A stretch of DNA of 64,000 nucleotides from Ascidiella aspersa (Eukaryota). Below, in pieces: positions 1-64,000 of this stretch. A program made the translations under genes and the position numbers. The notes under the pieces are model-generated. The model was not told the origin of the DNA, did no database searches, and saw only the letters and a list, made by a program, of their open reading frames with translations. The number at the start of each line of letters is the position of its first letter. Position 1 is the first letter of the stretch. Location of the stretch: assembly GCA_963924565.1 (NCBI GenBank), contig OZ004615.1, positions 7,440,001-7,504,000 of the forward strand, in the 5' to 3' direction.

Positions 1-179
1 TAAGTATGACCGAAACGTAACTTGGTAAACAAGCCAATAACAAATAACAGTGCAACTAATGATGATGCAAGTACGTATCGAAACGTATTTACCAAGATGA
101 TGTCAATTTAGTCGACATTTTGGGTTTTAAGAATCATTAATTAATTATCAAGCTACATTACAGATTCGGGCATAGTGTA

Positions 180-701
180 CAGTGTTGTAAACAAGTCATT
201 TTGAAATGACTTAAGTCCCAGTCAAGTTATTTGCAAAATAACTTAAGTCCAAGTCAAGTCTTTGAATAAATAACAAGTCAAGTCCCAGTCCAAGTCATCA
301 GTTGCGCAAGTTAAGTCCCAGTCAAGTCATAATTAGAGCAAGTCATGTCCTTGTCATAAAAATAAAACGTTAAACTATTATAATTTTTAAACTCGTATGA
401 TTATGAACAATAACTGAACTAAAAAATAAGGAAAACGGATAATATAGCAGGCAATTTGTTTTTTGTGCAAAAAATTGGACAAATAGCTCAATTTTATTAA
501 AAAAATACTTAAAAAAATGCTTTATTTCAACCCAAGTCATTTGTTCAAAAGACTTAAGTCAAGTCAAGTCATTTGTCCGAAAGACTTAAGTCAAGTCAAG
601 TTATTTTGCCCAAATGACTTAAGTCAAGTCAAGTTATTTAGAAACAATGACTTAAAAAGTGCACTTAAGTCAAGTCATTGACTTAAGTCATTACAACACT
701 G
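180..701 (+). mobile_element. Non-autonomous hAT-type MITE with GACTT/AAGTC internal repeats
   Basis: TIR CAGTGTTGTAA...TTACAACACTG; perfect 8-bp TSD ATAGTGTA at 172-179 and 702-709. Confidence 0.88.
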
Positions 702-877
702 ATAGTGTACAAAAGTAATTTTATTTAGCAGAAAATCCCACTCCAAAACCAACACTATATTTATAAAGATCATAAATCTAGGGTTCTTAACAGTTGTTTT
801 TTGTAAAGAGTGGCTTTGTCTCAGATGTTCTTGCGTCTATCTTAGCAAATTACCTGAACTCATGCTATTTTTCATAG

Positions 878-3800
878 CACGAAAAGTTGACAGGACCGCG
901 TCAGACCGTAGCGACCGCGACACTTCCACGTCGTCGGTGACCACTAACAGCAGGGGACAGACGCCGCCGCCCAAGCCGCCGCGACACGCGACACAACATC
1001 GGCGCAGCAGCGACAAGCGACAGCGCAGACAGGAGCGTCAGCGCTTCTGGGAAAGGGACCTCGACCAGTACGCGGCAGCTTGGCTGGCAGAACGTGAGGG
1101 GAATGCCCCTAAAGAGGAAGCGCAAGGTTGTGAGAAGGTATACTGCAAATTCAAGTAAAGCCCCTCTCTCTCACCGTAACACGTCACTTTCCATATTTTC
1201 TTGTCATCACGTGATTTGTTTTCTCACGCATTGGTGATTTTTGCTGTCACGTGACTGATCTGCGCACCTTTCTTTCCTTGCACTGCTAACACACGCCGAC
1301 CACTATTTAACTCATTATCGTACACGAGTGTATTGTTACTAATATTGTCGGTAAACACTCCAAGTGTTTTATTTAACACTTCAAAGTTCATGTAAAGTTC
1401 GTCAAATTACAAAAGTGTTTTTATTGTACGCGTATAAATGTTTTCTTTCGTTGCCAAAATCGTTTCACCTCCGTTAACAAACTGTTGCACACTGTTTACT
1501 TCACGAGACCAATAACCTACATTCAATTTGTTGTCACTTTTTGTCGATTTTTAATATGCAGGGCTTGTCAGCATGATCATAGTAACACACTCAAAATTAA
1601 AATTGCCAAAAGGCTTATTACTACATTTGCAAGAACATTTCACTAAGAAATAAAAAGACTACAAGTTTACTGATGTTCATTTCGCTACAAACTGTTTTTT
1701 TGTTTTTCTTTACGTTTATTTCACTGTGTGGCCGCCATTCACCCATTTTGTACAAACGCTACTTTTAATTTATTAATTTACATTCTTTTCCAAACTTTCA
1801 TTTTCACTTCATCATATAGTTTTAGTAATAAAGTATTCAAATAACAATCGGTTTGGTGAATTCGCATTGATTGCAAAATCAAATGCACCATGTAAAGATA
1901 TAAAGAATAGTTCTTAATTTTAAAAAACAAGTTGATTAAACTTGTATCACACACTTTTGTGTTAAGGATTTAAAATCGAAATACGATAGTTAAAAGCAAC
2001 GGGTGAAATAACATAGAATTTTGCCTCACATAGTAAACAATTGCAGTAGCTATAAACTTTTTAGCAGTTAGGTAATTTTCCATTCACCATTTTTGCTTTA
2101 GAGTATAGGCTTGCCCAAGATTATCGATTTGAATTAATTTAAAGGCATTGGTAGTGGGTTCTAAATTCTAATCGCTCTTGAAAAAATACTTTTTGGCGAT
2201 TGAGATCAGAGTTGGATCAAATGTAATTGATGTAATTAATTACAGTTTTTAATGTAATTGAGGCATTTTCATTCTGTGTAATTGTAATTGTAATTTGGTA
2301 AAATTTTGGCTCAATGCATTGATATTGAGAAAATTGAAGTTTCAATCATGTTCCACGATGTTTATTTTGTTTGGGAAGCGATGAGACAACTGTTTTCCAT
2401 ATTTCAGCTGCAATGGAAAACTTAGTAAATTGCAGTTTTGTAATTGTAATGTGATTGAAACATTTAAGGGAATAATTGCAATTGAACTTAATTAATTGCA
2501 ATTGATCCAACTCTGATTGAGATTGAGTTTATTTATTTTTTATCCTTAGGATAAATATTGCGAAAGTATAACAACTTACCAGGATTTAAAGGCTTTGTCT
2601 ACGGGCATTTTTTCTCTCAAACGTTATCATAAATTCGTAGTGACCTGTTTAAGGGAAACTAATTAATATTGGTTGTTTCAGCATTATTGGCTAGATTTAA
2701 AACTAAACCAAATAGCACTGGCAAAATACAAAAATCTAAAGCTAATACATTTGTCAACAGTGCCACTTGTTGTTTTATCTATTTAGTGTCGCCGGGAACA
2801 TGGACTAGCTAAGTGGCCGCTGTGGCAAGCCCTCGATAAACGTTTATCGAAATAAAACTAGTTGTTAATCAATGAAAGTGTACGAAAGCTAACAAAATAA
2901 AATCACAACGATATAACACTGGTAAATATTGGGTGTGAGGCCCGAAAAATACTTGAAGCCTTCATAATTGGCCAAAACCTTCTTTGTACCAAACACAGCT
3001 ATCATTTTCTTGCAGGCCGGATCTAGCAATCAATTGTTTGAAGTTGAAAGCGACCAACCTGGATTCTCGCTACTAACTACGAGGTGAAATAAATTTAAAA
3101 TCAGTTTGGAGAAGACACCTTTCTTTGCACGCTACACTCGTATTGTAACACCTCTTGAACTTTGTAAACAAGCATGTATTGTTTGGGCGATTGGGACTTT
3201 ATGACGTCATTTTTTTAATTTTCATGCCTAAAAAAAACTAGTTGTTCCTCACTAGCTGTTATATGAAGTGTGGCATAATAAAGAATCGTCCCCCTGAATA
3301 GGATACACTGCCTTGACAAGTTCTGAATTTTTTTAGTGTTTGTATTACAGAAGTTCATTTGTTTAAAGTATTTCGAAGTACAGTAGTCGTCCACAGTTTA
3401 GTGGAAATTGTTTGTTACCCATTTTCGAAATAGTCAGCCACTCATTTTTTAAACCGAAGCGGGAAACGAGGACACGTCATCAAATTAAAACTTTCAAAAT
3501 TAAGCAATAGGTTGGTTGGATATCGAAAAGAATGTAAGTTATAGTGACGTACATTGCTTAGCTTCTATTAAAACCTTAAAACTTATTGACATTTATTGGG
3601 GTGACTACTATTGTTATCTTATAGGACCCTTGTGGACCGAAGCCATGTAATTCCAAACGAAGCGAATGCCTCACACACAGAGCAACCCAACTCCTTGTTA
3701 AACGAAAGCGTTAGTTCGATCGCTACTTGCACATCATCATGCAACACCGAGGGTCTGTTGGAGGCGGACGCCTTGACGGGAGTCATACCTGAATTTGAGG

Positions 3801-6800
3801 AAACGCCGCCCATCATGGATCTTTCTCGAAGCAATTCGAACCCATGCGAACCCAGAAATGACAACCAGGGTTCTGTCGATATTGAGGTGTTTCACCAGCA
3901 ATCTCCCGAGCATTCGTCCAGATTACAACCCGACTTTGACTCCTCTATTGAAACTGGGAGATTTGCTTGGGAGTCTTTCAGGACCAACACGGTTACCTTT
4001 AGGCAAGAGGAAAACGTTCAGCGAATGCGGACTGTTCGGACTGGGACGCAGAGAAACAAACCGATGAACGTCAATCTGGCATCTTTGTTCGGAACAGATA
4101 ACTATTCCATGAGTAAGGAGTTTTATATCTGCTGTATTTAAATAAATAAATATTTTAATATGTTAAAACATTCTTCTATAGAATGCGTAATGTGCATTTT
4201 GATAGCAGAATTTAAAGCTAAAAAGTCACACTTTTTAAAATAAATAATTCGACAAAAAGATAAAACTTTCAAAAAGCGCGTTTTGAAGAAAGAGGGTTGA
4301 ACTCTGACCCAGGAGCTTACCAACAAACAAACCAAGGCGGAATCATAAAACGTTTCTCCCTAAACAAAATAACTGGAACAATGAAAACTTTTTAAGATTG
4401 TGGAGTTAGCCTATTTGTTCATTAAATACGTTAACCAATTAACCTAAACACGAGTATATTTTACTTTACACTGTAGCGAAGCATAGAAGTCACGGCGAAG
4501 CATTCATAAACGACCAACGACCATCTTCAGTCAAGCGTGGCGGCAATGTGGTGACCACCAAGACCTGGAACTTGGAAAACACCTTTCGCCCGATCGGAGG
4601 CGGCCGAATCGAAGTGATCGTCACGCCGCAAACGAACACCAGGAAAACACGCCACAAGACGACCATGAATTCTTGCCGCTCGATTGGAAAGTCCTCTACT
4701 CCTAAGCTGCTACAGAACAGACGCTTCGTCTCGTTTCGCCAACTGGCGTACGGCGGGAGAAGTCCGCAGCGAATTCGCTCATATTCGAGCACGGACAGCG
4801 AGCGTCGTCCTAACTTGAACCAGCACTCCCGCTCTGTGTCTCTTGTGTCGGGCACGTCGTCATTATGGGACACCGACTGTCTGGTGGCCGCCGACTGCTT
4901 AAGCGGCAAAATTCCGACCGCGCTGGCCAAGCATGCAAAAGGAAAGCTAACGGACGACGGGGATTTGACCGATGACCTTCTAGCGCAAAAACCTTTACCG
5001 GACTTGCATTTTACAGATAGCGACTCCACTTCAACTCTGGTCGCTGGCCAAAAACCGGGAAAAGGTATGTTATTTAGGTCTCTGGTTTGTAGGTCTGTGA
5101 TGCCTATAACTTTTTCAAAACTCTAGTTTGTATTTTGTTAGAAGTAGATTAGAAAGGTGGTTCTCAAACTAAAAACCTTTTGTCCGTGGTTAAGTTTTTA
5201 AGGGGTCTCTTTTCAATTATATGAGCAGAAACACATTAATTATTTAATTTTATAGTCACTGTTTTTAAATGACTTGACTTGACTTAAGTCATTTGGGCAA
5301 AATGACTTGATTTGACTTAAGTCTTTCGGGCAAATGACTTGACTTGACTTAAGTCTTTTGAACAAATGATTAGGGTTGTAATAAAGCATTTCTTCAAGCA
5401 TTTTTTTTATAAAATTGAGCTATTTGTCCAAATTTTTGCACAAAAAAACAAATTGCCTGCTATATGTTCCATTTTCCTTATTTTTTAGTTCAGTTATTGT
5501 TCATAATCATACGAGTTTAAAAATTATAATAGTTTAACGTTTTATTTTTATGACAAGGACATGACTTGCTCTAATTATGACTTGACTGGGACTTAACTTG
5601 CGCAACTGATGACTTGGACTGGGACTTGACTTGTTATTTATTTGAAAAACTTGACTTGGACTTAAGTTATTTTACAAATAACTTGACTGGGACTTAAGTC
5701 ATTTTAAAAGGACTTGTTTACAACACTCAAAGTACAACATAATAAATAGGCCTAATTGTTTTAAGAGGCCAGCTTGATGGAATCTTACATTTTGTTTTAC
5801 CTATGCTTGAGAATAATTTGGTCCGGGGAATACGAATTTGTTATGGACACAGCGCCTTTGTCAATATGTACGATTGTACGGCCTAATATTGTTGCTGCTT
5901 TCGCGAGGGCCGCATCCTAATTTAATTGCAGAAAGTATTTACCCGAATCTTTTTTTCACAATACAGAACATTACTTTCGGTTACACTTTAAATTACTTCG
6001 ACAAACCGCCCTGAAAAATACCCCCTGACAAAATATAAAACAACCGCAACCTCGCTAAGGTACCATAATTAGTTGCATTCAATTAGTTTGTATTAGGTCT
6101 ACATTAGGTTTCTTTGCAGTTTTCAATATGCGTCCTGGATTTACGTTAAAAAAATGGTAAGCCTAGGGCCTAAGCTTAATGGCATATGATATAAAGTTGC
6201 ATAAAAAAAGGGTCTTGCCCAAAGCTTTAGAATTTTAGATCTAAGTTTCAAAAAATGTTTTATTGAATATGAACAGTTATTGAAATTTTGCATATTTTAT
6301 ACCTCATTCAATTAGAAAAATTTTAAACTTCGTAAATTACCAAAAATGTATCTACCTATACGTTAGTAAATCTGTCACCAATTTACATAACACAATATTT
6401 TTTTTTTTAATTAAAAACAACACCTAACATCTAGATTCTAGAATCTAGATTGTATAACCATACATCTATGGGATTCTAGAATCAAACCAAAACATCTAGA
6501 ATCTAAATTTATATTTAATAATCTCGAATGGCAACTGGCAACTATGGTTTTTACTTCACAAGATAAACCTTCACAACTTTTTGCGTTATTGTTACGTCAC
6601 AATAATTCACTACGCCTATCGCATTTACTAACAAGGTTTTCCAAGCGTTCACTGTATTGTTTTGCGGTGTTAGGGCTATCATGGAATCGTTTTGCTACTA
6701 TTTACTGCCGGATAGTTACTTTAAAGAAAGAACCATTTGATTCAGACTGAGAGTTTGAAGTGGCTTACGGTGATGTATCACTAAATACTCGGTTTAAAAA

Positions 6801-9800
6801 TCTAGCAGCTATAACAAGAAGTTTATATGTAATTCGTGAGGAGGGCGAAAAGCACATTAACAGGGCAATAGAAAAAGTGGTGTGTGCTAAAAAGGTTAAT
6901 AAACGCAGATTTATATTGTCTATGGATATTTACCAGTTTATATGAGGCGTAAATACCTTGGTTCGCGTGGACCGGGGGCGCCTTGAAATTGTTAACAAAA
7001 TTACGTCATAAATTTACATCATAAATCACTAGTGAACCTGATGTTTTCCGTCAAACAAATCTAAAACTAGAACAAAGTTTAAATACCTTCAAAGAAAAGG
7101 CGTTTGTTTTTCTATTTAATCTATTTGTTTATAAATATTACACCAAGATTTTAACTAGGCCTTTATGGAACCCCTAAAACTAGTCCAAGGACCTCAGTGC
7201 ACAACTTTGTTCCGCATAAGAACTGAAAGCTTCTCTTTTATCACTTGAAAAGCCTTTGTATAGGCCAATACTGTACTAGCGGTACGTGTAGCCTATGTAG
7301 CCTTCCACAGGTTGATAACCACTGCTCTAACGCGATAAAAAAGTGTTCCTATTAGGGTTCGAACAGATTTCAATAGAAACATCCAACGCAAAACATATTT
7401 TTGTAACTTTGCGTATAGTGTTATAGGAAATTTCAATTAAGTATTTTTTATTAGACCTGTAATTTTCAAATGGGTTCCGTGAAGAAGTTTTTAGGGGTCC
7501 GAGCAACATCTTTTAAATTCATTAAATTCGACTCAATTCATTTAAATCCGACTCACCTTTCTTGTTGAATTCTAATCTTATTTGAAGATTTAGCAGACAG
7601 TGAAGGTCTACAGGAAATATTTGTTTGTATAAGTACTGGACTTAATGTTAGAGGAGTTATTGTGCTTTGTTTTAATTTTCCCCGTTTTAAAATTGACGAA
7701 GTCCAACATTACTCAAAGGAAGCAAAATATCGCCAGGTAATAAGTTTGAGAACCACTGTATTTATTATTCAACTGTGAAATTTAATTTTTTAAATGTTGA
7801 ATCCCAAATTTCTATTGATTCTGTTAGCCAATGTGCTTACATTGATTTTACTTTTTTATAACAGTTAAAGTCCATGTTGCTGCAAGTAAGCGGCGATCAG
7901 CTCGCTTAAACATTTTTTCAACAACAGCAAAACCCTATCAACGGACAAGAACTAAGGTACTATTTAATGTATTTGGTGGTATTGAGATAACAGCTTAAAC
8001 TAAAAGCATTTTTAGTCTAAATGCAGAAATTATTTGCGGTCACATTTCATCATACAATTTGGCTAGAAATCGAGAAACTAGAAAAATGGCGGAAAATGTG
8101 TAAGCTAGCTGGGCCAAGTATACTTACTGGATACTGGTTTCTGCAGCCGTCTTTCTTTAATTTATCACGCGTTTGGTATTATTACGCTGCAAATTAGTTT
8201 CACTGTATCCAATATACCTATCCCTAGCCACAAAAAGGATAACTTATATGCTGCTCTTTTAGTAAAGTAAGTCCTGTTAACATATATTTTAGCTTTATTA
8301 AAGGGTTGCATGCAACATCAGGCTAAATTATTTTTTGCCACTCGATTTCTTTCGTATATGTGAGTATATATACAGTTTTCTGTCCTTTAACTTGGTGTTA
8401 ACTGACCGACCAAATTTTAAACTTTTTCCAGGTTAAGGGCGACTCCGCACACGGCCTGATGAGGTCGCCAAAGAGGCGATTTAAAAACGTCTGTTCGTAC
8501 CGCCGATTAGCTGTAGCGAACCCGGAGAAGCGTCAGGCCCACGTGAGTCACTTCTTCAGAGCGAGCCCAAAGCGAAAAGCTGGAAGAAAATGCGACGTTA
8601 CTGTCACAGACACGGATACCTCCACCGTAAGGAAGATTTATGTTTCCTAATTATATGGCCAATTTGAGTTTGTATATTGCTTCTTAGTTAACGCAACTGA
8701 CAGTGCCATTGCTTTCATAATTAATGTACTCGCCGAGATTAGACCAGCGGAAATCTTAATAAGAATTTTAACTTGACGACGTCTTACTATTTTTCTTTGG
8801 GTGATTCGCGGCCCCATGCAATAGTAAAACTCGAAAACGTAAACGTAATTATACTGTACATAAACAACGATATAATGAAATAGAAACATATTACCAGTAA
8901 CACATATAGCGAAAGTTTTGTTGACAATTTATTAGCAGTGTTTGTATTAATGACCCCAAAACTATTTTTTTTATTACATTTTTGAAAAGAACAAACGTCA
9001 TCCTCAGTGTTTTTAGGCACATGTCGTTTCATTTGACCAATTACTTTTAGCTAAATTAAAAATGCCAATTATTTTTTGCCCCATACGTCATGTAAACATC
9101 TAAATATGTTTACCGAAATGTAGGAACCATACAATGTAACCGTAAAACAACTATTTTGCTTGTATTTTCCAGAGGTGGAATTACAGTTGAAAACACCAAG
9201 GGCTAGGAATACTTAAGAACATAATTTTATATAATAATACCAATTTGAAACAAACAAATCACATTTTAGTTGTGGGCAATAATTGCAAAACATGCATACT
9301 GATGCTATAGTTATAAGCACATGTGTTTGTCGCAGACCAGAAAAAAATACTAAAGTGTACATTTCCTTATTATACCGTGACAATTTGCTATGGAGTGCGT
9401 CACAATTTGCTATTGAATGTTATTTACTGACACAGCATAACTAGTTTTCATAAAAAAACAGCGAAGTTTGTTATTATAACTTGGTACTAATGTAGCGGAT
9501 GAAAAGCTTACAATTTAGAGAGATATTTAAAAGGTATATTTGCAGTTGCTAATATTTTTATGGTGGAATTGTCTTTTGAATAGAGGTTAAAGGTGTCCAC
9601 AGAACGACAAAGGGAACCACTGTGATAATCGAATATTCAATTTGTTCAAACCATTGAATACAGTCCATAGGTATAACAAAAAGGCTAATAATTTAGCAAA
9701 GTGTTCTGTGCGCTTTTACTTACCTATCTTACCATGAGTAAATTGTAAACCAGGGATTAAAGAACTTGTTGGCTAAGGGATCCATTAAAGCAATAGACAT

Positions 9801-10626
9801 AATTCCTTTTTAAATTATATGTTTAACTGTTTTTTCGAGAGAGCCATATAATATTTTTAACACTGAATGTAATTAACGTGTGCAATTACTGCGGTTTGAA
9901 GAATCACTAAAAATTTAAATTTAAACAACGGGAACTGTTTGACGTAATAAGAATATCAAAGCCCATACAGAAGTTTTCAACAGATGTTGAAAATGAATAA
10001 AGAGTTATTCGAAACGTTCAAAATGATACCTACTTCTGTATGGGCTTTGATATTCTTATTACGTCTTACTACAACCTCCAACCATTATGCTCCAAAGGGA
10101 ACTGTTTGAATTAACTCTTTATGCGACTTTTGGTGCCGCATGATATATTAATGACATAAAATGATATTTGTGTTGATACTAGAGCCAAATACAAACATTA
10201 AGGCTTCCATTCGTTAAACGAGATTGTATAGCTTGATCTTGTTTTCGATTTGCAGAATTTTATTTATAAAAATGTTAAATACACCTAACTAACTTCTGCC
10301 ATTTCTTAGCACGGTTGTTTCGAATGCACTGTTTTGGTTGATTGTCGATTGTTACGTTTGGAAAAGTTTTATTCATAACATAGAAATGTCAGGTAACATT
10401 GATCTACGCGCCTCGTGTCGCAAGTCAAAGATCGATATCTGGCTGGCGAGCCTTACGTTCCCGGTCATTGTTTTAACGAATTTATTCACGTATTTAGCTT
10501 GACGTATCTTCCACCGACACAAGTAGCACCGTGATCATGTGTAGCCAAAGCAAAGCTAAGCAAGCAAAACAGGCGTCGTCCCTCAACATCAAGTTAGCCC
10601 AACGAGAAAGTCACCCAAACCAGTAG
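878..10626 (+). CDS. 3' part (7 exons) of an unidentified gene encoding a Ser/Thr/Arg-rich, probably disordered protein; 5' end lies outside the window
   Basis: Exons 878-1137, 3016-3083, 3625-4112, 4477-5064, 7865-7956, 8432-8626 and 10498-10626 all have AG/GT boundaries with compatible phases. They give one open frame ending ...AQRESHPNQ* (TAG 10624-10626). No domain was recognised. Confidence 0.75.
2207..2515. mobile_element. hAT-type MITE with internal TGTAAT repeats
   Basis: 14-bp TIR CAGAGTTGGATCAA / TTGATCCAACTCTG; perfect 8-bp TSD ATTGAGAT at 2199-2206 and 2516-2523. Confidence 0.88.
5254..5727 (-). mobile_element. Near-identical inverted copy of the 180-701 MITE, one end truncated
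   Basis: Reverse complement matches about 181-655 nearly throughout. Confidence 0.85.
9941..10096 (+). mobile_element. Short Penelope-like pseudo-LTR remnant with an inverted partial copy and a minimal hammerhead motif
   Basis: 34-bp perfect inverted repeat (9941-9974 / 10032-10065), hammerhead core at 9985-10020, and flanking direct repeat GGGAACTGTTTGA (9930-9942, 10097-10109). Family members occur at about 20750-20846, 32068-32140 and 45144-45277. Confidence 0.6.
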
Positions 10627-11359
10627 GTGGCCTTCTTCTACCTATATCAATCGTTTGCACAGCATAACCTGATGTTAAAATTAAAATATCAACTATGTTT
10701 CAAAGATTGCTTTAGGTATGCCTCTGTACACGTTTTTATAAATGTGTTGACGACAGCTATGAACCGGCGGTTAAATTTACGCACTGCCATGTTATGTAGC
10801 TACAGGATTTTCTATAGACTTCTTTACCGACACGACCAACATTGTCTACTGGCAACCACGCTAGTTTAAGTTCGATTCTCACCGAAGGAATTGGTCTTTT
10901 GAGTCATTAAATTTGGTTATTAGTCTGTTGTATTTGTCTCTAATTCGATGGAAGCTTTTTTGTCTCTACATGTTTGCTTTGAACGGTATGTTTTGTTTTT
11001 AGGTTGATTATTTTTAGCTGAAGAGCATTATCTAAATTTATAGCTTATTAAAATACCAGTAATATTTTTCCTAGCCCCGTAAAAACCTGCTTTACCATTG
11101 TGCTGTAACATTACAGTGTGACTTTTTTAAACAATCAAATCAGAGCAATGTTTTGCTGTTGCTATGTTTTTTAAAGGCACTCAATAGACTAGTATACATT
11201 TCTAAAACCTTTCTGCGCTGACTAACAAATTACTCCCGCGTGCTCTGGCGTGTTTACGAAAAAAAAACACCACACTTTAAACGACTCTTTGCGGACTGCT
11301 GTATTCAAAATGCGGCACGCGAGATCTAAAAGTTTGCCTAATCCTGATGTAGTCTACGA

Positions 11360-11833
11360 CAGTGATTTTCAACCAGTGTTCTGCGAAACAATAGTGTTCC
11401 GTAAAACCTTGCCAAGTGTTTCGCAAGAAATGTATTAGTTTGACTAATGTTCCATGACACACCGGCAAAGTCACTGGCTTATTACAATGAACGTGTATTG
11501 CTTTTAGTTTATGAGAGCGCTTATCCATCAATTCGAACGTTTTACCCCGTTTTGATTAATTTTGTCGTGTAACAATTATAATACCCCTGGTTGTCAACAA
11601 TGGAGTTGTAAATGGCGTCCTGTTGCTGCTTAAGTTCAATACAACCCGAATATTAATTTTGTGCTCATCCAAACTTGTCCAAAAGCCCCATATATCACAC
11701 GAGGAAAAACTGAAAGTGAATGAATTGTTGTTGTGTTGTTTATTTTATTGCATATCATTAACTTTCGCTTTGGATTCCGCAAAATTGTTTGCTGCAAAAT
11801 TGTCCCATGGTTAAAAAGGGTTGAAAAACACTG
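11360..11833. mobile_element. hAT/Charlie-like MITE
   Basis: CAGTGATTTTCAACC...GGTTGAAAAACACTG; partial TSD GTCTACGA/GTCTAAGC. Confidence 0.65.
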
Positions 11834-13009
11834 GTCTAAGCATGCACTAATCGCTCTAATCCCATGTAATCAGACGGAAGTTTTGGATGACATCTATGTC
11901 TAGACGTGTTTAATGAGCTGACTTGTATCAAGTTCAACTATCGGACAGCAGCGTGGGTTATTTAAAGGCAACTTCTGGTTGCCGCTATTTATTATTTCGG
12001 CCTAAAACATGTTGTATTTCAGTAACATTTTAGCGAAATTGATTTACACCCAATGGACAAAAATTGACGTTAGGTTTTTAACGTTTTTTGTCAAACGATT
12101 CCCACTTGTGAAACATGTGTTTTTTATTATTTTTTCTAAACAGCCGTAAACCTAAGTAATTGCGATTTTTGCGCTTTATCTCTCAAGTTTGGTCGGATCT
12201 AGTTTATTTGTGCTTGGTGACCTCACAATTTGCACAACTTGCGACATTATACATAATATTTACTCACAAGTGGGCGTAACTTATTTGTGATCATTTTTCT
12301 GTAAGTTTAAACTGTGAAGGATTTCAAAAATGCGATTTGTTAAAGGCAACCTCTATATATAACATAGTAAATGCTTTGTTAATCAGCATGTGACTTGACT
12401 TAATCCAAATTAACCGTTTTCAAGTTTTCGGAATAATTTTCAAAACAATAATAATGATCTCCCCGCATACAAGATATAGCAATATTAATCATGGGCTTCC
12501 AACAAGTATTTAGGCTATGTTTTATTTAGATTTAGAATTTACTGTGTTAGCGAAAGGTGGGACGGAAGCGTATCCTAGAAATTATGAAGTTATTTTAAGG
12601 AAATATAGATGTTAAGGTATAAATTACGTTCAAGCCAAACTTTGTATATCTTTATATATATTTGGCCAGTGAGTGCACAATAGATATTATCAAGGGTGAC
12701 ATTGAAATTCATTTTCATGGACAAGGTGATCTCAGTCTACTTAAGATAAACCGCTGTATTGAAATAAACTTTATTTTACACAGTTAAAGGCAAGATCCAG
12801 CAACAGCGGTTGTAAAAAAATATTCCCACGCTTAAATATACATTTTTGACGACGGTTGTCGCCAACTCGTTTGGCAATTTCAAGGCGCATGAGACGAACG
12901 CGGTCGAAAGTTAGTTTTAGACGTGACAGAAAGCAGACGTAACCGGGTTGACGCGACTAATTGATAAAAGGACAGCGGCGGAGCACTGCGGGCCACTGGA
13001 ATACCCTAC

Positions 13010-13230
13010 GACTGACGTCACCCGTAGGAAATGTGCATCGCGCCCTTTCGCTTCTGCGACAGTTGTTCTACTGCAGCGCCTCGGCCACGGCAGCCGTCTA
13101 CCGCCCTAAAAATAACAAATGGTCGAAGGCTGCTGCCTTTGCCTTCTTCGCGTCGTCTCCATTGCAACTATATAAGCCGCCCTGGTCCCCTCGAGAATTA
13201 CCAGGCGTCGTTGATTGAATATCCAGCTGT
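13010..13230 (+). promoter_or_regulatory. Titin proximal muscle-type promoter
   Basis: CRE TGACGTCA 13013-13020; E-boxes CAGTTG 13060, CAAATG 13116 and CAGCTG 13224; MEF2 consensus CTAAAAATAA 13106-13115; TATATAAG 13169-13176. All lie in a CpG-rich patch just upstream of a non-coding exon. Confidence 0.65.
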
Positions 13231-13448
13231 AGAGTTTCTGCTCTCTCTTGTCGGAATCGTCGTTCTAACGCCGCTCGTGTTTTTTTTTGTGTTTCCCCTT
13301 TCGCAGCTTTCCACGTTGTTTAGGGTTTAATTTCGTCGCGAATTCTCTCAAGACCTGTGTTTTTGAGCGCCGTTTTTTCTCGACACAGCAAGTTTTAGCC
13401 AAGTGAAAAAAGTCGCTGCTTATCTTCCCGAAACTCTCGCCCGGAGAG
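13195..13448 (+). other. Titin non-coding exon 1 (start approximate)
   Basis: Lies downstream of the TATA box and ends in a strong donor GAG|GTAAGG at 13448. The next acceptor (14079) precedes the start ATG at 14090, as in vertebrate TTN where the ATG is in exon 2. Confidence 0.55.
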
Positions 13449-14089
13449 GTAAGGACGCCAGCGAATTTTTAGCGGATTCAACCTTAGCGTTATCCACAGT
13501 ATTTTTTCGTTCGATCTAACCAGACCAGGTTAGATTTCCACCGGAAGTGTATTTTAGTCGAACCGGATTTTCCGTACAAGCAAGGTAAGAATGTGACAGT
13601 TTTCCGAGAAGATAGAGTTTTGTGGATGTCGTCGTTTCCTGGTGTTTTTGTTGCATGGATGTTGTTCTTTTTAAAACAATTTTGCAGACGAGTTGGGTGA
13701 TATAGTAGATTGGTAGCACATAGTATTGATATTTTCGTAATTGGAAATCTACGAATTAAAAACATTCAAATATTTAGGTTTGAGAACCTAAAGCATGAGA
13801 ATTAAAAAACAAAGAATGCTTTTTTACGTTTTGTGTTATATTTTTACCGATATTAATACTGTTTGTTTGATTCTTTGTTTGTTAGTTTATTTAATCTGAA
13901 TATCAATAATTGAGGTAAAAAATTGAATAACAAATTTTAAGAAAAAAATACGTTTTTTGTGTGAATACGTTTTTTTAGTTTATGAGGAATATAACGATAT
14001 TGCATCCCACCTGCATGTTTTGCGTTTACCCAAGTAAAAGTATACCAAATTTTAAAATCTGACTTGTGTGTTCATTCAGTTTGGGAAAG

Positions 14090-14746
14090 ATGAGTCGCCA
14101 GAACAACTTGATGGCCGACCCAGCTGTCGAACCCCCCCGCTTCCTTCAATCCCTGCAAGGGGTCGTCGCCGTGGAGGGGGGTCAAGCCTGTTTTGAAGCC
14201 ATCATAACTGGTAGGGGTCCTATACTTGATCGATTTCTGTACTTTTTAAACAATATATTTGTAGACGAATTTTTAAGTAAAGATTTACAAAGAGTGGGTT
14301 TGAATGAATTATTTCTGGTAAGTTGAAAGTATTACGTCTGTGTGATAAGTTGCCACCACCTGTTAATTAAAAGTTTAAAAATACTGAAAACGCGTTTTGG
14401 TATGAGCCTACCGACAAATATAAGTAAAATATTTTTTTGGCAAAAAAATCGACGATTTACTGGGAAAGTTATTAATCGCAGATAACAAATACCTAAAACC
14501 TGGGTGTTGTTTCTCGCTCAACAAACGCAACACTTTGGTGCACAGGCTTCCCACGACCGGAAGTGCGCTGGTACCACGCCGGAAATGACGTCACTGAGTC
14601 GCACAACTACGAGACGAGTTACGCGGCCGACGGGCGCACTTGCCTGGTGATCGGCGAGGTGTTTGACGAGGACGCCGGACAGTTCACCTGCCAGGCGTAC
14701 AGCGAGCTGGGCCAGGCTTCCAGCACCGCAGAGCTGCTAGTGCAGA
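14090..14746 (+). CDS. TTN: Titin Ig Z1 (exons 14090-14210, 14546-14746)
   Basis: PPRFLQSLQGVVAVEGGQACFEAIITG|FPRPEVRWY...DAGQFTCQAYSELGQASSTAELLVQ; I-set Ig signature resembling human Z1. Confidence 0.93.
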
Positions 14747-17700
14747 GTGAGTGGGCTTATTCTGGGACGTTTTTTAAAGAGTTGGGCAGAACTTAACCAT
14801 TTACATATTACAAGAAACCGTTTGAGGTTGAATTTACGAACAGGATGCAGACCAAAGGTCGTGAGTTCGAACCTCACCCCAGGCTAGTTCTTTTTTTTAG
14901 TTTTCTTTAAAAGTACTGATTTTCTCCGGTTAAATGGCCAACCTGCGCATATTTTTCGTGAAAGTTTTTTTTTTCAATTTGATAGCAGGTGGGATATCCT
15001 GTGTCATTTTAGTCCATTTTTATTAATATACAATTTTGGAAAAACAAGATTACACCACACTGGCGTTTATTTGTGACTCGAATACCGCGTCATAAGGGCA
15101 TATGCCCTAGAGAAATAGTTCTGACTCGCAAGCTATAGATTCAATTATGGTTCATCAGTAATGAAGTGGTTTATCGATGTGCGTCTTTTATAACATACAG
15201 AGTAGGTCAGTAACGTAATATTCTATTTTAAATTTTAAACCTAGGATGTTTCACAATGGTGAACCCAAAGAGTAAAGACCGCTGCAGAACCGTGGTTTAC
15301 ATTCAGAGTTGTTTGCTGAAAATAAATTACTATTCGATATGAGTTAATTACAGGTTCAAATCTATGGGGTAAGCTGTGTTTTGGTTCGACCATACCAGCT
15401 GGATTTTCAAGCTGTAACGTTTGATACCACGTTTTGCTATTCGCACCCAACAAAACAAAACAACTGCTGTATTTACCACCTCAGATGGAGGCAAATGCGC
15501 ATTGCCACTTAGGCGAAACCAGTTGGACGTTACACCGTATTGCACACATGACATTATCTCCTTACTAACCGCCTTGTAATATTTTACAGCTTCCAGCAGC
15601 CCTCCGGACTTCACACTGCGACTTGCCAACGTCGAGGCAAGCCAGGGAGACTTGGTTCGCTTCCAAGTGCGTGCCAGCGGCGTTCCAACACCGCGAGTGA
15701 AGTGGTACCGTGAGGTAAGGACTTTGCGCGTGTGGAGTTGTCACTTTGCTGCGTTTGAACTGAGAGGCCCTATCCATATAACAGTGGCTTTAACACAGTG
15801 ATTCCTAAACTTTTTCGCCTCGTGGTCCCCGTGTTCTTCGGAATAAAAGGCCGACTGCTTCAATATTCAAAACATGAAAAAAAATTACAAACATCACTGT
15901 GCAATAAATAATATAGCATTAAGCACAGTATTCATAATGTTAATTTTTAGTATACAGTGGAATATAAAATAGTTTGTCCTTTTAATGTAATAAAAACGGC
16001 TACTGGCATCATTGTTGCGAAGTTTGCGCTATTTCAAAAGAACCTTCAGCGATAGTTTCGACGTGTGTTGCAATTTCAGCTTTTCGACGTGTGTTGCAAT
16101 TTCAGCGATAGTTTCAACGTGTGTTGCAGCCTGCACGTCTGTCTTTAAACCGGTTCAAATTTGAGCGTTCTAATATTTTCCTCATCATATTGGTTGCCGA
16201 ACATCGCAGACGTGGAATGTTTGTGAAACTGACTTTCTATCTGGTGGTTTTATATATAAATCTAAACTCCGTACCTAATCATTGCATTGGTCCGCGAAGG
16301 GAGCCGAAATCCGCAACTGCGCCGACTTCCAGATCCGATGCGAGGAGGGTCTGTACAGTCTGACGATCGCGGAGGCTTGTGAAGAGGACACTGGTCGCTT
16401 CACGGTGACCGCATCTAACCAGGGAGGCAAGGCCACCTCCACAGCCGTGTTGACAGTCTCAGGTAAGCTCTCCATCAGCCTCCTCCTTTTGCATTAAAAG
16501 CTTCCTACATATGATTTGATATAATTCTTTCGGACAATTTTCCTTAATTTAGCCTCACTGTGTAGCAGCTCTGTGCTGGCTACCAAAACCTTGGAACGCA
16601 AAAGACGGGTTTTCCTAAGAATTTTAATTAAAAATCACGAAAATAATATTCGACAAAATGGTAGTCACCACGGAAACTAAGTTAAAATGAAGGAAAATTG
16701 TCTTGGGCAGTTTTTGGATTATTCTAACAGTCATTTGTGATACAGACGACAGCACAGGTTGGAAAAATCTTTAGTGAAAATGAAGTTTACAAAAAAGTCG
16801 AAGCAACTTTGAATATAGAATTTTATTCGTTAAACGCTTAATTTGTATTATCGCCATTTAAAGGATGTAAACTTTTACTGTTGTATAATTAAATACATAT
16901 TTTTAAATTTGTTAAACAGTTTTTCTATTACCTTCATTTCTTAGCCAAAACAGGCAAAAATAATGATAGTTATGTTTTAGTACGTATCTATCAAAGCATT
17001 CAATGGTTTACATATATACAATTATTTTTCAGGTGAGGGAACTGTCACCGGCCAAGCCCGATCGGACTATGAACAAGAAACCGGATTATTAGCTCATCAA
17101 CTGATGACGTCGGACTCGGAAATGAAAGAAATGTCGGCGATCAAGCAATCGCGCGACTTCGAGATGCAGAGAAGTTCATTTGCCAAGGTGAGATATTTTT
17201 GTTCTTGACTCATTATTTCAATACAGTAATGCAGTAGTTCCCAACTTGGCTTGCGACACCTTACAGATGTTATAAATAGTTCGCGGCACCCTTGCTTGCA
17301 TTTTTACTGAGTGGTTCGCTGTAAGGTTACAGTAAACGAGACTGAAACAGCACATTAACTGCGCAACAAGGTTGAAAAAACCTTCTTAATTTTTGGCAAT
17401 TTTATCGTACACGAAAAATTGTATCAAGAAGCTCACCAATAGAGAAAAATAAAATCCTAAAGAATTTGAAATAGCTCTCGGCACCCGCTAAAAATGGCAC
17501 CCTAGAGTGCCGCGGCACCCCGGTTGAGAAACACTGTTATCATGGAATCAATTCTGTAAAATAATTACTTAATAAAATGTTGTGATGCACAGTTAGGTTG
17601 TGATTCTAAGAAACCAACTAATTCTGCCGTTGGTGTTTTTTTTACCACTGTTGTCATGGTGATATATATTAAGTGTGATGTCTTTGCAGTCATGGCAACA

Positions 17701-20700
17701 TGTATATTTGACGTTCTAAGAATAACACGTTATTCGTTTGATTTAGGAACAGCGCAGTAGCAGCGCTAGATCATCGGAATCACGGTCCACACAACAAAGC
17801 ACCAGCACGAAAGCCAAGTCGGGATTTAGAAGGCAGAGCCCTTCGCCCATTAGATCAGTCAGGATGAGCCCCCCAGTCGTAAGTCCATACAACATATATA
17901 TTACAGAATAGTTTGCAATAAATTAGGTTGGAAATACCGTAGTTAAATCGGGATTTCTGTTTACAAGACTACAAAATGCTTTCGTATAAACTACAATCTC
18001 GTTAACGTGTGTTTTGTTTTAAAAAATTGTTTATGTGCAAAACTTAAAAAAACCTGAAACTTAAAAAAAGTTGATAAAGCACTACTTTTCCAACCCAAGT
18101 ATTTGTTTAAAAGACTCAATTCTAGTCATTTGTACAAGACTGGTAGACTCATTACGTTTTGACATTTAATCGGCCCCCTTTTTTGTGAAAGTTGCGCAAG
18201 AGCACGACACCGCGTGACCAATCCGATTCCCCGATGCGCCGAGTGCACAGCGTCAAAGCTCCTTCGCCCACACGTAAACAGGACAGTGCCACACCGACCA
18301 ATGCTACCATACCTCCGTGGAGAATCCAGCAACAGGATCAGGTATAATGGAATTAAGACAGACTGAATAGTTAAAAGACGTACTGGATATATTGGTCACG
18401 CTTGATTGTATATTGGTCACGCTTGATTATATTGGTCACGCTTGATTGCGGAACGGCTTAACTCAAAGAAAATCGGATTTTTATCAGTCATTCTTACGTT
18501 CTACTTTGCTAAAGTCGTTTTATAATTGTCCGCTTTCTGTCTGTGACTGGATTTCGGGAAATTAAAACCACCCTATGAAAACAACTCAGGTGTAATAGAA
18601 AATAAAACAAATTACCTTGCCGAAAAACATGTTAGATTTATTTCATAGTTTTTCTTTAACTACTAGTTTCGCTTATCATTAAAGCAACTTTAACCATAAC
18701 AAATGCTGGCCTGTATTATTTTCTTCCAATTTAAACCCAATGAAATCCACTTAAGTTGTTGGTTTGAGTGCATATCCATTCTTCAGCCTGTTTCACAACA
18801 ATAATTAAGTAATTTCGGTTGTTCTTCTCTGTGGTTCACATGTTACACAAAAACTAATTCCCCAACGTTATCTAGGTGCAGCAGACGATGGCTGCCCTGA
18901 GCTCTTCCAAGACATCATCGGCCAAGGAAACCCAACTTGAAGTGGGACAAATGCAGGAGGTAACCGAACAGAGCGCAATAGAAATCAGTAGTGAACAGCG
19001 CGAGGCATACTCGGCCTCTCAAGTCGTCCAATCGGTCACATTTCAAAGCACAGAAACCAAATCCCAACAACGCGAAACCTTCACCCACGAAAAACGCGAG
19101 GTCATCGATCAAGCGTCATCCAATCAGCAACAGCAAAAAATTGCAGCGTCATCCTTGTCATCGGCTGACGTCGACCCGTCGGCGTCCAGCGTTTCTTTCG
19201 CGTCATCTGCGTCGTCGTCATCGCTCGAAAAGCCACCGGCGCCGAAACGCCCGTACGTGGCGCCCGTGCGCCCGGTCGAGTCCCTACCCGTGAACCTGAA
19301 CCAGCAAGTGAACGGCCAGAAGCCGATCGTCGGCGTCCGCCGTGTTACGTCATCGTCATTGAAAATACATCAGTCATATCATTCGCGGGAAGAACAACAC
19401 ATGGTAGGTTTGCGCTTCACACGAATGCTTCACGTTGCTTCGGACTCGCGTTATAGACTTGAATAGATGTTGCTAGCTATGAGGCGACCGATAAAAACTG
19501 CTGTGCAAAAAGACAAGGAAAGGTAGTATCGGTAACATCTTCGTTTCTACGTTAAAAACATATGAATGTCCATAATGAACCGGTCATATAGAATCGTTTA
19601 TTTCTTCCAAACGTCTATAGTTTTTATAAAAGTTTAGAAACGATTCGTTATAAGTTTAAGTAGAAATGGGTTTGAACAACTTGGCCTGTTCTTATAACTC
19701 AATATTAATGCTAGTTAGGCTGGAATTTGGCGTGAACCCCAGATACTATTCATGTGCCGTATTTCGAAAAGGTTAAAATGCTCACCAGCAGCGAGCATGG
19801 CATGCGATCGCATTTCGATTAATTTGAAGAGGCTAGAGCCATGCGTATCGCAAGAGCGGCTTTTGCAGCTGTCTCGTGTCACGCACCATCGTTGACTTGG
19901 GGGACTGACAGGTCACGCTTTCAAACGGACCGCTCGTCTGCAGTTGTATACTGGCTCTTGTACTTCAGAACTCCGTGAAATAATCTTAATAGCCGCCTAC
20001 TATTGTGAATGTGCTTAGTATTTTACGCCTTTATATCTATATATATATATATATTACATGTATTAAACGTTTTTAAAATGAAAGTCTCGTATTCAACTTT
20101 CAACTTATTAAAATAAAACGTTAAACGTAAAAGTACTGTTTAGCCTGCCAAATAAACTCATTAATGCCCCTCTGCACTATAAACCATTTATATCTCAATA
20201 AAAATATTTAAGCCATTATATTCGATAAAATCGACATTTTGCTGTTATAAACGTTTCGGCAATACCTCATGCCATCATCAGTGTCATTTGTATCTGCTCA
20301 TATGGCTATTGGTATCACTAGCTCTCATAGTTGCACGTCGTCTGTCACGCATTACATATCATAACTTATCAACTTCGAATCATGACGTCATTCATGCACT
20401 TGCTAAATGTGACGCGCGTTCAGGTTTCGCATGAGTCTGAACAGACGTCGGCTACCACAGCAATCGCTTGTGACGCTGTGACACCCGCACCCAATAACAC
20501 TGCCACCGCTGTTAAGGAATCGGAGGACGAACAGGTATATATCCCTATTTGGTCGTCTGAAACCGAGGAAGTCAAGTATCGGTTACGTGTTTTTCAACAC
20601 ACAGAGTTTTGCGACATCTGCAGCTGTTTTTTTAAATAATCAATTGTAAAACACGATTTCGTAAAACAGCGGGTCAATAATTGGAAAATATTCTCTTTGG

Positions 20701-23700
20701 TTTTTGAATAGAAATTTATGAAATTTTAAAAGAATATTATTTTATATTGACAATGTTTAAGACGATTAAAGAGTTATTTAAAACGTTCAAAATGATACCT
20801 ACTTCTGCATGGGCTTTGATATTCTTATTACGTCTTACTACAACCATTTTTTTTTTTTTTTTTTTTTTTGTTTTATATAACGGAATGGGTGCTTTTGGTT
20901 ATTTCCGGAGTTTTGTAAGCATTTAAAATAAAAATAAATTTAAAAAAATTCCAAAAAAGATATATAAAAATTTTAACCTAACAAAAAAATGTTGGCAGTC
21001 AGTCACTCAGAATATATTTTCACGTGAGAAACGCAGTTAAAAAAAACGGTCATCAAAATTCAACTTCAACCCGTGTTCGTTCTTTCATCACAGGACCTTG
21101 CCTCCTTCCCTCCCTTCATCAAGAGCGGGATGCAGGACATGGAGGTCCGGGAGGGAGAGATGAGTCTCCTCCAGTGCGAGGTGATGGGCAACCCCGTTCC
21201 GAGCGTGACTTGGTTCAGAGATGGTGAGTTTTCGCCTCGCTAAGTATACTATATTGGCCGAATATCGCGGGGGAACTTTGCTATGCGTCCCATTCAATTT
21301 TTAACTCTACTTTTCTCTTTTTTTCTGCATTTTTAAGAGGTTGAAATTCATAAAAACAGGTTTAAAAGGGTTAGTTTAGAAACTTTAGCCTCTTACTAAT
21401 ACGTTTTTTAGACTTTTATGCGAAATGTGTAACAATGCGATAAGCACACATTATAAATGTTTACTCATAATTTCACAAATTTAAACCAAAATTTATATCA
21501 CCGCTTGCTAAATTTAATTTCTTAATTTTATTGCTAGTTAAAAACAGTACAAACTCATTGTGATTATGGCACCAGAAAAACAAAGCCGTTTCTTTCGGCG
21601 TAATTGAAATCAAACAACTAGTTTTTTCCCTGGTTGGATTTGTTTTGCTGTCTACACTATTTGCCAACGTAATCAGCGACTAAACTCGGCAACTCTTTTC
21701 CAGGGACTCGCCTAGAGAACTCACACGACTTTGAGATGACCTACAACGGACGAGTTTCCTGCCTACTCATCCGCGAAACCGTCATGGATGACGCGGGTGA
21801 ATTCACCTGTTCCGCTACTAACGCGCAGGGCGACACCTCGTGTTCGTGCTCGCTAAAGGTTTGCAAAGAGACGTTTTTTTCTGCGTCAACCTTAAAACTA
21901 AAAAAATTCAAATTTCATTAGTAACAGTGCCATTTGTCACGTCTACCAATATAAACTCCTATCTAGGTCATTAGGGTGTTGGAATGTTTAAGCATAAATG
22001 GTTAAACAAACAACAATGAAAAAACAAGCATCTAAAATGTTTTTTTAAACAAATAAATGTCTCTGTGTTTCCAAAATTTGTAAGATATTTTTGTTTTTCT
22101 ATTAAAATAATGGTAAAATGAACCATTTGTCTCACTTTTATCTTCAAAAGCCAATGTAATATATGTTGGATTTTACTGGAACATCACCAACTTTAACTGT
22201 TAAAACTAATACTTAATTCGAACTGACATTTAGGTAAAGCAACAAGCACCGGCCAAGACGGAAAAACACGAGCGGGCATTGTCCGCTTCCGAAACCGAGC
22301 TTTCCATGACTGACTACGATGGATTTGAAAGGTAAGGTTTATTCAATGCCATTGTCGTTTTTTTTATTTTTTCACGACATTAATATCCCAAACTAAATGT
22401 TAAAATTATGTAATTAATTTGCAAAAAACAAAAATTAGAAAAACTTGCAATAAAAAGAAACGAGCACAAAAATGATTGGGGCTAATTTACAAGCAAATTA
22501 ATGCTGATTCGCCAATACAAAACCCTATCATTACTTTTTTCAACGAAATAAAACATGAACTATACATAAACAATATATTTATTTTGTCAGCACTGAAGCC
22601 GAACTCGACTTTGTCTCGGGCGTTTCCGAGGCCGAACTCACTGACACCGAGCAACTGTACAAGCCAGTCGCCGCCCATCAAATCGTGCTGGACAGCAGCG
22701 ATCAGTTCGCCGCCAAGGGCCTATCACCCGTTATCGAGGAGACGTCGACCGCTAGCGGCAAGTCGCCGGAAAAACGCCAGCCGCAAGGTAGCGCTGCAAG
22801 CAGCTACTCTAACGGCGAGCCGCCGCGCTTTCTGCGAACGCCGGCCAGCATGATGAAGCTGGTCGAAGGCGGCAGCGTTCAGCTGGACTGCGTGATTTCG
22901 GGGATTCCCCCACCGCGCGTCACCTGGGCGAAGAACGGAATGCTGCTGCAGAACGGACATCGCTTCAAAGTGATCGAGAACCCGGAAAAGAGTAAGTTAT
23001 ATGAACCCATAAAGGTTTTAAACCTAAAGAGACAATTTGTTATATCAAAAAATGTTTTTGCGGTGTGAGTAAATCTGGTTTAGGTCAATCCACACCAATT
23101 TAATAAAGACCGTGTTTCATTGTGCTTTTTCTTTATTGTTTGACTGCTATATGTTGCTTTTCGCCCGGTTGCAATATCATTGCCCTGATAAAGATTTCCT
23201 GTATAGGTTATCGAAACGTCGGTATATTTAGTAAAAAATATTGCATGAAGAGCAATTTTACAATTGATGAATTTAAAAATACCGTTTTATTCGAATGAAA
23301 GGAAACAGTTCAATATGATTGTAACGTCGAAAATCTGCAACCTAAAATGAAAGATATACGCGCAATATTATCTGGTTAGCTTTATTTGCCCATTAAAGGC
23401 AGTGAACAATTAAGTATAGCATTTTACACAACAACCTGCTGATTTTCTACCGTTGCCATCATATAGTAAACGGCCTTGTGCATTTCCCAATAGATTTGTA
23501 CAGCCTCGTGATCACGATGGTTTTTGTCGAGGACGTTGGCGAATACACGATAACTGCCACCAACCAGTTTGGATTCATCAGCGGATCCGTGATGCTCATG
23601 TCCGAAGGTAAGGCCCGCAACTACCTCTAAAATCTATGTATTTTTTAAATTATTGATTTATTTTTCCATTACTTCGATTTATGATGTACTTTAAGTAAAT

Positions 23701-26700
23701 TCGACGAGTTTTATCATGTGCCCAGCTATTTTTCATCGGCTGGGTGATATTTTACTTGGCAGAACACTGCATGATCTAAATTTAACTCTTGCGGCAATTT
23801 ACTTTAAATCTGAAGAATCCTCGGTCGCACTCCTGTGTTTTATTGGCTCACATCTCTCATATCACACGTCTTTCTGCTTACAAATTCGATAAACGAAAGA
23901 AAGGTGATAAAAAATGGCGTCCGAATAGTTGGGGTGATAACGATTTTCCAACTTGCAGAGAACTACCAGAGGTTCCAGGAGCAGGACGCGATCGACCGCG
24001 ATTCGCAATCGGGAAAAGAAGAAGAAGATCGCAACCAGACGCAAGTGACTCTTCCTCCCAGAGGACGAGGAGCGACAGCATCCAGGCAAGTTACAATTCA
24101 TTAATAATTATTTTAAACTGCTTTTATACAGGAGAGCTAAATATTTACTAACCAGCAAACTTAACCCATTACAAATACAAAAATAAATAATTTATTTGCT
24201 TTCACGGTTGTTAAGCTGAATTTAGATTGGCCACTTTACTATTCCGACTAGACATGTTAGTTACACGTCTTAATACACGCAAGGTTGGTTCCAAAGCAGA
24301 TTTAAAACAGTCTACAACTTTTAACAATCTAGTCATTACTAAAAAAAATTTAGTTATTACAAAATATTTTTGTTACATTACTGCAAGCGTAGAAAACACG
24401 ATTGATTTATTACTCAAATTACACAACAGGAAAACCTTATTTTGACATAAGAGGTGTTGTAAGCGATATTTTTGAAATGACTCAAGTCCAAGTCAAATCT
24501 TTTGCAAAAAATAACAACTCAAGTCCCAGTCCAAGTCACCAGTTGCCCAAGTCAAGTCATTTTTGGAGCAATTGAACTTTAAGTCAAGCCGTTGACAATT
24601 AAAAAAGTGTAAAACTATTAAAACATGTTACCACGTCCGATCAAATAAAAAGAACAAAAACGCAATATATGGCAAGCAAATTCTTTCACGTGTAAAAATT
24701 AAGATTAAAATTCCAATTTATCACCAAATATTTGATAAAAACACTTAATCTTAACCCAAGTTAATTTACATATGACTTCAGTCCAACTCAAGATATATTC
24801 GTTAAAATACCTAAGTCACGTCATTTAAAAACAGTAACTTCAGTGCACTTAATTCATTACAACACTGATAAACTGATAATGGTATTAAAACAAACGCTAA
24901 AATGTGCTTTTTAAACCCGGCCACGTAACGAAAAAGTCATATTCATCCAGGGGCAGAGGTGAGCGTCGACGTGCCGGACCCCAATCTCCGGGTGCGAGGT
25001 CTCCAGGAGACCTAAGGAAGACCAGCTCCAGTCCTCAGAAGCGCCTCCGCGAGATCTCGCGCTCCCCCGTGCGGGTTGCCTCCCCCTCCAGGAGACTGGA
25101 TGACCTGGATCAGCTCGACATCGAGAAGTTCTTCAAGTAAGTCATCCATATTTTTCTCTGTGAACGATTTCAAAAGTTCGGCCCTTTCTGCGTGGAGTTT
25201 TGCAATCAAAACTACCTAAGAAAAAAGCGTAGTTTTAAATCATAGTTTTTTTTTAATTATAGCGGAACATTTTAATGCTAGTTTCATACTACTGAATATT
25301 AGACAAACAATGAGTTAGGAGCAAACAGAAAATCGTAATATTTATTCGGAATGTTGATTTAATTTTCTTAATTTGTTTGTTTACTTCAGGCCCAAGTTCC
25401 TTAAGAAGCCCGACAATATGGAATGCAACGAGGGTCAAGCGACCAGGATCGACTGCAAAGTGACTGGAAGACCGCTACCAGATGTGTCGTTTTTCCGCAA
25501 CGGTAGGTCAAATCCTCATTCAAACACAAAATTCCGCTTCAGAAAAACTTCAAAACATGCTGTTTTTTTTGGTATTTAACAAAACGCATAAAAAGTTGGT
25601 CAGCTCTAACACCGAGAAATTCAGAATATAGCCCTCGTCCGTTAATAGGCATTTACATATTTTAACACTACAGACTTTATGTAACTATAACGAAAGAGTA
25701 TCCCAAACAAACGGTACATCCCCTGCCACAATACTACACCTGTTGATCCTTTTTTTGCTATTTAACCAAAATCACAAAAAATTGGCTGAACAATGACATC
25801 AGGTATTTTATAAATTGGCCCTAATCGGTTTATAGGCATTTTATATATCTAAACAACACACACTTTATGTTACTACACCGTTAGCGTATCCCAAACAAAC
25901 GTTACACCCCCTGCCACCTTACTACACCTGAGATGACGGCGGCAGGTCGGCGCGTGACGTCACAAGGTCGCGCCGGGGTCAAGCGAACGCCGCGACCCGG
26001 CCGACCTTGGCGCCGCCGCCATATTCATAAACGTAAACAGATCCAAAGAGGCCGCGACAAGCAAGGCATAACAAATGCCGATTGTGCGCGCGATAGTTTT
26101 ACAGCGCGTCAAAGCATGTCGGGCTCAGAGCGCGACACGAAATATCGTGTAGGGCGCGGCGACGGATCAGAAGGCGTGAAAGCGAGTTCGGTGTCATTCG
26201 AGAGTTGTAAGGTGTTCCGGTTTGCTTTGTCCCCGCATGCCCGGCTAGAGTATTTCGGCGATTTGCGAAACATCATACTTTCTGCGGCTGCTGCTATAAT
26301 TACACACTGCTGATCGGCGGTCGCTCTCGGCTGCACTGGGTTGATCTCTGCTATCACTGAGTCGTTGCTTTATAGCAGATGCCTCCAGTGGATAAGGTGC
26401 TAAAGTGGCTAAAAATACCGATCGTTAAATCGAATGTAGAAATCCAGTTTGTTAGTCTGTCGCTCATTTATTAGAAGTTTTTCTTAAAATCCATTCTAAA
26501 TTCATGACAGAACACACCAACAATATTTACTTCTAATAAATCAAAATTACAAAATTAACAAATGCCGATACAAACTTATAAGTAAGCGTTTTGGTTTACA
26601 AATCTCCGTTCCTTATGAACGACGTAATAAGTGTATTGTTGAACAACGCACCGCGGCATGGGAAAATACGCACAAGGGCTGTTGTGCCGTTAAGCAGCGG

Positions 26701-29700
26701 ATAACCAGCTGACCTGAAGGCTTCTTGGTGGTTCCTTATCCATATGCGCGGTTATCGAGCAGACAAAATGTATGAAAAAATAGCGATTTGGAAGAAACAG
26801 CGATCTTCACAACAGTGCGAAAATGTCAATCGTTTAGTTTACATAGCCACTCCAAATAGCCGACGTATTCGTTTTTTCCAAATGTGCTGAAAGCGTTTTT
26901 GTGGCACGAAAGCGAAGAACAAAATATAATTCGGGTAGGTTTTGCCCTGTAAACCTGTCAAGGGCTGGGGAAAGCTTGGTTAAAGTAGCAAATCGACCAC
27001 TTTGGGTTAGATGTGTAAATTACAAAGTTATACATTAAAAAAACATGTCGCTGCATTTGTAGACGTGAAAGTTAATGGGTGGGAAAATCGCATAGTCCTC
27101 TCAGTTTTTATTACTTTTGAAAGTACTTCTGGAAAAGTACGTCAACCCGGTGCCGCGGGCCTTGCGGGTAAATCTGCGCCCGATAGGTGGGGCATCACAC
27201 ATACGGACGCGGCTAAATGTGGATACGACAAGCACGCGGCAAGATATGCGCGGCTTCTGTTTCAACTGCTGCTCATTCCATCTACCCGCGTGCTCCATTG
27301 TCCAAAGGCCATTGTGCCGCCGACTGGGCTTGTTACGAACATCGCCGCCTCCTTTGTAGAAGCCTTGTAGCCCATTCCGACGGGGGTCAAGCGAAAATTG
27401 CGCGGCCAAATCGACAAGCGACCGTCATAAACGCGCTTTCTTTCGAATCGCGGTCGCTTTACGAGAGGCTATTGCGTCTTGCCTTTTAAATTTGCCTGCG
27501 CGCGCAAGCGGATTTCAGAGTAGCGCGGTTGTTTGGTTGTAGTAGCAGCAGCTGCTGTTTATTTACGGCCAGAGGCTAAGGGTGGCAATTTAGCTTTGTC
27601 GAACAGTCGGCATCGGCGAGGTAATGAGCACTATATATCGAAACACAATCCCGGCGTAGGTTCGGGTCGCCTGAATAGAAAGGTCGTCGATACTCGCTCG
27701 TATTCCGTAATAACAGCATCGCGATATGGCTCTATTGTTTCCAAGCGCAAGAGGGTATCGTCGCCCTATGACTGTCGCCTTTTTTGAGGTTTCAATGCGC
27801 TCTCGACGGCTACTTGATTGGCGGATAATTCGCGACTGAATTAGCTCTATACGCCGAAGCTCGCATTCAGCGATTCGTCCTGGGCAAGGACTGTCACCGT
27901 TTGTAGGCAAATTAGCGACAAATTATCTTGCGTTTTGGAAACATGAGATCGGATAATGCGCCGTAGATCGTCGATCGAAAGCGAAACGGAGTCGCAGTCA
28001 AGTAAGTAGACCTTGTTGTTGCTGTTGCCCGCATCGGCAATTAGGATCTGGCCTATGTTCAAGTGCGTACGTTAAACGGTAGGTAAAATGGTAAAACGTT
28101 TTTAGAACGTCAGTTTTTAGGTTTTTTTTTAGTTTTTAATTAATTTGTTGTTGACCGTGGGGTATCGTTATTTTAGTAATAAAAATTGCATTTATCTCAA
28201 TCTGGCCTATGTCCAGGAGTGTAGGTTAAACGGTGGGTAAAATCGTAAAACTTAAGAGCGTGAATTTTTGGCTTAGTTATAATATTTTTAATAAATTTGC
28301 TGTTTACGTCGGGGATTCGTACTATAAAATGCATTTATTTTAAAGTTTAGCAATATAAGCGCACTGTTAGAAACGTTTGGAGCTATTAAATGGGATTTTG
28401 TTGCTTTGAAGACCTACCGGTTAGCCTATATTTTGCGCTTTTGGCTATTAATACAACCTAAAAATTTATCGGCATTGCCGCAATAAGAACCTATTTTTAG
28501 CGCGTCGCCGTTCGGTTACATTTAGCAAATTATATATTCGCAAACACCTTTGTCCCACTAATAAGCGACAAGCAACAAAAGGCCCTCGAAAGTGTGGGTT
28601 TTCGCGTCGGGCGAAGCCAGTCAAATTCGCGGTGCTATGGGCGGCCCACTCTAGCCTAGTCGAGTGCCATAACTTCGACATTGTTTTGACCGCTCGGCGC
28701 CGTTTTTCGACTCTCGGTTGCGCGAAAACGGGAGTTGGTAGCGGGCGAGAGTTTTGGTTTGAATCTGTTTCGCGGCCCTTTGGGAAACGCCAGAGCGAAA
28801 GCGATTCGCTATAGCGTTTGTGTTTTTGGCAGTTGCGAGAGGGCGCTGAATATACTGACTGACGAGAGCCGCAGTTTTTGTTGTACTCGATACGAGAGGT
28901 TTACAGCGTATAAAGTTTAATCGAGGTTTTCAAAATAAATTGGTGGGAGCTTTAATTTATGTTGGTAGTAAAGCCTATCGCATAAAACAGAGAAGCTGAA
29001 AACTTATGTTCGTTTTGATAGCGCCTAACATAAAAGCCCGGTGCTTAGCGTAATTGTTGTCCTATAGCGCCAATGAAAGTGGTAACTCGAAACTCGACTT
29101 TGTAAAGGGGGCGCTTTACACGGCGTGGTTCGATGTACTTCATTAGTTTCGTTCGCCCGCAGAATCACAATAGCCAGTCTTTGTTTTCGAATCTTTCACG
29201 CATGGCAACCGCTCTACAGCCAAGGATTGCAGTAACCATAGCTCTGCGGGTTGTAAAAATATGAGCGTGGCTTGTCATGCCGGCAGCATATTTACACTGT
29301 TTGTGTAAGTCAACAACAGCAGCATTGCGCCCATAGTACTCCAGCGTTACTGCCAGGGTTGTAGGCCAGTTGGTAATCCTTGTGTAATTTTCCCGCTCCA
29401 CACAGTTCCGTGTAGACTTCGGGCAAGACGCCCCGCTAATGTGATTTAGTAGGCAGGGCAAGTCCGGGCCGGCAATTTGCTATGACAAGCCAACGCCGTT
29501 GCTGGTGGCACGAGACGACTAGTTGTTGTTGCTGAACAATGACGGATCGAAGGAGATAAACTGCAGTTCTTTTGTTTGCTACAACATGTCGTTGCTCAAG
29601 CGCGGCCGAGAAGTCGAAAAGAATTCGACGCCTGAAAGCCGGCGGAATATCCGGCAAAACTCCAACCGCCGCCACCAAAGCGAATTCAAAGCGCAAACCG

Positions 29701-32700
29701 CCGTGCTTCATGGAGGAGATTTTAAACACGACTAAGGGCGAACAGCAATTGCCCTGCTGGAGGCTCGAGCCCGAATATATCGTTAACTCATTGCCACTGC
29801 CTTCAAAATACGACGAACCGGTTGCCGTCAGCACCGATTCCGACTCGGGTTATCGCCGATCGTTTTCCAGCGACGACCGGCCCTTTACAGAGCCAGAAAC
29901 CCCGTCCACAACGCACTCGGCCGAAATGAACAGCGCTGAGCTCATAAAACGGGCGGCGGACCAGTTGGCCAGCCTGAGCCCCGCTCTGATAAGAGACCGA
30001 CTGACACAGCAGCCGGTGCTAAAAACTAGCCTCGGCATCGGCATGAGTATTGAAAGCTCAACGGCCGAGCCAAAGTTAACGCGACCGCCCAAAATCAAAG
30101 AGGCGGCTTTACGGTACACAGGCATAAACAGTCTCAAGGACCTGCGCAGCTACATGAGCCGAAAGCGAGCCTTGAAATCCGACGCGACTGTCCAGCCTTT
30201 GCCAGCAACTGCCGACGCTAAATTGTCGCCGCCGATTAGCAAATCGCTGAAAAACGGCGGCGGTGTAGAAAAATCGCGCTTTGGCCGCGTAGCCGAAGTC
30301 GGCGTCTCCCCTTGGCTGAAGGCAGACCTGCACATTTACGTTTGCGTTTGTTCCAAAGGCAAGTTTCCGTCGAGTGTTTGTTTGCGCAGCACTTGCGAGC
30401 GGCATTGTTATCGTCGAGTGCCCGCTCGTAGTGTTTTCCTTCGCTAGTGGATTGGCCCCTCTTCTTCTTTACATATGTTTGTCATGTAATGTGGCGCTTC
30501 CATGCGTTCGCACACATTCGGTTAATTCGAAATGGCCGGGCAATAATCGAAATTTCATCCAAACTTTGAAAAAAGAAGTTAAATTCGCCATAGATTTGTG
30601 AACATTTTTCTAAAATAAGTCGACAATACGATGTAATTGACTTGTTAAAAGACATCACAAAAACAAGAACAATGACACTTTGAAGTCTTTGCCAGATTTG
30701 CATTAAATATAGAATTGCTGTTGGGCCAGGTATAGTATATACTGAAAAGAAGTTATTTTGGTACTTATTTGTTTTATCCGATTTGTTTATGATTTATTTT
30801 GCGTGGTGTTATTACATTTCCTGATAAAGGCATCCACAATAGGTAGCCGAAACGTCTGATAAAACAATTAAGTACAGGAAATAAATAATTTCAGTATGTA
30901 AAGAATTGCGTTTGTATTAAACTACCTCTTAACATTGGCAACAAAGTGTACAATTTCCCAGGACGACGTTGTCCACTTTAGTGTCTCCCTATTTTCTCGG
31001 ATCTTTATGTATCTTCCACTAACCCAATTCTTCCTCCATCTCCGCAGGCTCCCAGATCTTCGAGGACTTCAGCCACCGCGTGGTGGTCAAGGAGGACGGC
31101 ATCCGATCTCTCATCATCTCTCCGGCCCGACCGGATGACAGCGGCGAGTACACCGTGATCGCCAAGAGCGCAGCCGGCAAGGCAATCAGCACCATGTCCC
31201 TGACCGTTATACGTGAGTATTAAGGGTTAAGTTCAGGAAAAAGGCATAAGTTTCGGGAAATGTGAGCCTATTTGGTTGTGCTGTTTTGCAAAGCGAAATT
31301 TCTGTTGAGCCTTTGCAATTTGTTTTCTACGAATGGTCAAGTGCTATCCATGCAAAGATTTGATTTAACACGATTAGTATAGCAGAGGTATAGCTGAAAA
31401 AATTCCTGGCTTGTATTTAGAACTGATGACAAGATTAAACGTCGCTTGAATCGTCTTTATTTTCGCAAAGTGTTTTTTCTAGTTTCTAAATTATTTTTGT
31501 TGTGTTTGATTAGGTATACCCTTCAGGGCCTCACATACACACGTTACGGCATAATATTGAGTTAAATAAGCCTATACAAACATCTAAAGAGTCTACACTC
31601 TACAGCAATTAAAATGCACATTTAATATGTATGTACTCCTTTATGAGGCTATTACCGATCATCGTTCAGACAATTTACTTCACAAATCACAACTTATTAA
31701 GTATTATATATTTTGGTAATAAATTCTATTTAACCAACCTAATGTGCAACACCTACACAAAGCAAACGTTATTATTATTTTTTCATAAATCACTAACTTC
31801 TAACTTATTTACAAACGTTACCCAGCACAAGAGGGCGCCGAGCGTCCCCGGATCCTTGAAAAGCCTCAGAGCGTGACGGTGAAGGAGGGCGACCTCGTGC
31901 GGTTAGAGGTGTTCGCCGTTGGAAGGCCGACGCCCGACATCGTCTGGCTGAAGGACAACGTACTTCTGATTCCCGACAAGCACCCTGACATGAGGTATAT
32001 ATGGCTGTTTACAATTGGATTTGCTCTGAAATAACTGCGATAAGTTTGTGAAAATCTGCTATACCTGCAAAATGCTACCTTTCTGTATGGGTTTTAGATT
32101 CTTACCATGTCTTACTATAAAGTCCAATCATGATGCTCCTAAAATAAGTTGTTTATGAAAAAGTAAAAGTCAAACATTTTGTCTGAAAATATATATAAAA
32201 AATAGCAGAAGTTTTGCATGAATCATTTTTATTTATTAATTATCTGTTTGATATCAAATTGTCCTTGAATCTTTATCGATAGCCGTATTTTTCTAATTTT
32301 TATCTGTGATTCATAAATCCAGATTTATTGTCCCTGAGGTTCCTAAGTTCAAAATATAGCATTCGTTGTGACTTATTTCTGAAAAACATACATCCTAAAA
32401 AACGACAGGGTGCACGAAGAACCAACCCGCACCCCACAACCTGTTAAAACACAACATAAAATCATATCTCTCTTTGTAGAATCGAAGGTGTCGACGGACA
32501 CGGACTTCTGACCATCGAGCAGGCCACCAAGGGTCTGCACGACGCATGGTACACGGCCACGGCGGTCAACAAGACCGGACGCGACCTGACCAGGTGCAAG
32601 GTCAACGTTGAACGGTCCGAAGCGGTCCCGGAAGAGGACAGGCGCCTCTACATCCCCAAGTCGGCCAAGAAAAGGCTGCCAGTCGAGCCGTCGCCGGAGA

Positions 32701-35700
32701 GGGTAGACCTCAGAAAGGTATAATGTCGTTTGTTTATGAACCATATATAATCGCGTTGTAAAGCATATTATGTAAGTTAACGAATACTGTAACTACATTA
32801 AGCTTACGGTGTCTTCGGCTTAAATTAAATTTGTCGTTTTTACCAAAGCTCTTTTGAAATCCAGCTAATAGTACATGTGCATAACATGAAGTTTTCCTGA
32901 AAAACTATACTTTTCAATCAGCCTAAATTTATTAGTTGTTACTTCAAGCTTTCGTTTGTTAAATTTGGAAAAGTATCTCCCTAAACAAATTGAAGTTCCA
33001 AGTATATTGGATTGTTCGACTTTACTGGTGGCCCATTGGAGTGGTTTAGGTTTTATGACCATAAACAAACATAGACGCGGACTCAATTCTTTGTCATAAC
33101 GAAAATATTTTCCGCCTACAATGGACTTATAATAACTTTTTGAACTTGAGATTACGAGTGTTACTTATTTGAAAATTCCTATAGCTTCATTGCTAGTTTT
33201 AAACCAAAGTGAAATACTTAAAAAGAAAAATATCAATATTTAGCCATGCCCGCTTTAAATCATCAAATGTTCTGTTTTAAACCAGCTTGACAACTTCGAC
33301 GAGAGTGACTTGTACGACTCCAGCAAAATGCAAAAGCCCCGTATTAAGAAGAAGCTCGTGTCTGTAAAGCAGAAGATCTTGGGAGCTGCTCACTTCGAAT
33401 GCCACATCGTACCAATCGGAGATCCGAAATTGAAGGTAAATAAAAAAAATCAACGCAATGCGTTTTGTATGCTGGATACAGGTCCAACAGTAGAATTATG
33501 TCTGGCTTGTTTTCCACTAAAATTGTATGACAAACCCTGCAAGCCAATAAACCATAAAAATAGTTCTATATTTATTGGAGATATTTCTCATAATTTGTTT
33601 TCCTTTAAAAGCATATCAAACCTTATATTTAAGGTATACCAAAAACCGTTTGTTCTATAGTCTTACTTTGGTTGGTAGAGCATATTAAGTCACTTGGCCG
33701 GCAGTCTTTCGTGTTATTTTATCATTAACTGGCGAATCGCGGATGTGGTGTGGAAAGTGGTGTTAACCTGTATTTGTTCTGCTTACGTAGGTCGAATGGC
33801 TTTTGGATGGCAAGCCCCTCGAGTACGCCAACCGGATTATGACGACCTTCGAGTTTGGATTTGCAGCACTCGACATCAACGCCGTTTACCCGAGGGACAC
33901 CGGTACGGCTGTTCCATTACGAATAAATACCGTTTTGCTGAAAGTTGTTGTTTAAAAAACGAAATTAATGCGAATCAATTTGTTAGACATATTCTTTACG
34001 GTTGCTAAACTGTGGCGATTTTTTGTTGTAAAATGTTAACAAAGTTAAAATTTCAGTATTTGAAATACCGTAAAATCGTTGGTTTAAAGATCTTAGAAAC
34101 ATATACCAACGCGCTTTTGCTCATTCGTTAAGAATTTAAAACCCATTTTTTTTATTCAATTTTAACGTAGATACTATTTTTCTAATTTCGCGTTTAAACA
34201 TTCGGCATTTTCGCAATCAATTAATACATCTTGATAATAAACTGCAAAGCCAAAAAGGTCGAGTATATCGATATCATCTTGATTAAGACGTTTCGATGCG
34301 AGCTTTAACATTAACTGATGATGATACAAGCTCGTATCGAAACGACCTAATCAAGTTGACGTCAATCTACTCGACCTTTTTTGGCTTTGCAATTCATTAT
34401 CTGTAACCAATTAATATATATTGATACAACACCTCGGAAAATATCCAAACACTGACTGAGACTTTTTTATGTTACAGGTGTGATCAGCTGTAGAGCCACC
34501 AACTCGCACGGCCAAGTACAAAGTTCCTGCACTCTGATCGTCAAGGAGGAAAAGGGATTGGTGGAAGCCACTCAACTGCCCGACTCCAATAAGCTGGAAA
34601 GGATTCAAATCAAGGAAAAGCACAGACAAGAGGTAACCGCTTCAAAAGAATAAAATATATGGATTGTAAGAGCACAAATGGCACTTTGCCTTGAGGTCAG
34701 AGCGAAAGCTTGCAATCATCATTAACTGTTTAAAATAAAGCAACAGTTAGTGTTTTTTTAATGGCCGGTATCTGTGTTTGGTAACCGTAAATGGTGTTAC
34801 CACTATGTTTTTTATTGAGAATATGTTTTGTTTACCAGTACGAGTTAAAATTCGCATGGTTTGCAGTATATTGTAGTTAAGAAATCATTCTTGGATCCGA
34901 ATATACTGAAAATGCATTTGTTGTTTTTTAAACATTTTTTTTACACGATCATTAAAAATATACACATAAGATAAATAAATTTACACGAAACAGATATGTT
35001 TACAACAATAAAGCTCCTTGTTTTACACGAAAAGTGTTTTTACACGAACTTTGTTTTACACGAATTCTTTTAAAGTTGTCACTTGCCCACGATCACCCGG
35101 AGGTTGACGATTCTCTTCCCAAATCGGCTCCAAGGATTGTCCTCCAGCCAGATCCGATCCGAGTCCAGGAAGGTGATCCTGCTCGCTTCCGCTGCAGAGT
35201 CCTGGGTCATCCGACTCCGAAAGTTACCTGGTACCTGAACGAGACTTCAATCAGGCCTAGCAAGAGGTAAGCTGCTCTTTGTACAGAATTATGCGTTTTA
35301 CCAGACTGTTACCTATTGTGGAATAATTACTTGACTATGACCACTTGCTTATTTTATGTGGTTACTGTTGAATAATGGCGTTCAACTTTTGCAATACTGC
35401 ACGAATAAAAACCTCCTTTGAATTACCAAGTTAAAAACAGTATAAACGCTGTAATATAAATCCATACTGTTCTATCCTTAACGTTTTTAAGCTGAGATTG
35501 ATAATAATTTTTGGAAACCAACAATTTATCTCTAACCGCTGTCGTTCATTAATTGTAAAGTTAGTAGAAGACAACCATCGCTAACAGCAAGCTTAAGTAG
35601 TTTTAGATACAACTTGACGCAACATGCTATAAAAGGGCACATCTTAATAGAATCCAATACCATTGGCAGTAGGTTTTTGCTTGTCGATCACTGTTCCGCT

Positions 35701-38700
35701 GACGCGTATATAAACAATAAAACTCAAAGTTTAAAAACCTGAGTAAAATCAAGATCAGGCATTTTGTTAAAGGAATATATATTTCGCCTATGCTGGCAAC
35801 GTCAGTTCCTTATTCAAATAAAATCAATTGACGCAACATGCGTTACCGCTTTTTTCTTAAACGACCTAAATCCTCGTATCGCATAAAACAACTCAATGCC
35901 TTAAAACTCAAGGTTCCGCGTCTGGTGCGACGGCATCCATTACTTCGAGATTGCAACGGTACGCGGATACGACCACGGCCAGGTCCGGGTCGAGGCCGAA
36001 AGTAGGGAGGGCCGGGACCAGGCCACCGTGGCCATCGAGGTCTGCCAGGCGGAGGACATGCGTTCTGTGTTGCACAAGGCCAAGGCCGGCGGCACCGAAA
36101 GCGGCAAGAAGACCTCGCTGGACACGACCACGTTAAAACAGTATCGCATCACGCGTAACGTCGAGGAACAAGTGCGAGGTAAGAAACAATGTTTTTTATG
36201 TAGTTATTGTTTTGTCAAGGTTATTGCTTCCTTTTGTTTTTTCGCCAGTTTATTTCATCATAGGCGTACAATTTCCTTTCCTTTCTATTGTTTTCTTCCC
36301 CCACCAGGCATAAATAAGAGCTGATTTTTACTTCAGCTTTTTCCCAAAAACGATCTCTTGGTAGCCATTGAAAGAATCTTATTTTAGGATAAATTAAACT
36401 TGATCAATTTACAGAATGAATTTTGCTTTATAAAACTGTTAATGAGTCTTATATTAATAATGTACTTCATTCTCTTAAAAAGATAAATAAGTAAATACTT
36501 CACCATAAACCCCTTTTAAACGAAAAAAAAACTTTTGAAACTGCTTATTTCAGAAATTGCGTTTGAAGGTCAGCTTAAGAAGCTACTTCGCACTTGTAGT
36601 ATATTCGAAATTCAAACCATAACCACTTTAAAACCTTCCTTGTGTCGTCACAGAGGAGAAAGGCAAGCATATGGTGTCGCTGCGCGAGGTACAAAAGCCG
36701 ATCGCCGGCATCAGGCAGCTAAAGAAGGTGGAGCGGCACGAGGAACTACAGAGCAAGTTCTCGGAGCTGGCCGAAGAAGAGCGGATGATCAACAAGCTGG
36801 ACGCTGACAAGAAAAAGGTAGGAGAGTAATTTATTTTCTGAAGAAATTTCGATAGACTAGTGCTATAGTTATACAATTAATTACTTAGGTTTCTTACAAA
36901 CTCGCAATTACTGTTTACCTATTTGGGGTTTTCTTTGTTTTTAACAAAGATAACATTCAAAGATAAATTATATTCGTTTTTATGTTTGTCCAATTTCTTT
37001 AGAAAGTACACTTACTTTACAGTCGTTTTCAGATGGTTTTAAACGTTTATAGCCAGGGAAAGTGTTTTTCACAGATTATTTTTCCTAAAAATATGCAATT
37101 TTTTTAATGCGTTTTCTTTGTTTCAATATGCCTTAATCAACAATATTTTAAGTATCGTTGACAAACTTGTGTTGTCTTAAAACACTTTCTCAATTTGGAA
37201 TCTCCAAGCTGTGTTAGACGAATTTATATCATTGGCACAATTTTTTTTCTCGAAATAGATCTCTTTCTTTTCAAAACATAATGTCAAGTAAGCACTTACA
37301 AACATCAAACCCAAACCATTGCCCGTTGTCCTAACCACGTCACTGGTGACAGACACCGGAGCGTGACCGCGAGTACGAGGTGTTTATTCGCAAAACGAAG
37401 GACGACCTGGCGCACTGGTCCAAGCCCCCCGAGCCCGAGGCCCCCAAACTGCCCCCGCTCAGGCGCCCCCGGGAGTCGCTGCCAGCCCCCTATATGATTG
37501 ATCAGGTTCAAATCACCTGCACACTTCGCTTATCATAATCACTATTGCATTTGCACCAATTTCACGTTTGGCAACAAAATCGCATGAGAACAACGCTATT
37601 ACAAGAAATAGTGTATTTTCATATACTGTTTACTGTCGCAAAGATTGCATTTTTTGCACGCCTATGGATGTAAAAACACATTGAGATTTCATCCAAGCGG
37701 TGCCACACGTCTGTTTTGGCTTTGATAATTATTTTTGCTTTCAAATGCCTACTGAAAGAATATCGTGCTGCAAATAATTACAAGTCATTCCACACTTGTT
37801 TTTAATGACACAATTTGACGAAATCTGGAATTAAATTAATTAGATAGCATGTTAATATCTGAACCAAAATAAAGAGCACTTTACTTCACTTTTACACAAA
37901 TTGATTTCCACACAAAAACGTCGACTTGGTATTGTAATAACTTAACAGTTAACAATTTTTTATCGGTCTTAATCTTCAGTTGGCTTATACCTAGTGCAAT
38001 ATAAAAATATTTATTCTGATAATTTTACCCCTTACATATTACAGTCAACACCCCCATCGTGTCACTTCCAAGTACAACAATTCACCATTTTTTTATCAAC
38101 CACTGCATGCATGCTAAATCATGCTCGGTTTCTCTTCGCTAATCTCAAATATACCAAACTAGACCGACTTGCCACCTGACTGCGAAGCCCCGATCGTCCT
38201 CGAGCGTCTTTACAACCAGACCGCCAACGAGGGCGAAGACGCAAGGTTCCGGGTTCGATTCCACGCCAAGCCGGAACCCGAGATCACCTGGTACAGGAAC
38301 GAAGTCCGACTGGAAGAGTCGGAACGCATCGGATGGTTCTATCCGGAGGTTTGTTACATTAATAGTATAATGTTAATATATCTTTTTGGGATTATGTGGA
38401 AATGCGCAGTAAACAATTTGATTTGATTTTTCTAGGACAAAGTCTGCGAGATGTACATTCGCGATGCCACCTGCGACGATTCTGGTTCAATCTCAGTTCG
38501 AATTGCAAACATTGCTGGCCAAGCCGGCAGCCAAGGCTTCCTGCTTGTTCAAGGTATGTCTCGAAGTTAAACCAATATACTGTAGGTCTTGCTACCCTGA
38601 AAGTTTTTTTTGCAACTCATGCTCGTTGATATTCTGGAAAGGTATCATATAACCTTTCGCAACAGCACCGCTGGATCTGGACACATTGCGTCATACAGTT

Positions 38701-41700
38701 TATACAAATGTATTTTGTTAATTAGATAAACAAAAAACCTTCATGCCGCGCAATTTTAAATGAATCTTAAAAACGAGCAACCCTCTCCATTAATTTAACG
38801 TTTTGCACCATTTTCATTTAAAATGTTAAACTACCTAAAATCAATTTGAACTGCTGATATGCATATAATCAGAATTTTGTTCGAATAAAATCATCTGGTT
38901 TGCTGCACAAAAAACCGAAAAACATTTGTTATCCTTAAATATGTTTTACTCCGAGAAACGTTTCTAGTTTGACCTGATAAAGCACGAAGCCTTGTCAAGA
39001 TTTTAATACAATTTGTCGTTGAACAGTGTCACTTCATTTCCAAACGTATGTTAAACTCCTTCGTTTCATTCAACAGAGACCAGCGACGAGCTTCGATTCT
39101 CCGAACCTCTTTGCGACCTCGTGGCGCAAGAACTGGACAAGTCGGCTATCCTTGAGTGCGCGCTCACCGACGCCACGGCAACGGCGCAGTGGTACTACTG
39201 CGCAGCGGGCAGCGACATCGAGCGGGCGTTGCACGACGGCGACAAGTGCCAGATGAGGGCGGAAGGCTCCTGCCGATACCTGCGCATCAGCGAAGTGGCG
39301 ATGAGCGATTCCGGCATTTACACTTGCGCGGCCAAGACACAACATGGCGCCGAAATCCGCACGTCTTCTCAACTCACAGTCAAGGGTAAGACAAGAATTG
39401 TCGATAATAAGCAGCCATTTAAAGGCCATTTTTGGGAGAATATGAAGTGATTTTTAGGATAGTTAAGAACAGTGGCTGTCAAACTAAAAAAAAATGTGGA
39501 TACATGCTACATCTATACGTATTTGTTTATATTTTCCTTTTTGAAAAACTAGACTTGTTGGCAAATATAGTATTACGGCAATTTGTGTCAATACATTATT
39601 TCGTACTTTCAGCTGTGCCGAGGAAGATTCGATCGGGCTTGGAGGAGCAGAATGTTCGCGAAGGATCATCCTGCCACTTCACGGCCGTCGTGTCCCATAA
39701 GGATGTTGCAGGCACCTGGCTGAAAGACGGCAAACCAATCGAGGTAAGTGTAGCATACAACATGCATTAAGTCATCCAGCATTTTACGTTACCCTGTTTA
39801 CGACTGGCAAATGCCCTTAATTTACTAACAAATATATTAAGCAACTCAAGTGCTTATCTTTGGATTACATTTAATCGTCAGTGACTTTGTTAAATATATC
39901 AATGCTTTACTTTACAGGCAAGCTCGAAATACTCGATGGAGGCATCCGGAAATAAACGCACCCTGACCATTGCTGACTCCCGAAAGGATGACGAGGGTGT
40001 TTACGAGTTCGTGTTCAACGGTTCGTCGACTAAAGCCAACCTCAATGTTCAAGGTATATGTCAACCAATAAGTTATAGCAGGGGTTCTTGAACTTTTTTA
40101 CCACGGCCCCTATTTATTTTTTGCTTCGCGTGGACCACAGTAGGCAAAAAAAATTATAAAAAGGACGGCCTAAATTGATGTCACAATACAATAGACTTCA
40201 TAAATCTGTGGATTTCCGTCCAAAAAATGTGAAAGTGAAATGTAGTCTAAATACAGTCAGTGCAAAACCGTTATATTTTTAATTAAACTGTTTTCTTTAA
40301 AAAATTGAAAACTCCCAAGGGGTCCACGGATCCTAGTTTAAGAACCTCTGAGCTATAGAAAAGTGTAATGCTTAGAAAAAAACATAAGATTTTTTAGAGG
40401 TGCATTCATCATTTGCAACAAAATTCTACTGCGAAAAACAACTTTTCCAATAGTATATAATTTTCTTAATATCCAGGCATGCAAATCACCATCACAAAGC
40501 CTCTGAAGGATCAGGTGATATTCGCTGGTGACGTGGCCACGTTCGAAGCTAAGGTATCACGTGACGGCGCCGCTGGCGTTTGGACGCACAATGACGTGCA
40601 GGTCACGAGGTCGGAAAGGTAAGCGGTGAAGTCATATGACGTAACGATCGTGTGACGTCAAAACTAATACCAATTTATTCTAAACGATTGCAAAATACTC
40701 TAAAACGATTTCAAAACACTCTGATATTTCGCATTTTTTTTAATTATTTTGCCTAGGGTCCCTACAATAGGTAGCTCAGGTAAATCAAGATACACGAGCC
40801 ATAGCGCTTGTTTATTCAATGGCTAATAAACACATATGTATGATTTTATGACCAACTGAACGAGTAAAATAGGAAGATATCTCCTCAACCTTACACGTAA
40901 CTGACGACAATGGCTTCAAATTGGAGCGAATATTCTCTGGACTTTCCTGTCTTAGTCAAAGTCAGTCATTAATCAGTTCTAGTCATTAACAGGGAAATAT
41001 ATTTCGCCACAAAATATGGCATCATCAGTCTCTTAATTCAAATGAATCAATTAATCGTTTAATGCGTTTTAAGGCATTTCTATTTGAAATTTAAGTCATT
41101 TCTTTTTTAATTTTTATATTTTTTTATCTTTTTGTTCCAGGATTATCGCTACCTCGGAGCATAACAGGCACCTCCTGATTATCGAGAGCGTCCGAAAGCA
41201 AGACTCCGGCACCTACACCTTCTCGGTCGGCGACAAGAGCTCTTCGGCCACTCTTCAAGTCAAAGGTACATCATGACTTTAAAGATGTCGCAGTTCGGTC
41301 CTTTAGAGAGTTGACAATTTAGATCGTGTAGACAAAATCGTAAAGAGGATGTGCGAAGTTGCACGCAAGTTACGTTAAGTTCTCTGCATTAAAGATTATT
41401 TTCTTTAAAAATACTTGTATGTACATTTATTTTATTCGGAATGACTTACAAGCTCAACATTTTACCACTGTCAAAAAACTGAGCTAAAATCTAGTTGCAA
41501 GCTTACAAATAAAATATTTTTTTATTGCTATGTTTTAATCTCGTTACAGGCGCATTTTGCGCTCAGTAATAGCCAATGTGATAGCCAAGTTTTTTTTTAA
41601 TTTGGTTTACTCTAACGCAGTAATCATTTTAACAATACGGATGCGCATTAGCACGGCTTAACCATCGGTTTGATTTCGCAGAAGTGACGATCACGGAAGG

Positions 41701-44700
41701 ACTCAAGAACGGAAGCGTCCTCGAGTCAAGCGATGCCGCCCTCCAGTGTCAGGTCATCCACGTCGATTACGTCAGCGGTCAGTGGAAGCGCGACGGGGTG
41801 GCGCTAAAGAGCGGCGACGCCAAGAAGTATTCGGTCGAGGTGGACGGCAAAACACAACGATTAGTCGTGCGTGGCGCCACCCTTGAAGACGCCGGACGCT
41901 ACAGCTACGTCACCGGCAGTGATGACGTCACTGAGGCGGAGTTGAGCGTCATGCCAGTCGAGATCGTGCAGCCCCTGGTCGACGTTTGCGAGGCTGAGAC
42001 TGCTGCCGTAAAGCTGACTGTTGCGCTCTCGCAAGCTGGAGTCAATGGAGTTTGGATGAAAGACGGACAGCCGATCAAGGTTTGTGATTTTCACTGAAAG
42101 CGAATTATTGTACTTACATTTTATTTTAACTTTGTTAAGTTTATCACGTATTTGTCTTTGTTCTCTGATTCCACTGTATGAGATATATGCACCTGACCAT
42201 CTTCTGAACGAGAAGTACTTTTTGGCACAATTCTAGCTTTCAAAATACCCCGAGTTATTTAAACTACGATTTTTCTCATTTTTTATTGTAAATAAATATA
42301 AACAGCCGAATTGCATTAGAAAAAGGATAGCAAAGAATTTTGAGACAAAACAAAGCGCCTTTAAGCAAAGAGACCGCAAAGGGTTAAAACACATAATAAT
42401 TTCTTTTTTTCACTCCAATAGAGAGTTTATTTATTGTTCAAACAACATTTTTTGTATGACATTTTGACATATGTGATGCAATATTTTTAAACGAAAACAA
42501 GTATTAAACCAGAAATATATAAGTTGATGTCAAACTACTCACAAATAATCTGAAATTTGCCAAATCCCCAATCTGCAATATACAAATGCGTTTCAGATGT
42601 CGACAAACTGCGACGCCACTGTGGACGGACAAACACACACCTTGTTCATTCGATCGCTATCCGTCGAAAACCAGGGCGTTTACGAATTCAAGGCCGGAAG
42701 CAATTCAACGAGTTGCAAGCTTTCCGTGCAAGGTACAGAACTGTGGCCTGTAAATATAATAGTGATTTTGTTTAAACCTGTTGGCTTGTCATAATTATGG
42801 TCGATGACGTTTTTGTATTTACTCAAAACACGGCAAATTAAAACGCAGTAAATCAAAGCAACTGTAGGAAGTCTTTTAGAAGAAATTTCACAATCGTGTA
42901 TTAAGTTACGCTTTGAAAGGACGGTTTTGCTTCTCTTACACAACCATTAAGAATTTAAAGATAATTATTAACCATTGCGCCGGAGCCTGGAACTTCTTAT
43001 TTCCATTTTTTTCTCCTCCAAGCGCTGTTGTTAGTGAATAGCAAAATTTGATTTAACGCCCGTCCTTTCGCCTAGCTTTTAAATACTCACCAAATAAACA
43101 GTCATGACTTAAAACACAGACAATCAAGTGACTTAAACATTTCACTTACAGGAGCTGAAATCACGCGGCCTCTGGTCGACCAGTCTGTTCTAGAAACTTC
43201 CAAGGTCACCCTCGAATGCGAGGTGGCCCAGGACGGGGTGCAGGGACGCTGGTTGCGCAACGGCAAGGAAATCGACCCGGCCTACACGCAGAAGTACGAG
43301 AGCTCGTGCCAGGGCCGACGCCACCGGCTCACTATCACAGGGGTCGGCAAGCAGGAGTCGGGAACCTACACTTTTCAGTTTGGCCGGGCTTCCACGTCGG
43401 CTACACTTCAGGTTGAAGGTAAGGCGATGGGTGCTTGTTTAAACGTGAACGTTTTTTTAAACGTGAAACTAAATGTAGAGTTTTTTTCGCAGTTGTGAGG
43501 AGTGTAACCCACTTAAAACAATTGAATTTACTATGAAATACGTTGTACAAATATTCGCTAGAACGGCCACAAACCAGAGAGTTGTGTGCAGTATTTTTGA
43601 ATGATACTATCTTAACAATGCAATTCAAATAGGATATAGAAATATCGCAAAACATAGGCTCGATAACTCCTTGAGGAAAGAAATTAGAAAAAAAAATCTA
43701 TTTTTAAACCAATAGTGTTTTTATCAGTTTAAATTTTGTCATTTTGCCTTGTTTCAGTGCTGGTAACTTTTATTTTTGTCATCCAAACTCTTGGCTAGAG
43801 CCTTATTCACGCGTATTAAACGTTCAAACCGGGACAAATTACTATCACAAACAAGCAACTAGTCATTTTAAAACAAAGAAACAACTATATTCACTCCTCA
43901 CAGCCACCAAGTTCGCCAAGGGACTGCGCAACATCACGGTCAACGACGGCTCCGACGCCCAGTTCAACGTCGAGATCGCCGACGAGCGAGTACGTGACGT
44001 CATATGGCAACGCAACGGCGTCACGCTGCGCGCCGACGGCGCCAAGTACAAGATGACGTCAGACGGCACACGTCACACGCTTGAAGTGCTGGCCATCGCG
44101 CAGAATGACGAGGCTGTGTACAGTTGCATCGCCGGTTCGGCCAAGACCAGCGCCCGACTTTACATTGATGGTAAGCGGCGAGACGCGCTTGACCAATGAT
44201 TGCTGAGTCGTGCTGGGCACTTTTTTGCGATTTCGAGACGGCCTTTGCACGTTGTCGCTTGTATTTTAATTCAAGTTTTTAGTTGAAAACAAGTTTTCAA
44301 GCAAAACACTATAGAAGATGAGATTTTTCGCAAAATTTTCTTCGAAGGTCGTCTTTTTTTTGTCGGACATCATCAGGCGTGATAGCATTGCAAAAACGCA
44401 ATAGCTAAAAATAAATATATTTTCAATAAATAATTCAATACATTGAATTTCTCTTGGGCCTTGTCACTCCCTGCTTACTTTACAATCCAAAATGAATTAA
44501 GAAAGCTAGCCACACCAATCAAACATGGGGTATTGGGGTAAGAACTAATTTTTCGAGTTCCCGCTATTCATTTTTAATGCGCCGAAAATGCGAGAAAATA
44601 AATATTCGATAGGATTCCGCGTATCCGCTCAATAGGCGTCCTTTTAAACTTTTAGAAAGAAGTCAAGCTGTATATTCAGGAAGACCCTTGAAGTCAAACG

Positions 44701-47700
44701 TTTTCTCTTAAAAATCATATTTTATTAAAAATCACTTGCTTTACTTGCAGTCGTGCCAATAGATGTGCTGGCCTGGTATATTGCGCGACGTAACAAAATT
44801 ATCCAACCCAAACTGCGCCTGTGACTCTCATAACTTGTCACCGCAGCTCGTAATCAAGGCAATGTTGTTGTCGTCGTCACTCATAATTGTTCGGCCATTC
44901 CGCCCGATCTGTAACCCCTACGAGTGCCATTGTTCATTTCGCACGAGTATGGGCCGTAGTCATAGCTGACAATAACAGGCCACTCGACATTGGGCGCGAA
45001 ATATCGATTAAAACTATAGTTTTTCCGGAACTTGTCATTAAACAATAGCTTAACTTTGAATTCCTAACATAAAGCGTTTACCGATGACGTTTCCATGACA
45101 GTACTTCATGTGACTTCCCGTTCGTGCATTATAGTTTCTGTTTTACGTAATAAGAATATCAAAGCCCATACAGAAGTAGGTATAATTTTGAACGTTTCAA
45201 ATAACTCTTTATTCACTTCTGCATGGGCTTTGATATTCTTATTACGTCTTACTACAACCTCCAACCCTTATGCTCGAAAGTTTTTGTTATGTTTTTAATA
45301 AATGCTTGTTTTTATTGTACCCCTTCATCATCGCTTTCGTATTGCCGCGTATTTTTTTCAACGCCAATTTTTCGCGGCCGTAATAAAATATCACAAGCAA
45401 AAAAACAAGTGCGAAATTGTGCCTTTGTGCCGCATTTAATGCCGTGTTTTCTGATGTCTCTCAGCCGTCGAGATCACGCGTAAGCTGACCGAGGTGCGAG
45501 CGATGGAACGTCGGACCATCGAACTCACCGCCGAGGTCAAGAACAAGGACGTCAGGGGCCAGTGGCTCAAGGACGGCAAACCGCTGAAGCAGAACGAGCG
45601 AATTGAGGTGTGTGAAATAAAGTTAGGATGCCTTAAAGGGGAACATAAATGAGTAAACAGTTTTGGGGGCCAAAGCCTGACTTGCTTAAACATTATTACC
45701 AGTTTTGTGAGGAATTAATAATAAATAATGTTATCGTAAAGAATTAATATTAAATAGAAGAGCTAGAACATTTAAAAGGTTTGTTAAACGGTATAATGTT
45801 TAAATCAATAGTTGTTTAGCTGTTGCCTTTTTACAAGTTGCTGAAAATTCACGCAAGAACATTAGAATGCCTAAGCCTGCAAATAAAGTATATGAATTAT
45901 TAACTAAAGTTTAATTATACTAACAAAATTAGGTATTACAAAAGAAAACTAAACTTGGATCACATCATGTTGCCTATCGGCGCCCTAAGTTGAGGAACAC
46001 GGTATTCATATAGAAATCCTCTACACAAGCAAAACTCAAAACTCTAATTCCCAGATCATCCAGCAAGGACGAGTTCACAAACTCGTTCTGAGCAACTCGC
46101 GAGCCAGCGACACCGGTACGTACGAGTTCAGGGTCGGTCGTTCCGCAACGTCGACCACCGTCAAGGTCGAAGAGGTGCACGTGACGAAACGCATGAGTGA
46201 CGCCGTCGTCAAGGAGACGCAAACGGCGACATTCGAATGCGTGGTATCGCACGACGATGTGCCCTCTTCGCTGTGCAGCTGGTACAAGAACGGCAAGCCG
46301 ATACAGGTGTGTTTTGCCGCCAGATGGCGTACGAGAATCATATTTTCATGAGCGTAATCCATTTATGTCAAGCGTCGAGTGGGCTTGATTAGAACTTCTA
46401 AATTCTAAACAAAAATCGGAACAACTAAATTCGTATATTGGAACAACTTATTTCGAACAAAAATCGTCTTAATACAGCGTTTATCACCTTCAATTTGGGT
46501 AATAAATGTTCTTTTATTTATAAATTGGAGTCTTGGCATATCACACTTAAAGTCAAGGCGGTTACACTTAAATTAAAAAAAAATGGACGAGCGAAGGGTT
46601 ATTGTAACAAAAACACTAAATCAAATTTGTAGGTATGTATAATCCTAAGCTGAATAGGACTGTCGCCCGCTGGTATAAACACCTGTCCAAAACCAGCCTT
46701 AACAAATAGTTCTATACGGTAAATGTTTTGTACGAAACTTCCATGGTAATTTACTTTACGGAAAGGTACACATTCCTAAACGCATTTGAAAAAATAGCAA
46801 AATTCCACAAATCTCCAACAAAATAAAAGTTTAGACATAACCCCAGTTTTGGTTACAGACTGGTGACAACGTGACACAGACGGTGGACGGACGTGTTTAC
46901 CGCCTCACCGTGAGGTCGTGTTCCGCCGAGGATGCAGCAAAGTACACCTTCGAGGCTGGCCAGGACAAATGCACAGCTGATCTTAACGTTGTCGGTATGG
47001 AAAAGTTTTACCTTTTGTTCGATATTGTTTATCGCGATTCTAGCTGATAACGCAGATTATGGCGAATTTTTTTAAGATTGAAAATAGTTTGCCCCTAAAA
47101 TGCGATTTTTTTGGTTACCACAAAAGAATCACATACAGGCATAGATTCTAAAATTATAAATCTAAATACTATTTTCCCAAACATCGAAACAAATTTATTT
47201 TCGGAGAATCGTTGTTTTCACCATTCGGATTTAGGCAGATTCTGTTATTGGAAAGAAAATTCTGATTATCCTGATTACTATTTACCATCTAATTTTGTCT
47301 CACGATATTGGGTTGTAGTAACTCATATATGTTTACATTCCAAAATGAAAACGTTGTGGAATAGATCTTATATTCCATTAAAAATTAAAACATTGTGGGA
47401 CAAATTACTTTTTTTTTCTGTTTGCTTAAATAACGGAGCCAATGTTTCGTACGCACAGTGTCAGTAAAATGCCGTACGTGAAAAAGCACCAGAGCCCCAA
47501 TAATGTAGCACAAAAACAACAATAAATAAATAATGATAAAAAACATCAAAAAATAAAAACATCCTTGTTTGCAGCCGTGGTGATCGTCAAGCAGCTGCCC
47601 AAGACCTACAAAGCGGTCTCGTCACAAGCGGTTATGCTCGAGTGCTCGCTCGACTCATCCGACATCGGCGCCTACTGGCTCAAGGACGGAAAGCGAATCG

Positions 47701-50700
47701 ACGCCGCCAGGGGTCGCACCATGAAATACGAAAGCCGCGCGGTGGAAAAGTCCCACACTTTGAGGGTGAAGGACCTTGGCGCCGAGGACGCCGGCGAATA
47801 CACTTTTGTCGCCGGAAGCCAGAGGAGCTCCACCAAGCTGTTCGTTGAAGGTTGGTAAAATTTTGGCCGCCATTTTGTGTCACGTTAAACTTGATTTATG
47901 ATTCGCCAGTTTTGGCTTACAATAATATATATTGTACTACTGTATTTCTGATTTTCGATATGCAAGTGTTACAATTCAAAAAACGAACAATCCCCAAGTA
48001 AGTTTCGCATTACTTTAATAAATATGAGTATAAGCAGATAACGTGATTTTTTCGTTTTAATTAAAAATGGGTGGAATAGTAAAAGTTTTGAAAGTCTTGG
48101 TGTAAGAAACAGCATCCACGTTCTAACCAATTTTAAACAAAAAAACAAAAAACAACCAAGTTTGTCAGAAAAAGTATATTCAAAAGTGTGTTTGGCACCA
48201 GATTGAAGTAATTGTACCAAACAATAAAACTATATGTTTTTAATTATGGTCAAGCGCTGCTTCTAATCTATTTGACAAAATGCAGACCTACATCTTGATG
48301 TTACAAAATACTCTAATAATACCTATTAATCCAACTCTTATTACCCAGTGGTGACTGTCGACATCACGAAAGCGGTCAAGAACGTCGAGGTTGTGGAGAG
48401 CAAGCGCGCCACGCTCGAGTTCCAGGTCAGCAAGCCGAGCGTGACGGCCAACTGGTACAAGGACGGGATCGAAATCGACCTCAAGATGACAAAGCGGTAA
48501 GCTGCTAATAATGCCACTGATGTATTTCACTATGGGATATGATCATTGCTTTCTGCAATTGAGGTATCTCAATTATTGAGAAATTTTATATTATCGCTTG
48601 TCCTAAAAGGAAAAATGGTTGTTGTGGCCTTCAAAAACGACCACAAGTGAAAAAAAGACTGATACCCCGAAATTAAATCAACCTTAAAACCTGAAATCAA
48701 CCCCAGGATGTCGACTTTATTTATTCCACATTTAGTTTACATAGTAATGACTCCATTTAAGATATACTCAGAGGGTCCTAGAAAAAGTAACGCAAACGAC
48801 TCCAGCTCCAAGCTCTAGGGTCAATATATGTCAATTTAACTCTTAGTTTGATTTAAAGATTGAAAAAAACATGCGAAAATTATTGGTGAGCAACCATTAG
48901 AGTAAAGGTGTTCACATTTCGGGCAATGGCGTCCATAGCGTGAACTCCCCGCGTAAACGTTGTCTAACTTCCATCGCGAAAAACGCTATCCAAATATGGC
49001 GACTCTTCCTATTGCAAGACGAGCTAGCTTTGTAAACTAAGACAAATCAGCACTTTCTTTCTCTCGGTCGCTTCAGTAAACAGCCTTACACGGTGTGATT
49101 ACCCGCTCTGAAATCACAAGTGTCAACATACGCGAGCGATGAAGCTCGATTTAAACTTTAAAGTGCTCAGTGGCGGGAAACGGGGCCAAACAGAGTCGCC
49201 AGTGTTTGGCGAAAGTTTTATTGCTTTTTCCCGGTCGTGTTTGCCGAAGCGCACATCGTCAAATTTAGAGATGATTCGGGTGTTTGTCGGGGTTTAATTG
49301 CCGGGACGATTGTTGGAAGTTGCACTTCTTACTTAACGGGAGCGTAGTTCTGAAAAGCCTTTATAGGTGAGAAAACACCATAGCCTACACTTTATCTGAT
49401 TGTTTTTAAGGTGTAGTCAATTGTGTTCAAGGTTATCGTTGTTTTGTAGAAATATATAATTATGTAATGCAAAGTCCTAATTTCCCAAGTAAAATTTTGT
49501 TAAAAGGTTGCTAATGAAAAAATTTTGTTAAAAGCAAAGTAGAAAGAGCTAAATTTTTGTTATTATCATGTCAAAAACTCACTAATAGTGCAACTACAAT
49601 TTGGCTAGCAAGTAAACTCAACAGTTGTAACCAAGTCAAATATGACAGATAAAGTAACCAAGAGTTCTTGTTTGTTTGTTACAAACTCCGAATAGTTCTA
49701 TTTGAATTTTAGGTTGAAAAGCACTAAATCGGATCTAATTTAAGCAACAATGTTAAATTTAGTGTTCCATTGAAAAATCGTTACGTTATTTAAAGTATAA
49801 CTGTATAAGAAGTTTACAACGCATACCGACAGTAGGTGAATATGCGAGCATTTGCTCTTATATAAGGTGTAAAAGCGAGCTTTTATTATAATATGAGCTT
49901 AGCCAATGGCGTAAACGCACCACAATTCTCATACCAACCAAATGAAGCTTAGTTGCGAAAGATTTGTGATAATGTTATAACGGCTGGTCGTAAATGCTTT
50001 CTCATAAATCAGTCCTTCATTCCACATTAGGCCACCTTTACCGGTTTGGTGTCGATTAATGTATATGACTGTTTCTGGGCACATGCAGCATCAAGTACGA
50101 GGTTGAGGACAAGACCCACCGCCTGCATGTGGACGATGTAAATTTTGACGACGCGGGAGAATACACCTTTCAAGCTGGCAAGCAGCGCGCCACAACCTAC
50201 CTATACGTTCAACGTAAGTGTGCCCTTTGAGTTAAACGATTTGCTGCTCAGCAGAAACGTGAAGCGCAATTTGACGATAGGCTTTATTTTTGGTAATTGC
50301 CTAATTTTTAAACGTTTAGGATGTTGGTCTATTGACGTGAAAATCACTATCGATGTTCATAGTAAAAACGAAGTATATCTAACCGCCTAACTAAAAACTG
50401 ATTAATATGATTTAAGCTATTTTATTGATATGCTTAAAATGATTTGTTATCGCTAGAAAAAAAATATTATTCCAAGTAAGTTTCAGATACGTCGATTTTT
50501 TCGAATGTTCTCGCTTTTATAATAACTTTTTTCCGTGTGGTGTGTTCCAAAGTTTCGGGATTCAGTTTATAACTGTTGCCATTCTAAATAGAACGTTTTG
50601 TCAGTGTAAATAAAACAGATCATTGATGTGATTATACTTGTTTTTTAAAACTAAGAGTTTCAAACGAACAACAGCAAAAAACTGGCCAGCGCAAACAAAA

Positions 50701-53700
50701 CAGCGTTTATTTGAATTGCGACTTGCTTTTCACCTCGGACGCTTTAAACTCTTAATGTTTACTTTAATTATTGCCGATTCTGTGGCAATCGTCTTCTCCC
50801 TTAAACACGCACCGTAGCCCTTTCACTGCATATGTGTGCTAAAGGGCGTTTGCTCGAACTGTTTTGTGCAGCGCCGGAAGCACCCAAGTTCGTCCAGGAG
50901 TTGCGAAATTGCATCGTGATCGCCGGCGAACAGGCAAAGTTCACGGTTCGCTGTGGTGGACGGCCTACACCCAAGATTACCTGGTACAGAGAGGGAATTA
51001 CTATCAGCCCGAGTAAGTACAAGTTTAATTGTTGCTTAGCTTTGATTTCTTTTTTAAAACGAATTTAAAAAACGTACGACCGGACGAACTAGCAGGATTG
51101 GTCATACCGTGTTCCTACGGCCTCGATATATTGGGCTAATTCAACACACCTATACAGAGCCTGTGTGAAGTGTACCACATCCATAACAACTGCCTTAAAT
51201 TCGTGGCTGATATATCAAAAGTGTTTTATTTACTGCGTACAAACCGGTAGTTGCTAAGCTAGATTCTACATAAAAGTTGTTTTTCAGTTGAGTGACGCTA
51301 TACCAGTAACATATGACGTTAACTTTTCCTGTAACTTTATGTCGTGTTTTATGGGGTAAAATAATATTCTACGTCAGAACACAGCTTTTCTCCTTCGAAT
51401 ATTGCACAAATCTGTCCTCGCCGCATTATAAATGTCCATTGTTTTTAGCGGGTTGTGATTATGCGGTACGACAAAGCTTTGTGTACATACATACGTACGC
51501 ATTTAGTGTTGCTAAATATCCCGTAAACTCTTGTCTGGGCACGTCTAGTGGCCTTGTGCACATTAGGCCATTAGTGCACACCAAACACGGTCGTTGTCAA
51601 ATGCAATCTGATCGACATAATGGAAAGGCAAACATTAGTTTGGTCTGCATCGAGCATTAAGGACTGAGGACTAAAAATCTGCTATTGCTTTAATTGCAAT
51701 CCAACCTCTTGCAAAGGTCAAAATCAGTTTATTTTATTGAATCGAATTAAACAAATAATTCTTAATGAGTAATGTAATGCTTAAGTTAGCGAATCTCCAT
51801 CAACGTGTATTTGACATTCTGTTCGATGATTATTAGTATAGAGGTGGATAATTAAATAGAGGCCAATTAAAGAAACATTGATTAACTAATGTGCGAGAAT
51901 CTAAAGGGTTTTATTCAACAAATACTATGTTTAAATGAACGTGTTCTGTTTTTTAATACCAGTGCACTAATACCTTTTCTTTGAAACATACATTACACAT
52001 TAGGTTAATCTGGTGCACTAAGTTTTGGGGATTGTAAATTCCTCAAAAGAATTGATACTTGATTATTAAGTTTTTCTACTAATGTAAATTAAAATAGAAT
52101 TACTTTTGGCCTAAGATAAATTTCCTGTAAAAGTCATTTGTACAATGTTTGCAAACTGTCTGATCAAACCTTTTTTTTCTTTTTTAACAAAATTTGATTT
52201 TCGATTTCGCTAAAGCTAAAGCGTGTCTTTAACACTAGAGTATAGGCCCTACTGTTTATGTTTAAATCTTTATATAGATTATACTTACATTTTTACATTC
52301 AATTACAATAATAGACTACGCGGAAACGGCTACACCTTTGCCGTGTCCTAATACTCGTTGCATTCCTACTATATTTGTCTGTTTTTGAAGGTTTTAAGTA
52401 CAAGCTTTTGCACGACGAAGATCAGTACACACTTGTGGTAGTCGAAGCCGAGACAGCTGACTCGGGCGAGTACGTTTGTGAGGCGAGTAACGAACTCGGC
52501 TCCTTCCGAACGAGTGCCACTCTGCAAGTTGACAGTGAGTTGTTTTTTCTGGCTTTGGGATGGGTTGTCAGAAGTAGGTTAACGATTGGGATATTTGGTT
52601 GTTAAAGCTAGAACTTACCTGAAGAAAAGGCTATATTTTTTACGATTCAAGGTATATAACTCGATTTGCTTAAGCGATAGAAAATTAGGAGTTGTTTTTT
52701 CTTTGGTTACAAGTTAACAGTAACTTTATAAAAAAAACTAAGCCAATCCTGTAATTTTAAATTATATACACGAAACTTTGTACAAAACTGTAAAATTAGA
52801 ATTTTTTCTTTGCTAAACCGCACATTTTACAAAGGCAAAGAAAAGATGCCGGTCGCCAAGACCCCGGAAGTGGTAGCGCCCTCTATCGAGGAGCCGATGC
52901 AAGATTTCATAACGCGTGAGGGACAGAGCGCCCGATTCCAATGCAAGATCGCAGGCACCAGTGAGTTTTTTCTTGTTTATTGTATAATGCCATTTGTCTT
53001 ACAAAAATGCCACACGGTTCATAGCTCTTTTCTAACGTTCTCTATTTTTATGACTTCATCTTTTTTCTCTTTCTCTAAGCTTTTATCCATTATGCCAAGT
53101 CAAAACTTGTCTATTTAGTACTAAGAAATTGAAATATTGCAGTGTATACCAGGAATAAAATTGAACCAGAAAAAAACGATTCAAATAGTAATTTTACATC
53201 TTTGAAAACCATTTCAAAGTTTAAACATGTCTTATTAGAGCCAACATTAAAATGTTTCTGGGTATACCAGAATTAAAAGATAATAATGAATAAGGATTAA
53301 GATAATAAATTTATATCAAAGGAAACTATTTCAAGGTCGCTTACAATATGCTTTAAAACAGTGCTTCCAAACCAGTGGGTCGCGACCGATTGGTGGGTCG
53401 CAAAGCTATTTTAGGAGGGTCGCAAAGCATTTCTAAATGTTACAGTTTTCTATTAAATCAGGAAAATATTGCATTATGAGTACGCAACGTTTATGCAACA
53501 ACATCACAAATGCGTAACAATTAGATGTGTTGTGTCGCATCAACTATTTCAGGAGGTACGCCAGTAGTAAATGTGCAGGTTTTATGTAACTTCATTTGTT
53601 TGGCCATATCTCGTTGTCGGTCGCACAACAAAACTTGCATTAAAAGTGGGTCGCGAACTTGAAAAGGTTGGGAAGCACTGCTTTAAACTACGGAAATATT

Positions 53701-56700
53701 CCTCTATAATTTATTCCTACCGACGACTCACAAAAATAAAATAAAACTCCACTTTGCAGACCCCAAGGTTACTTGGTCACGTGACGGTCAGCGCATCAAG
53801 CCCTCGCGTTACTTCAAACTCTCCGAGTACAACGGAGTTCACCAACTCGAGGTCACTGAGGCGTACCCGGAGGACGAGGGCGAGTACCGAGTCAACGCGC
53901 TCAACTCGCGCGGCGAGGTCTCCTGCACCGCAACTCTCCGACTCGACAGTGAGTCAGCAGTTTGTAGTGGTGACCCCGACTCAAACCGGTCTGATAACAT
54001 AAAAGGCCTAGGCACGATTACTATTGATCATATCCTGATTAAAAATTCCAGCATTGTCGATAATGGTAGCTTAACTGTGACTGATCGTAGTGTAACTGTA
54101 GATACTCATGAATCTGATGCTAGCAATGCAAACCTAGCTGACCATACTTGTGATAATCGTGATACAGTTTCGCCTCATGTGTTGTTGCATCATGTGGCAT
54201 ACTCCAGGCGAACTTGCAGACATGTCAGCGTGGTTTTGCCGCGGGTTCTGTCTGTCAATTGCAAGCCACAACGCCGTTGTCACACCATTAAGTTTGCCAA
54301 TGTCAGCGGCTAGCTGGCTTTAGTTTTGTCTATTAATATTTAAAGCTAGCTTTTGCATTTTCATTCATAAAAAATAACGTTTGTCGACAGTTAATTGCAT
54401 GAGTTTGAGCAGACAACCAGGGAGTTTTCACAGTAAAATTCCCCGGGATACAATCACAACAAAGGAAATATTTATTTAAACAATAATTAAAGTGAAACTA
54501 AAAATAGCTATTCATTTTGCAAGCAAAACACAATGTAAATAACCACAAACTTTGTTCATCTTTTGTTTTAAATGTTGTGTAGTCTTGTTTTTGCATGTAA
54601 CTATTTAATCTTCTTTTTATGCCCTCAACTTACTCGTAGGCTACTTCGTATCTTGCGAGGTCCTTCTTTACCTCATTTTCAAACATAATATACGTACTTT
54701 TTCAAACATAATATACCCACTTTACATCCATTACAATTAGACCTGCTTTATCTTTATTTATCTATCTTCCACTTTTTCGTTACGGATAAATAATGCAAGT
54801 TATAAGGAATAGGACATAAGGTTGTTTAAGTGTTAAGAAGATAAGGTACGTTGTTAGCGATTATAAAATAAGATCAAAAGTGACAGGCTTATATTCAGAT
54901 GTTCATAAGGCTAGATGTTTGCATTTAGGCAAGTCTTTATACAGAAATATACAGAAAACAATATTTTTAATGTAAAAAAATATATATACGTATTGTATTC
55001 TTTATGACAAAAATATGTGTAGTGTAAGAAAACCGTTGATCAGTGAGTCAGAAGCAATCTTAGTTTTTTTAAGGATATGTAAATTGAGGTTGTGATAAAA
55101 TAGACTAACATAAAGCTGACTTCACCCTTCACTTTGTTGCTCTTCTGTCATTGCTTTTCATTCTCCATTTCACTTCATCCTCCAAATAAAAACGGTGAGC
55201 TATTTTCATTTCATTTCCATTTGTTTTTCTTTCATTGACAACTTAGCCTACATCAATATTCTGTAAAGCTTTATTTACACCATCCCTGCTAAATTCGACA
55301 CGCCTGACATGTTTTCAATGACGCAGTCGAGCCACCGAGAGTCATTGAACCGTTGCAACCGGCCCACGTGATCGAGGGTAGCGCGGTGAAACTGGAATGT
55401 GTTATTGAAGGCGACCAAATCGAGGTCCGCTGGTTCAAGCGTGGAAGGGACATTACCGACGACGATACTTACAAAGTAAGGCGAAGTAGTTCACACTTGC
55501 TTAAACGAAAGATTTATACTGAATTATATGAAAGTTTTATACCCACTTAAACGAAAATTTTATACTCTCGAAATCTAATTTGTATTTAAAAAAAATTATA
55601 GAAAAATGTATTTGTCATAACTGTAATTTTGTTATAAATTCAACATGCTTTTTAAATATTTTTTAATCAAAAAATTCTGAAAACATTCGAACAATATATG
55701 CTTAGAAAACTGTATTTCAGTATATCGTTTAAATATGGTCACCATTATTGAAGCTTTATAACAATTAGTAAACCGTCGTTGTTAAAAAACTATAATACTT
55801 TCTTCAAATGTAAACTTAAACTTCTCTGTTTGTGTGGAAAATAAGGGTGTTAAAATTGTTCGGTGTGTCCTATACATCATTTCAAACCTTTCAAAAAACT
55901 GGGCGAGATAGCTATTTGCATATAACCTAATATTCATTGTAACATAAAGCTTATTAAAACTCATTGTGACCCCCTCTTCTATTGATTTCAGTCAAAGGCC
56001 GACCCAAGCAGTGGTCACTGTTGGCTTGTGATACCGCATTGCACCCCGAAGGACTCGGGCGAGATTCGATGTCACGCCTCCAACTTCGCTGGCGAGGCTG
56101 TTTGCAGCACAGATCTGCGCGTCACAGGTAGGAACCTTGTTTTTCAGCCTTTCTAACTGAGCATGCTGCCCAAACGTGAGGTTTTTTTGCGTTGTTCTGT
56201 TTCTCGATAAGGGTACTTTGAAACAGTTATTTTGGAAATGTTTAAATGCATTGCATCAAAAGGCCAGTGGTTCTTGAATGTTTATTATTATTATTCTCTG
56301 AAATCACAGTAATGCATTTCAGTTAACCAATTTTCATGTTTTAAGCTGTATTGGTATAAATAACGACAAAAGTACAAAGTAATGATGTAATAATTTCCAC
56401 TAACAAACATTAACCATATGTACTCTTTTGCTATAAAGCGATCAAAGTTGAAGTATTTTATCATAAGCAAGGTTTTACCCAACAAAAGATAAAAAAATAA
56501 TATATTGTTGATGACTACTATCTATCCACAGTTTAAGTACCACTGTTTCAACCATTGTTAAAACAGTTTTTTTTTTTTTTGCTTTATGCATGAAGTATGT
56601 TTCTTTTTGGATTCTGAGTTATTTTTCCGACTTGACCATGTACGGTATGTTGTCTGGTTTACCCAACAGAGGGCAGCCATTACGAAATGTCATTTGTTTT

Positions 56701-59700
56701 TGTGTGTATTTGACTATCCATTCGTCTCGATATAGTCAATGAAGTTGTTGTAATATACCTTTGCCTCCAACTGGGTAATAATCAACGTGTACACGAGTCT
56801 CCAGTTTTTACTATTTACCACAAACGAGTAAAAAACTAACAAAGAAAAAAAACAAGCACGTTTGCCGTTTGTCTGCTTGCAAACGCATGCATGAGGTTTG
56901 ACCTCGCAACAGGATTGAATTGCTTGGATTTAACGCACGTCGCCGCTTCGGTTTGCAAAGCATCCTTACAGCAAGGTACGTGGCATGTGTACTGGTCTGA
57001 TAGCATGTGTTTTAACACGCATTACGATATCAGTATAGTATCATAATTAGTGTAAATTTGTCATATGTCATACATGTACATTTAAATAAGCTCACTCGCT
57101 AACCACGATTCCATTCTTTCCCCGCGCAGAAAAATCAAAACTGGACGAAACCGGCAAACAGTATTTGAGCCACGTTGAAATGCAGCTGTACAGCAATCCC
57201 AGCAGCTACGAGCTGAGTTTACCAATCGACGACGTCACAACCGAGTTTTCGCCCATGATAGCCGAGCCTCTGCGGGCCTTGGCGGCCATGGTGGGCCAGG
57301 AGGCGCGGTTCCAGGTGCGCCTGGCCGCCCTGCCGGCGCCCGAGATCGTCTGGTACAAGGACGGCAAGCCGCTGAAGGGTCTTGGACCGGGTTTGGACGG
57401 GCCCAAGTACCGATTCTACTTTCAGACTCGCGCGCACAGTCACACGCGCGGCGTCCTAATCGCGCCAGTGGCGCCCGAGGACGCCGGGGTGTACGAGGTG
57501 CGCGCCTGGAACAGACTTGGAACCGTGACTTGCAGCGCCGTGCTGTCTGTCAAAGGTAATTTGACAAAGAGGCCGGCCGTTAGTGCTGCTGCTGCTGCTG
57601 TTGGTTTGACTGTGGCGAATGGGACTCGACGATTGGGTTAACAAAAAACTGCTCCGATGCCAAATTAATTATTCGATTTTTATTAACCTAAAGGTGTAAA
57701 TCGAGTTGTGTCGATATTTTTGTAAATTAAACACCCTATTGCCTCAGTTGTAATTTGCCCTCGATTCAATCCAATTAGAAAGAAAATGATAAATAATAAT
57801 CGTCTGTTCATAATGGTACGATTGCTTCGCCTCTGTAAATGCTGTAATCTAAATAAATACTTTACGCACGCTGACGTTTGTTTTTCTTCCCCCATCATCC
57901 TCCCCTCTCCTCGTCACTTCGCTGTTCTCATCATCACAAACACACAATCTTATATATTATATTTATCCACATCCATGCCATGCTTTCTCCACGTCCCCCC
58001 AACTGATTGTTTCTCGGCACGCCTGTGTCCGTAACTGATGTGTGCGCCCGCTATTGCTTTCGATCCAATAAATCGATGCGCGCACAAAAAACGACCTGGT
58101 AAATTTTAACATCAAAAAAATAAATAAACGACAGACGTAGCGGCCAGCCAAACGCAGAGCACGGAAAGCGACAGCGACGGTAGCGCCCAGCGACGCGAAA
58201 TTGCGCGGCTCGAGCACGAAGTTGCGCCCGCGGCGCGCCACATCAGTCACGTGACAACGCGCCTCGCCAAACCCACCCCAACCCCGTCAGAAAAGTCATC
58301 AGATCACGTAGGTCCTCTCCGTGGGGAGGAGGACGCGACTTCTCCTCCGAAAGAGGCGATCCGCGGACTCTCGATTCGGTTTGTTCCCGAAGTGAAGCCG
58401 AGCGTGCAGAAGCAAGCAGGACAACAGCCTCGAACGGAATCGACCGTGGCCTTAAAGAAGCGGGTCTCGTTTTCGGCCGATCACGATTACGTTCTTATCT
58501 CGCCCGCATCCACTCCCCTGACGCCGTACAGCGACGAGGACGAAGACACGTTCACCGAAACGTCGGAGGACGAGTTTCAGTTCGAGCCGCCGATGGCCAC
58601 CAGCGAGTTCTACGTGGACCGTGGCCGCGACCTCGAGTGGGAAGCGAGAAGCGGTCAGGAGAGTCCGTCCTCGCACACCAGAGGACTCAGCATGCTACAG
58701 ATGCAGGTGAAGGGAGTCGAGAGGCAGATGCCGACCGTCGACGTCTTAGTGAAATGCAAAGGGGCTGAAGCGACAGAATCAGCAGTACCCCCATCACCGG
58801 ACGTTGGATTACAACGGAGTTACTCGCGTCAGATGAAGGTAGATTTGTCGAGGCCCGAAAGCCCGCGCTCGCCGAAGCCCAAAGTCCAAACCGTTACAAG
58901 CAAGACAAGCCAGACCCTTTCAAAACTAAAGGAAGTGACCCCGGGCGATAAAAGGCAAACCTCTCGCGCCGAGATAAGTGTCGACGAGAGAAGGGAATTT
59001 CCTGACTTTACGGCGGTCGTGGCGAAACCAAAGGCAGCGGTCTCCCCTCAGGTCGACAGCAGATCTCCCGAGCGTAGAGCGAAGCAAACCGCAGAGGCGG
59101 GAACCTTGGCTTACGCGCGGACGGCTAACGGTCAAGTACAGACAGAGGCTAGGAGGTCCAGCGGATCCTCACAGACCTCTTCCACCACCGAGAGCAAAGA
59201 AAGCTCCACGGACGAAGGGGTTGTGGCCAGAACCCAGACCCCGACCTTGCGTACTAAAGCCGCCGACTCGCAGACGCAATTTCAGGCGTACGGCGCCACG
59301 CAGACGCGGTATAGGCGTGCCGGCGACCAAGAGAAATTAGTGCCAGTACCGGAAATACGTGGATTCGACGCCGCGACTGTAACAGAGCCGGAGCAAGCGA
59401 CAAAACGCTCACACACTGAAATAAACACCGGAGCGCAAAAAGTCGTCGCTGTATCTAAGCCTATGCAGCGTACTTCCGCGCCCAAATCGCCAGTCCAGAG
59501 GTCGACCATTGCAGGAACCCAGACGGTATCAGGAATCGAAACCGCGTCGGGAGGAAGCCAGACCTTTCCTCAAACCAGGTCCAGCACAAGTCAGGCTCGC
59601 CTGGAAACGAGAACCACAGAGACATCTGTGGAAACCAGAGATTCTTCCGTCCGGACGCAAACCCCGGAGAGAAGAACCTCCGCGTCCGAAACTCAGACAC

Positions 59701-62700
59701 AGTTCAAGTCCTACCAAGGCACGCAGACCGAGAAACGCCGCTCATCCGGCGAGAAGACAATGCAAACGGACTTTTCCTCCACAAAGATTTCGCAGACGGA
59801 GCGCGAGTCGCAAAGAGCCCCGCCGAAAATGCACGTAGCCACTGTGAAGCCCATACAGATGGAACGACCCAAGTCGGTCAAGGGAAAGGAAACGTCCTTC
59901 ATCGCCACGACCGAGACGCAGACCTTCACACAGAAAAGGTCCGGTTCTGTGCAAACCACGCCGCGAATAAGCACAAGGACAACCTCGACGGAATCGATCG
60001 GTTCTTCAAACGAAACCCAAACTCCGAGCCGGTCTTCCTCGGTGATGGAGACTCAAACCCACGAGATGAGCTACAGAGAAACGCAGACCGACCATCGTCC
60101 AGGCACAGACGCAAAAATGCTTCAGACCGATTTTTCCTCAACCGCCGAATCTCAAACGATCTATCAGCGCCCGTCTGGGATGGCATCCGAAACTCAGACC
60201 GCCTCTGTGCAAAGCAAAGGCATTGGAACAGATCAAAAGGCGACCAAACAGCGTCAAATTCATGTGGCAACCGTGGTAACGCGTACCATAGACGACAGCG
60301 CCCAGACCGAGAGTAGACTTGACTCACACAGCGTACAGACCGGCTCGGATGTAAGTTCGGTTGAGTCGCAAGCCAACGTAGGCCGACGAAGCTTCTCGAC
60401 TCAAGCGGCGCCGCGTTCGGCGACCAGCGAGACTTCAACCGAAATGCGAAGCGTTACGACTCGAACCCAAACCGCCAAGAAAACCACCGGCGCCGTAGAA
60501 ACCCAGACGCAAGCAAAGAGGTACGGTTCATCGCAAACTGATGCCGCGCCGTCGCGAGATACAGAAGCGGTGCAAACTGATTTCGCGGCCACCAAGACTT
60601 CGCAAACTGCGACATCCAAGTCTGTGGGCCGCGATTCGGAGACGCAAACCAAGCAGCTCCGGTCGAAAAGCTCCTGGACCGAAGAAGATGCGTCTCCGGT
60701 TGCGGCGCCGATGCGCGAAGAAGTATTTGCTGAGCCCGAAGCGGCACCGGAAAAGATCATGAGCCACACGGCCAATGTTGTAGCCGTTCCTGTTCACAAC
60801 ATCGCCAGTAGTAAAAATCTGGATCCGGTTTCAGTGGTTTTGCCTATTTTGGATGAAACCACGAGCGACGGACGACGGACCCGGAAACCGACCGTTCACC
60901 TTTCCCACGCCAAAGCAGTGGCGGTTAAAGAGGAAACGAGATTTGAAAAGGCCGTACAGAGCCCGCCGCTCGCGAGAAAGCGTGTCGGAAAACCTACAGA
61001 CAAATCGAAATCGACAAAGACAAAGCCGACAACGGTGGTGTCAGAAACTGAAACCGACTCCAGGATTGCTCCAGCTCCACGCATACGACAAGAGCCTACT
61101 ACAGAGCAACAGTTGGCACCCACTGCGGAAATCGCTCAGGCGATGCGACAGGGTATCAAAACCATCAGCGATGAGCAGACTCCGACACAAAGAGTTGCGC
61201 AGATTCAGGTGACCCAAGTTACCAAGAAGACCTCGACAAGGAAGGACGGTGGCGCCGTGCACTCTGTTTCGGAGACGATCGCCTCCCAGCAAGTGTGGAA
61301 CCCGATTACTCGAGAATTCCAGGAGGTCTCCATGGAGCAGAGCCAGGTGTCCGGTCCTGGAAAGGTTCAAATCAAAGCCTCGTCTGAAGAGGAACCGGTC
61401 AAAGAAAAGCCTTCGAAACGAGGTGATGTGATTGTGCACCCGATCCAGTCTGTCGGTGACGCAGTTCAACCTACACAAGTAAAGAAAACAGAGGAAACGG
61501 AAGAAGACGTGATTCGACCCACGGTGCAACCTGGTGTTTCACCGAAACTAAAAGTTAAACAAACAATGGCGGAAAAAGCGAGGTCGTTGCGGTCTCTAAC
61601 AGACCAAATGGCAAAAGACCAAACGCAAACATCCAAGCGGGAGATTCTTAAACCCAAGGACACGGTTTCGGAACCCCCTATTCAACCCACTTCAAAAGAT
61701 CGGGATACCTTGAAAGATGTTGATATTACTTTGGATAATCTTTCCGATGCTATTGTAGAGGTTGCTAAACCTACACCGGTCGTTGCCACACCAGTCGCTC
61801 AACCTATCGCACCTAAACCGATAGAAACGCAACCGAAAATCGAGGTTACTGAACAAAAGGGTGATGTACTCGAAGAGAAAGGCGCTGAACCAGCGAAACC
61901 CGTTACAAAGCCATTGGAAAAGAGTGAAACAAAGAAAACTAAACGTGTTTGGAACTCGCGCACACGCCAGTTTGACGAGGTGGAAATCGAAATCTCCGTT
62001 ACTCAAAAACAAGAAAATATTAAATCTGCTAAAGCGAGTCCAAAGACCACACAGGTAACCTCAGAAGAAAGTGTTACTAAATTAGCCTCAAAGCAAGTGA
62101 CCGAGACTGAAACGGTACCGAAAGTGGAACCACAGGTTGATTCACTGTCACTTAAAACACACGAACAATCCGAGGTGGTTGTTGAACAGAGGATTGGAAT
62201 GACAAAACGATCTCCGACCGCCAAGGAAATGACGACAGCCCTGGCTTCTCTAACCGACAATATGTCGAGAGACGAAAAAGAAGTGCCACCAAAACGTACT
62301 CCCGTTATTCCCGGGGCAGAAAAGGTTACCGAAGAAGCTGTGCAGCCTAAAGACAGACGAGAGGCCAGTGTCGATGTTGAGGTTGATGACCTGCCTCCGA
62401 AAGAGGTATCCCTCGATCAAAAGCAAACTACTAGAAAGGTGTCTGCGCAAACATCAACCACCGTGACCACTCAGGAAATTAAAACGACCAAACGTGTTTG
62501 GAATCCAAAGACCCGGCAATTCGACGAGGTTGCAATCGAAAAGTCGACCAAAACAACTTCGGACACCAAACAGAAACCAAAGAGTGTCACAGAGATTAAG
62601 GAAATCAAATCTGACGAATCACGTTTACAGGAATTACACGACGCTACAGCCTTAACGCAAACTGTAGACGAAGTTAGTGTGGAGACATCGTTCACTGACA

Positions 62701-64000
62701 CTCCGTCTCAACCTAAAGAGTTGGAGAAGTCAAAATCGCAAATCGATATTAAGCATTCAACGCCAGAAGTAAAACTAGAACCGGAAACAAAGCATAATAT
62801 TCACGTTGAAACGTCTAAACCGGTCAGTGTTTCAACTAAATCTGAAACAGAAACGGTGCCATCTGCTGAACCGAAACAAAAATCTGACGAAGAGAAGCCA
62901 CGAATGACGTGGAATTCTAAAACGCGGCAATTCGAGGAGGTACTTTCCGTTGTTAAAGTTCCAACGTCGAAGGCCACCGCTCAGGAACCTGCCAAAGTAG
63001 ACATTCCAACGGTCGAGGAACCAAAACCAGCCGTGACCAAGCCGCATGCTGAACCAGAGACTGCATTCCAGAAGGTTCCGGTTGCGACCGAACCGCAAAC
63101 TGCTTTAACCGGGGACGAATATGTTCAGCCCGTGTTTCGGGATGTTAAAACCGGGAAGGTAGACAAACAGGACGTGGAAAAAATACCGATTAAGACGTCG
63201 GGCAAGTCTAAAGAATTAACACTGTTTTTAACTGACGCGTTAGTGGTTGATCAACCACAACAGGGAAAAGTTAAACAATCTGAACCCTCCCAAGCTCTTA
63301 AAGTTGCCGAAGAGCCGATTTATAAAAAGGATAGGGAGACGGTTGCAACTAGCATTGATGCACCTACTTCACCAGAGCAAACAATTCCAGCCGCTGTTTC
63401 CAAAAGCGTTAAAATTGGGGAAGTTGCAACTATTGAAGTAAAAGAAACTCATGAAAGGATATCTGGTGATGCTTTATCGCAAGAAGAAAAGAAAACCAAG
63501 AGGGTTTGGAATCCTAAAACGCGACGCTTCGATGAAGTTATAGTTGAAATCTCAACAACAACAAAAACTCAAGATTCTAAACCGAAAAAGACAGCAAAGC
63601 CTTCCCCAGCGAAAACCGAAGAAATAGCTCCAGAAACAACCAAAGCACCAAAAACTGATATTCAAGTAAAAGTGACCGAAATGCCAGAAACTGATACAAG
63701 TGTTCAGACTGAATTGGTATCGTCAACAAAACCTGGTGACGAGGAGATTATACATCCTATTACTTTGGGTGTAAAACCTACGAAAACAAAGGCCATTTAT
63801 AAAACATCCGCTGTGGAATCACTTACCGATGCAATGTCTATAAAGGGCATTCAACCGGAACCAGTTTCATTGCCAAGCGGTGTTGCTGTTACAGAAGATT
63901 TAGTTCAGCCAAAAGATAAAGATTCTGTTGATATTTCTGTCCCATATGAACCTACACCACCCGAGGAAATCCCGGTCGGTAAGTCCCGCGAAGACATTAA
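14090..64000 (+). CDS. TTN: Titin/connectin, N-terminal part (Z-disk to proximal I-band); 52 coding exons in the window; gene continues beyond it
   Basis: The spliced translation starts MSRQNNLMADPAVEPPRFLQSLQGVVAVEGGQACFEAIITGFPRPEVRW (Z1-like). It follows human titin domain by domain, including non-Ig landmarks: RQSPSPIRS, IPPW, SPSRRLDD..EKFFKPKF, AWYTATAVNK.GRD.TRCKVNVE, DLYD..KMQKP, EFG, EDMRSVL, IRKTKDDLAHWSK and I1 WFYPEDKVCEM.IRD. All junction phases are consistent. Confidence 0.96.
14841..14898 (+). other. tRNA-derived fragment (3' half only; tRNA pseudogene or SINE head)
   Basis: Perfect T-arm GTGAG-TTCGAAC-CTCAC (B-box) at 14861-14877 followed by a T run. No D-arm or acceptor stem was found. 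Confidence 0.4.
15590..16462 (+). CDS. TTN: Titin Ig Z2 (exons 15590-15714, 16300-16462)
   Basis: PPDFTLRLANVEASQGDLVRFQVRASGVPTPRVKWYRE|GAEIRNCADFQIRCEEGLYSLTIAEACEEDTGRFTVTASNQGGKATSTAVLTVSG; very close to human Z2. Confidence 0.93.
16045..16128. repeat. Short imperfect tandem repeat, about 3 copies of TTTCGACGTGTGTTGCAATTTCAGC
   Basis: Read directly from the sequence. Confidence 0.75.
17033..20534 (+). CDS. TTN: Titin Z-disk unique insertion (exons 17033-17187, 17747-17878, 18192-18341, 18876-19403, 20424-20534)
   Basis: In-frame exons with canonical splice sites. They include RRQSPSPIRSVRMSPP and IPPW, matching the vertebrate SP-rich Z insertion. The last small exon is the least certain. 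Confidence 0.8.
17232..17536. mobile_element. hAT/Charlie-like MITE
   Basis: CAGTAGTTCCCAAC...GGTTGAGAAACACTG with internal GGCACCC motifs; TSD degenerate. Confidence 0.55.
18388..18448. repeat. Tandem repeat, 3 copies of ~21 bp (TATATTGGTCACGCTTGATTG)
   Basis: Read directly from the sequence. Confidence 0.85.
20246..20285 (-). ncRNA. Minimal type I hammerhead ribozyme motif (intact core, weakened stem I)
   Basis: Minus strand reads ACA-CUGAUGA-U-GGCA-UGAGGUAU-UGCC-GAAA-CG-UU/UAU. Confidence 0.5.
21094..23607 (+). CDS. TTN: Titin Ig Z3, linker and Ig Z4 (exons 21094-21223, 21704-21858, 22234-22331, 22591-22991, 23494-23607)
   Basis: Z3: LQCEVMGNPVPSVTWFRDG...DFEMTYNGRVSCLLIRE...DAGEFTCSATNAQG. 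Z4: KLVEGGSVQLDCVISGIPPPRVTWAKNG...LVITMVFVEDVGEYTITATN. Confidence 0.9.
23181..23224 (+). ncRNA. Minimal hammerhead-like motif, G8A variant (probably impaired)
   Basis: UGCC-CUGAUAA-A-GAU..CCU.GUAU.AGG..AUC-GAAA-CG-UC/GGUA. A similar motif lies at 30817-30860. Confidence 0.45.
23959..25136 (+). CDS. TTN: Titin SP/SPxR-rich linker (exons 23959-24085, 24951-25136; the intron between them is GC-AG)
   Basis: ...ISRSPVRVASPSRRLDDLDQLDIEKFFK corresponds to human ...SPGRRLEETDESQLERLYK. The donor is CCAG|GCAAGT at 24085. Confidence 0.82.
24453..24867 (+). mobile_element. Diverged copy of the same hAT MITE family
   Basis: GTGTTGTAA...AAGTCCCAGTCCAAGTCA...ATTACAACACTG. A further fragment lies near 18075-18150. 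Confidence 0.7.
25390..36178 (+). CDS. TTN: Titin Ig Z6-Z9 equivalents (exons 25390-25502, 31048-31212, 31826-31994, 32480-32717, 33286-33435, 33791-33902, 34478-34632, 35076-35266, 35913-36178)
   Basis: Segments PKFLKKP..CNEGQATRIDCKVTGRP; HRVVVKEDGIRSLIISPA; PDIVWLKD; AHFECHIVPIGDP..VEWLLDGKPLEYANR; IVLQPDPIRVQEGDPARFRCRV; SKRFRVWCDGIHY. All recognisably match the human Z-disk Ig series. Confidence 0.92.
25645..25931. repeat. Diverged direct duplication, ~100-bp unit with ~187-bp period
   Basis: ATAGGCATTT...GTATCCCAAACAAACG.TACA.CCCCTGCCAC..TACTACACCTG occurs twice. Confidence 0.7.
28047..28345. repeat. Diverged tandem duplication, ~154-bp period
   Basis: TCTGGCCTATGT..AG..GTA.GTTAAACGGT.GGTAAAAT.GTAAAAC...AAAT(T)GCATTTAT occurs twice. 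Confidence 0.7.
29710..30447 (+). CDS. Hypothetical 245-aa ORF nested in the largest titin intron (nested gene or alternative first exon)
   Basis: The frame is open from 29560 to 30447 with ATG at 29710 (MEEILNTTKGEQQLPCWRLEPEY...). Codon usage is exon-like and GC3-rich inside an otherwise AT-rich intron. No domain was recognised. Confidence 0.45.
   Translation: MEEILNTTKGEQQLPCWRLEPEYIVNSLPLPSKYDEPVAVSTDSDSGYRRSFSSDDRPFTEPETPSTTHSAEMNSAELIKRAADQLASLSPALIRDRLTQQPVLKTSLGIGMSIESSTAEPKLTRPPKIKEAALRYTGINSLKDLRSYMSRKRALKSDATVQPLPATADAKLSPPISKSLKNGGGVEKSRFGRVAEVGVSPWLKADLHIYVCVCSKGKFPSSVCLRSTCERHCYRRVPARSVFLR
34243..34391. mobile_element. Palindromic Penelope-like remnant carrying a hammerhead motif
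   Basis: Imperfect inverted arms of about 65 bp. Combined consensus TTAA-CTGATGA-T-GATRC-AAGCTC-GYATC-GAAACGTC-TTAA. A related copy lies at about 50-135. Confidence 0.6.
36654..38553 (+). CDS. TTN: Titin Z/I junction linker and Ig I1 (exons 36654-36817, 37353-37505, 38163-38348, 38436-38553)
   Basis: Linker EELQSKF and YEVFIRKTKDDLAHWSK, then EAPIVLERLYNQTANEGEDARFRVRF..WFYPE|DKVCEMYIRD...NIAGQAGSQGFLLVQ (I1-like). The donor at 37505 is weak. Confidence 0.88.
39077..50213 (+). CDS. TTN: Proximal I-band tandem Ig segment, 11 domains (exons 39077-39385, 39613-39743, 39918-40053, 40477-40618, 41141-41265, 41682-42079, 42597-42732, 43152-43418, 43904-44170, 45465-45607, 46055-46306, 46859-46994, 47575-47850, 48349-48496, 50089-50213)
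   Basis: Repeated ~90-aa Ig units with W-x-K-D/N-G, H-x-L and D-x-G-x-Y-x-F-x-x-G motifs; splice phases consistent. Confidence 0.9.
40079..40350. mobile_element. hAT/Charlie-like MITE
   Basis: CAGGGGTTCTTGAACT...AGTTTAAGAACCTCTG; TSD AGTTATAG/AGCTATAG (7 of 8). Confidence 0.75.
40994..41032 (-). ncRNA. Minimal type I hammerhead ribozyme motif with an intact core
   Basis: Minus strand reads GAGA-CUGAUGA-U-GCCA-UAUUUUG-UGGC-GAAA-UA-UA/UUUC: 4-bp stem I, 4-bp stem II, palindromic AUAU stem III. Confidence 0.6.
50872..53948 (+). CDS. TTN: Two Ig domains equivalent to the last constitutive proximal I-band Igs of vertebrate titin (exons 50872-51012, 52391-52534, 52835-52960, 53760-53948)
   Basis: PEAPKFVQEL..GRPTPKITWYRE..FKYKLLHDEDQYTL; EGQSARFQCKIAGT..RIKPSRYFK..QLEVTEAYPEDEGEY. 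These closely resemble the human domains preceding the novex/N2B exons. Confidence 0.9.
53359..53680. mobile_element. hAT/Charlie-like MITE
   Basis: CAGTGCTTCCAAACC...GGTTGGGAAGCACTG with subterminal GGGTCGC; TSD CTTTAAAA/CTTTAAAC (7 of 8). Confidence 0.78.
55327..57555 (+). CDS. TTN: Two further Ig domains, probably alternatively spliced (exons 55327-55475 with 55992-56127; and 57130-57555)
   Basis: EPPRVIEPLQPAHVIEGSAVKLEC..DSGEIRCHASNFAG; SPMIAEPLRALAAMVGQEARFQV..WYKDG..EDAGVYEVRAWNRLG. Both units are phase 1 to phase 1. Confidence 0.8.
58135..63978 (+). CDS. TTN: Giant titin exon (~1948 codons): unique region with an xQT array, then a PEVK-like T/E/K/P/V-rich region
   Basis: Phase-1 acceptor at 58134. 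The frame with codons starting at 58137 has no stop to the window end (it is absent from the ORF track, which lists only closed ORFs). A phase-1 donor G|GTAAGT at 63978 is a candidate end, but the exon may run further. Confidence 0.8.

Follow-up and report, generated by a model that had tools for sequence, protein, structure and literature searches.

The window, a stretch of 64,000 nucleotides from Ascidiella aspersa (GCA_963924565.1 OZ004615.1:7440001-7504000), holds part of a real titin gene, and it is this gene that hosts the array of QT and TQT motifs described here. Domains were assigned from exons searched singly rather than from a joined, spliced protein: the exon at 14497-14793 is Z1/Z2-like (titin Z1Z2, 1ya5, E 7e-23) and also matches titin I65-70 (3b43, E 7e-32), and numerous I-set Ig exons lie on the + strand as a tandem I-set segment. 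Downstream of the array exon the same strand carries giant Ig/FN3 exons as well as a titin kinase; an A-band-like giant exon (L014) holds a 10-kb open frame with seven fn3 and three I-set domains in its first 1000 aa, and a titin kinase tail is matched at L015:174-650 (6ygn, E 3e-23; 1tki, E 6e-17). A search for Z-repeats (Pfam Titin_Z) gave no match in the genome, with the search's own controls equally silent.

The exon that adjoins the giant exon upstream (57240-57555, + strand) encodes an I-set Ig domain (Pfam I-set, E 9e-15) for which titin provides the best solved-structure matches. It ends in the donor AAAG/gtaatt, and its last base, G, joins the AC of the next exon to form an Asp codon across the 57555/58135 junction (phase 1). 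The giant exon itself runs on the + strand from 58135 to 64000 and, beyond the window, on to about 70866 (L002:6866), within a stop-free frame of 58128-71021. Its borders, read directly, are an acceptor cag at 58133-58134 and a donor A/GTGAGT, giving 12,732 nt or 4,244 codons that enter in phase 1 and leave in phase 1, a symmetry that, at the level of sequence, fits an alternatively includable cassette. An I-set Ig domain closes the exon (Pfam I-set, E 2e-13), no Pfam family was found in its first 1,957 aa, array included, and a strong AT skew (+0.3) along its whole length biases codons towards those for T, Q, S, R, E and K. The context proposed in the first-pass annotation, that of a titin giant exon, is borne out by this combination of a Z1/Z2-type Ig, I-set exons, a phase 1-1 giant exon, Ig/FN3 exons and kinase. 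The N2B-us, novex and PEVK sequences of vertebrate titin are likewise large, disordered and placed after the proximal tandem-Ig segment; no similarity to them or to any other sequence was detected for exon residues 1-1190, and positional equivalence to N2B or novex is putative.

The array occupies 59130-60650 (+), 507 stop-free codons rich in Thr (18.5%), Ser (14.8%) and Gln (10.1%). Translation recovers exactly the counts made by hand in the first-pass annotation, 29 xQT motifs of which 14 are TQT in about 500 aa of stop-free frame, as well as every peptide quoted there, including DTSVQTE near 63700. ETQT makes up nine of the 14 TQT motifs, and the 15 other anchors comprise SQT (seven), VQT (four) and one each of MQT, LQT, AQT and PQT. 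Set against 20,000 residue shuffles, both classes are far in excess: 29 QT vs 9.5 +/- 2.6 expected (maximum 20), and 14 TQT vs 1.76 +/- 1.28 expected (maximum 8). No tripeptide exceeds expectation more than TQT (z 9.6); ETQ and QTD come next. Successive QT motifs lie 10-14 residues apart in 20 of 28 cases, vs 4.2 +/- 1.9 at random placement, and outside the array the density of QT in the giant exon drops to nearly zero.

This regularity has an old repeat structure beneath it. Alignment with MAFFT and a repeat profile resolve four paralogous super-repeats of 120-150 aa on the + strand, with five to six QT motifs each at spacings of 10-14 residues: R1 (59193-59615; profile match E 1.5e-16), in which motifs 1-3 are kept and motifs 4-5 lost; R2 (59616-59975; QT at ORF residues 510, 522, 532, 545 and 555); R3 (59976-60425; QT at 630, 642, 652, 665, 675 and 689); and R4 (60426-60662; QT at 780, 792, 802, 815, 825 and 839). 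From R2 to R4 the spacing of 12, 10, 13 and 10 residues is exactly kept in a 64-column alignment without gaps. Pairwise, QT columns are identical in 30 of 30 comparisons vs 47 of 147 (32%) in other columns; counted as invariant columns, the figures are 10 of 10 for QT vs 11 of 54 for the rest (Fisher p 2e-6, over internal paralogous repeats only). Nucleotide identity between super-repeats is only 42-54%, and a tally from the codon table shows 20 differences in 30 pairwise comparisons of synonymous third positions within the conserved Q and T codons. As synonymous positions look saturated while the QT columns stay identical, the QT positions are, judged from sequence, selectively maintained, a conclusion drawn from the four internal paralogous repeats only. 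Recent slippage or duplication was rejected as the origin of the array because Tandem Repeats Finder found no DNA-level repeat beneath it.

Not all that is invariant is QT. Tyrosine stands at -4 of motif 3 in all four repeats, Asp-Phe follows motif 4, a hydrophobic M, L or V precedes the QT of motif 4, and the tail of each super-repeat bears one hydrophobic patch, VVAV or HVATV (59835-59846, with others starting at 59442, 60264 and 60777; + strand). The patch at 59835-59846 is the sole part of the array around which pLDDT exceeds 50 in a single-sequence AlphaFold2 model; the mean is 39, with no secondary structure. The array is thus predicted by the model to be intrinsically disordered, in line with its Ser/Thr/Gln-rich composition and the lack of any Pfam domain. 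Relatives were sought more widely: a HMMER scan of exon residues 1-1190 against 1.84 billion representatives returned 0 matches, not so much as a self-match, and when the whole genome was searched with the array and with its repeat profile, no locus came up besides the array's own.

TQT anchors the motif bound by the dimeric hub LC8 (DYNLL), and LC8 is the most likely reader of these motifs, although we put that identification at about an even chance; the array is accordingly described as a plausible candidate for a new multivalent LC8 client. The genome encodes a canonical LC8 of 90 aa in an intronless gene at L005:1498-1767(-) (Pfam Dynein_light, E 1e-39; human DYNLL1, E 6e-51). Recognised LC8 motifs are eight residues long with a T/V/I/S-Q-T anchor, a polar residue at -4, a large one at -3, no bulky aromatic at -2 and a preference for P, D or E at +2. 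A filter of per-position residue sets, hand-tallied from 79 published binders (PMC6607443 Table S4), assigned 13 of the 29 motifs residues found in binders throughout and five a soft miss at one position; 11 broke the rules, seven of them at -4 (V, I or Y) and four at the anchor itself (M, L, A or P). The filter is weak, since about half of 32 published non-binders also pass it by hand tally. Amongst published binders MQT, LQT, AQT and PQT anchors are absent, as is any large hydrophobic residue at -4, and S/T-rich TQT peptides, e.g. mucin, are often non-binders; the published non-binders further include PLK1 IQKMLQTD and IRS1 VDTAAQTN (PMC6607443), the former containing as its core the array motif KMLQTD. 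At the other extreme, SSNETQTP (60003-60026, +) lies inside the binder residue sets at all positions, is the motif nearest to published binders and resembles ATMIN TSNETQTA and dynein intermediate chain YSKETQTP in the same binder list (PMC6607443 Table S4).

A prediction of the complex was made in three runs from two LC8 chains and two copies of one 44-aa array segment, and gave an ipSAE of 0.75 vs 0.29 for the best control. It places the motif SSVRTQTP (59643-59666, +) in the LC8 groove; each of the runs has partner residues 6-14 (RDSSVRTQT) in contact with LC8 residues 35-44 and 60-71. In the calibration of the method, which did not extend to peptides or disordered chains, 51 of 78 solved complexes and two of 108 mismatched pairs attained the mark, counts that are only a rough guide for a prediction with several peptide copies. 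The partner's pLDDT never fell under 46 but dipped below 50 in one run or more, and contact agreement between runs was at least 2%. The high score, obtained with the single segment tried, may reflect memory of solved LC8-TQT complexes. Roughly 8-18 of the 29 motifs are credible, predicted LC8 sites. The first-pass annotation had labelled all 29 as LC8-type, which is an overcount given the 11 rule breakers and the non-binder core KMLQTD; its wider reading of an LC8 array keeps the disorder, the selection, the rod-like spacing, the canonical LC8 and one in silico dock, and loses the label applied to every motif.

Those features of the array that LC8 leaves unexplained lend some weight to a different reader. 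The conserved Tyr at the disfavoured -4 position of motif 3 means that conservation is at least partly unexplained by LC8, and the same may be said of the Asp-Phe after motif 4, the VVAV/HVATV patch, and the M or L before QT in motif 4, anchors absent among LC8 binders. It is therefore conceivable, if somewhat unlikely, that QT is conserved for a non-LC8 reader or a modification, each unit being a composite site (for instance E-T-Q-T, S-Y-x-x-T-Q-T or x-Q-T-D-F) to which another sarcomeric ligand or a kinase would respond. No reader of an x-Q-T strand motif besides LC8 is known to us, and the LC8 dock passed its controls in prediction. A kinase could be suspected from the dense cluster of S/T-Q sites, 29 [ST]Q in the 507 aa of the array; however, the PIKK-type kinases that favour S/T-Q are nuclear DNA-damage enzymes that would hardly be expected to act on a sarcomeric spring, and the invariant pair is Q-T, with the residue before Q varying between T, S, M, L and V. 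Recognition of TQTD by FHA domains as pT-x-x-D was rejected, since four of the five QTD motifs have no Thr before Q.

If LC8 is the reader, what it would do to the chain is best judged against known clients. The LC8-binding domain of ASCIZ/ATMIN, with 11 sites in human and seven in Drosophila, shares with the array a long disordered domain, many TQT motifs that are mostly ETQT, and an S/T-Q-rich setting, and several 8-mers come close (SSNETQTP vs TSNETQTA; GAVETQTQ vs SSVETQTS) although there is no sequence homology. ASCIZ is, however, a transcription factor whose linkers vary from 3 to 41 aa (3-9 aa for dASCIZ in a comparison of rod-forming clients) and whose occupancy is low for the most part, whereas the array has short, regular spacing within a sarcomeric spring. 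Nup159 comes nearer in its spacing regime: the consecutive QT motifs of its DID, with linkers of 4-5 aa, stack five dimers of the LC8 Dyn2 into a beaded rod with a structural role, but this is a nucleoporin with five sites, and the array has four super-repeats of five to six motifs set apart by spacers of 30-70 residues as would-be hinges. The closest precedent for LC8 dictating how long and how stiff a structural linker is comes from KANK1, whose L2 linker, a disordered stretch of several hundred residues with close-set sites 3-4 aa apart, becomes a paired and rigid rod about 53 nm long on binding 15 LC8 dimers. Taken singly, the KANK1 sites are weak, and most of them lack TQT, whereas the array is richer in canonical TQT anchors; LC8 binding has been measured for KANK1 and is only predicted for the array. 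Subtracting the 8-residue motif from spacings of 10-14 aa leaves linkers of 2-6 aa in the array, and comparison with these systems supports a match to the spacing of rod-forming clients, with the 10-aa spacings shorter than any studied; at such a spacing, with its 2-aa linker, adjacent sites may exclude each other. Among the papers searched, none ties titin or its relatives to LC8.

In ASCIZ a comparable ETQT-rich array acts as a concentration sensor of mostly low occupancy with no rigid rod. By analogy the titin array might bind LC8 as a docking or buffering platform that concentrates LC8, or clients bridged by it, at the I-band in place of a stiffened duplex. This possibility shares the whole LC8-binding case with a ladder; the short, uniform linkers speak against it, as they accompany rigid, fully occupied rods in KANK1, and we regard it as decidedly improbable. 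It is very unlikely, finally, that the motifs have no specific reader and simply arose as a short Thr/Gln-rich unit was duplicated in a coding strand poor in T and rich in A, QT being kept by descent or for an effect of polar Q/T dipeptides on the spring's intrinsic elasticity or solubility. The exon-wide AT skew does favour T, Q and S codons among others, the motifs do sit in repeats of common ancestry, and the representatives scanned hold 0 homologues that would show long-term retention; composition alone, however, accounts for only about one in three of the QT and one in eight of the TQT, all ten QT columns stay invariant despite 32% identity outside the motifs and near-saturated synonymous change, and the repeat spacing is exactly kept.

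If LC8 does bind, a mechanism can be proposed. Each LC8 dimer offers two grooves, each of which would take one extended 8-residue strand with a [T/S/V]-Q-T anchor. Titin molecules in the sarcomere are parallel and in register, so that several LC8 dimers could bind matching motifs on two neighbouring chains. A bead-on-string duplex would result on two adjacent titins, in which 10-14 residues between anchors would allow tight packing of the beads, and about 500 residues would pass from an entropic coil to a stiffer, pre-extended, paired rod. The binding of LC8 itself, its stoichiometry, the joining of titins in pairs and whatever follows for the mechanics are steps that we infer, and the LC8-tunable spring or titin cross-link that they might add up to is likewise inferred. 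In its fullest form, which we consider unlikely, the array would be the largest LC8 ladder so far, in a chordate titin: four hinged blocks of five to six sites, perhaps 15-20 of them occupied, forming a spring tunable by a hub protein, with LC8 concentration or phosphorylation of the motifs setting the slack length and stiffness of a spring segment in the I-band and neighbouring titins held in pairs.

The array offers a compact test object, as one 65-residue repeat with five motifs can be combined with the animal's own 90-residue LC8. Without LC8 binding, the strict periodicity of QT would still mark an unknown functional motif of titin. Splicing, phosphorylation, oxidation and the binding of chaperones or Ca2+ are the controls credited with tuning the elasticity of titin; a ladder of LC8, a ubiquitous dimeric hub, that zips and stiffens a disordered titin spring would, if true, be a new kind of elasticity control, and would carry the principle recently seen in KANK1, in which LC8 makes a rod of a disordered linker, to a load-bearing muscle protein.

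Translation of 59130-60650 (+) yields 507 stop-free codons, with Thr at 18.5%, Ser at 14.8% and Gln at 10.1%. The hand count of the first-pass annotation, 29 xQT motifs including 14 TQT, proved exact (the others are seven SQT, four VQT and one each of MQT, LQT, AQT and PQT). Both totals exceed chance: across 20,000 shuffles of the same composition, QT occurred 9.5 +/- 2.6 times (maximum 20) and TQT 1.76 +/- 1.28 times (maximum 8). TQT heads the tripeptide excess (z 9.6), followed by ETQ (8 vs 0.66) and QTD (5 vs 0.34). Spacings of 10-14 residues account for 20 of 28 QT-to-QT intervals, as against 4.2 +/- 1.9 (maximum 12) under random placement, and QT is scarce elsewhere in the giant exon that holds the array, with about a dozen in its other ~3,450 residues. 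The observation is confirmed: a titin I-band giant exon carries a real array of motifs that are periodic and under selection.

On sequence grounds, the host gene is titin. The gene opens with coding exons (~14.06-14.8 kb) that look like a titin N-terminus: one of them, at 14497-14793, matches both titin Z1Z2 (1ya5, E 7e-23) and an Ig segment from the titin I-band (3b43, E 7e-32). They are succeeded on the + strand by ~15-18 Ig domains (an estimate by eye, not a rigorous count). A 10-kb sample taken farther downstream on this strand (L014, C9:7594001-7604000) is a single continuous open frame of Ig/FN3 repeats, with 7 fn3 and 3 I-set domains in its first 1,000 residues. Further on, a match to the titin kinase regulatory tail (L015:174-650; 6ygn E 3e-23, 1tki E 6e-17) lies ~174 kb from the window start, giving a gene span of roughly 170 kb. 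The Z1Z2-like exon, the fn3/I-set frame and the kinase tail bear out the titin context originally proposed for the exon. A-band-type exons in this gene are enormous, the 10-kb sample being open throughout.

With the next 10 kb of contig added, the open frame begins at 58128 and continues for 4,297 codons to ~71021 in window coordinates. Within it, splice-site reading places an acceptor (cag/AC, first exon base 58135, +) and a strong donor (A/GTGAGT, +) whose last exon base is L002:6866 in the contig DNA directly after the window, or 70866 in window coordinates, so that the exon measures 12,732 nt or 4,244 codons; its 3' end encodes an I-set Ig domain. The I-set Ig exon before it has its last base, a G, at 57555 (+, donor AAAG/gtaatt); this G joins the AC of the giant exon in an Asp codon across the junction, making the giant exon phase 1 in and phase 1 out: a symmetric cassette that could be included or skipped without frameshift. 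The unbroken frame and phase-matched splice sites are strong grounds for regarding the exon as coding. Among 1.84 billion representative proteins, a set from which the lineage may be missing, exon residues 1-1,190 had no homologue and no self-hit. Elsewhere in the exon, a W-N-P-x-T-R-x-F-x-E motif recurs at least 16 times (61296-64000 and on to ~70350 in L002), punctuating ~200-aa super-repeats in a Pro/Glu/Val/Lys-rich region that forms most of its length. A short way upstream of the array (58500-58620), an acidic cluster of Ser/Thr-Pro and Asp/Glu around PYSDEDEDTFTETSEDEFQFE looks like a casein-kinase-type phospho-acidic patch.

No DNA-level tandem repeat is detectable beneath the array; at the protein level it comprises four old super-repeats, R1-R4 (59193-59615, 59616-59975, 59976-60425 and 60426-60662, +), with first-motif distances of 141, 120 and 150 aa. 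They share motifs at offsets 0 ([R/E]TQT[P/A]), +12 ([E/D][T/S]QT[Q/H]), +22 (Y-x-x-[T/S]QT), +35 ([M/L/V]QTDF) and +45 (SQT), the last two being gone from R1 and an extra motif at +59 occurring in R3 and R4. Each closes with a hydrophobic patch, VVAV or HVATV (59442-59453, 59835-59846, 60264-60275 and 60777-60788, +), often with K/S-P next. A repeat-profile search of the 308-Mb genome returned these four copies only.

The super-repeats were used as an internal stand-in for orthologues. Nucleotide identity between them is 42-54%, and the synonymous third positions of the conserved Q/T codons are close to saturated, with differences in 20 of 30 pairings (hand tally from the codon table). When R2-R4 are compared in pairs, the Q and T columns match in 30/30 cases, as against 47/147 (32%) for other columns; 10/10 QT columns are invariant vs 11/54 of the rest (Fisher p 2e-6). 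As the alignment spans 64 columns with zero gaps, the aligner had no freedom to produce QT matches. By this comparison the QT motifs are under selection, and the expectation that QT positions would be conserved above their flanks holds among these paralogues.

Whether LC8 is the reader of these motifs is a separate matter. AlphaFold2 predicts a disordered array (mean pLDDT 39, no secondary structure, values above 50 solely around the second patch). The genome encodes a canonical, intronless, 90-aa LC8 on contig C7 (L005:1498-1767, -; Dynein_light E 1e-39, human DYNLL1 E 6e-51). C1 holds at least one more LC8-like copy, a spliced one (L006:1465-1713, +), and four weaker Dynein_light matches occur elsewhere. 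ETQT makes up 9 of the 14 TQT motifs, ETQT sites likewise occurring in ASCIZ/ATMIN, and several 8-mers closely resemble published LC8 binders (PMC6607443 Table S4). The 10-14-residue spacing leaves linkers of 2-6 residues. Comparable linkers occur in Nup159 (4-5 aa) and KANK1 (3-4 aa), both rod-forming clients, and in dASCIZ, where 3-aa linkers go with duplexes that are stable and 6-9-aa linkers with complexes that are homogeneous. Complex prediction with two LC8 chains and two copies of a 44-residue R2 piece gave ipSAE 0.75 in 3/3 runs (controls 0.29, 0.14 and 0.01; partner pLDDT at least 46, run agreement at least 2% of contacts), placing RDSSVRTQT confidently against LC8 residues 35-44 and 60-71. 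The ipSAE mark is reached by 51/78 solved complexes and 2/108 mismatched pairs, a calibration only roughly valid for a multi-copy peptide job, and for a family with solved complexes, such as LC8, the pass may also owe something to memory of those structures.

Labelling all 29 motifs as LC8-type was an overcount. Judged by residues at -4, -3, -2, -1 and +2 tallied from 79 LC8Pred training binders (PMC6607443 Table S4), 13 pass, five deviate mildly at a single position and 11 break a rule; the filter is necessary and not sufficient, and about half of 32 published non-binders also pass (hand tally). Four of the 11 have anchors (M, L, A, P) absent from all 79 binders: KMLQTD is the core of the published non-binder PLK1 IQKMLQTD, and the AQT anchor is shared with the non-binder IRS1 VDTAAQTN. 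In the remaining seven, among them motif 3 with its Tyr conserved in R1-R4, position -4 is V, I or Y; published binders never have a hydrophobic residue larger than Ala there. In KANK1, non-canonical motifs that individually do not bind do so cooperatively within the array. Realistically, some 8-18 sites would be usable rather than 29, which is still within the range of ASCIZ (11) and KANK1 (15). LC8 does not account for the conserved Tyr, the Asp-Phe pair or the hydrophobic patches. These features may point to another reader or to a composite role, and the patch may be a second linear motif.

LC8 binding is nonetheless the best available explanation, holding for perhaps half of the motifs, and we regard it as evenly poised. 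Each LC8 dimer would hold two strands, one parallel strand per groove, and the parallel, in-register titins of the half-sarcomere would offer the geometry that such a duplex requires. Four blocks of tightly packed LC8 beads, with 30-70-residue hinges between them, could pair two titins and swap coil for rod along ~500 residues. That this would tune a spring, as first proposed, is speculative and rather improbable. The collection of papers searched contained none linking titin or titin-like proteins to LC8; the array ranks as a new candidate among multivalent LC8 clients, a class in which titin would be an unprecedented host.

What the first reader, a model, noticed from the sequence alone, without database searches (positions are those of the whole stretch)
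61287..63550. Five copies of an unrecognised WNPxTRxFxEV motif punctuating the PEVK-like region
Seen, all in frame: QQVWNPITREFQEVSME (W at 61296), KRVWNSRTRQFDEVEIE (61950), KRVWNPKTRQFDEVAIE (62499), RMTWNSKTRQFEEVLSV (62910) and KRVWNPKTRRFDEVIVE (63507). They are separated by 137-218 aa of non-repetitive T/E/K/P/V-rich linker. Conserved aromatic residues in aromatic-poor disordered sequence suggest a binding module. The pattern (strand, NPxT turn, strand) fits a small beta-hairpin (inference). It is not a vertebrate PPAK repeat that I recognise.
Basis: partly seen in the sequence, partly recalled or inferred. Interest (0 to 1): 0.75.

Follow-up and report, generated by a model that had tools for sequence, protein, structure and literature searches.

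The report
Conserved mini-hairpin motif array in tunicate titin
A 20-residue tryptophan-phenylalanine motif is repeated many times along a huge floppy segment of a sea-squirt-type titin muscle protein, has been kept almost unchanged in related species while everything around it drifted, and looks like a tiny self-folding hairpin that probably serves as a row of docking beads whose partner is unknown.

Summary
The five copies are real and lie exactly where stated. They are the first 5 of 17 copies in one 12.7-kb titin exon, window 58135 to 6.9 kb past the window end.

Titin identity rests on two results. One N-terminal exon matches the solved Z1 domain. The upstream exons are collinear with residues 98-3498 of a vertebrate titin.

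The motif is not a product of recent duplication. Synonymous sites have diverged as much in the motif as in the linkers, but amino-acid change is about four times lower (dN/dS 0.08 against 0.37).

A profile search of 1.84 billion proteins found 9 other proteins with the motif, carrying 1-22 copies each. Two are Ciona intestinalis models. No vertebrate titin matched.

Across 82 copies the conserved block spans exactly positions -6 to +13. W and N are invariant.

The block shares W-N-P-x-T-x-K-aromatic with the 12-residue NMR hairpin PDB 2EVQ. A beta-hairpin is therefore likely. A binding role is inferred only.

Pfam, the PDB sequences and the searched papers do not describe the motif. An adjacent-window note in this scan (s1-791015) had flagged it.

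The parts
58135..64000 (+). Window part of one giant titin exon. It runs on to 70866 in window numbering, 6.9 kb past the window end. It is about 4244 codons long, disordered except for a terminal Ig domain.
   Evidence: The open frame is 58128-71021, 4297 aa. An AG acceptor ends at 58134. A GTGAGT donor starts at L003 6867, which is 70867. By my reading of these two sites the exon is phase 1 at both ends. Pfam finds only a terminal I-set Ig.
61278..61337 (+). Motif copy 1 (20-residue block, W at 61296). It is the most degenerate of the five: ...QQVWNPITREFQEV...
   Evidence: 59.5 bits
61932..61991 (+). Motif copy 2 (W at 61950): KKTKRVWNSRTRQFDEVEIE
   Evidence: 64.7 bits
62481..62540 (+). 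Motif copy 3 (W at 62499): KTTKRVWNPKTRQFDEVAIE
   Evidence: 64.8 bits
62892..62951 (+). Motif copy 4 (W at 62910): EKPRMTWNSKTRQFEEVLSV
   Evidence: 53.1 bits
63489..63548 (+). Motif copy 5 (W at 63507): KKTKRVWNPKTRRFDEVIVE
   Evidence: 69.7 bits
61593..61610 (+). SLTDxM block of unit 1. Further copies start at 62247 and 63819. It is a second block of the ~200-aa unit, seen only in this genome.
   Evidence: 9 copies in this genome's frame, 0 in the 7 other proteins examined
62346..62357 (+). PKD[RK] block of unit 2. A further copy starts at 63909. It is a third block of the unit and is not kept as a repeat in other species.
   Evidence: 9 copies in this genome, 1 in P0018, 2 in P0037, 0 in the other 5 proteins
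57252..57557 (+). I-set Ig domain exon directly upstream of the giant exon
   Evidence: Pfam I-set E 6.6e-15; tblastn match

Best explanation
SHOWN.
- The motif is a 20-residue module. The consensus over 82 copies is K-K-T-K-[RQ]-V-W-N-P-K-[TS]-R-[KQ]-F-D-E-V-V-[VI]-E.
- It is repeated 17 times, 5 of them in the window, along one giant and otherwise disordered exon of a tunicate-type titin.
- That exon follows the N-terminal Ig exons, which are collinear with vertebrate titin up to residue 3498. By recalled titin layout this is about where vertebrate titin has its novex/N2B exons.
- The module is under much stronger purifying selection than its linkers.
- It is the only part of the array kept across species.
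- In this genome it occurs nowhere outside this exon.

INFERRED, structure. Each module folds into a small amphipathic beta-hairpin, either alone or on binding. A basic strand (K-K-T-K-R-V-W) pairs with an acidic strand (F-D-E-V-V-V-E) across a six-residue N-P-K-T-R-K loop. The invariant Trp and the Phe clamp the loop as a cross-strand pair, as in the designed hairpin 2EVQ and the GB1 hairpin.

INFERRED, function. The hairpins are multivalent docking beads displayed on the titin spring. They would bind a repeated sarcomeric surface or a dedicated partner. Thin filament, titin's own Ig domains and a LIM-type adaptor are candidates only. Binding would tether or tune the spring.
For: Copies and exon.

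Titin identity:
- The exon at 14066 matches solved titin Z1 chains 2a38 and 1ya5 at residues 4-31.
- tblastn with a marsupial titin (P0012) is collinear from window 14542 to 53962, matching residues 98 to 3498.

Selection:
- W, N, F and E are invariant in 17 of 17 copies, while Pro uses 4 codons, Arg 6 and Thr 4.
- In the six most similar units, pS is 0.44 in the motif and 0.47 in the rest, but pN is 0.055 against 0.228. dN/dS is 0.08 against 0.37.
- In the window's five units, synonymous sites are saturated (pS 0.88 and 0.72), while pN is 0.30 against 0.58.

Other species:
- The profile of the 17 copies gave 32 proteins at E<=0.001 among 1.84 billion representatives.
- Nine of them carry the motif, with 22, 9, 12, 7, 5, 5, 2, 1 and 3 copies.
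- Two are Ciona intestinalis models and one comes from a marine metatranscriptome.
- Six giant frames share an HISHV start block. A shared terminal Ig domain was aligned for five of them and for P0040, which lacks the start block.
- That Ig domain is only 30-40% identical between this genome and the others. In contrast W and N are 82 of 82 and F is 80 of 82.
- Information content exceeds 1.1 bits only at positions -6 to +13.

Exclusivity: the profile finds 17 matches in the 308.6-Mb genome, all in this frame.

Hairpin:
- The 2EVQ and GB1 hairpin sequences are printed as beta-hairpins in PMC11013605 and PMC9885153 (passages).
- The motif shares W, N, P, T, K and E with 2EVQ and has Phe where 2EVQ has its second Trp.
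- The conserved block is 7 + 6 + 7 residues, symmetric about that loop.
- Mean net charges are +2.8 for strand 1 and -2.4 for strand 2. V/I/T/F/Y/W make up 39% and 47% of the strands against 29% background.
- Cross-hits are strand-turn pieces of WD40, FG-GAP and Bsp-like repeats.

Transcription: sense-strand RNA reads lie over the motif region.
Against:
- The Atlas's own model of the Ciona fragment P0039 is low-confidence overall (mean pLDDT 0.38, pTM 0.18). Nothing shows a confidently folded element, and per-residue values were not given.
- Loop position +5 is Arg or Lys in 75 of 82 copies, where 2EVQ has Gly. The GB1 loop has Lys there.
- Charge complementarity fits an alternative strand register about as well, so the register is not settled.
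- No partner is known or testable here.
- Copy number (1-22) and spacing (46-765 aa) vary widely between species. This argues against a fixed molecular ruler.
- RNA support is thin: 24 reads, no splice joints, about 6% of one run read.
- Five of the orthologous frames come from unnamed ENA assemblies. Their species and the age of the motif are therefore unknown.
- Pairs of repeat units in the dN/dS sums are not independent.
Confidence: 0.5

Rival explanations
1. Self-association stickers. The hairpins have no outside partner. They pair with each other within one titin or between neighbouring titins, through their hydrophobic face or edge strands. These reversible cross-links would shorten the spring and open under load.
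For: - The motif occurs in no other locus of the genome. This suits a self-contained system as well as a dedicated partner.
- The strands are amphipathic and charge-complementary.
- P0018 alternates two motif subtypes at 100 and 169 aa spacing, as expected if two hairpins worked as a pair.
- The same exon carries a separate QT-motif array that another agent read as a possible chain-pairing device (unchecked).
Against: - There is no evidence of pairing.
- The modules make up only about 8% of the array's residues by my calculation (17 x 20 of about 4200).
- Invariance of W, N and F fits a ligand hot spot equally well.
- The count falls to 3 recognisable copies in P0052, which is few for a zipper.
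Confidence: 0.2
2. Extended linear docking motif. The block binds a known kind of peptide-binding domain without forming a hairpin. Examples are the F-D-E-[VI] part acting as an Atg8/LC3-interacting F-x-x-V core, or the basic-Trp part acting as a Ca-sensor (S100 or calmodulin type) site.
For: - F at +7 with V, I or L at +10 is present in most copies, and acidic residues lie between them.
- The rules for these motif classes are recalled, not tested.
Against: - These short cores would not explain invariant W-N-P six to seven residues upstream, nor conservation of 20 contiguous positions.
- Residues before the Phe are basic, and Pro at +2 disfavours a helix.
- A general-purpose motif would be expected in other proteins of the genome, yet none was found.
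Confidence: 0.12
3. Neutral repeat debris. The similarity only reflects recent tandem duplication or gene conversion of a ~200-aa unit, with no function for the motif.
For: Units 6-11 are tandem, 205-207 aa long and 65-84% identical to unit 7, apart from unit 11 at 49%. Copy number differs between species.
Against: - Synonymous divergence in the motif equals that in the linkers, but non-synonymous change is about four times lower.
- Many synonymous codons are used.
- The motif is kept in 9 other proteins whose linkers are unalignable and whose neighbouring Ig domain is 30-40% identical.
Confidence: 0.03
4. Remnant or cryptic WD40/beta-propeller repeats.
For: The profile cross-hits WD40 proteins through K-T-[VK]-R-[IV]-W-N-x-x-T.
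Against: - Pfam WD40 does not match the frame at E<=0.1.
- Only about 12 of the 39 WD40 profile positions are mimicked.
- Copies are 97-276 aa apart in low-complexity sequence.
Confidence: 0.02

Closest known systems
Designed 12-residue beta-hairpin PDB 2EVQ and the GB1 41-56 hairpin (sequences as printed in PMC9885153 Table 2 and PMC11013605)
   Same: An aromatic residue sits on each side of a six-residue loop. W-N-P-x-T-x-K-aromatic-x-E matches 2EVQ at 6 of 12 positions. Thr at loop position 4 and a basic residue at position 5 match the GB1 loop. The strands are rich in beta-branched residues.
   Different: - This is a natural motif with longer strands of 7 residues.
- It has Phe instead of the second Trp and Arg instead of Gly.
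- Its strands carry opposite net charge.
- It is embedded 17-22 times in a giant disordered protein.
- Its fold has not been shown.
Vertebrate titin spring elements: PEVK (PPAK and poly-E repeats), N2B unique sequence, novex-3 exon
   Same: The motif array lies in a disordered segment of titin directly after the N-terminal Ig exons. It is repeated, low in aromatic residues (2.3%), and lineage-specific in sequence.
   Different: - There is no sequence similarity. Nine vertebrate titin isoforms or fragments of 3244-5645 aa have 0 motif copies.
- P+E+V+K is 43%.
- The motif is a 20-residue island in linkers of 100-270 aa inside a single exon. By recollection, PEVK consists of back-to-back ~28-residue repeats encoded by many small exons.
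WD40 repeat, last strand and following turn
   Same: The local pattern K-T-x-R-[VI]-W-[ND]-x-x-T is shared. The profile hits WD40 proteins through it.
   Different: There is no full repeat, no Pfam match and no propeller spacing.
Multivalent short-motif arrays in disordered proteins (for example the QT/LC8-type array proposed upstream in the same exon, note s1-792888)
   Same: Many copies of one short conserved motif are separated by fast-evolving spacers.
   Different: This motif is longer (20 residues), probably self-structured, and found in one gene only.

Membership tests
Titin/connectin gene | N-terminal Z1-type Ig domain | tested here: met
   The exon at 14066-14235 matches titin chains 6fwx (E 9.5e-15) and Z1Z2 chains 2a38 and 1ya5 at residues 4-31.
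Titin/connectin gene | Exons collinear with vertebrate titin's N-terminal part | tested here: met
   24 tblastn segments run from window 14542 to 53962 and match residues 98 to 3498 of P0012 in nearly unbroken order. One local inversion lies at 41690-46309.
Titin/connectin gene | A-band super-repeats and C-terminal kinase | not tested
   These lie far outside the window. Only 30 kb downstream was fetched.
Vertebrate PEVK segment | Composition dominated by P, E, V and K (about 70% or more, recalled) | tested here: not met
   43% in the finding's region and 42% over the whole array.
Vertebrate PEVK segment | PPAK-type repeats of about 28 residues | tested here: not met
   No Pfam family other than Ig at E<=0.1 or 0.01 over the frame. 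I did not check that this Pfam copy holds a PPAK model.
WD40 repeat | Match to the 39-position WD40 model, in tandem copies about 40 aa apart | tested here: not met
   No WD40 hit. Copies are 97-276 aa apart.
Autonomous beta-hairpin of the 2EVQ/GB1 type | Aromatic pair flanking a six-residue N-P-x-T-x-K or D-D-A-T-K-T type loop | tested here: met
   W at 0 in 82 of 82 copies. F or Y at +7 in 81 of 82. N at +1 in 82, P at +2 in 73, T or S at +4 in 78.
Autonomous beta-hairpin of the 2EVQ/GB1 type | Folded hairpin structure | not testable with these tools
The PDB sequence library omits chains under 20 residues.

The most novel reading that the evidence does not exclude
Tunicate titin carries a natural array of the smallest known kind of self-folding unit. 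These are Trp/Phe-clamped 20-residue hairpins, strung on a 4000-residue disordered spring. They would act as a force-sensitive zipper, pairing with each other or with the thin filament and releasing stepwise under stretch. This would be a tunicate-specific way of setting muscle stiffness, in place of the vertebrate N2B/PEVK system.
Probability: 0.15. Interest if true: 0.8.

Novelty: new variant of a known kind. Interest (0 to 1): 0.6.

Why it matters
Titin's disordered springs are known to carry lineage-specific repeats, but very few of those repeats have a defined structure or partner. Here a short module is better conserved than the neighbouring folded Ig domain. It is restricted to one exon of one gene, and it closely resembles a peptide known to fold as a hairpin by itself. 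That makes it a rare, directly testable handle on how a non-vertebrate chordate titin spring is organised. A 20-mer peptide is enough for CD or NMR, for pull-downs from Ciona muscle, and for mutational tests. It also shows that two Ciona gene models, one named 'proteoglycan 4-like' and one 'uncharacterized', are fragments of titin.

Tried and rejected
- **Word search with the 17-unit alignment (candidates of about 114-362 aa):** no hit.
- **Word search with the window's 909 aa (candidates of about 500-1590 aa):** no hit, although P0039 (830 aa) and P0040 (901 aa) are in that size range and carry the motif. These blanks reflect the word filter, not absence.
- **Long-query word search:** 36 hits. 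34 matched only the terminal Ig domain and have no motif.
- **PDB sequence search with the motif profile at E<=10:** nothing. Chains under 20 residues are not in that library, so 2EVQ could not appear.
- **Atlas:** no usable look-alike for the Ciona fragment.
- **Paper searches:**
  - Four motif strings gave one unrelated plant kinase paper.
  - 'Ciona' with 'PEVK' gave two papers, seen as listing only.
  - PMC12198301 (passages only) cites Hanashima et al. 2012 on Ciona connectin. That paper is not held, so I cannot exclude that it mentions the repeat. Supplements were not opened.
- **SLTDxM and PKD[RK] as cross-species motifs:** rejected. They are confined to this genome.
- **Charge pairing as a way to fix the hairpin register:** inconclusive, because two registers fit.
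- **Rejected from recall only:** WH2/thymosin-type K-K-T actin motif, WW-domain second hairpin (Pfam gave no WW hit), SUMO-interaction motif, N-glycosylation sequon.
Full report
**Observation.** A pattern scan of all six frames finds W-N-x-x-T-R-x-F-x-E-V exactly five times. All five are in one + strand frame, with W at 61296, 61950, 62499, 62910 and 63507. From the frame's residue frequencies (W 0.4%, N 0.8%, F 1.5%) I calculate about 6e-8 chance matches. The window has no N.

**Anatomy.**
- The frame is open from 58128 and leaves the window. With the adjoining genome (window = G000:C9:7440001-7504000; L003-L005) it is 4297 codons long and ends at 71021.
- An AG acceptor ends at 58134. A GTGAGT donor begins at 70867. 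The exon is therefore 58135-70866, phase 1 at both ends by my reading.
- Pfam finds nothing in it except a terminal I-set Ig domain. The exon just upstream is also an I-set Ig.
- The exon holds 17 motif copies at W-to-W spacings of 97-276 aa. Seventeen of its 20 Trp residues are motif Trp.
- Copies 6-11 head tandem units of 205-207 aa. The window's five copies head older, diverged units.
- Each unit of this genome also has an SLTDxM block and a PKD[RK] block. The linkers are therefore not 'non-repetitive'.

**Gene identity.**
- The exon at 14066 matches solved titin chains, including Z1Z2 structures 2a38 and 1ya5 at residues 4-31.
- tblastn with a 5645-aa marsupial titin isoform (P0012) lays 24 segments from window 14542 to 53962 on residues 98 to 3498 in almost perfect order.
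- The giant exon follows directly. By recalled titin layout, that is roughly where vertebrate titin has its novex and N2B exons.
- It has no detectable similarity to the vertebrate sequence there. Only its Ig domain matched, and to a generic Ig.
- Other agents' notes call this genome an ascidian. My own support is that the only named relatives of the exon are from Ciona intestinalis.

**Selection.**
- Within the 17 copies, W, N, F and the E at +9 are invariant. Meanwhile Pro uses four codons, Thr four and Arg six.
- In the six most similar units, summed pairwise synonymous difference is the same in the 20-codon motif (pS 0.44) and in the rest (0.47). Non-synonymous difference is 0.055 against 0.228, giving dN/dS of 0.08 against 0.37.
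- For the five window units, synonymous sites are saturated (0.88 and 0.72) and pN is 0.30 against 0.58.
- Pairs are not independent, so these are descriptive ratios and not tests. Even so, they exclude 'recent DNA duplicates with equally similar flanks'.

**Other species.**
- Two word searches found nothing.
- The long-query search gave 36 proteins. Of these, 34 match only the Ig domain and have no motif copy, with a best profile stretch of 2.7 bits or less against 42-66 bits for true copies. Those 34 include nine vertebrate titin isoforms or fragments.
- The other two, P0018 and P0028, carry 22 and 9 copies.
- A profile of the 17 copies searched against 1.84 billion representatives gave 32 proteins at E<=0.001. 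Nine of them carry the motif:

| Protein | Copies | Source or name |
|---|---|---|
| P0018 | 22 | ENA, unnamed |
| P0028 | 9 | ENA, unnamed |
| P0037 | 12 | ENA, unnamed |
| P0038 | 7 | ENA, unnamed |
| P0039 | 5 | XP_026691853.1, 'proteoglycan 4-like', Ciona intestinalis |
| P0040 | 5 | JGI, unnamed |
| P0045 | 2 | marine metatranscriptome record |
| P0050 | 1 | XP_078489335.1, 'uncharacterized', Ciona intestinalis; followed by two I-set Ig domains |
| P0052 | 3 | ENA, unnamed |

- Of the other 23 proteins, I scanned six with Pfam. Four are WD40 proteins, one is FG-GAP and one is a GBS Bsp-like repeat protein. P0046 has a different repeat. The remaining 16 were not scanned.
- Six giant frames (this genome, P0018, P0028, P0037, P0038, P0052) begin with the same HISHV block. 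A terminal Ig domain of one type was aligned for the five of them other than... none excluded: all six plus P0040, which lacks the start block. They are the orthologous exon.
- That Ig domain is 30-40% identical between this genome and the others.
- The linkers align only in low-scoring patches.
- The SLTDxM block is absent elsewhere. The PKD[RK] block appears elsewhere only as three isolated matches.
- In contrast, over 82 copies W and N are 82 of 82, F 80, P 73, T/S at +4 78, R/K at +5 75, D/E at +8 75 and E/D at +9 72.
- Relative entropy exceeds 1.1 bits at every position from -6 to +13. It is at most 0.91 bits at every position outside, from -30 to +40.
- In this genome the profile finds 17 matches, all in this frame.

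**Structure (inferred).**
- The conserved block has 7 residues, then a six-residue stretch N-P-K-T-R-K, then 7 residues. W and F sit directly on either side of that stretch.
- An adjacent-window note (s1-791015) mentioned designed hairpins. Following it, I found in two papers' text the 12-residue peptide of PDB 2EVQ, described as a beta-hairpin with an NMR structure, and the GB1 hairpin (passages only).
- The motif shares W, N, P, T, K and E with 2EVQ in register and has F where 2EVQ has its second W. It shares T, a basic residue and the flanking F with the GB1 loop.
- The first strand has mean net charge +2.8 and the second -2.4. Both are enriched in V, I, T and aromatic residues.
- The profile's cross-hits align the first half to WD40's K-T-V-R-I-W-N-x-x-T-G, which by textbook knowledge is the last strand and turn. 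The second half aligns to N-P-K-T-G-T-F-D-V-V-V-S-E-V-S of Bsp-like repeats and to T-G-Q-F-Q-E-V of FG-GAP repeats.
- Against this: no prediction could be run. The Atlas model of the Ciona fragment is low-confidence overall. Most copies have Arg where 2EVQ has Gly. Charge pairing does not settle the register.

**Function (inferred).** A 20-residue module held this tightly and found only in this exon is most simply a recognition element shown many times on a flexible chain. I rank the readings in this order:
1. docking on a sarcomeric partner;
2. hairpin-hairpin self-association;
3. a non-hairpin linear motif.

The wide variation of copy number and spacing between species argues for avidity and against a ruler.

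**Expression.** One RNA run with the same species label, about 6% of it read, laid 24 reads. All are in the orientation expected for + strand RNA in the usual stranded libraries. Mean depth is 0.2-1.8 in 11 of the 25 bins that lie within the exon, including 61300-61499, 61900-62299 and 62500-63099. There are no joints. The DNA run X1 holds the whole stretch and may be this assembly's source. One motif-bearing protein comes from a metatranscriptome. Expression is therefore likely but thinly documented.

**Novelty.** I found no description of the motif in Pfam, in the PDB sequences, or in the searched papers. The one paper on Ciona connectin that might mention it is not held. It is a new type of repeat module in a known protein, titin's disordered spring, and is so far seen only in tunicate-type sequences.

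Noticed in passing
window about 58230-58270 (aa 35-48 of the giant frame): A block [QR]-H-I-S-H-V-x-T-R-L at the start of the giant exon is conserved in 6 of 6 orthologous frames. It is a second cross-species motif of unknown role.
   Followed up: partly
window 61593-61610, 62247-62264, 63819-63836; 62346-62357, 63909-63920: SLTDxM and PKD[RK] blocks recur once per ~200-aa unit in this genome. They are not kept in the other species' frames.
   Followed up: yes
window 57700-58099: The intron just upstream of the giant exon has more RNA reads (mean depth 2.9-3.8) than the exon itself (1.8 or less) in run X4. This could be a retained intron, an unrecognised exon or an internal start.
   Followed up: no
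P0039 and P0050 (Ciona intestinalis XP_026691853.1 and XP_078489335.1): Public Ciona models named 'proteoglycan 4-like' and 'uncharacterized protein' carry the motif, and P0050 also has two I-set Ig domains. They look like fragments of the titin giant exon.
   Followed up: partly
window 59130-60650: A T-Q-T/Q-T rich repeat region lies upstream in the same exon. The Ciona fragment P0039 has a similar region. It is the subject of another finding (s1-792888).
   Followed up: no
P0046 (4240 aa, NCBI, unnamed): An unrelated protein has 14 copies of L-L-W-N-S-A-T-G-R-F-S-C-G-T-D. It is a chance partial look-alike of the motif.
   Followed up: no
P0018 aa 974-3620: In this orthologue two motif subtypes (…KRVWNPKTRKFDEVVMEF… and …KQVWNPKSRKFDEVVVES…) alternate at spacings of about 100 and 169 aa. 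This makes a two-motif super-repeat.
   Followed up: partly
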